A stretch of 64,000 bases of DNA from Rhizodiscina lignyota (lineage: Eukaryota): the NCBI GenBank assembly GCA_010015805.1, contig ML978132.1, positions 806,001-870,000 of the forward strand. Reading direction: 5' to 3'. Positions 1 to 64,000 of this stretch are shown here, piece by piece. Each line of letters begins with the position of its first letter. Within the stretch, counting starts at the first letter, position 1. Below the pieces are notes generated by a model. It searched no databases, was not told where the DNA came from, and was given only the letters and a program-made list of their open reading frames with translations. A program made the position numbers and the translations under genes.

Positions 1-1
1 G

Positions 2-298
2 ATTGCGCGCTTCACGGGCCAGTCAGAATATGTGCTGAGCGCAGAGGCGGCGTTGACGAGCATGACGAATCAGAAGGCATGGAGTCGGCCGCCGTTGAAT
101 TTGAGCTTTAGCCTGCTCATGTTCACGAGTTCGGGTCTGCTGGTGAGGTACCTGAAGGTGTTTGAGAAGAATAATTATAGCTCGGTCAAGTGGGTAAGGT
201 ATATGACGAGGGCGGGGAATTATGAGATTCGGTATGTTGAAATGTTTCCTATTTTTTATGCGGATACAACTTTACTAAACTAGTCTCTCAGGTTTTAG
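2..298 (+). CDS. APM4: AP-2 adaptor complex subunit mu, 3' end (gene begins before the window)
   Basis: Frame reads IARFTGQSEYVLSAEAALTSMTNQKAWSRPPL..FSLLMFTSSGLLVRYLKVFEKNNYSSVKWVRYMTRAGNYEIR, the conserved mu2 C-terminus. Intron 232-291 (GTATGT..CAG) restores the terminal R-F-stop. Confidence 0.92.
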
Positions 299-856
299 CA
301 ACCGTCTCAGGGATTGCAATTGATGGGATGTTTATATTGCTTGGCCATAAGAATTCGAGTTACGAGGATGCATAGCGTTGGAGTTGAGGCAATTTGGTAA
401 TTTTGGGACATGTCATACCCGCTGTCAAGGCATCCGAATTCCAGGACGTTCCAGGTGTCCTGTTCTTGCTCAATTGTTGCCATTTCGTGAAGATCGTACC
501 AATTGCGTCGCGTCCTTCGAATTTCGACCCCTTTCATGGACCCCAAACCTGGAGATCTGCACCCCACAGGCGTTCTAGAAAATTCGAATCGATCGACACG
601 GGAGTCATAGTGTTTTAGGTTACGTATGTGCATTTCAGCTTTTCGATACTTCATGTGGAGTCGTCTTACGCTGACGCTTTCACGTGCGTAAAGGTGTTTC
701 GATTGGCTGCTGTTCCTTGCACCCTTGCTACCTATAAATAAGCTCGATCCCCGCTCACCAGGCTCCAGCATTCAACAACCTTCAACATAAATCTCCCAGA
801 AGGGTTTCAAATTGAACAAGAGATTCACAAATTCCTTGAAACTACAAAAAACGAAA

Positions 857-1978
857 ATGGCATCCGCAAGTGCTACCTTCACCTTCTCCACTCCAAGAGA
901 ACACGCTGCGATGATTCGAGCCCAAGCTAGGCAGCAGCGCCAACTCGCTGCTGCGGAGCGAGTGCAAGCCGCTCAAGAAAGAGTGCGGGAGGCTGTCGCT
1001 GCGTCCACTGCAAGAGCGGAGGAGCAGCGTCAACGCGTCCAGGAGCAGAGACAGACAGCGCAGGAGAGAGCTGAACAGCACAGGCAGAGGGTCCAAGTGA
1101 GAGCTCAAGAGCACAGGCAAAGGGCTCAAGAGCATAGGCAAAGAGCTCAGGAGAGAGCTCAGCATGCCAGGGAGAGCGCGAGGGCTTCTGCGACGGGTGG
1201 ATATAGCGTGAATATTAACAGCAACGGCAATTCCTGGTACGTATTTTGAAAGGAAGCAGTTGAATTGTAGCTTACTGCTTCTTGCAGGGTTGTTCGCAAC
1301 GAGTCTCGCGATGCGAATGGAAACCATCATGTGAGCGAGCGGGCATACTCTACGGGTGGCCCGGCTGTCGCAAGAGCCACTGCCAGTGCTGGACAATCTG
1401 CGGAGACGACAGCACCGGACCCGCCAGTGGACGCACCAGTTGAACATATCGATGAGGGCAAAGAAAATGTTGGAAAGTCTGAGGAGACTGCAGCTCCGGA
1501 TCCGCCAGTGGACGCACCAGTCGAGCACGTCGAAGCGGAGGACGCGAGTATTGCTGATTCAGTCGTCTCCGCGCCAAGCACGACAACTCTCTATCGCTCA
1601 CCGACGATCGTCTCTGTACCCGGTACTCCAACATTCGACGATGATGATTGGGTCATGGCGGATGCCGCATCGTCCAGACCAAGCTCGCCGTCTATCGTAC
1701 CTTCTGAAACACTTGCGGGAGATGAGGTCGATGAGGTGTTAGCGCCTGAACCGGTGCCAGCGTCTTCAAATGATGCCCCAGCTGAAGACAGTGCTGCTGC
1801 TCCGCAGGATGTTCCTCATTCTTCTGGCTCCTACAGCGTTAGTTCCAATGTGAATGGCCGTGAAGTGCGTTTCCAAGGTTCCTCAGGTGACGGAAGAGCA
1901 AGCGTCTCTGTCAATGCGGACTCGAGCGGTCGCGTGAAGTACATCGTCAATGGTCAAGAGGTTGATGTTGATGGTTAA
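857..1978 (+). CDS. Hypothetical low-complexity protein (~356 aa) with a Q/E/R/A coiled coil and acidic Pro-rich repeats
   Basis: ATG at 857 with a TATAAA about 125 nt upstream. Intron 1237-1287 (GTACGT..GCAG) joins ORF 812-1249 in frame to ORF 1331-1978. Contains repeated (RAQEHRQ)n units and two copies of APDPPVDAPVEH. Confidence 0.7.
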
Positions 1979-2730
1979 GGAGTAATTGAGACGGATCTGG
2001 AGTTGCATAAGTAACGAGGCCCATAGCTGAATATATGGAGGCTGCTTATCTTGCTATTGTACCTGAATCGAACAATCCAGCCGTCCGGTCTCCGAGTGCA
2101 TATGAGAAGAATAGTAAAGCAAGTGTGCCGAGCTTCGCCTTAGATGCTCAAATGGAGCGCTCCGCCCCGCTTTCGAATGCCAAGAAAACGCCACAGGGCG
2201 TTTTGGGCGAAAGGGCCGAACCTTAACTTTTCGTCCTCGTCCTCGCTTCTTTCATCGTTACAGGCAACAGATAGAGCTTGTGTCAACGACATAAAGATAG
2301 GCGGCAGACATCTTCTATGTATCTCTTAAGCTTCCGCTTTATCTGAAATCTCTGCGGTAACATCGAGCGGCCGCGTCCGCATCCGAACTCTTTCCATCTT
2401 CCTTGACTGCTGCCTCCAATCAATTTCGAACGGCCTTTTTCTGCACAATCTTCTTGAAGTGGCATTATGGCACCCTGCCACCCCATAGACCATTTGCAGG
2501 AAGCTCTCTCTTGTTCTCCAGATGCTCTTATGTAAAGATTCTCTCGCGCGTCAATTGCTTTTCTATTTCACTGCAATACCCCCTGCTCTTCCCGCAGGCA
2601 CTTCCGCCTTTAGACGAAGCTTGCCTTTCTCGAGAACGTAACTTTCGTCCATCTTCAACCCAGCATGCTTACCGTGTCTTTAGACGTATACGAATCAGCT
2701 AGTCGACTTTTTAAAATCTCACACGAAAAC

Positions 2731-4161
2731 TTACATATTCGTCGTCTTTGGTATCTCGAATTTAGTAAAGACTCCCATGCATGGCGGCCCCTTACAAACG
2801 GTGGCTGTTCGCTGAGTCAGGTTGTACATCAAATGCGCCAACGTCACTTGCGCGCCCTTGTAAGGGTAGTCGGGGACATTCCGGACAGTGCTGTCCTCCA
2901 TATGTTGGCACACTGACGATGGCATGGATAGATGATCGGAAAACGCGCTGATGATCTTCTTTTCCGTCAAGCCTCCATCATTATGGGGCCGAACTTTTCG
3001 CGCGACTCGCTCAGCGCGGAACCAGCTACTTCCGCCGGGATAACGATCTGTCCATTTGCTGGCATGAAAAGAGCTGCTCACAAAGTGGTTGGCGTGGACC
3101 ACAAAGTTCTCTTTCCCTTCCGGGTAGCAGAGGTGAGCTGCCGTGGGCGTGATCTCAAGCGCCATGACGAAGCTGTCTGCTGTTCCAACAACAAGACTGT
3201 TCGAGCAATGTCTCGGAGCATTCTTTACGTTGACCAGTGCATTCGCAAAGTTGCTGTTATGCAAGAACTGCCGTCGAATGAACGACATTGGCAGGACAGG
3301 TTCCTGCGCAGCTCCTGGGGCCTGTGCCAGATCGATGGGAAAGTAATCCTCCGTTGACATTAGTGAACTGGCGCAAACGGCAAGGCCTGCGGAGTTGAAG
3401 CCGGATCGACCAAGCTGACCTGCTTCTGTCATGACGAACATTATAGGCAGGTCTTCCGATGGATCGGGATGAATTTCGAGATATACCGCCGTATCGTTGA
3501 GGAATATGTTGGCTGACATGTCCCAATTCTGCGCTAGTATGACATCTCCATTCGCGGTGCATTCTGCAAGGAATCCGGCCGAGGTGCACTCGTTAACACC
3601 ATCTGCTCCATCTTCGCAACCATCGGTCTCATCGTTTGTCGCCCTATCGCCATGTCCGCCAATACGCCCATTCAAGAGTCCGTTGCCATTTTCAGCATTG
3701 TCTCTTTCGAGGGTCTTCCAGTGTCCTGACAGGCTATTGGCTAATCCATTCCCAGCTACGAGGTCTCCCATCTCACCGGCATTTCTCTTTTGTGGGAAGG
3801 GGCGGATTGACTTGCCCCGTATGCGGGCCAGGTCATAGCGAGCATTGAGGAGGACGATCTCGTTCAAGCTGACACCAGCCCCGTCTGCAATGCCCCTCAA
3901 CTCTGGCAGTGCTTCTGGAAAGAACTCGGCGATCCCTGGAATATACACATCCTCAATGATGCGTATAGACACGTCCCTAGAGCGTCAGCTTTCGAAATCT
4001 TCTTGCGACAGCTCATCATACTCTGGAAGCAGCTTGCCTGGTTGCCGATAGTGTGCCAGGCACTTCTGGACCTTCTCTTTCGTCTGTGCTCCATAGGAGA
4101 ACCCACGGTCATAAGGGAGGCCCTTCACGACGATGTGCTGGTAATTTGGCTGAGGTGGCAT
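2731..4161 (-). CDS. Peptidase C45 / acyl-CoA:6-APA acyltransferase (AAT) family Ntn-hydrolase
   Basis: Exon 1 MPPQPNYQHIVVKGLPYDRGFSYG..., intron 3977-4021, then ELRGIADGAGV..EIVLLNARY, the CTS nucleophile, LAQNWD, EAGQLG..GFNSAGL, HANHF and VCKGPPC. Confidence 0.9.
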
Positions 4162-4902
4162 GATGAGAGGAGAGGTTCAGCTCTGTTTCAAGCGCTCAGA
4201 GCTTCTGTTGAAACGCAGTGGCATCAAGATGTCTCGAGGGTCCTTGGCTCTTAAATGCTCCTAAGACAGGCTGACTCTAGTTACGCTCATTTTCTCTCTC
4301 GACTCGGCCAGTTTCTATCCGACGATATCAAGCGAGCTGAAGCCGGATCAATCCCTTCTTTTCCGTATAGATGATTGCTGGCATCGTCCATGGTCCACTG
4401 ATTTGACCAATAGAACTATCAACAGCAAGCTTTGTGCTCGCTGTGACTACCTAACAAAGGCAGTATTGGAAATGTCCCCGAGTCCGGAAAGGGGTAAGTC
4501 GCCGAGGACTTATCTTCAGTCACGGACCGCGAAGCGAGGCTCGGCACCCCGGAGGGTAACCATGTTGGGTAGTCATGGCGACACCCCGGACTGCCGTTAG
4601 AAAGCCGCTCATCACGTTACTGGCAAGATTGCGATATCATTTTCCATCACCATGGACCTCAACACAAATGCAAGAGCGGGGAGAAGTTTGGACTTGTGAT
4701 AAGGGCGAAGCGACTCGAGATAAATGCAGAAGGATCGCCTGCGCTGCAAGGCATGGCAAAAATGGCCCTTTAACCGAACTTGGCAACATATCAGCACTAT
4801 ATCTTGAAACGGTTTTATCTAATTGACACGAGCAAACCCCATTGCGCAATTCCGTATTCTTGTTTCTTCTGGTCACGATATTCCTAGTTTACGCACTTGT
4901 CA

Positions 4903-6828
4903 ATGGCGGACACAAAAGAAACGGTCTCCTCCAGGGGACGTGCTGTGGGGGACATTGAGCCGCAGATGAGAGATGTACGCCATGTTGACACGGGAGAATT
5001 CACCGAGAAGGCGCCAGAACAGCACGACGAGGCCCTTGACTTCCTCCGCAGTGCCGGGGATGACAGCTTTACCTACACGGATCATGAAGCTACGAAAGTC
5101 CGCTGGAAGATTGATCTTTTCCTCATGCCATTGGTTCGTACAGAGTTCCTATCTTCTGCGAAGATTCACAATGCTGACATTGATCTCAGCTCGTCGTCAC
5201 GTTTGTTCTCAACTTTTTGGATAAGGGCATTCTCTCCAACGCGTCAGTTTTCGGTCTCCGCGAGGACACCGTGAGTGATACTGTACTCCACTTTGCTATC
5301 TTTCTGATCTTGCTCCGCAGCATCTTCATGGGCAGCAATACTCATGGGTTGGATCAATATTCTACTTTGGGTGAGTGACCAACGCTTGCCATGTATTGCA
5401 GATTCCCTTACTGCCAACCTCGTAGATATATGCTTGGCCAGCCCATTTCAGCATACATGCTGCACAAAGTTCCGATGGGAAAATGGCTCACTGGAAATAC
5501 CTTTGGATGGGGTGTCTGCATCCTCCTAGGCATCACCGCATCCAGTTTTGGTGCCATTGCGACTTCTCGATTCTTCCTTGGCATGTTCGAGGCCACTGTC
5601 AATCCAGCATTTGTCATGATTACAGCGCAATACTACACGCGCAAGGAGCACTCCCTTCGATCATGTATCTGGTGGTCCGGAGCATCGATCGGTTCATTCT
5701 TTGGTGACTTGATCGCCTGGGGAATTGGGCATGGACATGGTTCGCTCTCGCCATGGAAATACATGTTCATCACCTTTGGTGCCTTTTCGGTCCTCTGGTC
5801 TGTCGTTTTACTCTTCCTTTTGCCGGACTCTCCCTGGACCATGAAATTCTTATCCGAGAGAGAGCGGAGAATCATTGTGCTTCGAGTATGCATTCCCAAA
5901 TCCTTCGCCGGTCTTATGCATCGATATCAACTAATATCAATTTAGGTTGCCTCGAACCATACTGGCATCAAGAGCTCTCACTGGAAACCCAAGCAGGTCA
6001 TCTCAGCTCTGATGGACGTCCAGGCGTGGATATTCTTCGCTATCGCATTTCTTCAATCTCTCCCAAGCGGCGGTCTCACCACATTCAACAAACTCATTTT
6101 GACCGGTCTAGGCTATACAAATCTGGAGGTGCGTGTGACACTATCCTTATGTTCTACGAGCGCTTACTTACGTCTTCGCAAGTCCACCATTATGTCAATG
6201 CCTGAGCACGCCATCCAGCTCACAAGTATCATCGTAGCGTAAGCTTCCCATGCTCAAACCATCTGCTTCCAGAAATATCAGCCTTGTTCCCCGAGCTGAA
6301 GAATGTCGCTGACTAACTGGCAGGGGTATCATGGGGAGCTACCTCAAGAATAGTCGCTGTGTGGTGATGATACTCTTCAACATACCCCCACTTGTCGGGA
6401 GTTTTCTAATATACTACGAACCGACATCACATATGCACACGAGGCTGGCAGGAGTATACATCTTGCTCACAAACACCATTTCATACATCATGGTAATGAG
6501 TCTCGTCGCATCCAACTTTGCAGGGATGACGCGCAAGACGACAGTAGCAGCAGGCATATTCCTCTTCTACTCTGCCGGCAATCTCACAGCGCCGCAACTC
6601 TTCATCGATGCAGAGGCGCCGCGCTATCCGACGGGGTTCAGGGGCATGATCGCATCGTTCCTGTCGATGATTGTGATTGAGGCGTTCTTGATGGTGTACC
6701 TGATTTGGGAGAACAAGCGACGCGACAGGAAGTTTGGGAAGGTCGATCCCAATCAGCCGCAGCAGACCGACAGTGATTTTTTCAATCTGACTGACAAAGA
6801 GCAACCTTATTTCAGGTACGCGTGGTAA
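4903..6828 (+). CDS. MFS transporter, allantoate permease (DAL5-like, ACS family)
   Basis: KVRWKIDLFLMP, LDKG, YSWVGSIFYFG, RFFLGMFEA, YYTRKEH..R, LPDSP, SNFAGMTRK and the C-terminal LTDKEQPYFRY. About six short introns. Confidence 0.9.
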
Positions 6829-7586
6829 GCCAGCTGGGTTTCTCTCTTGGCATACGAGTACAGAAGAAGACGGCAAGCTGTTTGGGGCAATTTCATGGAC
6901 GCACGGGGAGTTCGGCCGAAACGACAAAATGGCTTTGAAATCGCGTCGTCGGTCGGCCCGAGTGTCAAGCACCGGGTTTTCCAGCTTCAGGCTTTAGAAT
7001 TAGCTTCTTTGTCAGCCGATCGGGGCGTGGAGTGGATGGCGGTTATATTTCCGGATCGCAGGGTGAATCGAGCAATTCAGCCATTGATGGACCTGCGGCG
7101 CTCTTCGGCCGTGCAAGGGATGGCGATGCTGCAAAGGCGCTCGCGTAGCAAAACTTAGCAAAAATTTGAAACGCACGCTACGAAACAAAACGACGGCTTG
7201 ATATATCACGTTTTTCCACATCCGGCTAGAGCCGCTTTGATATTGCCTTTAGGAGGCGCGGTCGTTAATGCCCTTCTGCCACCCGCGCTTATGTACACAG
7301 CATCGTGTTGGTCTCTGCTGACTGTACCCGGCATCCTCCATGACTCTCCGCCAGGGCTCTGCCATTTTGCAAGACCTGGACTGGCGCAAAGCTGGACGAG
7401 CTGGCCTGGCTCATTCACAGCTCCCCGCTCTGCAGAGCCAAGCACTGGTCCCCTGGGTAAGGCTGATCTCGGACTGGAAGTGTGAGTGGGCGTGCCTAGT
7501 ATGGGGTTGGCGACTTCTTTATCATCCAGCGCATTTCACCGCAAAATTCGCAGGCAGATGCTCACTCATGTTTTACTAATGCTACA

Positions 7587-9921
7587 ATGACTTCAAATTC
7601 TCCCTTACGCAGAAGCTTTTACGGTGCGTTGAGGCCCATGTGACCCGTTGAGTGCGCAGCGATCACTGACAAATCTCGTAGGATGCCTCACGTGTCGGAA
7701 GCGAAAGGTTCGGTGCAAAGGGGGTCATCCGTGCCAGAACTGCGAGCGTATGAATATCACGTGTCATAGTTCTTTCGACAATAACTTTAAAGTCCATGTT
7801 GTACCGGCACCTGGGCGAAAACCTGAGACAGTGACGACACCGCCGAGGCGGCTTGAATCGATCACGCCGATCCGTGAAGACAAAAGCGAGAAGACGAACG
7901 GGACGAATGGGGCCTCAAGAGCGACGACAAAGACACCTGAGGTCATTCAGGAAGAGACTGTCGTGAGGCGGTTTGATCCGCCAGCGCAGTTTGGGCTGAT
8001 TACGACCACCTTCGATACCAACACCAGTACCTACATCTCATCTTCATCATCGTCTGACCCCTATGCACAATTCTTCAGCTCTATTCCCGATTTCGACCCC
8101 CTGTCCCTTCAAGGCACCTGGGACTTTGATTTCTCTCTGGAGCCATACACAGGATTCAATCTATCTGACATCCAACCTACGACAACCACTTCCGACGATA
8201 CACCCAAACTAGACGTCCCAGTGACACAATTTCGGTTTGTCAACTCAACTGGCGTTGAGACGTATTGTGGTGACAGTGGGCTTCCGATCAACAGCATTTC
8301 GAAGAACAGACTCGGCACCAAAACAGCAGAACCAAAACATGGTAAACAGGGACCAACGGAGGAATGGGCCGCTTTCAGACGGAAGAAACTCAGACTCAAT
8401 GGAACACTATCTCCGTTGGCCTCTGGAGATCCAGGACGCGATTCTCCCGTACCGGTACCGTCGAAGGATGCCGACTTCTTCTTCTTCACACACTACGATA
8501 GCGCAATACGGAGCACCTACAGTCTGAAAGACGATGCAAAGTGGAACTATCATTCGTTCATACTCGCCTTCATCCAGCAGTGCAGCCCAGAATTTCCGTT
8601 TCGAATCGCAGTTCTGGCGTGGACAGCAAAACATTTCGCGACGGAATCTGCATCGGGGGACAATACGTGGAATGGATACTACGCAAGGGCGTCCTCGGAA
8701 ATCAACAGGCTAATCGGGGATCGATCTGTGGACGACACGCCCTCGACTATGGTGCTGTCCAGACCGGCGATATCATCACGGCCCGAGGTTCTCGTATGTT
8801 CAGCACTGTTCCTCTGTCGCTGTGACGTGCTTGCAAACGACTACAACTCCCTCTCGTCACGGCTGCAGCACCTCAGCAAATGGTTGAGCGGTCAGCCTGC
8901 GGATCTTCAATTGTCTGGATTCGCATGCAAAGTACTCATATGGCTATCGTATCTGCATGTGCGAGTCGCGATTTTCAGCACCAGCTCTTTCACTGGCCCG
9001 ACCCTTCTCGATGTCCTCATGCGACGGCAAGACCACGAAGCGATCCTGTCTCATGCACAAGTGTACCTGGCAGAAATCTTCGGGCCGTCATACCCACACA
9101 AAGATTTATCGCAGGACGCTGAACTAGCCCCGGTGTCGAGCCTGTTGCACGCGACTTTCAGTCTCATCTCAAGTATGCTCCGATACCGTTCGTGGAAACG
9201 CGGCAGCTCGAGCGGAAGGGATGATCAGGATCTCTGCGCAGCGAAGATTGCTGCGATAGACGCAGATATTCGACGGATCAACGCCGAGTTTGGTCTAGCC
9301 ATTGCCACGAATCCGACAGCGAGTATCTTAAGACTGCAGGAAGATTCGTGGGACTATCCAACGCTGCTCATACAACCTCCCGCTTCGCCGCAAGAATCTC
9401 CGCCACCGAAGATCGATCGTCCGACGCTCCACTGGCTAACATGCTATGCCGCATTCCTCACGTCCAAGATCCTGTGGTCGCGAATACTTCAGCCGTATAT
9501 TCGCACGGATTCGACGTCGGCGGCGGCGGTCAGCTCCATATTACAGATCGCACTACGGCTTCGGAAAGCGAAGTATAAGAAGACAGTACGCTCGATGCTC
9601 TGGCCGCTGCCATTGTTCGTCGCGGGCATAGAGACGACGGATGAGATCTACGCCGATTGGATCAAGACGTTCATGGAGGAGGCGGCGGCTGCGGGGAAGG
9701 CATCCGGCGACGATTTGGATCGCAGAGATAGTAGAGACGGAAAAAGGAGGCCGAATAAGAGCCTAGCTGATGGTGGAGGAGCCAGTGGAGGAACAGGAGG
9801 CGAGAGGGTGAGGCAGCTCATGGCAGAAATCAGACGGAGGCAGGCAAAACAAGGACGGAGAGTAGAGGTGGAACAAGCGATCAGGGAGATGAGTGGGGAA
9901 CTAGGCAGTTTTATATTTTGA
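7587..9921 (+). CDS. Zn(II)2Cys6 transcription factor with a fungal-specific TF (Fungal_trans_2-like) domain
   Basis: Exon 1 MTSNSPLRRSFY, intron 7624-7681, then GCLTCRKRKVRCKGGHPCQNCERMNITC. C-terminal LWPLPLFVAGIET motif. Confidence 0.9.
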
Positions 9922-11048
9922 ACTTTGAGCTGCATACATAGCGAAGACTGATCCTACTGCTGCCTTTGTTGGCGTTTTCAGCGCCACTTCCAGGAAACTA
10001 TTTGCCCATTTAGGTTAGCCTCTGTGATTTGGAGTCGTGAAGCGGCGTATCTGGATGTTTAGGCGCTGCGAGGACGCCTCGAGGAATATGAGGATTAGGG
10101 AATCACCTTTTGCCGTTTGTGAAACGGTCGGTTCAATTTCCCTTGGTGGACAGTTGATGTGACCGTAACGGGTTGGCAGTGCGAGGTGGCTGGAATCCGA
10201 AGATGGCTAGGTGAGCGAATGTCCCTATCCATCTTTCACAGAGCATATTGGATGCATTTGCCAAGCACCCTTCTGTGTGAAGAAAACAGCAGCGTCGACT
10301 GGTTAATCACTGGTTTAAGTCACTGGTTTTTGCTTTATTTGTACAACTCCCTACCCTATACCTCTTTACTGAGTTTCCTGTTCTTGGACCTCATATTCCT
10401 AAGTTTTTAATGGCTTTGGTGATTCTCGTGACATCTCAACACCACTCACAAATCCGACCATTTGGTCCTCTGTGAAGTTGCACACATTCCTTGGAAGTAT
10501 GCGTCGTTCAAACGCACTATCGAACGGATCTTGATACACATTTCCCATTCCGAAGGACCTTCACGACTACGTCCTCGTCTCGGTGGTATAAATCTATACC
10601 AGCCAGGCAGAGAGCAATCACGATACAGTCTCTGGACGGTTACTCTCATCACTATGTTGTGAAGCATTCTAAATGTGACTTGACCAAACCTCTTCTCCTT
10701 TAACGAGTGTCCAAATGGGGCCTTGCACCGTCGGTGGTAATTGCCCTTTTGGGAACATATCACGTGTAACTGGACACATCTCCTTGATCCATCAAGAAAG
10801 TTTAAAGTTACCATTGAGAAGCCAGATAATGGAGAGAAGGTACAAGAGAGACTTGATGATAGGGTGACATTTAACACAATAATCTTGACTCAATTCAGTT
10901 ATGTAGTCATGATATGATCTGAAGTCGAACCAGACAAGAAAAGAGTCGCACAACAAACCCTTCCCCATCGCCTGGCCCTATCGCACTGCTCATCGTCACC
11001 CAATTCTACCACAGCAGTCTGCCGATATTCTCCCCATTCCAAGTCCAT

Positions 11049-11452
11049 TTAGCAAATGTTGCCCGACAAGTCCTTGGCGCAGGTATAGATGTAGGTTGGT
11101 GGCTGGCCAATGTCGGTGGAAGCGATCCAGCTGCTGCAGACGCAAGTCGGGAAGCAAGAATCCGTGCAATCTGCTCATGCCCAATCAGATGGATATCGCA
11201 ATGATTAAGGGTAGGGTTTCATCGTCAAGCCGAGGACAAATCCAAACAATTGGACGCACATGGGAAAGAGGAAGCTTTGGGGTAGAGGAAAATATGGGAT
11301 TACCCACCAGAGTCTCCGTTGCACATGAGCCCAGTTGGGTCATATTCCTGGCTCGGGCAGTCTCTTGGAGTAAGCTCAGCAGGCAGAGCAAGAGCAAGGA
11401 TCGGCTGAAGGAAGACGACCGCGGAGGCAAGGGCGAATAGAGTGAAACGCAT
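11049..11452 (-). CDS. Small secreted cysteine-rich protein (88 aa, 8 Cys), effector or antimicrobial-peptide-like
   Basis: Exon 11452-11308, intron 11307-11171 (GTGGGT..CTGAT..CAG) and exon 11170-11049 give MRFTLFALASAVVFLQPILALALPAELTPRDCPSQEYDPTGLMCNGDSDCTDSCFPTCVCSSWIASTDIGQPPTYIYTCAKDLSGNIC*. TATATAA lies about 135 nt upstream. Confidence 0.8.
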
Positions 11453-13004
11453 GTTTAATGTGTACCAAGATACAATCTTTGACGGATTTCTGATTGAGAG
11501 TAGAAGATGAAGGTAATGATGCTTACAAGTCCAAAGGATGACTGATGTTAATGAAAGAAATGCAGTTGAGCGAAGTCCAGCGGCTTATATATTCAACAAT
11601 ACGACTTCCAGTGCTCTGTCGTCTAAGACTTTAACGAAAGTTTGACATAATGATTTGGCTCGGTACACTGTCACACGACGTAGCTGTGAAGATCTTCAAT
11701 CCTACGGATATAGGGAAATATCCTTAGAGCTGGAAATGACGATAGTTCCCTTGGCCGGAACCGAAATGTGGAGGCACTCCAAAGATCCTCAATAGACCTT
11801 ACTTCATTTTGAATAGGGACGACTACTGTATAATGATGCGAACACCAAATCATTGGAGGACGTTTGTCTAAGCTCAGCAACTTCGAGGTTGCCATTGTCT
11901 GTGGTACAGGATCGTGATGTGTAGCGATCTTCGTAGACATTAATCCGAAAGGTTACACCACCCCGCAATCCTTTGATTCCTTCGGTCTCCACAGCGAATA
12001 AAGACTTCTGGTCAGCATATTGTTTGTATTGACCCCAGGACCCGATATTGGAAGCTAATTAGATGTATACGCTTCAAGCAGTGTGTTCATACTGCGATGG
12101 TGGTATTTCAAATGTGGCGGTGTGCGAGGAAAGGTTGGACTTCGTCCGCGAATAGCTCATCCAGCAAGCGGCTTCATGCAAGCCACGTCAGGAGGCTCAA
12201 ATCCTTCGAAAGGTCGTACATACGTCTGTGGCTGTTTCGCGGAGTACATCCACCATGGTGTGCCCGGGTGCCACGAGTTGTTGGGAGAACGGCATTGTGC
12301 ACTTTGAATGGTCCGAAAATCTGTTGTGGTATGAAGAACGACGTGTACCAGTCCTTCAAGACCGCAAGGAGCTTCCGGTTTCTTGCTTTCTGCTCACAAA
12401 AGCTGACCTCTGATGAGTGTACGAAAACTCTGTCAGAGCTGCCAGTCGAACTCGAGAAAAGAAAAGAAAAGCAAACCAAGGAAGCTACGAAGTGCACGCT
12501 TGAACGGTAGCGAACCGCCTGACGGAGCCGACGAGACGGTGCAGAACGGCCCCCGAAATTCGAGGGGAGCACAACACACCCTCAAAAGCGCCAAGAAGGC
12601 TTGTTCGCAAAGCTTCCCAATGACGCTTGATCTCGATGACGAGGGTAGAGCTATGCTTGGGCGGAGCTGAGTGTTTGAGATATTTGCGGACGCACAGCAG
12701 GCACGCGCTATTGACAGGTCAAAATAGGGTGCTGACGTCTGGCCAGCCCTACTTCGAATTTTGGAAGCTCGATGCGCGGGTGACCAACTATTTAGGCTCG
12801 CACAAAGTTGCAATTTTACAAGATAAATTTGCAAGCAAACTCAAGAAATATGGTTTGCTGTCTGTGACATCCACGCCGACACATGCCGAATTCAACTGGT
12901 CAGGGGGTGAGAGCAACGGCTTCAGAACAACAACAGCTCATACAATTCATTATTTACTACATGTCAGGAGCACCCAGTGTACATTAACCTCCTCCATTCA
13001 ATGA

Positions 13005-15385
13005 TTACTGACATATTCCACTCAAATCATCTGTTGGGAATCTCTGTGGAAATCTCGCTGGGCCAGACAGAGCGACCAGGATGTTGTTGACGACGCTAGA
13101 CGCGCTGCCCTCAAACACCCCCATTTCGTCCGAAACGCTGAAGCCCAATTGATTAAATGTCTGTGCAGCATTTCCTAGAGCAGCGATCGGTTTCCCATGG
13201 AACCATGCCTCGCGCAGGAACTCGGTCTGCAGGAAGTCAGGCACGAAGTTTGAGGGTGTGATGAGGTTAGAAGAGGAGTTTAGGTTGGATGAGGAAGTGG
13301 TGGAGAATCCAGAGGTAGCACTGGAGCCTATGATCACGGCATCATAGAAGACGGAGCTGGTGGTTGCGTACGACTGGTTTGCGGTGACGCCAGTCATGAG
13401 CTGTCCGATGTGCGGAGCGACGACTTCAAACATGACCTGCTGCGGAGCGAGTGCGGAGGTGATGATGTTGAGATCGGTTTGTGAGAGGACGGTGTCGCTT
13501 CCGATGATGCCGATGGCAAGACCGGCGTTGCTCTTGTTCTGTTCCTGGCCTCTGCCCGACAAAGGGAATAAAGATGGGAATGTCGTCGCATTGTTGGCGG
13601 ATGGTCCACTGCCAAGCGCAGGCATCGGGGCACCAATACCAAATGCGACACGCCTGGCAAGACAGTTGTCAACCTTGTTGAGGACTTGGTTGATATACTC
13701 GTTTTGAACCGGAGGAGTACAGTGACTGAGCTCAAAACGGTAGCCGTCGACAGTATGCTGTTGAGCAAACTTGTCCAATCCGTTCCAGAAGCTACGAGCT
13801 TGTCCAAAGAAATCGTTGATCAGTGAATATCTGCCAATAGGCCCATCGACAACCTCACGGTTGGCACCGGTGTACTGTAGAGCTACCTCGTCATCCGACC
13901 CAACCACTCCTCCGATATTGTTCGGGCTGGAGATGGAATTGCCTTCAAAGAGAAGAGGTTGCATGTAGCCATCGCGGTAATTGTTATTGATGGGCACAAT
14001 TGGGCGGTTGACTGGAAGGAGGTATCCGTTGGGACTGTTGTGGCGGTGGGTTGAAGTGTCGTCATAAGACATGAGGCGCCATTGCAAAAGAGGATCAGGA
14101 ACAAAGTCGAAGCCACGGACCACAGTGCTTGGCGCGAAAGAGATGCTCTCTGGCTCTGCGAAGAAGTTGGTTGGATTTCTATTCAAGGTCAATTTGCCCA
14201 GGCGGATCATGGGAGCCATTTCTTCCGGAATGATTTTTGTGGGATCCAGAAGCTGTTTGGTTTAAGTGAGCGACATGATCATATCAAATTATCTCGATCC
14301 ACTCACATCGATGCCCTTGTACATGTAGGTGCCATCGTCGGGAAGGATCTGGACAGCAAAGTCCCATTCTGGAAAGATGCCCGCATTGATTGCATTGAAC
14401 AGATCAACTCGTTGGAAATTACCATTCATGCCAACAATCTTCAACGCCTCATCATAGACTAGCGAGCGGTGGCCGAGCTTAGGGAGCCAGTACCTGTGTA
14501 TCCATTAATCAATGCCTCGCATGTTAAGGTGAACCATATTACCATTTGAACAGCGATGTCTTGCCATCCGCGGTGATGAATCTATAGGTATGAACTCCAT
14601 TTCCGCTGATATGTCGCACATCTCGCGGAATACCAAGGTCGGATAGCACAGTCATCAGCTGGAATGTGTGTTCCTTGCGTTGAGTGAAGAAATCATACGC
14701 AGTATCGTGCGCGGAACCACCTGCAAGACTTTAGTGCGCTTCTAAGCTAGTCATGTAGATGGTACTCACCAGTTGGGAAGCCTTTATCAACTTCAAATTT
14801 GACCGCGTGGATGAGATCCGGGAAGAGGATACCATCATTGATGAAAAACGACGGCAAATGATTGCCGACCAAGTCCTGATTGCCGCATTTCGAGTAAATC
14901 TTGGTAGCGAATCCGTGGGTATCACGAGCGACCTCGCTCCCTCCGTTAGAGGCCACCACCACGCTGAATCGTACGAAAACATCTGAGACCACTCCTTCCT
15001 GCAGCCAACAGGCAGATGTGATATTGCTCCAGTCCGCATAAGGCTCGAATGTCCCGTACGCTCCGTGACCGAGCGCGTGTACTACTCGTTCGGGTGCTCG
15101 CTCATGGCCGAAATGGATTATCTTCTTTCGACCGGCAGTGTCTTCGAGGAGGTTGTAGCCTCGAGGGCCAGCACGGAGAGAGTTTGTAGTGTTATCGGGA
15201 GTGCCCTCACTTGTTGTTTCCATTTGACCATTAGTATTTACACGGGCTTGAGCCAATTGCTCTTGCTGTAAAGACGTCAATCCTCACGACTGCATATAGA
15301 CTGGAAGCGTGACTACCTTCGGTGTCTGTGCAGCAGAAAGGGCAGCAGAGGACAACAGCCCTCCAAGAAGGTACGAAAACAACAT
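13005..15385 (-). CDS. Secreted large-subunit (clade 2-type) heme catalase
   Basis: Signal peptide MLFSYLLGGLLSSAALSAA; HERAPERVVH (distal His), RFS, RDTHGFATK, DLVGN, FPDLIHAVK, DPLLQWRLMSYDDT (proximal Tyr), and a C-terminal flavodoxin/DJ-1-like domain (SSVFYDAVI..HGKPIAALG). Several introns. Confidence 0.92.
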
Positions 15386-16770
15386 GACTCCACTCAGCAG
15401 CTATGAGCACAAGAATAAGATGAAGAGAATTGCAGATCTAAGAGACCTCTGTGACAGCAAACATCGAAAGATATAATCTCTCATATAAAGGTTGAGGCCT
15501 TTTCAAGAATTACTGTATTCGTTTTCGCGCTCAATGGAGATCTTGCTCAGTGCCTTGATTCCTATTCGTCCTGCGTCAGCCACAGGTGAGTAATTCAAGA
15601 CATGAATGCACTTCGTGGAAGCAAGCTGCATTGACAGTCCAACATGATGAACCGCCACTGGAGTCGGCGTCATGTCAGCTTCCTACTTCATGACATTCGG
15701 AAGTGTGAGAGAAAAGCCACAGTACGATGATGAATGCTGACGAAGGCGAGTTCCACGGAGACAGAAAGAGCTAGGTATGCTATTTGATCAATTAGGATGC
15801 TAATATTCTCGAGAGGATTCGAGGCGTGCGTTATTTGAGAACTGGTAGGTCGCCCGACGTTGCCGGTGATCCCCCGAAGTTCATGATGAAACGCATGACA
15901 GGGGGGATTAGGAATCGAATTGCATCAAACAATTTGAAATTAGAAAAGAACGATTGGTGCAATAAGCAGTAGCTCAGATTTCCCGCACCGAGCGTTCCGT
16001 AGGGCTGAGTGCTGCGCCAGGATACTCGTCAAACTGGACTGCTCGTGCGTGGAGAAAAAGTCGTTGAAGTGGCTCACGCTGTGATGCTAGAACAATGTTA
16101 AGCGCATCTGACGTGGTTTGAGATCCGAGATTTGAGATATTTAAAGACAACTCGTATGCAAGGACCGGGGATCAGTGTTTGAATTTGGCGAATACTCTGG
16201 GGATAGATGGAGTCGAGATCAGGAGCCTCTGCACGAACCATTGTAGCAAAGGATCCGAATTGGTTGGTCTAGTCTTGAGGGACTAAGTCTCAGCAACTCT
16301 ATCCGTAATCGAGTAGTGGCAGTAGTGGTTGAAAGGCCAAAGCAACCCAGAAAGAGCGTCATCATTGAGTGAAGTGATGTCTTTGACGTGAGCCGAAACG
16401 ATCCTTGACAACGATGATAGTATCGGGGAAACTCTGGGGAACGTCTGGGAAAAGTCCGGCAATGTTTCGTCTTTGAATTTAACTAGAGACACCACCTGAA
16501 AACGCAGAATAATCGCCCCTTAGTCATAAAGAGAAGAAAGACTCACCAAGAGCTTCTTACGGACACAAATCTCTCAAGTTCAAGCACTCTTTGAGTTCTT
16601 TTGCGGCGGGTGCTGAACTTCGACTACGTTGTACGCGGACTTCATGGCGCCAAGACATCACGTTGAGGCATCAATCAACCAAGACCGACCTTAATCGTCG
16701 TCGTTAGTTCTTTCTACTACTCGGAAACTCAATTGGGTGCTATATATGGTCATTTGGTCATGCTGATCCC

Positions 16771-17656
16771 ATGGATTCAACGCAAGAGCATGGGAAGATG
16801 GATGACTTGACACTCGACGCGCCATCAGGCACTCAAGAACGCATCATAGCAGATAGCGACGATGACGACAACGAGTCATTGAAGGACGCTGAAAATGAGG
16901 GCAATGGAACTGTGCAAGAAGAAGATCCGACGATGACGCGTTCGACTGTTGATGACCATGTCAGTATACAGGAGGATGGTGCGGTGGCGACGCGTTCAGA
17001 GGTCTCAGAAGCGCCAGAGAACGGAGCGCCTTCAGACAATCCCGTCGCAGATGTCTCCCGAGACGAACAGAATGCTTCATTGAAAGTGCCTGAGTCTGTT
17101 GATCATGGCGTTGGTGGCCTAACCCTGATGGATTCCACAGTGGCTGAGGAAGATTCGAAGGAAAATGGGGAGATCAATCAACTCCGATCTCCGATGAATG
17201 GCGATGAGTCAATGTCCAAGCAAAAAGAAACTAGCATGGGCGGAGAGAGTCATCTTTCAACAGAAGCCAAACGCTTGGTAAACTATAAATCCTTATTTAA
17301 TTTTACTTCACTCATCTTACTAACGAAATCAGAACGCTGTCAATGCTCGTAATGCAAGCCTCAAAGCCACCCTCGCAGAGCTGGATGCAGAGAAGAATAG
17401 TCTGCTGGAGAAGTTCTCCGCGATTTCCCACAAGGGTGCAAAGAACTCAGAGGATGGAGGAAACCAGTTAACCTCTGAACAAGCAGACGCAAGCCTCACA
17501 GCGGCCAAGGCTGTGACCAAAGAGCACATATCACTTCTGCATCGATACAACGAGATGCGTGATATCGGCCTCGGCATGATGGGTATTATCGCTGATCAGC
17601 GCGGCGTGCGACTGCGGGATGTGCAGGAAGAATTCGGTGTCGATGCGAAGGACTAG
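16771..17656 (+). CDS. SWI5: Swi5/Sae3-family DNA repair/recombination protein with a long acidic N-terminus
   Basis: Intron 17278-17332. The C-terminal exon reads HISLLHRYNEMRDIGLGMMGIIADQRGVRLRDVQEEFGV, the Swi5/Sae3 signature. Confidence 0.85.
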
Positions 17657-17684
17657 AAAATAATCTGGATGCAGTTGTGTAGCG

Positions 17685-18938
17685 TCAGTCGCTGTCGTCG
17701 TCGCTTCCGTAGCCGACTAATGGACCAGTGGGAGCACCTCTCTTCTTTGCGGTCTTGAAGGAATGGCCTTGTAGCGCTTTCAGCGTAGTGTTAGAGAATA
17801 TACCACCCTTGCTTGCTTCTGCTGCCGCGTCCTCCACCGTACCGTCTCCAATCAACAACTGCTCCTCTGGTGCTTCCAGCGCGCCCGTCCTTTGTCGTTC
17901 TTTCTCCTCCTCCCAGTCACCCTTTTCCTTGGCGTACCACACCTCATCTGGTGCGTCATACCCCTTCAGCCCAAAACTTCCTTCAATCTTCCTCCTCTTG
18001 CTCACTTCCGGATCTCTTCCCTCCAACTCAGCCACATAATCCGGTGGAAGTGCAGCCCTGACCGCCTCGGCAGCCTGCTCTTCAATGCGTCTCGCCTCTC
18101 TCTTCTGCGCCTGAGGGTTCGGATCCATTGTCGCCCACCGCACGTTGAGCACTTCACTGTGATCCAGCGCCTGATGCGCCATTGCCTCCTTTGCAAACTG
18201 ACTGTTCGCCTCATTGGTGTACGTTACGAACGCCACGCCTCTTGCTGGCAATACTCGTACGCGGTCGACCTGTCCCCATTCTTGGAAGTGTCGCGCGACA
18301 ACTTCCTCAATATCGTCTGTGACGTGTATGCGGCCAACGTAGAGTGTTCGATTCTGTCGCATGAAGCTGCCCACACCGCCCATGTCATCGCGATAGTCGC
18401 TGAATTTGTCGCGGCCGAAACAGTCTACGTTCGGGTTGAAGATGTCGGTCACGGTAGGTAGGCGGTGGAGGTACTCGCATTCTCTGCCTTTCGGACACAG
18501 ACCGCGCGCAAAGAAAAGGCAGAAGTAGGATCCGGGTACTTTGTCTGCGCGAGTGTAGCCAGAGTCTTTGCGCACGTTGCAACGAGAAGGTGCGGCATGT
18601 TTCGAGAGGTACTTGTCTTCGCGGTCTCCACCCGACCACTTGTTGTACCAGATGTTGAAGATTGTGCCCGTCTGGGGTGGCGGCTCGGATTTGAAGGTTG
18701 ATGCATCGACTTGTGGTCGGGCTGGTCTGCGCTTCTTCTTCACGATCTTCTTGATCACCTTCTTGCCGTCGGCGTTGGTTGTTGTGAGAGCGGTAGAGGT
18801 GGCGGGTGCATCTTCGTCTGCATCTTCGTCGGCAGCAACGGGGATGACTGCGTTTTCGCTTTCTGCAGGTACAGTAAGGTCGACAGTGGGGGGAGCTTCG
18901 ACTTCTGCCATAATGTCGTTACGTTGTGCGGAGGGCAT
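17685..18938 (-). CDS. CWC2: Pre-mRNA-splicing factor Cwc2 (CCCH zinc finger + RRM)
   Basis: QTGTIFNIWYNKWSGG, FCLFFARGLCPKGRECEYLH, DCFGRDKFSDYRDDMGGVGSF, and RRM TLYVGRI..AFVTY. Start is at 18938 or 18911. Confidence 0.95.
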   Translation of the reverse strand: MPSAQRNDIMAEVEAPPTVDLTVPAESENAVIPVAADEDADEDAPATSTALTTTNADGKKVIKKIVKKKRRPARPQVDASTFKSEPPPQTGTIFNIWYNKWSGGDREDKYLSKHAAPSRCNVRKDSGYTRADKVPGSYFCLFFARGLCPKGRECEYLHRLPTVTDIFNPNVDCFGRDKFSDYRDDMGGVGSFMRQNRTLYVGRIHVTDDIEEVVARHFQEWGQVDRVRVLPARGVAFVTYTNEANSQFAKEAMAHQALDHSEVLNVRWATMDPNPQAQKREARRIEEQAAEAVRAALPPDYVAELEGRDPEVSKRRKIEGSFGLKGYDAPDEVWYAKEKGDWEEEKERQRTGALEAPEEQLLIGDGTVEDAAAEASKGGIFSNTTLKALQGHSFKTAKKRGAPTGPLVGYGSDDDSD

Positions 18939-20294
18939 GGAGGACAGCTGTTATGGAAGAAGTTTGAGGCGATGCCAAGAGATCTTGCCAAGAGATTGAT
19001 AAGATCTGACTGCTCGCGTAGAGATGTCTTGCCAGCGCAGGCTAGGCCGAATACGGTGCAATGTCGCGCTAGCGTTGCCAGGGAGAGCTAGCCCCTGCAA
19101 TTTCGCACGTGGATCTCGCACGGCCACGTTCGCTTCGCTCGCGACTGCAGCGTCGCTTTCTCTTTCGGCAAAGTGGCCATTGGACGCATCAACCATCTCA
19201 CTCCATCTCTCGACCTTTCTACTTCATGTTTCCTGTCTGTAGTAGTGGAAGCTTACCGGAAGACGGCATCTCGTCTCACTCGAGCATCGGGATCACTGAT
19301 GTAGACATGGGAAATCTACGAATCTACGGGGAACGAAACGAATCGAAACAGAGATACCTAGCGATGACTGCGTTCTTGGCGGGGAATTGCTTCTCATCGG
19401 CGTTAAATCCGGCTCCTTCGAAGTACGTACACCTCCCTCTTTTGCTGCAACTCCGATATCCGGTGTGCGAGTGGCATCGTTTCCCGTCGGATGCTCCAGC
19501 TTCCGAGTGGACTTGTGCAGAGCGCGGCAGTCGATTTAACCTCGAGAAGAGAGTTCTGACGCACGAGCCGACCTTGTCTGGCCAGTGGCCAGGCGTCTCG
19601 CTAGCCCTGTCGGTGATCCCGTATAGATTTCCTTGCAGAGTCACCGATGACGAGAATGAATCCTGTTACGCCTCGCATCAGGGGCCACAAATCGAGACCG
19701 GACGCCGTGATTCATCGTGAATCAAATTGATATGAGGCTGCTCGTATTCGCTTCCCAGCTCTTCGAGCAGAAGCCGTCTGAATCCTCAGCGGATCCGCCA
19801 ATTAATGACTATCTGCGCTCATCGGCATCCCTGGGTGGATCCCGAGCAAATGATGGCAGCAGTACTGTGGTGCGTGCCGGTGCCGAAGCGCACCATCCCC
19901 AGATTCGTATAGGTGTGCGAGCGAGTAAGCCTTCCCGCCGCGCCACCTGCACGCAGATTGTGCACCACTGACCTCCGTACGTACATCTGGCCGAAGGCTC
20001 CAGCTAAACATTCATCATGGCCGTTCTGCCTGAAAATACGAGCTCCGACTCAACACTCTTTCAATTGCATCCTCACCTTTTCCCACCTTAGGCATCCTCT
20101 TTACCTTGATCGTGCCCTTGACAGTTTACGTCACCATTATCGTTGGCGTCGCCACTTTGTCTAAAATTTTAGCCTTCTTAACGCTCACGAACTTCATCCT
20201 ACCCATTGTATGGTCTGACGTATACCTTATCGCCCTCAATTGAGCGCCCAAGACCCTGAGTTTGACCATACCTGCCCTTTGCTAGGCATAAATC

Positions 20295-23200
20295 ATGGGG
20301 GACAAGCCAGAGAACAAAGACGAATCCACGTCCACGCCCACGCCCATCGAATGGTCGGAAAAGCAGAAGGATGATATACTAGAGGAGAGCTCATCGAGAG
20401 AGATCACTAGCGATGCTGAGAAGACAGCCGTAGGACAAGCTCCGGTCATGGGAGAAATAACCATTCCCATTCAAGATAAACTGGACTTGGAGAAGCTGGA
20501 CTCGCAAATACAGGAAAAGAAGAAAGATGGAGACGAGGATCCTTTCAAACATTTGCCAGAACACGAGGCTGAGATTTTACGGAGACAATTAGACGTGCCG
20601 GCGGTCAAAGTCACCTTTTTCACCCTACACAGGTGAGTAGCGATGTCCCAAGTGATTCTTCGCTTTAGCGTTAGAAGACACGAATACAGGTGTGAGGCAT
20701 GCGACAGAGCTAACTTTTCCACCTAGATATGCGACACGGTGGGACATGATCATTCTTTCCATCTCTGCCTTCTGTGCCATCGCTGCTGGAAGCGCCCTTC
20801 CTCTAATGACAATCATCTTCGGCCGTCTCACTGGTACCTTTAGCGGGTTTTTCAATGGCCACGGAGATATCAGCTCTTTCAACAGTCAGCTGGGGAACTT
20901 GGTCCTTTACTTTGTCTACCTTGCAATCGGCGAATTTGTAACACAGTACATCGCAACGGTTGGCTTCATCTACGCTGGCGAGCACATGACGCAGAAAATC
21001 CGGGAGCAGTATCTTAAAGCGATGCTCCGCCAGAATGTTGCTTTCTTCGACAAACTCGGCGCTGGCGAGATTACCACCAGGATTACAGCAGATACCAATT
21101 TGATCCAGGACGGCATTTCCGAGAAGGTCGGCTTGACCATGTCTGCGCTTGCGACGTTCATTGCTGCCTTTGTCATCGGCTTCGTCTATTACTGGAAACT
21201 CACATTGATTCTCTGCTCAACAGTTGTCGCCCTCGTTGTCACAATGGGTGGTGGATCCAGCTTCGTGATAAAGTGGACAGCAAAGTCGCAAGAGGCGTAT
21301 GCGAAAGGTGGTACGGTCGCGGAAGAAGTTCTCAGCTCAATTCGCAATGCCACGGCCTTTAATACCCAGGAGAAACTCGCGCGACAGTACGATGCTTACC
21401 TCAATGAAGCGGAGTCGTATGGTAAGAAGCTGCAATTAATTCTTGGCTTCATGATTGCCACCATGATGACGCTCATCTATCTCAACTACGTAAGTTCTCT
21501 GCCTTTTGGGAGCACTTCGCAGACTCACATTTGACAGGCACTCACATTCTGGCAAGGCTCCCGTTTCCTCGTCCGAGGAGACATGAGCCTCCAAGACGTT
21601 CTTATTATCTTGTTCTCCATCATCATCGGCGCTTTCTCGCTCGGCAACGTCGCCCCCAACGGCAAAGCATTCACAGCGGCCGTCGCAGCAGGCCAAAAGA
21701 TTTTCAGTGCGATCGATCGCGTTTCGCCAATAGACCCGGAATCCGACGAGGGCGATAAATTGGAAGAAGTCAAAGGCACAGTAGAACTACGCAATATTAA
21801 GCATATCTATCCGTCGCGACCGGAAGTCGTCGTGATGGAGGATGTCAGCTTGACCATCCCTGCTGGTAAGACGACCGCTCTGGTCGGCGCATCCGGCTCC
21901 GGAAAGTCGACAATTGTTGGGCTCGTCGAGCGCTTCTACGATCCTGTTGGAGGACAAGTTTTCCTTGACGAACACGATATCACGACGCTTAACCTGAGAT
22001 GGCTGCGTCAACACATCTCTCTCGTGCAGCAAGAGCCTGTACTCTTCGCGACGACGATCCAGGACAACATCCGTCATGGTCTCCTTGGTACAGAGCACGA
22101 GGATCTTGGCGAGGAGAAGCAAAAGGAGATGATTATTAACGCTGCGAAAATGTCGAATGCTCATGATTTTATCACTGCACTTCCGGAAGGCTATGAGACG
22201 AATGTGGGCGAGCGCGGATTCTTGCTCAGTGGAGGCCAAAAACAACGTATCGCCATCGCAAGAGCTATTGTGAGTGATCCAAAGATTCTGCTACTTGATG
22301 AGGCGACATCTGCACTGGATACAAAGAGCGAAGGCGTGGTGCAAGCTGCTCTCGACCGCGCCGCTCAAGGACGTACGACAATCGTCATTGCGCATCGTTT
22401 GTCAACCATCAAGCATGCAGACAATATTGTGGTCATGTCTCAAGGTCGAATTGTCGAGCAAGGGAAACACGACGAACTCCTAGAAAAGAGAGGGGCGTAC
22501 TACAACCTCGTCGAGGCGCAAAAGATCATTGCCGCTGCCGCGGCACAGCAAGAAGAACACTCGGACGACATTAGCATTGTGGACGACGAGAAGAAAGATC
22601 CCCAGGTTCTTTCTAAAGAAAAATCCTATGACACTGAGAAGTTCGAATCTGATCCCGACGACGTTGATCCTGGCCGTCTCAATCGCACTCAGACCGGCAA
22701 ATCCGCATCCAGCGCTGCGCTCGAAAAGAAGAAGGCCGAGGAGAAGCATGAATACTCACTTTGGACGCTCATGAAAGTCGTTGGCCAGTTCAACAAACCG
22801 GAATGGTACATTATGGCCTTTGGTTTCGTCTGCTGCGTCATCGCTGGTGGCGGCAATCCCACACAGGCCATTTTCTTTGCGAAATCCATCTCGGCGTTGA
22901 GTCTGCCACCTCCTCTTTATGGCGAACTAAGACATGAAATCAACTTCTGGGCCTGGATGTACTTTATGCTTGCCGGTACCCAACTTCTCAGCATGGGTGG
23001 CCAAGGCTCCGCTCTGGGATACTGTTCTGAGCGCCTCATCCATCGGGCTAGAGACCAATCCTTCCGCACCATGCTGCGTCAAGATATCCAATTCTTCGAT
23101 AGAGAAGAAAATAACGCCGGCGCACTGACAACTTTCCTCTCCACCGAGACGACACATCTCGCAGGCCTCAGCGGCGCGACCCTCGGCACCATCCTCATGG

Positions 23201-24587
23201 TCTCCACGACTCTGGTCGCTGCAATGACCCTCGCCATTGCCATCGGCTGGAAACTCGGCCTTGTCTGCACCGCCACCATTCCCGTTCTTCTGGCCTGCGG
23301 GTTCTTCCGGTTCTGGATGCTCGCCCGCTTCCAGACGCGCGCAAAAAAGGCGTACGAGAAATCTGCAGGCTACGCATGCGAAGCGACGTCCGCGATTCGA
23401 ACTGTTGCGAGCCTGACAAGAGAGCAGGATGTGTGGAATAACTACCACGACCAGTTGACGGCCCAGGGCGCAAAGTCGCTGCAGAGTGTGCTCAGGAGCT
23501 CGACGCTGTATGCGAGTAGTCAGTCGTTTATTTTCTTGTGCAATGCGCTGGGCTTTTGGTATGGTGGCACGCTGATCGGGCGTGGCGAGTACACAATTTT
23601 CCAGTTCTTCGTGTGCTTTACGGCTGTCATTTTCGGTGCGCAGTCGGCGGGTACGATCTTTTCTTTTGCCCCGGATATGGGGAAGGCGAAGCACGCTGCG
23701 GCCCAGCTAAAAACGCTGTTCGATCGTGTCCCGGAGATTGATAGTTGGAGTCAGGATGGGGAGAAGGTGGAACAGATGGACGGTTCGATCGAGTTCCGTG
23801 ATGTCCATTTCCGCTATCCGACAAGACCGGAGCAACCTGTCCTTCGGGGCTTGGATTTTACAGTCAAGCCGGGCCAATACGTTGCGCTTGTAGGCGCTTC
23901 GGGCTGCGGTAAATCCACCACGATTGCGCTGCTCGAGAGGTTTTACGATCCGCTCGTTGGCGGTGTTTTCGTCGACGGCAAGGAGATTAGCAGTCTGAAT
24001 CTCACTCAATATCGCAGCCATTTGGCGCTCGTCAGTCAGGAGCCGACGCTGTATCAGGGCACGATTCGGGAGAATGTTCTGCTAGGGAGTGATCGCGAGG
24101 ATGAGGTCACCGATGAGGAAATTGAGAAGGCATGTCGTGATGCAAATATTTATGAGTTTGTGATGAGTTTGCCGTAAGTTGCCTTCGTTTGACATAACCC
24201 GAACAGCTACTGATTTAAGAAATGAATAGTGACGGTTTTCAAACACTCTGCGGCTCCAAAGGCACACTCCTCTCCGGCGGCCAGAAACAGCGTGTCGCCA
24301 TTGCTCGCGCGCTCCTTCGCAACCCGAAAATCTTGCTCCTCGACGAGGCCACTTCCGCGCTCGACTCCGAGTCCGAGAAGGTCGTCCAGGCAGCGTTGGA
24401 TCATGCCGCAAAGGGTAGAACTACAATTGCCGTCGCTCACCGGCTAAGCACGATCCAAAAGGCTGACATGATCTATGTCATTGACCAGGGTAGAGTGTTG
24501 GAGAGCGGTACGCACGGCGATTTGGTGGCGAAGAAGGGGAGGTACTTTGAGCTTGTGAATTTGCAGAGTTTGGGCAAGATGGGCTAG
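20295..24587 (+). CDS. Full-size ABCB (MDR/P-glycoprotein-type) multidrug transporter
   Basis: Two TMD-NBD halves with Walker [10 protein letters not shown] / [17 protein letters not shown] signatures and [11 protein letters not shown]. Introns at about 20633-20747, 21490-21537 and 24174-24229. Confidence 0.95.
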
Positions 24588-25128
24588 ACACAGTTGCTGA
24601 ATGGGTTTTGGTATGCATTGCGACGGCGCATTAGGGTTGCTCTCGGCTGTGAAAGGTACACGCTTGGGATCTTGGTATGATGTAGCTGCGTGAGCAGCTC
24701 AACTCCACTTTTCTCAATTGTTTGAGTAGATAGATATGCTAGATATCCTGGCTCATGTCCCATTAGTCTGAAGTACCTTATGATGGAAATACATGTCTCG
24801 CGCTTGTCTTCGAATTCTGAGTGCTCAATGCCGAAGATGTGCCGCATTGCAGCGCTGACTGAAGGCAGTAGCAACCTCGAATGGACGACATGACCGAGCA
24901 CAGACTGAGCACAGACTCTATGATTGTAACTGTAGATTTGCGAGTTGCTAAATATAGTATGTACATGGTGGTGAGGTACAGCTCGTCTCCCTACACCTTT
25001 CCCCTCTTCCCACCAGCCAAAAAGAAGAGTCTACCACCACTCCATCCTCCTCCCTGGTGCGAGGTTTGGGGGTGGGACAAGTCAAAAAGAGGTCAAAAAA
25101 GTAAACCCACTGCCGCGGCCGGATGAAT

Positions 25129-25233
25129 TGTCCCCGGCGAGAATCGAACTCGCGGCCTTCGGATTTCCCGGACTTCGTCCGGATCATACAATTAGTATGA
25201 GACCGACGTGATAACCGACTACACCACGGAGAC
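25129..25233 (-). tRNA. tRNA-Met(CAT), elongator type, with a 31-nt intron
   Basis: Acceptor stem GTCTCCG/CGGGGAC-A; anticodon arm TCGGT-CTCATA^A-TCCGA with intron 25165-25195; T arm GCGAG-TTCGATT-CTCGC; oligo-T Pol III terminator about 30 nt downstream. Confidence 0.93.
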
Positions 25234-26208
25234 GTTCAAGCAAGGCTTGAGTGGCATTGGTCCGAAAATTCAACTTGAAATATATAGGGCAAAATTATTC
25301 CCAGTAAAAGCAATATTCGTCATCGATCCGCTCCTCCAATTTTTTGCTTAGGTAGTTTGCCGAAGCGCGTCTCACAGTCCCGCACACTCTGTCGCAGTCT
25401 CGCAGAGTTTTTCGATCTCTCTCTCGCAAAATACCGTATTTATCGCGCTCTTTCGCTGAAGCTGAAGGCCCTGACTTAGCACTCATACATATAAAACTCT
25501 ATACGCCTGTAGTTATGAGCAAGCCTACTGTTTACTTTAGAAGGTTAGTGATGGCTTTTAACCCCCAACCAGCTTCGGCGACAGAGCGCGATAACCACGG
25601 CATGGCTCCCGAGAGACAACAATCGTAGGGTAGCCCGTAAATTTGAACCTACTCTAATGCTGCCAATTTACGCGCTGCTATATAATACAGCACGACGAGA
25701 GGCTACTGAAAGGCAATGGGTGATGTACCGCCATTGCCGCCTCATCCCCAGCAGGTCGAGATCGCACACGGTCCTTTCTCAACATCGGCAGCCCACTACA
25801 CTACGGCACAGATCGTCGAACCTTAACGTATAGACGCGGTAAATATAGATGCCGCTACAAATATCTTTGGGCTCCTCAGATGCTGCCATGGCTCGGAGTA
25901 TCCCCACGAGTACGGAGTAAGATTCGGTCAAACCACACGCCCGGATCAGCAGCACAGACGAATACTCGAGCATAAGACTCGTTCACAAGCTGAAAATGAT
26001 ATGCAGGTACTAACTTTCCATCGTATGTTTACCTCTGTTTCACCGATAGCTCCGCGATTTCTATTTCAGGACGAGGACGGCGTATTGAGCCTTGGTTTGG
26101 CAGAGGATTCCACAAGTACTTAACAACGAACATCCCTCTTCCTGAAGCCGCACGAAGTCATAAGATTCCCTTTAATTCGCAAAGGACATTTCATAAACAT
26201 TCGTAACA

Positions 26209-27031
26209 ATGTCTAAGCCGTCAATTATAATTGTGCACGGTGCTTATCACCAGCCTGCTCATTTTGAGAGCCTCATCAAGGTCCTCCGAGATGCCGGATA
26301 CCGAGTGTTTGCGCCTCCCCTGCCTTCAACGTTTGCGACTCCAGCTGTCTCAGACATGGACCCAGATGTTGAAGCCGTTGTAAAAGCAGTTTCGGCTGAG
26401 GTGGACGAAGGTCAAGAAGTTGTTGTCTTCGCCCACTCGTACGGCGGAATGCCAGCCTCTTCAGCGCTCCCAGGCCTGGACAAGAAAAGCCGTCAAGAGC
26501 AAGGGTTGAAAGGAGGCGTCATAGGCGTTGTCTATCTGGCGGCAATGATGCCCGATGAAGGCTTGACTTTGATGGATTATCGCCCGCAGGACAAAGAATT
26601 GGTGGCTTCGGGGAAAATCAAGATTGTACGGATTAGCAGGAATCCACTGATGCATACCAGGACCTCTCCACTGACAAAAACAGGTCGACGGCATCCACAG
26701 AATCTCTCCAGAAGAAGCGCGTTTTTTGATGTATAACCGCCAAACTGACCCAGCGATAATCGATCGTGCCTGTTCACTACTCACATTTTGGGCTGTTGGG
26801 TGCGGTATGGCGCCGATGAAATACAATCCATGGCGAAACGGCATTCCGTGTACCTACATCTTCTGCGAGAACGACACTACAATGCCTCTGGAACTCCAGA
26901 CGAAACTGACCGAGGGCCGCAGTATTGACGTTATTCGATGCGATGGTGATCACAGTCCGTTCTTGGACCGACCAGAATGGGTTGCGAAAGTGATCAAGAA
27001 GGTGGCGGGCGAAAAAGGATTGGAGCTATAG
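26209..27031 (+). CDS. Alpha/beta hydrolase (Abhydrolase_6, methylesterase-like)
   Basis: IVHGAYH oxyanion region, AHSYGG nucleophile elbow, YIFCEND (Asp) and DHSPFL (His). Intron 26626-26683. Confidence 0.9.
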
Positions 27032-28377
27032 CATCACGTCACTGCGGTGCATCCTGTCGGTTGAATTGACTTGTTGTCTGGCAGCATTTGCGATTCCCCG
27101 TGCATTGATAGATGGGCGGCGCTGCTACGAGAGGAACTGAGCTGTGCGCAGCGTGAGATTCTCGCCAAGTCGGTACAGGTTGAAGAGGCTCCTGCAAATA
27201 TTGAACGCAATTTTCCACATTGTTGCAATATTCACGTATCCCTTCTCGGTTCACTCCATATGTTCTCACATAACACACTTATGTATTTGGAGTTAGCGTG
27301 CGTAAGCTAATGCAGTCGAGCAAAATCCATCTCCGTGTAAGCCTGAGAGAAGTCTGAAATACTGTCCCTAATTAACAAAATCATTACCGGCGACGCTCCA
27401 TTCCCCAACGATAACCACACGCAGGTATTGATCGATGCTCCAGCCTTTCAAAGCATTCAAAATCTGGTCTCAACGCCTGTGTCGACCGCAATACGTGCTC
27501 AAGCTCCAGCCAGTGCTCAATGAAGCGCAGAGCTGTAGCCGATTGACGAAGCTTCCGCGGCCTGTAACATCTTTGGTGACATCGGTGGCCTTTATGTCTT
27601 GGTCCTTCGCGGCACCAAGGACACTAGCTTTCTCAATGGCGCCTATGCTGTCAGTTACCTATTTTACCTTGCCCCTGATTACTTATTGGAATTCGGCGAA
27701 TGGTACAATATCATGAACGACATAATCACCGCGCTCGACCTTTGAAGGCCCTATTTGAGAGCACCGTCATACCAAGAGTCAAGGCAGTGAGCGACATATA
27801 GACCGAGAAAGTCAATGCTGCGTCGAAAGCTTTCTGAATTTTGTTTGGCTGGTTCCGCGTGTGGTTCACACGTGTAGTTCATTTGGGGAAGCGGTAGACC
27901 AACACAATGACACGCCTGTCATTAACATGACATTCATTGCAAATCTTGGTTTCGACTTCGGCGGTTTTCTGTCGTACCCGGCTCTCAAAAACGAGGACAT
28001 TGCTCTCGTGCAAAAGTTTTGGGAGGTGTCTACATGACCGCTTGCTTTTTGTGCGAGCCAGACTCTCAATGGTTGATTGGTGGTTCGGCAGATTGACCAG
28101 AGTGTGTCCTTTGTATCTATGTATTACGGTCTCTGTTGAATATGAATGATGCATAAATCGGCACCTTATTTGAATTAAAGTGCATCAGAACTCAGTAGAT
28201 GTCAGAACGATGTAAGCAATGCCGCTGTCATTCCAGCGACCGCCCATTCGCCCAAGTAATAAGGCTCCCAATGCAAAACATCCAAAGCACAACTGGCCAC
28301 CTTCAACACCGAAAAGTCGCCTGAATAGTCAGATATTTGAAAAGTCCGCAGTCGCTCTTCACCTGAGGTCCCGTTTG

Positions 28378-28776
28378 TCAAAACCACTTAGGATACCAGC
28401 CCTCGATGTACATTTCGTCCATCTTAGAGAAATTGAGGTTCGGATTGATGGTAATCTTCGTATTAATGAATTCTAGCATGTGGTCCGTGAAGAGGATGGG
28501 AAAAGGGGAAGTGCAGGCTTCGATAAATTCTCTGGCCCTTCGGAGGACGTCGATCGGCGGTGACATCCCCCACGTCGCCTTGCATGCTTTCTCCAACTCC
28601 TCATAGAAGCCAGGCTTCGAGTCTCGCTTGTCCTGAGCATCCCCCCAAATAGCCATAAGCCCACCAACTAGCTGACCCTTTTTCACTTTCACTCCCTCCT
28701 GTTGAGCCGTAATAGCTGCCATCGGCTCCCACTCCTCGCTGTCCAGTGCGCTTATCTGATGAAACCACGTTATCAT
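28378..28776 (-). CDS. Hypothetical protein or gene relic
   Basis: A 135-codon ORF with protein-like composition but no recognisable motif; further protein-like fragments lie downstream in other frames. Confidence 0.3.
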   Translation of the reverse strand: MITWFHQISALDSEEWEPMAAITAQQEGVKVKKGQLVGGLMAIWGDAQDKRDSKPGFYEELEKACKATWGMSPPIDVLRRAREFIEACTSPFPILFTDHMLEFINTKITINPNLNFSKMDEMYIEGWYPKWF

Positions 28777-29154
28777 GATTTGCAAGTGAATCTCGTGGTC
28801 GTTGATAAGGAGAATATTGAAGTAAGCCTTGCGTTGAGTAGAAATGGATAGTGATCAATGTGTGTTTTATGCGAAAAGAACACTGTGATTCAAGGGTAAG
28901 TTTCACTGTGTGATTGATGTAGTTGTGATCTGAGGCCTATTTGAGTGTAGCTTGGTTCGAACAGTTCAGCGACTAGAGCCTTGTTTATGGAGAGAAGAAT
29001 GGGAAAGAACAAGAGCCGGATTAAATAGGCGCGGTGTTTGCCAAGGCTTTCTGTACACAGACGCATAATGCCACTGTTGTTTTCGGTTCTGCAGTTTGGA
29101 GATGTTGACACATCCATCGGCGGTACCACGTGGGACTCTGTTTGAGCTACTTTC

Positions 29155-31024
29155 TCAAGCAGTCTCGTCGGGTTCCGCAGTATTCTCGATATGCGACACC
29201 GTCATCTCAAAATCTCCTTTCGCCCGCAATTGATCCAATACTGCTGCGGAAGTCGCAGTCGACGCTTCACCTCCGATCTTTGCTTCGTCGCCATCAAAGT
29301 ACTTGGCGATTTCTTCCAGTGGAGTGTTCTTCGTTTCGACCCAAAGAAAGTACACCACCACAAATATTACGACAAGAAAGACGTCGTAGAAGATGTAAAA
29401 TTTCCAACCAGCATTTTGCACCCCGACTGGATTGATGTACTGGTTGAGCAGCGCGCTGCTAACGCCAAAGAAAGTGAGACTGAGGCCTTTCGCTCTGATC
29501 TCGTATGGAAGAATCTCGATTGGGTACGCAAGAACTAGACCTTGCCTGCTAGGCGTTAACAGTGTATAATGAAAGCACTTGGGGGAATTCAGACCTCCCA
29601 GCCGCAGTTGAAAGCTGTGTAAAACAAAAAGATGGCAACAATGACACCTTTCGCATCACCTGCATCACCTGTCTCCTTATATTTCGCAGATAAGATAGTC
29701 CAGATAACGAAGCATACGACCATTGAGCCCGTGCTTGTCAGGACCATCGGTCGACGTCCAAAGCGATCAATGTTGAAGGCGGCCCACATGGCGACGATGA
29801 AATTCCAAATCTGGAGTCCACCATTAAGACCAGCTTGCTCCGGGCTTGACGTGATCCCAACCGTCTCCAGAACTGGGACAAGGTAGTACGAAACAAGGCC
29901 GTTGCCGCACCACTGGGAGAAGAAGCCCTGGAGGTAGCAGATGAGGCTGCGTTTTCGATTACCGGGCGTCTTGAGGAGATCAATCCAAGACATGCGGCTA
30001 GCGAATTCCTTCTCCAGTGCTAGTGTCTCTTGGATTTCAATGAACTCCGCAGTGACAAAGTCGGTGGCTTCGCCGTTGCCGTGGTATTTCTTCAGTGTTG
30101 AAAGAGCTTGGTCGTGTCGGTCATTAGCGATGAGGAAGCGCGGAGACTGTTCAAATCAGTAAAGCATAAAGCCAGTACTCAGAAGCATGCTTACTTCGGG
30201 GACAATCCAGACGAAAACAATTTGGATCAGTGCTGGGAATGCCTGCAGAATGGAGGGTATCCGCCACGCAAAGTTGTTACTGATATTTATTGTCCTGGAG
30301 TGATCAGCAATGAGGACTTGATTGCAGTTCGAGGGACTTACCCAAACGTGACCCAAGCGGCAACGATTGATCCGAAGTACCAGGTTGAATTGTACACTGC
30401 GGTTATTCGAGCACGATGTTGAGTGTGCGCCAACTCTGTAACCAGTAACGGTGCACTTCCGTGATCAATCATGACTTCCGACACGTTAACAAGGTTTCAA
30501 CGGCATTGTAAAATTAATTCTGTCACCGACCTCCGAATCCTGTAATGAATCTGGCGCCGACAAACATGCCAACTTCATGCCGGTTAGCAACAGCCCAGAG
30601 ATGCTTAGCACAGGGCTTCGAAATGCTTACAGTTGACACTGGCAGACTGTATGGCAACGCCGATAATTGAAATTATACTCCCAATGACAATGCCCCAGCG
30701 TCTTCCCAGCTTGTCCGCAATCGTAGCTGGAAATGGAAAAGGCACAACTGCAACTAGTTGGCCAAGTCCGAAAGACAAGTTGTAGAAGGCAAGCAATGAT
30801 CCTTTCGGATGGTTGAAGTACTCCTGCCATTGAGAACTTGTCTGCAAAGCGTTCATCATGCTCCCATCATATCCATTGGTCATCGAAGTAACGAGAGGGA
30901 TGATGAGCAACGCGTAGAGCATGCGCAGCCCAGGTTCTTTCCACCATGTCACAGCGGGAAACGACCTATTTCCAAGCGTGAATGTACCTCTTTGTCGAGA
31001 AGGAGCTATTTTTCGGGGCGCCAT
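29155..31024 (-). CDS. MFS sugar porter, lactose permease/cellodextrin transporter-like (LAC12/CDT group)
   Basis: WWKEPGLR..NGYDGSMMNALQ, ADKLGRRWG, FAWRIPSILQ, PE-SPR, SQWCGNGLVSYYL, DRFGRR, VETKNTPLEEI. Four introns. Confidence 0.9.
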
Positions 31025-31627
31025 TATTACAAAATTGGATCAATGGCCAAAGACCGATGTTGACGTGATGAACAGCAAGAGAAGAAGGAAAAGAAGCCCA
31101 ACTTACGGTAATTCGAAGCACCACTGTCGGGGTTGGCATGTATCTCAACCTAAATAGTTCTAGATCGACAACGTCTCACTAGAAACATCAAGCATATACC
31201 CATCTGATGACGGAGGCTTATCTTGTTTGGAGGCTTGACCGAGGGTTTGGAGAAAATATCCATGTTGTTTGTTACGCTCGGCAGAATTGTCGGTTCAAGA
31301 AAGAACAGTGATTTGCTGGTCTTTCTCCCCGTGGGGAGGCGATCTTCTGCAGGCTCTCCATCGTCCTCTTGAGCTTCATTGGACGTATATAATTTTCCGA
31401 CGGTACCCCGCCAGCTCTCTTGCGTCGAAGATGCAGCGGCTCTCTGTCCGAGGATTCAATGCCTCATTCGAGCTAGGATGAAGCATCAGTGGAGCTGGGA
31501 ATAGGCATCTTCCGAGACTAAATAGCCGTTGAACGGGAGTTACAGAGGTACTTTCGTATGGCGGTATAAAGACGGTATTAAGAGTGGCACTACAGAAAGT
31601 TCGAAAGGGCTGAAAAGAATTTTCACG

Positions 31628-34365
31628 ATGTCGGCACTCTACCTCCGAACGCCGATCGATTCAGGCTGGCAATTCAAGGAGGACGAAGAAAACGAAACCA
31701 AATTTCTACCAGTGACGAGTTTCCCAACCGTCATACATCTCGACCTACTCGGACATGGTAAAATTCCAGAGCCTCCGAAGGATCGAAATTCTGAGGTGAT
31801 CCAATGGGTCGGGGAGAAGAAATGGCTTTACCGCACCGATTTCAACACCCCGAAAGCCTCGAGAGGCTCTCGATATGCCAAACAAGTGCTTGTGTTCGAT
31901 GGACTTGATACGTTCTGCACAATTACGCTCAATGGAAAGGAGATCCAGAAGACAGCGAACATGTTCTTACAATACCGAGTCGAGGTCACCGATGCCCTGC
32001 GCGAAGACGGCAAGAACAGGCTGGAGCTGTTGTTCGATTCTGCTCTTCTGGAAGGAAAGCGGCTTGAAGAAGAGCAAGGCTTTAAGAATCTGTTTTGGAA
32101 CGGAGATTCTTGCAGAATGAACGTGCGCAAGATTGGCTGCCATTTTGGCTGGGACTGGTTCGTTCCCGTCGCATACCACTCAAATCATGCTTTTGACACA
32201 GCTAAAGGGCACCTACCCTTCTCACCTGTGGCCCGTGGCGACCAATAATGCTTGAGAGCTTCGACGTTCGCATCTCTGACTTGGAGATTGATATTGAAGT
32301 CAGCGATACTCTGGAATCTGCACGAATCACGATTATGCCGCATGTGGAGACGCAACTCAAAGAGACGACAGTCAACATCACTTTGTACGACCCACAAGGC
32401 ACCAAAATCCACGCAAAGGTTATGAGTGGAGGGGCGAGTATGGTTTTCACAGTATCAGATCCCAAGCTTTGGTACCCCGTGGGATACGGAAGCCAGCCGC
32501 TTTACCGGATCAATGCCACTGTCCAGCATAACGGGCATGAAGTGAACAAACGGGCGGGCCTCCGCCATCTCGAGCTTGTGCAAAGGCCGATCCCAAAACA
32601 TGAGGGATTAACATTTTTCTTCAAAGTCAACAACATCCCCATCTACTGCCACGGCACCGACTGGGTCCCGGGAGATACGTTCCTCAGTAGAATCACACCA
32701 CAGCGATACCGGGACTGGATCGAGCTCGCGGTTGAAGGAAATCAGAACATGATCCGCATCTGGGGCGGTGGACTGTACGAGGATGACTGCTTTTACGACA
32801 TTTGCGACGAGCTTGGTGTTCTTATCTGGCACGACTTTATGCTAGGCTGTGGCGTTTACCCCGTGAACGACTTCATGATGACTACGATACGCAAGGAAGC
32901 AGAGTACAACTTGCGGCGCCTGCGGCACCATTCGTGTATTGTGCTGTGGTGCGGCAATAATGAAGATCATATGTTTGCGGAGCTCCATCATCTTGAGTAC
33001 GACCAGAATGACAAGGATCCCGAGAACTGGCTGAAGACGAATTGGGCGGCACGGTACTACTATGACAAGATGTTGAAGGATATCTGCGAGGATATGGTTC
33101 CTCGTGTACCGTATTGGAATAGCAGTCCATACGGTGGAGCTTGGAGCAATGATCCCACGATCGGAGATATCCATTCGTGGAATTTCTGGGTAGGTCTGAT
33201 GAGAGTGCAGCTGATGACTCTGAACAATGTCCAAATAATAGCAGGGTCGAAGAACTGACGACTGTTACAGATGGCAGACCAACCTCGCCTCCCATATCAA
33301 GACTATGAAACGAGGACTGGCCGCTTCGTTAGCGAATTCGGCATGAAATCGTATCCAGCTTTCCGTTCCATCAAACAACTTATCACTGATCCCAAAGAGC
33401 GACATCCACAATCCAAAACTTTGGATCTCTGGCACTGTGCACCGGGAGACCAACGCACAATCGCTCTGTACCTCATCGATAATCAATGCCACAGCACAAG
33501 CCTCGAGGATTACGTCTATGCCACGCAGCTCAACCAAGCTGAAGCAATGGACTTTGCACTTCGTGCATTCCGCCGGTTGTGGAGAGGGCCAGGGCGAGAA
33601 GAGTGCGCGGGAAATCTCATATGGCAGTTGAATGACTGCTTCCCGTCCGTGAGCTGGTCTCTTGCAGACTCTTTCATGCGTCCAAAGCTTGCGTATTATG
33701 TTACAAAGCGGGATTATGCTCCTGTGATAGTGGGTTCTGCCAGACGGGTTGTTGAGCATCCGAAGGACAAGTACACGAAAGTATTCATCGATCGCACGAC
33801 GTATGTTGACATCTGGGGGTCGAACCTCACAACGAAATCGATAGCCGCAGAGATCTTAATAGCTTTCTTTTCTATCAAGGACGGGACGCTACTCTCGAGA
33901 AAACAGAGCCAGTTCGATCTTGCGCCCAATCGCTCTGCAGAACTTACATCATTCGATTTCGAGAAGGACTGGCGTGTCGAAGCACGCGATATCGCGGCTG
34001 CAGTACACCTCCTCGATGCAAATAAGCGCGTTATTGCTCGCTACGTAGACTGGCCGCAGCCGCTCCGACATCTCGACTTCTCTTCAGCGACAGTCACCAT
34101 CCGCAAGATGAAAGATGGTTCGAACGGTTCTGCTGCGGATTTCTCAGTCATGGTCGAGGTAACAGGCGGATTAGCGAAAGGTGTAGAGCTGTCGGTTGAT
34201 ATCAATGATCCTGACGTTGCAGATGCTTTTACTTTCAGTGACAATTGTTTGGATCTTGTTCCTGGCGAACCTCAGGAGGTGTTTGTCACTGCACGGAAAG
34301 GTGGCAAGTTACCTGAGGGCGATGTGACGGCCATTGAACGGCATTACGGAGAGCGTTCTAAATGA
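31628..34365 (+). CDS. GH2 beta-mannosidase (intracellular, clade B-like; no signal peptide)
   Basis: LVFDGLDT, HFGWDW, NMIRIWGGGLYE, WCGNNE (acid/base Glu), RFVSEFG (nucleophile Glu), IWQLNDC. Introns at about 32158-32207 and 33190-33270. Confidence 0.93.
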
Positions 34366-34770
34366 GGTATACATAATGTAATGCAGAGCGCTTTATTTGG
34401 GGTTCTTTTGACACGCTTGACGGCGAGACCGTTGACGTCAGTGTTGACATTGAGGTTTGAATTCGAGATGGACCTCGGCAAGGAACCAAAGTAGGTATTT
34501 TGCGACTCGGGAGGGCATATTCACGTTCACATTCGCTCACACCACCAACCCAAAGTAAGGCAATGTGCAATTGCAGATTACCAGTTACTAAGCCTCGGTA
34601 AGCATATCGTGAAATTTCAGTGAAGCGCCTGTGCTCGGTCTTGATTTGCGGGGTCGTGTAATTAGAGCAAACATTTGTGTTACTCCGTCGGAAATGAAGA
34701 TCACTTTTTGAATTTTTTTTGTTCCTTTTCAATACACTTCTTACACCTTCTTCAACTTTTATATATCAGG

Positions 34771-36228
34771 ATGGGCTCCCCTAATATTCCGGCTAAAATG
34801 TACGCATGGAGAAAGCACAATGGAAACACAAAACCAGTTCGTGAAATGCGTTCACTTTGTCTCTTCTTCTGATAATGTATGCAGCTATGGGACGAAGTTC
34901 CTGTCCCTTCGGTTCCACCGAATGGTTATCTAGTAAAGGTGCTCGCAGCGGGAGGCACGTATAACCAATCAGATAACCGTGCGAGAATATACGTACCTGA
35001 CGTGTTTGAGAAGTGTGTCACAGCGACTTCCTGCTGTTGGCGATGGAGAAACATTCACCAGGCTTTCAAGACGTATATACATTGGTGAGAGCCAATTCCG
35101 ATTCCTTCATGTCTTTATCTTATGTCTTAATTGGTCTATGTCTTATTCAACACGAGCTAAACTGTTGAAATATCAGGGCCACGAAGGTTGCGGCGAGGTT
35201 GTCGGTGTCGGCAATCAGGTTAATGGCGAGCGCTTGAAAATAGTAAGTCGAGAGAGACTGCTCTTCTGTACCACACTCATGGCTTGTAGGGCACCAAAGT
35301 CGCAGTGTACGCCGTTCCAGGCTGCGGTTCAATCGATTGTCCTCAATGCTCGCGCGGGTTCGACCAGCTTTGTATGCAGGGAGAGACTTATGGGCTCGGT
35401 AACGATGGATCATTCACTTCGTACATTGCTGCGCATGCCCGAGCTGTCGTACCATTACCAGAAGGTGTCGTCGCTCTGTATTCATAACGTCCAAACTTTC
35501 TGGACTGACCAGGAGAGCAGGCATTCCTTTAGCCGTTGGGGCCGTTGCAACGGACGCGGTACTGACGGCGTATCACGCCGTCGTGCGAAGAGCGAATGTG
35601 AAGAAGGGAGACGTGGTATTTCTGTTCGGGCTGGGTGGGCTGGGACTCAATGCGCTGCAAATCATGCTTTCTCTTGGAGCGAGAGTAATTGTCTCGGACG
35701 TGCGGCAATCCACGCTTGACGAAGCAATGAGACTGGGCGTAGCAAAGGAAGATGCCGTGCCGATTGGAACAACGGCGCAAGACTTTGTGAAGGAGAGGGG
35801 GCTGGGAGAGAAGATCGATATCGTGGCCGACTTTGTTGGACAGGAGCAGACGTTTAACGATGCACAGATGCTCGGTAAGTGCCATTGGCCCTGTGGAATG
35901 AGCATTCAATTGATGAACATTGGTAGTACGGATGGGCGGAACAATTCTCTCTGTCGGCATCCTATCGCCCAAAACGCAGAATCTGAATCCACTGTGCTCG
36001 AGGAAACGGCTCTCAGTTCTGTACTCGTACGGAGGGCAGCGGCAAGATCTGGTTGAGGCTCTTGGTATGATCGCAAGGGGGCAATTACAGCCCCAGGTTG
36101 AGATGGGCAAGCTAGAGGACTTTCCAAAGATGTTGGAGAAGTTGCATGCGGGAGAGATCAAAAGTCGCATTGCTCTTGTTCCTTCAACCGCAAGATCTGA
36201 GGGTGAAGAGGGGCTTTTGAGAGTGTAG
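34771..36228 (+). CDS. Zinc-dependent (MDR family) alcohol dehydrogenase
   Basis: After splicing: AAGVCHSD, GHEGCG, the structural Zn cysteines GCGSIDCPQCSRGFDQLC, ATDAVLTAYHA and FGLGGLG. About six introns, one of them GC-AG. Confidence 0.88.
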
Positions 36229-36743
36229 CGGCGACGAAGCGCGGTTAAGGGAATGGCGCAACATCGAGGTACGGTCTACCGTAGTGGAGCGGCGCAGCGC
36301 AACTAAGCTAGCGACTCTTACCTCGATGCTCGCTGATGCTCTTCCAAGTTGAGCTTGAGCACACCCCATCGAAATTCCTAACCTTCGAGCGTATCATTTA
36401 CAGCACGCTCCAAATCCTCTGTTCCTCGAACACCGGATGACGTGAATACCCGATTTCTTCGTATGCCGCCGCGCGACATGATGCATCTGTGGGCCGGCGC
36501 GGCATTGCCCCGTTCCAGCAGTAAGAGCCCTGGATCGAGCAAAGTTTGGCGAGTGACTCCAGATCAACAGATTTGTCGAGTTCCCGTTCAAGATGACCTT
36601 TATTTCAACGTCATTCCAGAATTTCATGTTACGTCTAAGTATTTCAATAGCATGCGTAGTGCCCAAGTCTTAAATTACAGTTTAATGCAATTCCATGACC
36701 CCTGACACCGAGAGCCGCTAATAGACACCAGTACTCCGTGAAG

Positions 36744-37925
36744 ATGCTGCAGCCGTACTCAGATGAAGAGTTCCTGAAAGTCAACGATGAACTCGAACAG
36801 GTATATACAAGCTCTTTGAACTTAGGGAAAAGATCAATTGGACTTTGACTAAGACATCACAGATATTGAAGAAGCGTGGAATACCTAAGCTTCCTCTGCC
36901 AACTCGAGAGACCGTCCCATTACTTCGCAAAGGCTATGCCAAAGCCATCCAACATTTCAACAGCAGCAGTTTTGCAATAAAGGCATTAGCGTTACCATCA
37001 GGGAAACCTACGTGGACGGAACGTAACGAGTCTATCGCGGTCCGCGATGGTTCTACTATCAAAGTGCGGCTGTACATCCCAATCGACATCCCATCGGACG
37101 GCGCGCCGGTCGGTGTCGTGAATCACGGCGGCGGCTGGTTTATGGGCGACTTGGACAGCGAAGCGTTCCTATGCAGACTATTCTGCTTCAAGTTCGGTAT
37201 GATCATGGTGAATGTGGATTATAGACTGTATCCGGACGTCCAGTTCCCAGTTCCAATCACAGATTGCTATGATGCGATAAAATGGGTACTCACTTTCTCT
37301 CATGCTCATCCAACCCGTACATTGACGCATCAAACAGACCGCAGTAACCGCGCCCTCCTTCGGCGGCAACCCTCACAAAGGCTTCATCACCGTAGGCTCC
37401 TCTGGCGGCGGCACCTTCTCCTCCATCGCCACCCACCTCGCCCGCAACGCAAACCTCTCTCCTCCACTAACAGGCTGTCTCCTCATCTGTCCAATCCTAA
37501 CAGACGAGGTCATCTCCTCCTCCGGCACGCCCGTGCATCGCTTCGGCTCTCGCGTCCGCAGCCCGGACCAAAACGCCGACGCCCCGCTCATGACGCGCGC
37601 GATGCAGGAATCCATCAAGAAGCTGGCCGAGTATGACTGGCCCAGCCCGCTGCTGACGCCGTTTAATTTCAAGGAGCATAAAGGTGTTTGTAGGACGTAT
37701 ATCCAGGTTTGTGGACTGGACCCGTGGAGGGATACGGGGATTGTGTATGGAGAGGTGCTGAGGGAGGAGGGGGTGGAGGTGAGGTTAGACGCATATCCGG
37801 GGCTGCCGCATATTTGGTGGACAACGTTTTCGGGGTTGAAGGTTAATGAGACGTGGGTGAGGAATGTGCTTGAGGGGATGGAGTGGCTCTTGGAGAGGGG
37901 TGAGTCGAGAGGGTGGAGGTTGTGA
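36744..37925 (+). CDS. Hormone-sensitive-lipase family esterase (Abhydrolase_3)
   Basis: HGGGWF, VDYRL, GSSGG nucleophile, CGLDPWRD, YPGLPH. Introns 36801-36862 and 37286-37337. Confidence 0.9.
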
Positions 37926-38268
37926 GGTGGGCAGGAATGAAGGCGTATGGCATGTCATATGAGACAATTGAAATGTGGTCAACATGAGAGCGATTTACGA
38001 AAGGTCGAAGGACGGGAACGCAAAGGAATGACATCCGTCCGTATCGTTTTCTGAGATGCCGAAATTATACATTCGAAGAAAGCATACATTATTGCAAGGT
38101 CGCCAAAGCGAACCGCAAAAACGCGCAAACACATTGTTTTGGGAATCATGTACAGCTAAGCGAAATTTGTAAGCCCTCCACTACAACACCGTTTTACTCC
38201 TTTCGACCGCCGATGCTTGTCTACCCTTGTCATATCGCGGCGGCCGTTTCTTCTCTTCTACCATTCCT

Positions 38269-41259
38269 TTACAAACCGGAGTCGATCTGATCAGGAATGT
38301 TGGTGTTGGTCCAAGTGCTCCAGTCTCTGCACGTCTGTGCAGCGATGCTTGGGATGTCAAGCTTCTGCACATCATCTGGACGCTCAAGAGTGTTGGCATA
38401 CAGGCCAGCACTGACGTGCCATGCGACGTGGCAGTGGAACGGCCAGACACCCGGGTTGTCAAGGTCATATTGGAGAACAGTGTAAGATGGTGTACTGGTG
38501 TCTTGTGCCTTCTGGAGGAACTGGACATCACGACGGATGGGGTTGTGCGGGTTGACAATGGTGCCGTTCCAGGTGCCGAAGCCCTCCTCGAGAACCCAGA
38601 AGTCGTGGCCGTGCAAATGCATTGGGTGGCCGGATTGCGGGAAGTGGTTGTAGACTACTATGCGAACGGTCTTGTAGTCGTGGAAGTTGTACACATTCCT
38701 AGGAACTGTTAGTATTTGTATTGCTTCTGATGAAGAGAATGAGCCTTACCATTCCTTGTCAAAGGTGTCGTTGCCCAGGTTTGCCTGCAAGAGGACGGGG
38801 CTGTTGTAGTCACCGTGGAAGGTGATGTTGTTCATGATCCACTCATACTCGCCAGTGGAGTTCTTGATAAGATCAATGTCAATCGTCTTCGTGTGGATGC
38901 CAGTCGTAGCTGGGGTCTGGCAGTCGTACGGGATGGTCTCAGAAAGATCATCGTTTTTGCAAGTCAAAAGCTGAGCAGTGGTGACAGAAGAAGTAGACGT
39001 GGGAACAGCCGTGGTGTTGGCGTTGTCATAGTAAACACCAGCAAGCGCATAGGGGGAGACACCGCTGTTGATGGAGCAAGAAGACGGACCAGCTGGGCCA
39101 GTATCGGCGCGCATCCAGGCAGAGGTAACGTTCGTGAGACCTTCGACAATAATGTCAGTGCGCTGACCGACGGCAAGAGTAACCACGTTGGTGGTGTATG
39201 GCTTGATGGGAACATAGTCGTTGGCAATGACCTGGAGCTCGTGGCCATCGATGGAGAACTTGATCATAGCGTCGGCAGATGGGTTGATGAGACGGAGCAG
39301 GTGCTTCTTGCCAGACTGGAACTGGAACTTGGCAAGACCAGCGTTGGGTGTGCAGGTCTCGTCAGCGGTGGCGTTGGCGCACGGGAAGTTGTTCTTGCCC
39401 TGGATCAGGATGTTGTCGCTGAACGGTGGGCGGCCTGGGTCCGGAGCGTGCATAGTCTCGTTGACAATCGTGTAGTAGTCAGGGTGGTACCAATCGGAAA
39501 CCATGACCGGGCCAATATCGATATCGTAGTCCTCGTGCTTGGGGCCGTAGATGACCATGGGCCCGAAAGCACCGCCAGCGTACTGAGCAGAGTAGTGAGA
39601 GTGGTACCACGAGGTGCCGTAGCGGTCAGCGCGGTAGCGGTAGGTGAAGCTGCCTCCTGGGACAATTGGGCACTGGCTCACAGACGGAACACCATCCATC
39701 CAACCAGACTTCTTCTGGAACAGACCGTGCCAATGCAGAGTAGTACCCTCGTTGTCCAAGTTGTTGGTGACGGCGACCTCGATCCAGTCACCCCAGTTGG
39801 CCTCAATGAGAGGACCTGGGAATTGGCCGTTGATAACAACACCCTTGCGCTTGACACCATCCGGAGCAATGTCCTGGTACGAGACATTAAAGTCGTAGTG
39901 GCGAGTGACACCAGTGTTGGGGACCTCTCCGGTCGTGCCAACGGCCTTGCAGCTGGATGAGCTGGTGCCAGTTGGAGAAGACGAACCAGTGCCCGTTGGG
40001 CCAGAGGACACAGTACCAGAGGCGCTGGACGAGCTGCCGGAGCCGCTGCCAGATCCACTTCCAGATCCTGAGCCGGAGCCTGAGCCCGATCCTGAGCCGG
40101 AGCCGCTGCCATAGCCAGATCCAGATCCAGAGCCTGAGCCTGAACCAGATCCACTGCCATGGCCGGAGACGCCCGAAGATGAGCTACCCTTGCCGGAGCC
40201 ACCGTATCCGTGCCATGGCGTAGAACCACCGTGTGGGAATGGGCCAGGCAAGTGTCCTGGCAGGTGCGGCTGGCCAGTCGTACCCCAAGTGGAGTGACCG
40301 TTGGTGTCAGACTGGGGAAGGGCGGGCTTCAAGTCGTTGCAGCCGTGGGGCAGGTGTGCCGGGCCGTGGTAAGCGCCAGCGTTCGAGCCACCTAATGGCT
40401 TGGTTGGTGGGTATGGCGGGTACCCATGGCTGGTGAGCTCGTCGTTGGATGGTGGTGGTGGGGAGCCAGCGCCCTCGGCACCTGGAGAGTGCTTGGGAGG
40501 GTAGTGTTGGGCATTGCCGGGCTTGGGAGGAACCTTGGAGGGCTTCGAAACCGGGGCGGCTGGGGAGGATGGAGACTCGGAGACAGGTGCGACTGGGGTC
40601 TCTGAAGCTGGCGTTGGAATGACCGAAATGGTCTTAATCACTACGCTCGTGACAGTCTCTGATTCACCGCCAGCCGGGGTGGAGTAGCCCTCCGGATGAG
40701 AGTATGGGACTGAGATGGTCTGAATCACCGTGCTGGTGAGAGTCTCACCGCCAGCTGGGGTGGAGTACGACTCTGGAGCCGAGTACGGGACCGAGTATAG
40801 ACCAGATGATGCGTTGTATGAAACTGGGAAACCAGAGGCAGACGCGCTGTATCCAGATGATCCATATCCAGATGGGTAAGAAAAGTAGCTGCCAGATGGG
40901 AAGCCTCCAGAGGGATAGGAAGAAAATCCACCAGTTGGGATGGCACCGGCCGGCGTGGATTCAGAGACACCAGTCGAATATGGCTTTGAAGGAGCCGAAT
41001 AGGCCGGGATGCTGGATGGAGCAGTGCCGATTGGTCCAGCCGGGGTCGAAGAGGAGCCAGATGGCACAATCGATGGGTAGGATGAGAATGAAACTGGCGC
41101 AACCGGGCTCGAAAAGGAAGACGAAGCGGTCGAAAGGCTTACGGAGCTGTAGCTTGGAAGGCTAGGAGAGCTGTATGCAGGCGGGCTAGGAGAGCCATAA
41201 CCATTGCCATAGCCGCCTGCGAATGAGGACGCGATGATCGCGCGAGCGGCAACCGCCAT
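38269..41259 (-). CDS. Multicopper oxidase (laccase-like, AA1) with a long S/P/G-rich N-terminal extension
   Basis: All four Cu motifs are present: HWHG, WYHSH, HPMHLHGH, HCHVAWHVSAGL (axial Leu), plus the C-terminal DSGL of ascomycete laccases. One intron near 38698-38749. Confidence 0.93.
40030..40165 (-). repeat. Coding hexamer repeat encoding (Gly-Ser)n inside the laccase
   Basis: Degenerate GGCTCC/GGATCT/GGCTCA units translating to HGSGSGSGSGSGSGSGYGSGSG... Confidence 0.9.
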
Positions 41260-44122
41260 CTCGAATAATAAATAGAAATTATTTCAAAACAACGTGTCTA
41301 AAAGAGTGACATGGATTTGTAACGAGTGACTATCGAACACAGCGTAAAGAGTGACTGTGGTCGGTGAGGCAAAAAGAGATGGAATGAGAGAATTGGGGGA
41401 GCAGGTGCTAAGCTTTTGAATGCTCTCTGGGGGCCCTCATTTCCTGGGACATGCTCATGCTGATCTTTTTTCGACAGGAACGTCGCATCTTTGCTGCATT
41501 GGGCACAGGCGCTGGGGAGGAGGTGAAGGAGGCCAATGTCGTTGTGTGGCGCTGTCATCGCGTGTGCACCTGCTTGACCGGCCATCTTCGACGCCTCCGC
41601 CACGAGCACCAAGTAATTTCAACAATGACAGCCCTGAGAATCCTCGCGCTAAAGCGGCCAAGAGAGACGCCGAAAGCTTTTCTCTCCGCGTTTCGATAGC
41701 CTTCTCCCGAGTGCGAGAAGTCGATTCAGAGCGAGCTCGGGAAGCAGTGCCGGTGGTGGAAGTGTGTCCAGCGCACTGTTTGCATATACGACGTCAGGAG
41801 TAGTCGCATCGTATACATGAGCAACCCTGGGCTCTACAGGCGTCGGCGAAGATCTTCATGTCAGTTAGCAGAGATGCCGGAAGTGCTTCTGCCGCTGAGC
41901 AGCTGTCCGTCGAATTGGACGGTCTTGGGCACGATTTGGATCACATCTTTTCACAGTCTACCGCCATGCATTCGAGCAGCGTTCGATGCCAATTTTGGCA
42001 CATTGTTCTTGGACGTCAAGGAATTGTCCCCAGAGTGACGCCGTCCAATGCCGGAGAGGGAGGAGAGTTTGGAGACGGTTGGAGCTTGTGCGCCGCGTGC
42101 GCCGTGCATCCGCGAGGCACGCCGTCGGGGCGGGATGGCGGCTAGCGAGCGACTCCATGACTTCAGCTGTCGCGATGTGGAGATGAGAGTGCCTGCAAAA
42201 CACGACGTGCTGCGTGAGACCCTGAATCACAATGCCGGGCTAGAGCGCACTGCGCAGAGCCTCGACCGGCTTGTCACAGTCACGGCGCTTGAGCGCGGTC
42301 AGCAGCGCGACGCTGTGCCGGCGGCGTCGAGCGAGAGAGGAGGTCGAAGGAAGGTTTGCTGCATTCCGCTCCGCCCCTTTTCCCCTGACGCTCAGGCGGA
42401 AGCTGCCAGCCCCTGCCTGCCGTCCCAAAGCGGTGGCTGCTTGCGCCCGGAAGGGACAACGGCGATGGGGTTGTTCTGCACTCGCAGCCGAGAGATGCGC
42501 CTCCGATTCACATATTCGCCGCGCACCTGGCCGCTGCATGGCGCTTTTAACGTGTTTTACTGCGTGCTTGTCTCTCTTGTGCTCACGCGACGGCGGAATG
42601 CCTACCTTCATGAATACCTTCGCGATGGGATGCCTCTCGTGCTGCGACGGACAACAGCGCCCGCCCTTCCACTCACCATTTACCAATTTGGATGTATAGC
42701 GAGATGTGCGTCAGGGTCTCACTCCTAATCGATTGCGCTTCCCAGATTTCGCCATCTTTTCTTAGAACAGTCGAGCACTGGCACTCCGTGCGCACCGAAA
42801 TGATGCCGCATCCTTACGAGCGCCTCCGAGCCCGCGGAAGCACGCGATTCCTTCCACTCCACGTGAGCCTGACTCTCGAAGCGCCATTGGAGATTCCTTC
42901 GGCCTCCCTTTTGCGGCTCTTCGCACGACACTGTTATTTCCGCGGGGGATATGACCACAAATTTAGTCTTGGGGCGACGGAAGCGGTAGGCACGGGGTAG
43001 GTAAGACGGACAAACTGCTCGCTTCTGCTCTCGAATTGTTCCATACTGCGAAATGAGACTGGCTCGCATATACGGATGAAACAGCCATTATTGGTGCCTC
43101 TCGACGGCAGCAGGAAACACCGCAAATTTGAACTTGAACCCAATTTAATGCTTTTTACGTCTCCTTTTCACGATGCGTTGGCACCTCCAGCAACTATCCG
43201 CCATGCCTTTGACCTTGGATGCCGAGTCAAAGGACAAAATCGCCAATGCTTTTCCCAATAGCGCGACTTCATACCTGACAACTCTTCGGCGACCACTTGA
43301 GTTCAGGCCAACTTCATCAAACTTTCGTTCGCACTCCAAGACTATGGCCCACCATCGTATTGCCGGAATGCCTCGTATAGTCTCTCCTTCACGAGCCGCT
43401 ATTCTACTCTCCCGTCGTCCTTAGCATCACACGGTCGTCGCTCCAAGGATGCGAAGAAATCGGAGCTCTTCTCGTCCGTACGTAATCGTTTCCATGGCAC
43501 CAGACAGCCGAAGGAATCAGAGGACCACCCTTATCATTCTGGTAAAGGGAAACAGCAGCATCGTTCATACTTCATAAAGCCTGCATGGAGCAGGTGAGCA
43601 CCAAGATCAAAATCGTCCTTGAGCTTGAAGAGAATAATGGGGTTGGTAATCATCAGTGGGACCCATCAAGCGTCTCTAATGCTGCCTCTGCTTTTTGCTG
43701 TAATTCCAATTTTATCTCATCTTACGTTTCAAAGCACTAGTTCCTCATGCCAATGCGTGAGTACGAAGTGCTATTTCTTTAGCATCACTGCCCTCATTCG
43801 ATTTAAATGCCTTGGGAGAAACATGCAACAGAACATATGCTCTTTTACTTCAAGCACTACAAACAATATCTCTGGACTAGACAGAAGTGGCTAAACAATC
43901 ACAGCACTAGACGTCGTTACCTTTCGCGACGAACGAGCTCGGAATGGCCTGAAGTGCCAGCCAATCGCAACCTTCATCGTCTTTCCAAATTGACCGTCCC
44001 TTCTGCAAGACGCTTAGTTTAGCTGCTACCACGCTACTTTATCTATTTTTCCTCGCAGACTCGCGAAGAAATTACTAAGGGCTTCAAGAAGCCAAGCTCC
44101 GACATTGCACCCAGGACGAACA

Positions 44123-44500
44123 ATGGCGGGATTTGGATTCTCCATCGGAGACATCCTCACTGCGGGCAACTTCGCGCGGGATGTCTACAAGTCGTGTAAA
44201 CGTGCTGGCGATGACTCCAAGGCCATCACACGAGATGGTATCGTAACCCTCATATCAACATCCAACGTGTAGCTTTCAAATGCTAATTGACTTCGTGTAG
44301 TGGAAATGTTGCAGGCCGTCCTTCGCGAACTGTACGAAGAAGTCAGCAATCCAAGCTCCCTCATTCATCGTACCAATGCGGACCGGCAAGCACAGTTCAA
44401 GACAGTTGTGAAGTGATGCAAGAGAGATTTACAAGAGCTCGAGAAGATCCTGGCGAAATTCGAATCCCTCGGAACGATAAACCTTCGAACCCGCCATCGC
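44123..44500 (+). pseudogene. Fungal N-terminal (SesA/HeLo-like, STAND-associated) domain gene with a premature stop
   Basis: ATG 44123, intron 44238-44300, protein MAGFGFSIGDILTAGNFARDVYKSCKRAGDDSKAITRDVEMLQAVLRELYEEVSNPSSLI..VVK*CKRDLQELEKILAKFESLG. TGA at 44414-44416 interrupts a motif that continues in the same frame. Confidence 0.75.
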
Positions 44501-45098
44501 TTGGGGCTGGATTGTTACGGGTCTCACTTGAAGATCTCGTGGAGCAGTGAAGAGGATTGTATTAAAGGTTTGGAAATTTGATCTACAAGTGGGAAGCCTA
44601 AAATAGAAGATGAGGTATTCCGAGTCCCGATCAGGCTTGGGATGGGTGCCTTGAAAAGGCGCGCAGGTGAGAAGTGGGAAGGGCGTACGCACCATATACA
44701 GCACCATCGTTGCAAGTATGAAATGGTTCGTTTTACTCGTCCTCACTCTATGGACCAATTAAATCTAACAAATATTCCTAGGATCTCCATCCACGCTTCC
44801 GAAAAGAGGGAAGTGATCTATCCACCACGTCCACATCTCCTTAAGAGAAGCTCTTTATGGCTGGAATCGGGTTGTGACTTGTGAAAACGATTGATGCTAA
44901 AAGCGTCTCGATCAATAATATTGGCGTTACTCTACCGACGTGGACACATCGCCACCCTGGGCTTGGTTTACCGCTTAAAGATTCCACACAACGGGCCGAT
45001 TTGATTATCTGTGTAAAAATTGAGTTGACTACAGAAGAGAAAGAATTGGTTAATCAAGTCGACTTGTGAACACAATTATGCGATCTTCCATGACCCGA

Positions 45099-46942
45099 TC
45101 AACTCCGTAGCTGACGTTGACTCATCTCCGCCGTGAAGAAGCTGTCCTTGCTCTCTTCCAACATGTTGTTCGCTTCCAAAGTGTCAAAATTCCAAGATCC
45201 GCACTTCCAATGTGCTCCGGTCGTGAGTATTTTCAAGCTCAAGCCTTTGATTTGAGTAATTTGCCATAAATGCAGAACCAATCGGCGAGAGCATTCATCG
45301 ACGCGATCAATTATGATGAAGCTCTGTTTCTCCTCAGCGAACTCAGCCCATCGCTCTAGAAGCTTCTTAAGTAGCGCCCGTGTCTTCGTTAACGCCTCCT
45401 GTGTTTTCTCGGCACTGTCAAGCGACTTGAAGTGAGCACTCTCTGTAATAACCATGTGCTTGTTGTCGTTGTAAAATGGTTCGCTCCACAGCAGGATTTG
45501 GAAAATGAGATGGGACCACAGTTCCATCTCGAGAGCGACTTCATCGCCCGAGTCGTGCTGTCGCTTTAATTTCGAAAGTGAATAGAATGCGGCAGTCCCG
45601 TCACGCTTCTTGACGTCGAGGAACAGACTGGGCGTGGCAGGAGACAGCCAGCACTCTCCATGACTGTTAGTTTGGACATGTGCATTATCGCGGCCGATGA
45701 GGAGTAAGAGACCAGATCGTTCCGAGTTCTTCCACTTGGCGTATATTTCGTTTGCATCAAGCAGACCCAAGCTCACTTGCTCCAGTTGCCAGGCACTACG
45801 AGTTCGCTTTCGCGGCGAAGGTTTTGGCTTGCAGTAGCGCTCCAGTTCGGCAAGAAACGTTCGGGCATATTCGGAAGCATTAAAGCGCTCTCTGATGCTC
45901 AAATTTCTCTGAAGCTCATCGGTGATATGTTCTGTTCCCATAGTTAAAGCAATAGACATGGCGAGATAGAATGAGAGCCTTACTTTCGCGTTGCTTTTCT
46001 TCTCTATCGTTCGCAGCCTTGATGCTCGCGTTTGTGGTTTCTATTGTCTCTGTTCTCGTTTTTATTGTTTCGGTCGTGGTCTGGATTGTATCCGTTGTGG
46101 TCTGAATAGTTTTGGTCCTAGCTTCGATATCCTTAAGAGAACGGAGAGCATCAACAAAGCTCTCCTCCATCATTTCGCGCATAGCAATCTTGATCTCTTC
46201 TGCTACTCTGTTGAGTTTACTCTCTGGATTATCCACAGCTACTTTCTTGATTCTGACTGGTTGTCACGAGCTTCGTTAGTTGGACAAATTCATCATCACA
46301 AGTGAGATTTGCAAAGGAGTTGTTGCCTACAGAGAGTGCCCCTGTTGTAATATTGATATATCTCATCAGCAAGCTGTGTTGTTAGTCGACACACTTCTCT
46401 TGTCCATTTCTTAACAGGCTCGCGCTCTTTTGCGCCCTTCACCATACGGTCCAAATTCTCGGCTCTTCCAACCCAGTCTCCGAGTACCTTCAGCAGCCCT
46501 TCGATCTTCATTTCCTTCGCCCGTTTTCTGGCGGGTACCTGGGACATGAGCTTTCAGCTTGCCAGAGTGAAGCAGGAGGTAGACTCACAGCCAAAGCCAC
46601 CAGTAATATACCTGTGGCAATCCCGCCATACTGATTGTCAACTCCTTTTGCGATCTCCGTCAAGCCATTATAATTTTCCAGGAATGACTGTGCTATTCCA
46701 GCGTACGTTTCGATTTTGTGGCCAATGTTTCTGATTACTTGGTCTTCTCGTTTCTTTCCAAGTTCCTCAAGGCTTTGACTTGCAAGGTTCAATCGCCTGC
46801 GCGCATCTTGAAAGCCATTTCTCTGCTCTTTCTCAACCTCAATTCGGAAGTCGAAACTCAGGTGTACAAGAAGTCCAGAAGAGCCTGGAACGGCTTTATC
46901 ATTCGCGATGTGGTGACCTGGAACGGCTTTGGTCCCTTCCAT
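45099..46942 (-). CDS. NACHT/STAND-like protein with a helical N-terminal domain, heptad repeat and degenerate P-loop
   Basis: Three GT-AG introns (46588-46539, ~46331-46258, ~45983-45932) join four ORF pieces in frame. WKNSERSGLLLLIG, LIFQIL, Walker-B-like FIIIDRVDEC and LKILTT are present, but there is no GxxxxGKS/T. Confidence 0.7.
46030..46120 (-). repeat. 21-nt coding tandem repeat (IQTTTDT/IQTTTET/IKTRTET/IETTNAS heptads)
   Basis: Seen directly in the translation of ORF 45916-46236. Confidence 0.75.
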
Positions 46943-48125
46943 CAGATGTGAATCATAACACTGTCGGTTGGCTTATTCCGCATGGTACGATATGTCAAAT
47001 GCCCACTGCTACTCTCCCTGTTTCCTTTCTAATAGACTTTTAGGCTCCGGCGGGGTATGCAGGCAGCCATTGACGAAATGGCATATGTCATTGAATGGTC
47101 CTTCCTCCACCGTGGCTGTGTAGAAAATTCTGCGGCTGAGCCTCATCGACCACGAACATATCAGGACAAGCAAGATGACTACATTTTCATGGAAGATAGC
47201 TTCTCTGATTATTCCCAGCTACGTACAGCTTCAACTGGAGCGGTTGGCCGGCGCGGGCCGTCGAATGGCGTAACGTGTAGCTGATGCCGATGAGTGCTAC
47301 GACACTTCAGGACTGAAGCGGCCGCCTTGCGGTGCGTCTGACAAGTTCTTGTCTCATCATCCATTATCGCACTGTCCGCATGTGGCCTGATTTGACATAT
47401 ACAGTATGGATTGCCTTATCAGGAGACAACTTCGTGTCTGCTAATGCACACCCATCATAGTGGCGTGCAGAATCGAGCGAAGGAAGGATTGGCTTCAGAG
47501 CAGCCGACCTCTGCAGCCCGGATTTCCGCCCCTTCTTCAATACGCGTAAGGCTGGAGAGCAGTCTACCCAATTACGATGAAATTGACCCCTCGCTTTGAT
47601 CAGAAAGATGACCATTGTTCAATCTCAGAAGGCTGAGGAGGCTTGCACCGGCCGGGGTGCAACCCCGCCTCTCGACATGTCCGTTCTGCCTCAGTTGCTT
47701 TTCAGGCCACATCCATTCCACCCACGGCAGTATCGCCGATCAGTTGAGGCTTAGAGCGTCTACATAAAGCGAATGAGCATGCTGCGTTCTCATGCGTCCA
47801 CTCGCTTTCAGCTCATGCATACTCTATGTGTGGGCGGAGCATGCTCAAGCGAATTGTTCGCTTTGCCTGAGTGGACGAAGCGGCTACTTGGCCCCTTCAC
47901 TCCCTTTAGAACTAAGCTGAAGGTACCCGGCCTTCCTATGAGGCTCTGCAAACTCAAACCGTCTAGCAACGGGCCCATACTTGTGCGAAGAGTCCAAGGA
48001 CTGTCATGATGAACAGAGATTCCACCAGACAAACCTCGAGTGCGCTCTCGTAGCCTCATTTCGAAAACGCATAAGAGGAGTATACGTTGTAATAGCATGA
48101 GCTTGAAAAACAAAACCGTGGCGTC

Positions 48126-50788
48126 ATGCTGACTGAAACACAGTGCAATATGGCTTCCAATCATGTTGGAAAACTTGACGAGTCACAATCGAAAGAGATG
48201 GAGAATTCTTCTCCTCTCGCTCTGGACGGACAATTTAAGAAATTCCTTGAAGCATGCAAAGAGCAAAATATTCCACTTACCGACGAGCAATGCAAGATTT
48301 TCGGCAAAATTCTAGAGAATGACTCATCATCTAAAGATGCTGAGTGCACTGAGAAGGCGAACGGGACTGAAGAGAAGAAAAATGCCGACGATGAAAGAGG
48401 TACCAAAATCGAAACGAATGGCGAAAAGAACGACGATGCTGAAGACAGTGACGATTCTAAAGAGAAGAGCAAGTTCCAGATAGGCCGAGTGCAATACGTC
48501 GCCGAGTATGACATGGACGGAGACAAAGGTCCGCCGCCGAAGCCCGTGTGGCCGCCGAAAAAGCTCGACCCCGAAGCAGCCAACTGTGCCTTTACCATCA
48601 AAGAGATCATATCGAAGAACACTGGCGAACGAGATCATTATGAGCTTATCGTCGATGACCCGAAGCTCAGGAAGCTGATGAAGACTGCTCTAGAGTTGTG
48701 GTTTGACCATGTCGCGGACCCTTGGGGTCAGTCCAAGCCCGTCATAATGGACGATGACGGGTTGCTAATCCGGAACTGGAATAAATTGGAGGAAGCTGCA
48801 AAAGGCGATGATTCGGCTGCTCAAGACCTTCGTACGCTTATGGAGCACTATCAGTTGATTGCGCAGAAGAACTTCAAGGCATCTCAGGCTCAGAAAGACG
48901 AGAAAATGATTGATTTCGAGGGCTTGCGATGGCTTTTTCGACCTGGCGACAGTGTTATTGTCAACAGAGCGTTCATCGATGAGCCGCAGCTGTTTGTCGT
49001 TGAACATTATGGCGAAGGATGGATGGACACCGACGAAGCATACAGTGTGACATGCCGTGGCTACGACTGGGACGGCACGAAGCTCTTACGCCAAAAATAC
49101 ATACTGTACCTCAGAAAATTTAGTCGGGACATGAAGATTCAGAACCTGGACTTTTATCCTCTGGAAAGCTACGCTGGGGATAAAGACGAGCTGAAGAAAT
49201 CGCTTGTTGAGCGAGGATTAAAGTACTGGGATATATGCACAGAGATCAACGAGGCGTCAGGGCGGTCAAACAGGGTCTTTGCTCATACAGGTGTCATGCT
49301 CACTCACAAGGGGGACGCATATGATCTTGACAGGAACAAAGATTGGAAACTTACTCCCCGAGATGCTGTTACCAGAAAGGAGACGGTGAGCTGGTTCTGC
49401 ATCAAGTTTAACTGTTCCTACTAACCGCGTTCTACCACAGTCCGAACAGGTGGTTGTGGACTTCAAGTCATTTCGGAAGCCAGGCCTTGGCCCCGGTGAC
49501 CTTTCACTTGGCAACCTTGTGCCAGAGCCAACGGATTGCTGCTGGTGTCGCCTCTGCTCGAACGATGGGCAATGGGCAACCTGGGAAGAGGAATTTGAAA
49601 GTACCATGAAAGCCTTTCGCAGCGGCGACAAACTCCCAGAAGAGCTCCCAACGGGCGCTAAAGAAATTCTTGCCCTCCTGCCTCCTCGAGTCTTGGGATA
49701 CGCTCTCCATGAGAAAGAATGGGCACAGTTCAATGTCAAAGCTCTGGGTCCTGTACAGTGGGAAGGCCAGAAGCAAGCTTGGAAGAATTTGGAGCTTGAT
49801 CCTCTTGAAAAGGAGCGTATCAGATTGCTTGTGAAAAACCATATCCTATTGCGAGAGGGGAAGAATAAGGTGAGACCAGAAGATCTCGTGGGAGATCTGA
49901 TCGGTGGCAAAGGGCAAGGCCTTGTGCTTCTCTTCCACGGTAAGCATAATTGCCGAGTGGTTCGCTTGAAGCATTGTTGATTCCATGTCACAGGTGTACC
50001 TGGCGTCGGCAAAACAATGACTGCTGAGGCATTAGCTGAAGAAACGAAGAAGCCCCTTCTTAAAGTTGGCGCAAAAGAGCTTAATTACAGCAATCTTTCG
50101 TTCACAAGTACTCAACTGGAGAAATATTTTGACCTGGCCAAGGATTGGGACGCTATCATGCTCATGTACGAAATTATGAAAACCGTTGATGGTAGCATGC
50201 TGACAAAGAAAGTGATGAAGCAGACGTGTTCCTGCGTGATCGAATAAACTTGGACTCACTTGAAGCTGGACTGGTTTCGGGCAAGTACTCTGCCGGACCT
50301 TGGAGGGACTGGACAGTCGCTGACAGTAAAGCTGCACAGAGATGCTGAGAGTTCTTGAATACTTCCAAGGGGTTCTGATCATGACAACGAACCGCATAAA
50401 GGTTATTGATCTGGCCATGCAATCCCGCATTCATCTTGCTGTCCTCTATTCCGAACTTGAGGGCAGCCGAGCGAAGAAGGTGTGGCACAATTATAGGAAC
50501 CAGTTGAAGGCCGGAAACTCTACGGAAACCGAGATTAATGAAATCAAGAGATGGATCGATGAAAGAGATGATGCTCTGGAACCGGACGGCTTGAACGGGC
50601 GGCAAATTCGCAATATCTTCACTCTTGCCCAGATCTTGGCGCAAGAGAATGACGGAAAGATTACTCTGGCCCACATCAAGGAGATGTGGAGATCGACTTT
50701 CATGTTTGGACGGCAGCTTAGAGATTTTGTCAGCACAGAACAGGACAAATTCATCGTTGGAAAGAATGATGGGAAGAAGGTGAAGTGA
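48126..50788 (+). CDS. Fungal AAA+ ATPase with a long N-terminal domain (DUF7025-like architecture)
   Basis: After splicing (49386-49440, 49940-49993, 50166-50212, 50281-50339): DLIGGKGQGLVLLFHGVPGVGKT (Walker A), IMLIDEADVFL (Walker B), LRVLEYFQGVLIMTTNR, SRIH, LNGRQIRN. Start is at 48126 or 48150. Confidence 0.9.
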
Positions 50789-52104
50789 GAGTGGCATATC
50801 ACAGATACCTTCCACATCTGCTCTTTTCTCTCCTTGCTCTGTATGGATCAAAGCCTTGACCTGTTTCAATGTAAAGATTGAGGAAGTAATCTCTCTATGT
50901 ATTGAACAGACTTATGGATCCAATATCGACCACCATCAATTATGTTGATGCCTGTGTCGCACGAGAGAAAAAGAAGGGAGAGTTGCACTGTATTGCGGAG
51001 TTCGGGGGTTCTAACCTAATTGGGCGCAGTGACTTGAGATTGACATTGGTGGGATCCATTGACAATTTCAAAATTCTAAGAGACTTAAGCGTCCAGGCGT
51101 GGGTTTGCAGTGGACCCACAGCACCAACTCATAGAGTCGTCTTCCTCGAATAGCTCGATGGCATAACATAAGTTCGAAGCTCAAGATTTAAGATATGCCA
51201 AGCTCCACCGCCAAGCACCAACACGGGATTGCCGCCAGCCAAGAGCCCTCCGCGAGAGTCCGCCCGTAGCTGAAACGTCCTTTATCCCACGCGTGCTCGA
51301 TCCATTGGACATCAAAAACTCTCTTCAAGCTGATTTACTCACGAACTCCTCGATTCAGCCTCATCGAACCCGCTGTCCAACTACAACGGCCCATTTCGTA
51401 TTCTGAAACGTTCAGCTCCATTCACCAGTCTCAAATTTCATGTCTCCGATGTCACTCGAATGAGAGTCTATTTTCGGACGCAACAACATTGCTGGACCAC
51501 TGTCGATCAACCCTTTTGACACGACTCCGCTCCCCCACGTCTGCTCATGGCTTGAGCTACGAGAGATTCATGTTTGCAGACCCAGGAGCGTGAACCTGGA
51601 GCGGAATGAGCCGGCAATGCTTCGACAACCACCTTCAAGGCAGAAAATCGATTGTCCCCGGTATCCCATGCTCCGGCATGAAATGAAGATTGCCATTAAT
51701 TACCGGAAGAGTGTTAGTGACAGCTCCAAAGAACACCTCATACCCACCAGCCAAACGCCTTCGAGAGGAACTAGGTCTTTACGAATCAGTTGTACCCCCA
51801 AAGCTCATGGGCAGGCAACATTCGTGGCTATGCTACAACCAACATCGGCGTTGTTGCGGCGATGGCACTATTCAAGTCCACAGGCAATTCCATCGCGCAC
51901 CTTGTCTTCAGAAGTAATGGAGCTTCCGGCGGAACTATTCCGGAGAAATGTAGCAGCCCATCGCTCTTCGAGCAAGTGGCCTGAAATGAAATATAAGTAT
52001 CTGGCATCTCCTGCGAAATACTCACAGTTGGCGGTGCTACCAAGCTTACAGATTCTTCCCACTGCATTTCTTTGTTGTCAATCTTTATCCATCATTTTCT
52101 GACG

Positions 52105-53679
52105 ATGGTTCACATCACTTCCTCCCGCACTTGTGTGCCTCTGCTACTACTCTCATTGCTACAATGTGCATCTGCGCGGCCATCCCATTTTTACCTCCTT
52201 CCTCGGCAAGCAAATCAGTCATTGGCAGCAGCCAGTGCATCTACCGGGGATCTCACAGCCGATTCAAGCTGTAAAGATCTCTCCGACTACCAATTCAACA
52301 ACAAGCTTCAGCTGCAAGCGGACTTCTGGGATAAGACGGACACTTCCGACATGCTCAAAGATTGGTGTGATGGTACATCGGCATGTGGCTCGAACTTTGC
52401 ATCTGCCTTTGCCGATCCCTGGGGAATGGGACAGAGCTTCTCATGCTCAATGAATGTTCCATGCGGCAGGCCGGACTGTTCGAATATGCAGGATGACACG
52501 GCGCCAAAAAGCGGAGCAGCTTATGAAGTCATGGTATCGCTCAGCAACGTCAACCAATACCTCGTCAACCTTCGAGCAGCTCTGAATCAGGGTAAAGACC
52601 GATTCAATGGACTGTCAACAGCGCTGCAGCAGACTTTCTGGCCCAGCCACAACCCAGACAATCTGTTGTTGGGCGAGATTATGAATGGCGGTCAAGCTGC
52701 CATGGGTATGATTGCTGCCATTGCTGGAGGTCCCATGGCTGGCATCGCCAAGGAACTCGTGAACGGAATGCTCAATGGTGTTTACCGCGCAATGACCGGC
52801 AAGGATGAATCACTCCAGAACCTGGCCAGTATGGAGCAAGAGACCGATGAGTGGTACCAAGGCTGCCTCAATTCTGTTAATACGCTCAATGATGACCTGA
52901 TGACGCTCGGATCCCATGACGGCATGTCGGTGCAAGACCTCCTTGCCGACGGTACATGGCTGGATTATCGCGACCACCCAATTCTCAACACCGATGCCTC
53001 CAGGCCTCTGGTGCAAGAGGGCCAGCTTAACGATTTGATGTACCACTTCCTCCTCGGTCAGCTCATCAACTACTCTTGGAAGCAGCAAAGCACCTGGCTT
53101 GTAACGTACCCGATGTCCGAGGATGATTTCAACAGCCGCACATGGAATGCTGGCAGCAACGATGGCCGCCTCAAGATGTACTACGGCGGTACTGCATGGT
53201 TCTTCCAGAGCCTTTACATGGATGGCAACATTCCCACTGCTCAAAACCCTCCGGGCTGGGACAAAGTCGAAGATAACATGGGCGATGGCTTCGACGCTCA
53301 CTCAATTATCGTTTCGTCCGCAGACGGCTTCAGCGACTCCGGGTTCGACCACGACTTCAATACCAACTTCGACCAGTTCTTTTCTGAGCCCGATACCACA
53401 ACATGGTTAAGTGTCGGCCCGCGCGCCAGAGGCTACTTTAGCATTCCGGTCTGCAACCTCGCTGGATCAGACAATGTCGGTAGCTTGGATGAGCTGAACG
53501 ATTGGCTTGATTCTCCCGGCGATTGGTTTGCGGACGGCAGAGCCAAGTCGAGCTACTGCGCGTGCAAAGATACGACAGACCAAACAGGGAAACTGTTCTC
53601 AGACGCGTTCCCGTCGGATATGGGGCTACAGCTTACGGGTAATTGTGACCCTACGGAAACTCTACCTCCTGGACCTTGA
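52105..53679 (+). CDS. Secreted acidic, Cys-containing protein of unknown function (~524 aa)
   Basis: Intronless ORF with signal peptide (VPLLLLSLLQCASA), clustered N- and C-terminal cysteines and a central Gly/Ala-rich hydrophobic segment. Confidence 0.8.
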   Translation: MVHITSSRTCVPLLLLSLLQCASARPSHFYLLPRQANQSLAAASASTGDLTADSSCKDLSDYQFNNKLQLQADFWDKTDTSDMLKDWCDGTSACGSNFASAFADPWGMGQSFSCSMNVPCGRPDCSNMQDDTAPKSGAAYEVMVSLSNVNQYLVNLRAALNQGKDRFNGLSTALQQTFWPSHNPDNLLLGEIMNGGQAAMGMIAAIAGGPMAGIAKELVNGMLNGVYRAMTGKDESLQNLASMEQETDEWYQGCLNSVNTLNDDLMTLGSHDGMSVQDLLADGTWLDYRDHPILNTDASRPLVQEGQLNDLMYHFLLGQLINYSWKQQSTWLVTYPMSEDDFNSRTWNAGSNDGRLKMYYGGTAWFFQSLYMDGNIPTAQNPPGWDKVEDNMGDGFDAHSIIVSSADGFSDSGFDHDFNTNFDQFFSEPDTTTWLSVGPRARGYFSIPVCNLAGSDNVGSLDELNDWLDSPGDWFADGRAKSSYCACKDTTDQTGKLFSDAFPSDMGLQLTGNCDPTETLPPGP

Positions 53680-53968
53680 GCCACGGGTGCAGTACGTGTA
53701 GACGTCGGAGTGCGCAATCGTTTCTGTAAAGACAGTGGATGTTTATTGAGGCTGTGTACCTTTTTCAATAAATATGGGCTGCATCCACTCAATTTAAATC
53801 TGGGCCAAGCCTAGCCCAAAGTAGCTTGTTTGATTTACTGTTTGTTTAGAATATTACCTTCATGACAAACTTTTGTGCATTTATCCCGCCAAACTACCTA
53901 GGTAGTCCGATGCCCAACAATAACAGTAACACACAACGCCGAGCAATCCATCATGCCTGCCAGTCCAG

Positions 53969-55042
53969 TTAAGCCCTGAACTTGACAGCGTTCTTGGATT
54001 TGCACGCAGTCTCTTTCCTCGGCTTCACATTGGTGGCATTACTAACGCCCAGCCACTGTGCCATCAACTGACTCCATTCCCATGGCGCGGTTTGACCACC
54101 TGGTTCACTGTCAAAGTACTCCCACCCAAACACACCCCCAAACGCCAGATACTTGGTGTTCAGCGCCTTTAGTGTCTTTTGGAGCTGGTCCCATGGCACC
54201 CACCCGGAACACTCAGTGCTCGACGGCGAAGATGGCACACCCATGACAACCTTTTCAGGAGCGAAGCCGTTGGAAACAATATCCTCGTAGCATTGCGGGG
54301 TATTCGCATCGCCGAATCCATTGTAGAATTGCGCGTTATAGAAGGCAATGTCTTTACCGCGTTGCTGTTCGAGCGCTTTGTAGTCAAAGCCGGAGATGCA
54401 GCCTTGCGAAGAACATTTCGATGAGAGGCAAGATGCTACCGGAGACATGGTGATGAGGAAGTCTGGTCCAAAGTCCTTCCTTATGCTATCGATCAAGCGA
54501 ATGGTGTTGTTGAGGGTGATGGAACGCGGTGTGCGCTGCGGATTCGCATCCTCAATGTCGAGATCGATACCATCGAAGTCGTGCGTTTTCAGACCGTCAT
54601 GTAGGTATTTATACTCTTGCTCCCATGTAGACTCATTGGCAAGTTGCATCGATGGATAGCTTCCCAGTAAGGAGCCGATAACCTTGATACCGTTCTTTTG
54701 AAGCTGCGCTTTGTCGGACCAGAACTCGGTTAAGTTCGAGGCGTTGATTGGCGTGTCCCAGCCTCCGGTCCAGACGTTCAGGCCCTCAAATTCGTTTCCT
54801 GGCGGCCATACCTGGAGAGAGGCAAGGATAAGGTGTGAGACCACGATATCGGAGGAGTTGTTGATGAGTGGGAGGAGGGAGATGTGCTTTCCCCTCTCGG
54901 TGAGGGTCCCGTGGTAGTAGATTATTCGCGGATCAGACGTAGAGTTGGGTGATGTATTAGCGGCAGACAAGACAGGAGAGAGAAGGGAAGAAAGGATTGA
55001 GATGCCAATGAAACATTTAGAGAAAGAAGTTGAAAACATCAT
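53969..55042 (-). CDS. Secreted GH18 endo-beta-N-acetylglucosaminidase (Endo T/Eng18-like)
   Basis: Signal peptide, PRIIYY..ISLLPLI, catalytic DGIDLDIE, DFGPDFLITMSPVA, SGFDY, YNAQFYNGFG, GGVFGWEYFDSEPGG..PWEW; this is the pattern of Trichoderma Endo T rather than of chitinases. Confidence 0.85.
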   Translation of the reverse strand: MMFSTSFSKCFIGISILSSLLSPVLSAANTSPNSTSDPRIIYYHGTLTERGKHISLLPLINNSSDIVVSHLILASLQVWPPGNEFEGLNVWTGGWDTPINASNLTEFWSDKAQLQKNGIKVIGSLLGSYPSMQLANESTWEQEYKYLHDGLKTHDFDGIDLDIEDANPQRTPRSITLNNTIRLIDSIRKDFGPDFLITMSPVASCLSSKCSSQGCISGFDYKALEQQRGKDIAFYNAQFYNGFGDANTPQCYEDIVSNGFAPEKVVMGVPSSPSSTECSGWVPWDQLQKTLKALNTKYLAFGGVFGWEYFDSEPGGQTAPWEWSQLMAQWLGVSNATNVKPRKETACKSKNAVKFRA

Positions 55043-56036
55043 GTTTGAGAATGAATTAAAACCAAGGAATGCATGCTTCTCGACTGTCAATGCAGAACGG
55101 GATCACGAGACGTTATATACACTAGACACACCTGATATACGGAATAAAACAAGTCATCATTCAAAGTTTTGCAAGGAACGACGCCGTCGACAGAGATGTT
55201 CGCAGGGTGCCGAGCCAGGGAGATCTCCACTCTCTGAGGCACTGTTAGCATATGATGTGGCATTGAGACTCTTAGGGCGCATGGTAAGGCTGGCAAATCA
55301 GTGCCACGAGAAATCCAAGGTACCTGGATACAGGGTGTGGGAGGATTCCCATGTGGCAGTGAATAGGATGTCCAGTTCAAGTGGCAAGGGTGGGTAGCCA
55401 GGCGGAGCAGAAGGGTAATCAGTCCGGCGGCGCCAAGAGTGGGAAGAGTGGGTACTTCAGCCGCCTGGAGATTTAGCGATCATGTGTCCACTGTGCCTTG
55501 GTGCGGGTGCCAAAGTACCGAAATGTGGGTACGATCTGCACTCCTTGGTGGCTGTGCGTGTCTTGCAGCAAATCACCGCTCCTCTCTCCTTATTTTCTAA
55601 ATAAACTCACTCTCTAGGACTGTACTCCCATCCCCGTTCTATATGAACGCCTCTTGTTGATCGTTTTGCCCGATGCCTATTCCGAGACTATCTTTCAAGT
55701 GGCGCGACAAAAACGCGCCCTGTTGACGCGTCAGTACTCTAAGGCTTTGGATGTGACCTTCTGAAGGGGATAACGCGTTGGAGTTATGTTGCATCTGGTC
55801 CTAATAATGTTCTCTATTATGGTATATCATTAGATCTCATCAGAAGCTGCTCTCAGTGCTTCAATTACCAGTCTTTGCACTCTGCCGCAGGCTGTCTCTG
55901 CCAAGTGAACTGAGGATCGCATACCTCAACACGACATCAATATCCATTTCGTCATGCGCCGAGGCTGAAGGACGCAAACCCAACTGAGACCTTGAGGTAT
56001 GTCGTTCATTCTGATACGCTAACCTTGATATACCCA

Positions 56037-58166
56037 TCATTTCTGCGGGCTGATTCGCACCTCCTCTGCCGATACGGAGCCATTGGTGACGACGAATCCG
56101 ATACCACCGTGGCTGAACCGGTCATCGCTCGCCTCCAGAACTCCTTTCCCATCAATCTGTGCTTTCAGGGTCGTGTCAACGACGGTGACAGCCACTTCGT
56201 ACGACCGATCGAGCTCCCATTTGAACTCCGCACTGGCAAGCTCCACTTTGGATCGATCGATTGATTTCACAAATGCAATGCGCCCACCAGACGTGAATAA
56301 CAGAGCATACCATCTCCGAAGCCCTTGGACACGTACCGCGACACCGCTCGGCGCTCCAAGGTTTACTCTGAAGTTCGAGACGGTTACCGTATAATTTCTC
56401 CACTCGCGCGTCCCGTAGCTTATGATCCCCTCTCCATCGTTCTGAGCAACGTAAAATGCTGGCCCCTGGTTCCATCTCTTGATCTCGGAGACTCCATTGA
56501 CCCACGCTTGACGCCAGAAGTCGCTTGGTCCGTTGAGTGGGCGCCGGAGCGTCAATTCAGGCGTGCTGTCCCAGCGGAGATAGTCCAGCCATACCGTGCC
56601 GTTGAGGTGACCAGAGGGAACGGAAAGCGCTAAGCCGAGCTGCTGAATTGGCTGGCTATCCATCGTGTCTGGTATTGTCCATTTGAGGATATCTGCATTG
56701 CCTGGTGCAAGTGTAAGAACGGCGGGTGCATCGCCCGTTACCAGCTCATCCCCTTTACTGTACACCTTCAGTCGGAGCCTCACATCGACAGAATTGCTGT
56801 TGCTCTTGTCGGCGCGGATAAGAGCTTGCACAGTCTGTCCAGGATACACCAACGGGCTGGCCATGAGATCGTACGTCTTCATCTTGACGATCTCCGGCGG
56901 CGTGAATGTCTGCGTCAGAACTTCCACTGAGCCCGAAGCTCTCGTCAAACCCTTTACTCGGATAGCCAAGGCCGATTGACCTGTGGCATCTTTGCCATTC
57001 TCGACTTTCACGAGATCTGGCGTCAGGCTGTGCCGCGTAGCCATGAATCCCTGGACACTTCCGGGAAGAGAGAAATGGAATTGTGCACCCTGCTTCGGCG
57101 CATCAAGAGGCTTCTCATGCGCAAGCTGTCGACCCATATTAACAATATCATAGGCTATCCGAACCGCATTGTTGATCGAATACCCGCCATCTGCACTGGA
57201 AATGAGCGCTCGATCTGCAAGCGGCCCACGCCAGTCTGGTCCGCCTTCGAATGCATTCATGCCGTGCATGAGCGCAACAAGACATGCAATATTCCCCGAG
57301 TTGCAGTCAGTATCCCAACCGCAAGTGTTGATGATATGCATGGCTTCGTGGAAGGAGTCTCCGCCGTACACGAGAGAGAGGACCATGATACCATGATTGG
57401 GCATGACATGGCAGTTTCCACAATATTTGTGATAGCCATACTTCTCCTCGATCCGCTCTCGTGTCTTCAGCCAGTCCTTGTCGTCGCGACACCACTCGCG
57501 GATTTCGGCTATCATTTTGGCGAGCTGAGACTCTCTTGGAATGAAACTGAGGCCGGTGTCGAGAAGATGGTCTACGTTCTTGGATACGAAAGCTTCTGCT
57601 TCCATAGCAGCCAGGAGCATGGCAGCATACACAGACTCGCCATCGTGGCTCACCTTCCCTGCCCTCTCAGCAAGTTTAGCAGCGAGCTCAGGGTTGCCCG
57701 GTGCCACCATCCCCCAGCCATCGATGAAGATCTGCGCTCCAATCTGCTCCGCAACTGTTTTACCGTTGGTCTCAATGCTGCCACTCCCAGGCGCTCGAAT
57801 GCCCTTCTTCAGATTCAAAAATGCTGTGTGCTCGGTGCTGATGCCATTGCCGCCCCACCAGAATATGGAGCGGCCCTCGACGACATTGTTCAGCCACGTA
57901 TCTCCGATATTCTCGGACGTAATATCGGCGCTCACGCCGTGCTCCAGCAAGGCCCTCGGGAAGACGAAAGTGCCAGACACATCATCGTCAGTCACCACAA
58001 GTGGCACATCTAGCTTTTCATGAACATAGTACTCGATATGTCCAAGCTCTTTCAGAATCCGTTGATGCGTCCAGCCTTCGAATGGTCGTCCGAGATATAC
58101 GCCTATGAGTTTTCCAAGAACGCCTGCGTAGACTCGCTCGAGGTAGTCGGAGGGCAAGTCAGGCAT
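56037..58166 (-). CDS. ADP-ribosylglycohydrolase (DraG/crystallin J1 family) with C-terminal beta-sandwich domains
   Basis: Intronless 709-aa ORF: ERVYAGVLGKLIGVYLGRPFEGW, metal-binding TDDD, IGAQIFID, VSHDGE, GWDTDCN. Confidence 0.88.
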   Translation of the reverse strand: MPDLPSDYLERVYAGVLGKLIGVYLGRPFEGWTHQRILKELGHIEYYVHEKLDVPLVVTDDDVSGTFVFPRALLEHGVSADITSENIGDTWLNNVVEGRSIFWWGGNGISTEHTAFLNLKKGIRAPGSGSIETNGKTVAEQIGAQIFIDGWGMVAPGNPELAAKLAERAGKVSHDGESVYAAMLLAAMEAEAFVSKNVDHLLDTGLSFIPRESQLAKMIAEIREWCRDDKDWLKTRERIEEKYGYHKYCGNCHVMPNHGIMVLSLVYGGDSFHEAMHIINTCGWDTDCNSGNIACLVALMHGMNAFEGGPDWRGPLADRALISSADGGYSINNAVRIAYDIVNMGRQLAHEKPLDAPKQGAQFHFSLPGSVQGFMATRHSLTPDLVKVENGKDATGQSALAIRVKGLTRASGSVEVLTQTFTPPEIVKMKTYDLMASPLVYPGQTVQALIRADKSNSNSVDVRLRLKVYSKGDELVTGDAPAVLTLAPGNADILKWTIPDTMDSQPIQQLGLALSVPSGHLNGTVWLDYLRWDSTPELTLRRPLNGPSDFWRQAWVNGVSEIKRWNQGPAFYVAQNDGEGIISYGTREWRNYTVTVSNFRVNLGAPSGVAVRVQGLRRWYALLFTSGGRIAFVKSIDRSKVELASAEFKWELDRSYEVAVTVVDTTLKAQIDGKGVLEASDDRFSHGGIGFVVTNGSVSAEEVRISPQK

Positions 58167-59162
58167 GACTGATCTTGAAAACAATGCATAGAGAGCCACA
58201 AAGGCTTTGAAGTGCAGCTTCTTAAACTTGGGCTTTGGAGTTTCTAATCAGCTGTGAGAGAGTTAAACATGCGGACTGAGAGCGAGGGGATCTTTCCCCC
58301 GGCGGAATATTCCCAGTGAAAATGTTCTCCTTGTAACTTGTTAGACAAATCGGAGAACGAGACTTGGATGCTGAATGGTTCCTCGGTTATCGTGAAAGAC
58401 AATCAATTCATTCCGGCTCCATGTCAGGGTAACAAGAGCCTCAATGGATACAAGTAACCAAGATCAAATGCCCCGCGCTATCCCGGAGATAAAATGCGTC
58501 GGCGTCTTAACCCAAGTTGAGAGCTATGCATTCAAGGCCGGCCAAGCGCGGTGCAGCGTGTGGAGGTGCTCCATGCGGAGAACCCTGAACTGACTCGTGA
58601 ATTGTGGGGTCTGAGGAAACATCTGGAGCTTGAATGGAGAGCACCATAAAGCTTCATCTCTTCAACTGTTTAAATTTCTGATTTCTATCTGGAGTAATAC
58701 CTTGGTTGTTGAGGCAGACACTAGTCTAAATGGCATCGGCCATCGACTATCCTAAATATCTTCGAGGAGGGAGGAGTATATGCTGTACATGGAGTCAATG
58801 TTAGGGCAGGATGCTTGATCGACCAAAGTTGCCTAAAAACTTCCTTCATACAACGGCACATGATAATCCGCACCTGTGGTAGAAGGATCAGAAGCTAGCC
58901 TCCCAGTAGGCGCTGGATGTTAGTCGTAACGATCGGATATTGCAACATACGGAAATGCTTCCGTGATATGTATTGGATATATCATTCGCCTTTATGTCTC
59001 TGCAATTTCGCTAGCTCTAGGGCATTCCTTCCAATTCATTTGCAGTCACTCTCTACTTGTTCGCGTTTCAATTGCCCGAGACTTCGATAGCTCGTCAGAA
59101 GTGTGTTCCAATCGACGAAACGTCCATTCGTAAGAAATTGATTGAGATTGACACCTGTTACC

Positions 59163-60828
59163 ATGGACTCGAAGGACGACAAACCTGAATTCAATGAGAA
59201 AATCACCTCAGACACGGCTACAGCAGCCGCCATCGCCACCGATGACGAGCACTCCATGACTGTTCGCGAGGCTTTCAGACGATATCCCTGGGCCTGCTTC
59301 TGGGCCATCGCAATGTCTCTAACCATCATCATGGAGGGCTATGATGGTATCCTCCTCGCCAATCTGATCGCCTACCCGTCTTTCAAAAAGCAGTATGGCA
59401 ACTACTATCCCGCTCTCGGCCAGTACGTCGTGTCCGCGCCTTGGCAGGCTGGCCTTGGAAACGCAGCGAATTGTGGCGCCGTCTTGGGGCAGTTCTTGAA
59501 TGGCTATGTCACTGAGAGATTCGGCCATCGGAGGGTGATCATGGTTGCTCTCGTGTTCCTAACCGGCTTCGTGTTCATTACGTTCTTTGCGAAGAGCATC
59601 GCCGTGCTGTGCGTCGGAGAGGTACTGCTTGGCATACCATGGGGTATCTTCGCTATCATGGGCTCTGCGTACGCCTCAGAAGTGTGCCCACTTGCACTCA
59701 GAGGATATCTGCTGGCGTTTGTCAATCTCTGCTGGGTCATCGGACAGTTTGTCGCTGCTGGCGTTCTGGAAGGGCTTGTGAACAACACCACGCAGTGGGC
59801 GTATCGCATACCATTCGCTGTTCAATGGGCTTGGCCTGTACCACTCTTCATCCTTGCGCTGCTTGCTCCCGAGTCGCCATGGTGGCTGATTCGCAAAGGG
59901 CGGGTTGCCGATGCGGAGAAGTCTCTGCAGAGACTTTCTTCAAACATGTCGCCGACACAGATTCAGTTGAAGGTCGCGATGATGATGCACACGAATGCGT
60001 ATGAGGAGACGCTGAACACCGAAAGCAGCTATCGGGACTGCTTCCGAGGGACGAATCTACGCCGAACAGAAGTTGCGTGTATGATTCTTGTTGCGCAAAC
60101 ACTTGCTGGAGAGGCCTTCGCCTACAATGCGTAAGTTTATCATGGATACGAGAGCTTGTCGCGGGAAACATACTTACGTCTCGCTCCGCAGAACCTACTT
60201 TTTCACCCAAGCAGGTCTCGCAGCCAGCGACGCGTACAAGATGAACTTTGGCGCGACTGCATTAGCGTTTATCGCAACATGTGTGAGCTGGGTGCTCATG
60301 ACGTATTTCGGCCGTAGGACGCTCCTCTGCACCGGCTTAGGCTTGATCGCCCTCGACTTGCTGCTCATTGGTTGTCTGAGCTACGCTGGAACGTCAGCAG
60401 CCACCTGGACGCAAGCCGCATTTGCGATGCTCTGGCTCGGACTCTACTCTTCGCTTCTTGGCCCGCAGTCGTTTACCGTGGCAGCTGAAATTTCAGCGAC
60501 GCGATTGCGTGCGCAGACACTCTCACTTGCTCGGAATGCGTATAACGTGGTCAACATTATCGACGGAGTTATTGAGCCGTACTTGATTAATCCGACTGAA
60601 GCAGGACTGAAGGGCAAGACAGCGTTTGTGTGGTTCGGAGTTTGTACACTTACCCTGGTGTGGGCGCTTTTCCGATTGCCGGAGACGAAGGGGAAGACGT
60701 ATGAAGAACTGGACGTGCTATTTGAGAAGAGGGTGCCGGCGTGGAAGTTTAAGACGACGCAAGTGAATGAGGTTGCGGAGGCGAATGAGATATTGCGCGA
60801 TAAAGATTGGATGCCAAAGACGGACTAG
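59163..60828 (+). CDS. MFS sugar porter, alpha-glucoside/maltose permease-like (MAL11/MAL61 group)
   Basis: IIMEGYD, LLGIPWG, YASEVCPLALRG, AYRIPFAVQWAWP, PESPWWL, DCFRGTNLRRTE, PETKGKTYEELD. Intron ~60130-60192. Confidence 0.92.
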
Positions 60829-61414
60829 ATGATATTGAAAACGGCCCAAACGTGTTGTCGGACGGTGGTATGGTGTTGTCGGTTGTTGCGCTTTAGTACT
60901 GTTCGCGAGAAGTGTCCGGATAAAGAACTTCTGATATTATGAAACTATACGTCTGTGATCTTGCTTTGTCACTAAGCCTTCACTATGTGAAAGTTCTTCA
61001 ACAGCGCATTTTATACACGCCTGATCAGGTTAAAGCCTCCGGTGCTCCAAAACCCTGCCGTGTCATAAAGGGGCTAGGAACAAGTCGGGAGGCCACGTGG
61101 GGGAGCGGAGCTTGGGAACAGGGAGCTCAGGGTTATCCCATGTTTTGAGATATTCCAGAGTGAAGTTGATGAAACTCAAAAGTGAAAGTGGCTGATGGGA
61201 TGCAGTTACATGAGGCACCGAAAATTTAGAGATGGAAGCTACGGAGTGCAGGTCAGATGTATTGCAGCTGAATCTGATATCTGCAGTAGACTAGCATGCT
61301 GATTTCGTCATGTTTCTTGCGCCATACTGATGTGAGCAGAACGAAGGACAGCTTTTGTATTCTTGCACAAACCCATCATTCCGGCGTTCAATGTCTTTTT
61401 AAACTTGCCTAACT

Positions 61415-62990
61415 TCACTTCTTCAAGTTCATGTTGATGTGAATGGTCTTCGGTTGCATGTAGTTCTTCAGGCCCTCAATACCGCTCTCACGGCCGTAAC
61501 CGCTCTGTTTGTAGCCGCCAAACGGCGTCTGTGGTGAGCCGGCCCACGATGAGTTGATGGCGACGGTGCCTGACTCCACCTTGCCCGCTACGCGCAGCGC
61601 GCGGGCCATATCAGAGGTGTAAATTGTGCTGCCGAGGCCGTATGTGGTGTTGTTTGCCAACTTGATGGCGTCATCCTCGTCCTTGAATGTTCGTACGGAG
61701 ATGACAGGGCCGAAGATCTCGTCGGTGTAAACCTTGGACGTCAAGCTTGGGTTCAGAAGCACAGTCGGTTGAACGAATGTGCCCTTGTCGCCGAGGCGGT
61801 CGCCACCTGTCAGTACCTCAACACCCTCGGCCTTGCCGTCCTTCAAGAAGCCCATGACGCGGTCGAACTGCTTCTTGTCGGCCAGAGGACCAAAGGCTGT
61901 CTCGGCCTTCGCTGGGTCGCCCATAACCTTTGCAGCGTTCTCGTATGCTTCCTTAACCTTCTTGACATACTCCTGCGCAATGCTCTCTTGAACAAGAACG
62001 CGAGATGAGGCGACGCACACTTGACCGGAGTTGCGCAGGAAGCCGTCGGCGGTGTGGAAAACGGCGTTGGTCATGTCAGCGTCCTCAAAGATCAGCGCAG
62101 GTGACTTGCCGCCGAGCTCGAGAGTGACCTTCTTCATGTTGGATTTCGTAGCAGCTTGCTGCACAGCACGCCCAGACGGGGCGGAGCCAGTGAAGGCGAT
62201 CTTGGAGATCTGCATGTGCGAGGCGAGCATGGCACCGACGGGACCGGCACCAGCGACAATGTTGATGACACCTGGTGGGAAGCCAGCTTCCTTGATGTAT
62301 TCACCGTAGGCAGCGAGGCCGAGAGGTGACTTCTCAGAAGACTTGAGAATGAAGACGTTTCCTGTGGCCATGGCGGGTGCCATCTTCCAGGCAGCCAGGG
62401 TGTGAGAGCCGTTCCAGGCGCAGATACCGGCGCATACACCTGCATAGGATGTTAATATCTGGTTGCCAGTGGAAAGTGGAGGCGTGAGAAAGCTCACCAA
62501 AAGGCTCATACTGAACAAGCTTATAGTATCCATCCTCATCTGGGGGATAGCTCTCGCCTGCAACCTTGCCTGCGTAGCCAGCATAGTAACGCCACAACGC
62601 AGCAGGCCCCAGCACCATCCTCTTCGCAACCGTTATCGGCTGGCCCATGGCAATGCTCTCCAACTTGGCAAGCTTCTCAGCGTTCGCCTCGAGTAGGTCT
62701 GCCAGCTTGTTCATGCACTTGGCCCGCTTGTGGCCGGCCAACTGGCGCCATGCTGGATACGCGGCCTTCGCAGCGTCAACTGCCCTGTCAATGTCGGCCT
62801 CGCTGGCCACTTGGACCTTGTCTGTCACGAGCGACTCATCCGTTGGGTTGTAGATGGCGACAGTCTCACCGGAGGAGGAGTTGCAGTACTGTAAAGACCA
62901 ATTGTCAACTCCTTGATGGCCAGAATGAGGGGTAGTGGGGAGCTGTCAAGTTACCTCGCCATTGATGAACAAACGGGTTTCGTACGACAT
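61415..62990 (-). CDS. NAD(P)-dependent aldehyde dehydrogenase
   Basis: MSYETRLFINGE exon; AWN, KSSEKSP, FTGS, LELGGKSP (Glu), GQVCVA (Cys), EIFGPV, PFGGYKQSGYGRE. Two introns. Confidence 0.93.
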
Positions 62991-63714
62991 GTTTGCGGCT
63001 GTCTAATTCTATGTGATCAATTGCTCGGCGCTGTTGGAGGTCAATTGGTCTATGTGAGAACTTTTCTCCAGCGAACAAGGGAGATGACATATTGGGCTGC
63101 CTTATATGCGGGGAGCTGTGGCATTTGGCTTGCCAGCTCGGTGAGAGCAGCTCAACCCCGCATATCTCCGGCTTACAACCTTCCGGATTTTAGGAGGGAT
63201 CGGTAATTCAAGGTCAGCGGCCGCTTGACTGTACATATCGATGGAGCTGCTTCACCTTTGCTGCTGCGACTTTTCGGAGCACAACCATTCGTCTATGAGC
63301 ACTCTGAGAGAAGAGACGAAGTCTTAAGCCCGTCTTGACCCTTTAACGCCCTGAGCTGCCAGGCCTATGACGCGTGACATCACGCGTCTGGCCGGAAAAA
63401 CACTTTAGCCGGCCGACGCGTTCTCTCCCTCGCTTCCGCTCCGCTAGCCTCAGCAGTGGAGTAGTCCACGAACAGTCCACAGGACAGGCTCCACTCTTCA
63501 TGTCGTGCTTACCTACATTATCTCAACTTCCACAGCAATATTACAAATCGTCCAGATGATAGTCTGCATGTGGAGCATTCAGGAACGAGATCAGCTCCAA
63601 CGTCTGGCATGAGACGCGTCCCATCACTGGCCCGGAGAATGTGGAGTTCGTGTCGAAACGAGTCTATACTTCATCTCGTAATCGCTCCATCATGCAATCC
63701 TGACAGTGCGGCCG

Positions 63715-64000
63715 ATGGGCACATTGCAAACTGAGTTTCGACATCGCTTCAGCCTGTCAACCTCAGAAGAGCGTCTCGAAGAGCACGTCTGGAGAATTGG
63801 ACAACACCAGGAAGAACAGATTTCTCAGAAAGCCTTTCGAAATTTATCGATCTTGGCTTGTGATGTCTGCCTCTATACGAAGGACAACAAGTTGCTATTG
63901 TGGTCTTCAGTACGGAGCACTCCTTATTCCACGTGATTGAACTCCTGACGGAGGGTTTTCTGTTTCGAATTTTCAATCAACACGAGCCAGCACGCCAGAG
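63715..64000 (+). CDS. Possible 5' part of a hypothetical gene running off the window
   Basis: ORF 63706-63936 stays open to the window end if a GTACGG..CTGAC..AG intron (~63910-63953) is removed. Confidence 0.25.

Follow-up and report, generated by a model that had tools for sequence, protein, structure and literature searches.

The window, the whole stretch of 64,000 nucleotides of Rhizodiscina lignyota DNA that was analysed, contains a head-to-head gene pair. As the first-pass annotation had described, both genes are intact and multi-exon and diverge from a spacer of about 1.2 kb, which measures 1,183 bp with the splice sites of both genes read. The layout of the pair and the features of the left gene are as follows.

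45099..46942, minus strand: left gene, four exons, 555 aa, with a DUF7708-like domain, a coiled coil and a pseudo-NACHT domain
46159..46687, minus strand: DUF7708-like helical N-terminal domain, residues 86-220 (the range spans introns 1 and 2)
46064..46117, minus strand: tandem repeat with a 21-nt period, 2.6 copies (Tandem Repeats Finder)
45102..45931, minus strand: exon 4, stand-alone pseudo-NACHT (NPHP3_N-type) nucleotide-binding-like domain, ending with a family-specific C-terminal strand
45642..45695, minus strand: pseudo-P-loop GRDNAHVQTNSHGECWLS, between strand 1 and helix 1 at the Walker A position
45291..45320, minus strand: Walker-B-like strand FIIIDRVDEC, present as previously quoted
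46943..48125, no strand: divergent intergenic spacer, ATG to ATG
48126..50788, plus strand: right gene, five exons, 815 aa, with an acidic N-terminus, DUF7025, AAA and AAA_lid_13

In the spacer, no direct or inverted repeats of at least 14 nt were found, and none of the three spacer ORFs tested had a Pfam match. The surrounding genes of the window are of ordinary metabolic and transporter types, and no NLR cluster was seen among them. A decayed HeLo-like gene had been proposed at about 44.1-44.9 kb, but Pfam gives no support for it, and the minus-strand ORFs downstream of the left gene showed no Pfam match. Neighbouring genes are commonly divergent in orientation, so that the head-to-head layout alone is no evidence of anything.

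The left gene is read from four exons (46942-46589, 46538-46331, 46256-45984 and 45931-45102, stop codon 45101-45099) separated by three GT-AG introns of 50, 74 and 52 nt, and its product is letter-for-letter identical to the public hypothetical protein P0001. The helical N-terminal domain and heptad stalk claimed for this protein are borne out by homologues that pass the DUF7708 cut-off and by the 21-nt repeat, which encodes T-x-T-I-x-T-T heptads within a long predicted helix, the putative coiled-coil stalk; in a single-sequence model this helix extends over residues 201-296, with pLDDT values of 72-79 at residues 240-280. The protein ends at a true C-terminus about 40 residues past the last core strand, without a winged helix or helical arm; the final strand of the domain model lies at 264-272 of 276, and homologues from several species have the same end point. 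The window copy has lost the C-terminal W-x-Q motif of the family. Neither P0001 nor the 13 homologues scanned with Pfam contain ANK, WD or TPR repeats, and the earlier description of a Walker B strand without Walker A and without such sensor repeats agrees with both the sequence and these scans.

An exhaustive phmmer search retrieved 30 representatives of the left family at E<=1e-3, none of which exceeds 31% identity to the window protein. The named members come from eight species including R. lignyota, with occurrences in Glutinoglossum, Trapelia, Lepraria, Clarireedia, Sclerotinia and Alternaria, and the taxonomy of five family species covers four classes of Pezizomycotina (Dothideomycetes, Geoglossomycetes, Lecanoromycetes and Leotiomycetes). 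NPHP3_N (PF24883) is matched by 29 of the 31 aligned members (window protein included) at E<=0.1, with a best value of 6.6e-14, and its gathering score is passed by 10 of 13 members tested (28-48 bits, covering up to positions 4-161 of 164). All seven full-length homologues pass the DUF7708 (PF24809) cut-off of 25 bits with scores of 46-89 bits. The window protein itself scores 20.3-20.7 bits against NPHP3_N (cut-off 24.8; profile positions 95-162 only) and 21.5 bits against DUF7708, both below the cut-offs, so that its domain assignment is transitive, via the family and the fold. As to the Goodbye-like/HeLo/MLKL four-helix-bundle superfamily, a match to Goodbye (PF17109)/NACHT_N was weak (E 0.3) and seen in only two Clarireedia members; clusters rich in DUF7708 in the ESM Atlas carry the automatic name 'Goodbye domain-containing'. 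The nearest structure cluster in the Atlas (TM 0.80) is made up of Ascomycota proteins of 522 aa, of which 82% carry DUF7708 and 60% NPHP3_N, and 13 feature matches of 0.90-0.96 were to clusters weak in NPHP3_N content.

Across the 31 aligned members, Walker A (GxxxxGK[ST]) is found in none. Its place is taken by a loop of the form G-x(12-15)-[CS]-W-[LIM]-S, in which W94 and S96 are invariant and L95 and G79 nearly so, while the middle varies in length and sequence. The pattern hhhhDRx[DE] is fitted by 29 of the 31 members; within this Walker-B-like strand the first Asp never varies, and the Arg and D490 are nearly invariant. The sensor-1 Arg is absent from most members. As judged from the aligned sequences, the whole family lacks Walker A, which is therefore no private loss of the window gene. 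The left family is conserved, a variant of fungal NLRs and not a one-off decayed NACHT.

That the left domain adopts a NACHT-like P-loop fold had been set as a test of the original claim, and the predicted structure supports it. An AF2 model built on alignment A2 (pLDDT 84.9, pTM 0.87) places a strand at 73-80, then the loop, then a helix at 98-108. Foldseek searches with this model returned ORC/Cdc6/NSF/Sir3/RdrA at E about 1e-4, and in VIA the best match was the Avs3 domain (Z 11.9, 191 aligned, rmsd 3.7), followed by ORC/Cdc6 (Z 10-11.7), Sir3 (10.2), Dark (10.1), CED-4 (9.5), MalT (8.5-9.8) and plant NLRs (7.8-9.5). The model therefore has the ASCE P-loop-NTPase fold of STAND/ORC type. Among the 50 best structural rows there is no animal NACHT structure such as NLRC4 or NLRP3, so that it is the sequence profiles that assign the clade. 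The Sir3 AAA+-like domain and ORC/Cdc6 are among the best structural matches of the modelled domain (PDB 3te6, 7jgr and 4xgc, Z 10.2-11.7), but no sequence-level relationship of the left family to them was detected, and the profiles tie the family to NACHT-type NLRs.

Fungal NACHT-type NLRs that combine Goodbye-like/DUF7708 N-termini with NPHP3_N/NACHT and ANK, TPR or WD repeats are surveyed in Dyrka et al. 2014 (PMC4986451) and Wojciechowski et al. 2022 (PMC9815663). The left family shares with them the N-terminal DUF7708 and STAND fold, the Y..W helix preceding strand 1, strand 1 itself and the hhhhD-x-x-D-E-C Walker-B strand. In contrast to these receptors, however, GxxxxGK[ST] is replaced by a loop that is 9-12 residues longer and ends in W-L-S, the helical/winged-helix arm, the repeats and, in most members, the sensor-1 Arg are missing, a coiled coil separates the N-domain from the nucleotide-binding-like domain as an insertion, and the latter is closed by a family-specific strand. 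According to PMC12881547, the characterised fungal NLRs PLP-1 and NWD2 depend on their P-loop.

The features of the right gene are listed below.

48888..49169, plus strand: DUF7025 in exon 1, residues 255-348, Pfam 55.3 bits (cut-off 27)
49996..50016, plus strand: Walker A (G)VPGVGKT, with intron 2 splitting the codon of the first Gly
50155..50225, plus strand: Walker B IMLIDEAD, with intron 3 (50166-50212) lying inside it; P0032 reads AIMLIDEADVFL
50384..50428, plus strand: sensor 1 TTNR and candidate arginine finger, the R of SRIH (from sequence)
50465..50650, plus strand: AAA_lid_13, the fungal AAA+ lid, Pfam 27.8-29.5 bits (cut-off 27)

Its five exons (48126-49385, 49441-49939, 49994-50165, 50213-50280 and 50340-50785, stop codon 50786-50788) encode 815 aa, or 819 aa if the public version of intron 4 is used. 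The public model of this gene is N-terminally truncated to 344 aa and has no counterpart of the 420-codon first exon, which is supported by its alignment to the N-terminal parts of both P0033 (E 3e-25) and P0034 (E 2e-15). Over its first 119 residues the 815-aa product is acidic and shows little conservation. P0032 matches Pfam AAA with 65 bits (cut-off 21.2), and the nearest solved sequences of the AAA module are VAT, p97, Afg2 and NVL (E about 1e-12), whose D1 modules it resembles most closely. In alignment A4, which comprises three sequences, T211, T212, N213 and R225 do not vary. The Arg of SRIH is presumably the arginine finger by alignment with classical AAA proteins, and we treat it as a candidate; with this qualification, the complete Walker A, Walker B and sensor 1 attributed to the protein were found again in the sequence and by Pfam. 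By its motifs, the right protein is a complete classical AAA+ ATPase of the fungal family that combines DUF7025 (PF22942), AAA (PF00004) and AAA_lid_13 (PF23232), all three scoring above their cut-offs. Compared with this family nothing unusual was found in the right gene; the word DUF7025 did not occur in the literature searched.

It had been suggested that the AAA+ ATPase remodels or oligomerises its nucleotide-blind NLR-like neighbour within a two-component immune module. Both genes would be co-regulated, and the ATPase would load, disassemble or reset oligomers of its partner, providing in trans the energy step missing from the latter. None of the results supports this functional reading. 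The arguments in its favour are the 1.18-kb upstream region shared by the head-to-head genes and the combination of a left family that is P-loop-less throughout with a right neighbour that keeps every catalytic motif. However, ATPases with DUF7025 occur widely and genes often have a divergent neighbour, and the right gene is linked to the left one by adjacency only. No sign of conserved linkage came from two metagenome scans, which returned nothing. Two further points weigh weakly against a module: the low identity of even the closest left homologues, and the species distribution, since Bathelium and Xylaria, from which all relatives of the right gene were detected, are not among the seven other named species of the left family, a non-overlap that is weak evidence because named species are few among the matches and the search for right-gene relatives was word-limited. 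Where fungal NLR genes are said to act often in linked pairs, the pairs meant are those of an NLR and an amyloid-motif effector. In Sordariales, head-to-head NLR pairs were rare, at 13 of 225 two-NLR clusters (PMC12258605). In fungal pairs as described in PMC9815663, an amyloid signalling motif is common to the N-terminus of the NLR and the C-terminus of the neighbour's product, and the NLR has a short motif-bearing N-terminus, whereas that of the left protein is long and folded. Taken together, we consider a module of this kind unlikely.

A second alternative concerns the left protein itself, whose remodelled loop and first Walker-B Asp might still form a nucleotide, metal or phosphate pocket and thus a non-canonical switch. 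Across four classes, little or no variation is seen at the helix-1 N-cap Ser, at the first Walker-B Asp and at the Gly that follows strand 1. Two members (P0002 and P0022) have G-K-[ST] directly after strand 1, and the confidence of the loop model is moderate (pLDDT 76-88). On the other hand, known P-loop chemistry depends on a Lys, and the loop has no conserved one but a bulky Trp and Leu just before the Ser, its middle differs in length and sequence between members, and the sensor-1 Arg is missing in most of them; such a switch is therefore improbable. As an observation in its own right, the invariance of the first Walker-B Asp and the helix-1 N-cap Ser could mean that a ligand or metal is still bound, a counterpoint to nucleotide-independence. 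That the left gene is a functionless relic, a truncated NLR fragment drifting to loss, would fit the missing sensor and P-loop, the sub-threshold Pfam scores of the window copy and its lost W-x-Q motif, but is very unlikely given the intact four-exon reading frame with canonical splice sites, the architecture, end point and invariant residues kept by members in four classes, and the confidently predicted fold.

The explanation we prefer, and to which we give about an even chance as a whole, treats the genes as independent neighbours, which is the default position, with a P-loop-less, NLR-derived scaffold or adaptor on the left and a competent AAA+ ATPase on the right. The right protein is presumably a hexameric remodeller, catalytically competent as far as its motifs indicate. 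The left family, conserved in Pezizomycotina, is best read as derived from DUF7708 (Goodbye-related) NACHT-type NLRs; it retains the N-terminal helical domain, a coiled coil and, of the NACHT-type nucleotide-binding domain, the alpha/beta core, and has lost the P-loop, the sensor-1 arginine (in most members) and everything past the core, that is, the helical and winged-helix arms and the sensor repeats. Derivatives of plant and animal NLRs with a degenerate P-loop or without a sensor include the sensor NLRs of plant pairs, truncated TN/CN proteins and NLRP10. The left family may be comparable to these in being NLR-derived, without a switch or sensor of its own, and, by analogy, a partner or regulator of canonical NLRs, but it is fungal, has a different N-domain and a wholly replaced P-loop, and stops after the core. 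The homology of the left family, its fold, the missing motif, the conservation of the replacement loop and the true C-terminus are shown by the data; beyond these, we infer that the left protein is unable to work as an ATP switch gated by a ligand and is most likely a nucleotide-independent scaffold or adaptor. Sir3 is a textbook example of an AAA+-derived domain that has lost nucleotide binding and acts in protein interactions instead. In the left family, self-assembly or co-assembly with canonical DUF7708-NACHT receptors would be mediated by the coiled coil together with the pseudo-nucleotide-binding domain. The N-terminal domain would thereby be presented or modulated, in the way that other pseudo-ATPase domains, like that of Sir3, bind proteins.

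Two genes of the window, which as a whole is gene-dense eukaryotic DNA of Rhizodiscina lignyota, a dothideomycete living on wood, could be read exon by exon from the sequence:

45099-46942, minus strand: left gene; exons 46942-46589, 46538-46331, 46256-45984 and 45931-45102, stop codon 45101-45099
48126-50788, plus strand: right gene; exons 48126-49385, 49441-49939, 49994-50165, 50213-50280 and 50340-50785, stop codon 50786-50788

This agrees with the first-pass annotation, which had described a divergent pair of intact multi-exon genes with a spacer of about 1.2 kb between them and whose quoted peptide strings are all present in the window sequence; 1,183 bp separate the two start codons, and no repeats were found in the spacer. 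The three introns of the left gene (50, 74 and 52 nt) are all of the GT-AG type, and its product of 555 aa is letter for letter the public hypothetical protein P0001 of R. lignyota. The right gene encodes 815 aa in its five-exon model.

Taken alone, P0001 remains below the Pfam cut-offs both for DUF7708 (21.5 bits, cut-off 25, residues 86-220) and for NPHP3_N (20.3-20.7 bits, cut-off 24.8), and it covers only the Walker-B half of the latter profile. An exhaustive phmmer search with its last exon (276 aa) among 1.84 billion representatives retrieved a family of 30 proteins at E<=1e-3, whose members other than P0001 itself show 25-32% identity. The DUF7708 cut-off is passed by all seven full-length homologues (46-89 bits), and NPHP3_N is matched at E<=0.1 by 29 of the 31 aligned members (best E 6.6e-14); its gathering score is passed by 10 of 13 members scanned singly, with a cover of up to positions 4-161 of 164, spanning the position of Walker A. 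Among sequences in the PDB, phmmer and profile searches found only a marginal match of the Walker-B region to Afg2/Cdc48 (E 0.018 and weaker). Named carriers are Clarireedia jacksonii, Sclerotinia borealis, Glutinoglossum americanum, Trapelia coarctata, Lepraria finkii, Alternaria alternata and Alternaria sp. MG1; together with R. lignyota, the species looked up represent four classes, the Dothideomycetes, Leotiomycetes, Geoglossomycetes and Lecanoromycetes, with Sclerotinia and Alternaria placed by general taxonomy. Locus tags are FGG08_002263 for Glutinoglossum, MMC30_009404 for Trapelia, ABVK25_011893 for Lepraria, ACMFMF_007060 for Clarireedia, SBOR_8567 for Sclerotinia and B0T12DRAFT_142332 for Alternaria. 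Most unnamed matches are ORFs of 217-377 aa from metagenome-type assemblies which start within the last exon of the family and thus appear to be products of intron-blind gene calling. In the ESM Atlas, 13 feature matches at 0.90-0.96 fall into Ascomycota clusters of 55-210 members with NPHP3_N in only 15-26%, and the nearest structure cluster (TM 0.80) consists of 522-aa proteins with DUF7708 in 82% and NPHP3_N in 60%. More members than these 30 representatives probably exist.

In the N-terminal half of the left protein, single-sequence AF2 predicts a long helix (residues 201-296) after the DUF7708-like domain. Inside the stretch encoding this helix lies a 21-nt tandem repeat of 2.6 copies, which specifies T-x-T-I-x-T-T heptads; in the homologues this place is occupied by a helical segment that varies in length. 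ESM Atlas clusters rich in DUF7708 bear the automatic name 'Goodbye domain-containing', and the Pfam Goodbye profile reached an insignificant E of 0.3 in two members of the family. According to a survey, Goodbye-like domains, which are of unknown function, rank with the most frequent N-termini of fungal NLRs (PMC4986451); a further source predicts that they have a four-helix bundle in common with HeLo/MLKL domains (PMC9815663).

For the full left protein, single-sequence AF2 gave a model that is unusable apart from the long helix (pLDDT 43). Modelled with the 31-sequence alignment, the last-exon domain is confidently predicted (pLDDT 84.9, pTM 0.87) as a sandwich of alternating strands and helices, in which strand 73-80 is followed by a loop with a short helix and by helix 98-108; further strands lie at 112-117, 203-208, 232-239 and 264-272. 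Foldseek returned 14 PDB matches at E<=1e-3, all of them AAA+/STAND ATPases (HslU, NSF, ORC, Cdc6, the AAA+-like domain of Sir3, RdrA); the first-pass annotation had described the fold as NACHT-like. A comparison with VIA-align gave the following matches, and a second comparison over the top 1000 Foldseek chains agrees with them.

Structural matches of the left-domain model (VIA-align, 48,161 representative chains compared)
Avs3 nucleotide-binding domain: Z 11.9, 191 residues aligned, rmsd 3.7
ORC/Cdc6: Z 10-11.7
TnsC: Z 10.8
Sir3: Z 10.2
Dark: Z 10.1
CED-4: Z 9.5
MLA13, NRC2, ZAR1: Z 7.8-8.8
MalT: Z 8.5

The top 50 structural rows contain no animal NACHT structures. This does not speak against a NACHT origin, but the assignment to the NACHT type is therefore based on the Pfam profile, whereas the fold itself can be called STAND/ORC-type only.

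The lack of a Walker A motif, noted previously for the left protein, turned out to be a trait of the whole family: a script scan found GxxxxGK[ST] in 0 of 31 members. All 31 share instead strand 1 (LLLL.G), a loop of 12-15 variable residues, and [CS]-W-[LIM]-S directly before helix 1. Invariant in the family alignments are W345, G358, W373, S375, Q423 and D487, and nearly invariant L354, L374, L425, R488, D490 and K512 (P0001 numbering). The motif hhhhDRx[DE] is kept in 29 of 31 members, in most of them ending with C, and at the position where canonical fungal NACHT domains have the sensor-1 Arg, in the motif TSRP, most members carry D, G, S or N. In two members of the family, P0002 (at residue 143) and P0022 (at residue 28), G-K-S or G-K-T follows straight after strand 1, upstream of W-L-S. 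This G-K-[ST] may be a vestige of an ancestral Walker A, in which case the insertion would sit after the Lys-Ser/Thr.

The left protein also lacks sensor repeats, as had been proposed. No full-length member continues for more than about 30-40 residues past a C-terminal W-x-Q motif, and the minus-strand ORFs downstream of the left gene have no Pfam match; the protein therefore truly lacks winged-helix and repeat domains, and a truncated gene model is not the cause. At 45102-45140 the left protein ends in AEMSQRQ, where nearly all relatives carry W-x-Q (e.g. NWDQ, GWRQ), which makes it a divergent member at the very C-terminus.

The left protein thus derives from NLRs and is conserved, with its STAND-type core intact but with neither P-loop, arms nor sensor. 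Fungal NLR surveys record P-loop variants by single-residue change (PMC4986451), and the characterised fungal NLRs depend on the P-loop (PMC12881547). Most likely, the left protein is unable to work as a ligand-gated ATP switch. Its new loop, first Walker-B Asp and coiled coil are conserved, which points to its being kept for nucleotide-independent assembly or an adaptor role, a reading to which we give an about even chance. Alternatively, the core might house a non-canonical ligand pocket, which we consider unlikely.

A functional partnership between the left protein and the AAA ATPase encoded by the right gene is, in our estimation, equally doubtful. The pairing of the two genes is unproven, with adjacency as its sole support. 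Metagenome contigs queried with the single family members P0005 and P0022 yielded no confirmed locus. Relatives of the right gene were detected in Bathelium (M1822_005054) and Xylaria, and the seven other named carriers of the left family are different species; this is a weak negative hint from a comparison in which 20 of 30 left matches are unnamed and right relatives are limited to those sharing words. The Bathelium AAA protein is 46-58% identical to the right protein, and no left homologue is closer than ~31% in the representative library. Complex prediction with three chains (right N-domain 120-420, right AAA plus lid, and the left pseudo-NACHT domain as their partner) came to no verdict, with scores of 0.01 and 0.00 in a run with no controls and with the supplied alignments unused. 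The known fungal pairing mechanism, described in PMC9815663, is an amyloid motif common to an NLR N-terminus and a neighbouring effector; it does not apply to these two genes in any obvious way. Head-to-head NLR pairs were rare in Sordariales, with 13 of 225 two-NLR clusters according to a survey (PMC12258605).

The decayed HeLo-like gene which the first-pass annotation had placed in the same locus has no support from Pfam. At 44120-44881 (plus strand), short ORF pieces that are scattered over three frames and contain an in-frame stop resemble by eye a HeLo-like/SesA-type N-terminus (MAGFGFSIGDILTAG...; ...CKRDLQELEKILAKF...), and the fragments at 44018-44881, searched in several frames and pieces, have no Pfam match even at E<=10. 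The pieces are possibly a gene fossil.

Read by itself, the right gene encodes a DUF7025 domain (55.3 bits, exon 1 residues 255-348), an AAA domain (65 bits on P0032, the public protein) and AAA_lid_13 (27.8-29.5 bits), all above the Pfam cut-offs. Its nearest solved sequences are the modules of VAT, p97, Afg2 and NVL (E about 1e-12). It had been described as motif-complete, and Walker A (GVPGVGKT), Walker B (IMLIDEAD) and sensor 1 (TTNR) can indeed be read; the arginine finger is a candidate, the Arg in SRIH, which we take to be the equivalent of that in classical AAA proteins. The public model P0032 comprises 344 aa only, beginning with codon 56 of exon 2. It omits the stretch 48126-49605, in which lie the 420-codon exon 1 holding DUF7025 and the initial 55 codons of exon 2. 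Both relatives have N-termini that align with exon 1, P0033 of Bathelium mastoideum at 34% identity over 135 residues (E 3e-25) and P0034 of Xylaria palmicola at 25% over 291 residues, among them its DUF7025 (E 2e-15), which indicates that P0032 is N-terminally truncated. As a query among longer proteins exon 1 found no match, and exon 2 found only three in a search limited to relatives sharing words. For intron 4 two readings are possible from the sequence: the public GT-AG reading (50285-50331) adds four residues, GNCT, absent in both relatives, and a GC-AG reading (50281-50339) restores LVSEMLRVLEY, matching both. Only one sequencing run, of unstated kind, was found to contain the stretch, and no RNA run is listed for it.

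The genes around the pair are ordinary and include those for an acyltransferase, MFS and sugar transporters, a Zn-cluster factor, a catalase, an ABC transporter, hydrolases, GH2, a laccase, GH18, an ADP-ribosylglycohydrolase and an aldehyde dehydrogenase. Immediately after the AAA gene, a 560-codon open frame at 51997-53679 (plus strand) has a signal-peptide-like start, MVHITSSRTCVPLLLLSLLQCASA, and no Pfam match even at E<=10; its product is a candidate secreted protein with no family assigned. In a 736-codon frame at 56040-58247 (minus strand), the ADP-ribosylglycohydrolase makes up the first 333 residues (2e-52) and is followed by about 400 residues without assignment.

A more far-reaching and distinctly improbable reading would make the left gene a member of an undescribed but conserved class of adaptors, 'pseudo-NLRs', in filamentous ascomycetes. 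In such proteins an MLKL/HeLo-related (Goodbye-like) N-domain would be mounted on a coiled coil and joined to a stand-alone NACHT core, whose P-loop would have been rebuilt as the conserved W-L-S loop and would bind a partner or ligand in place of ATP. They would co-assemble with canonical NLRs or gate them, and at this locus the AAA+ ATPase, transcribed divergently, would give the missing energy step in trans. That the left gene is a relic is very unlikely; its exons are intact and its family shares invariant residues.

Fungal NLRs exist in large numbers, and hardly any of them has been characterised. No paper with the word 'DUF7025' or 'DUF7708' was found in the literature searched, and no description of the left family or of the pairing with an AAA protein in passages of the fungal NLR literature. 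At least one census takes GxxxxGK[ST] as defining NLRs (PMC13449251), and since no member carries this motif, the family is missed by censuses requiring it. The N-domain and core are kept across four classes, the ATP-binding loop is replaced by a new conserved one and the sensor is dropped, which would make the family a natural nucleotide-independent derivative. It could therefore help to dissect signalling and assembly of N-domain and core domain without the switch, and it is a candidate regulator of canonical receptors.
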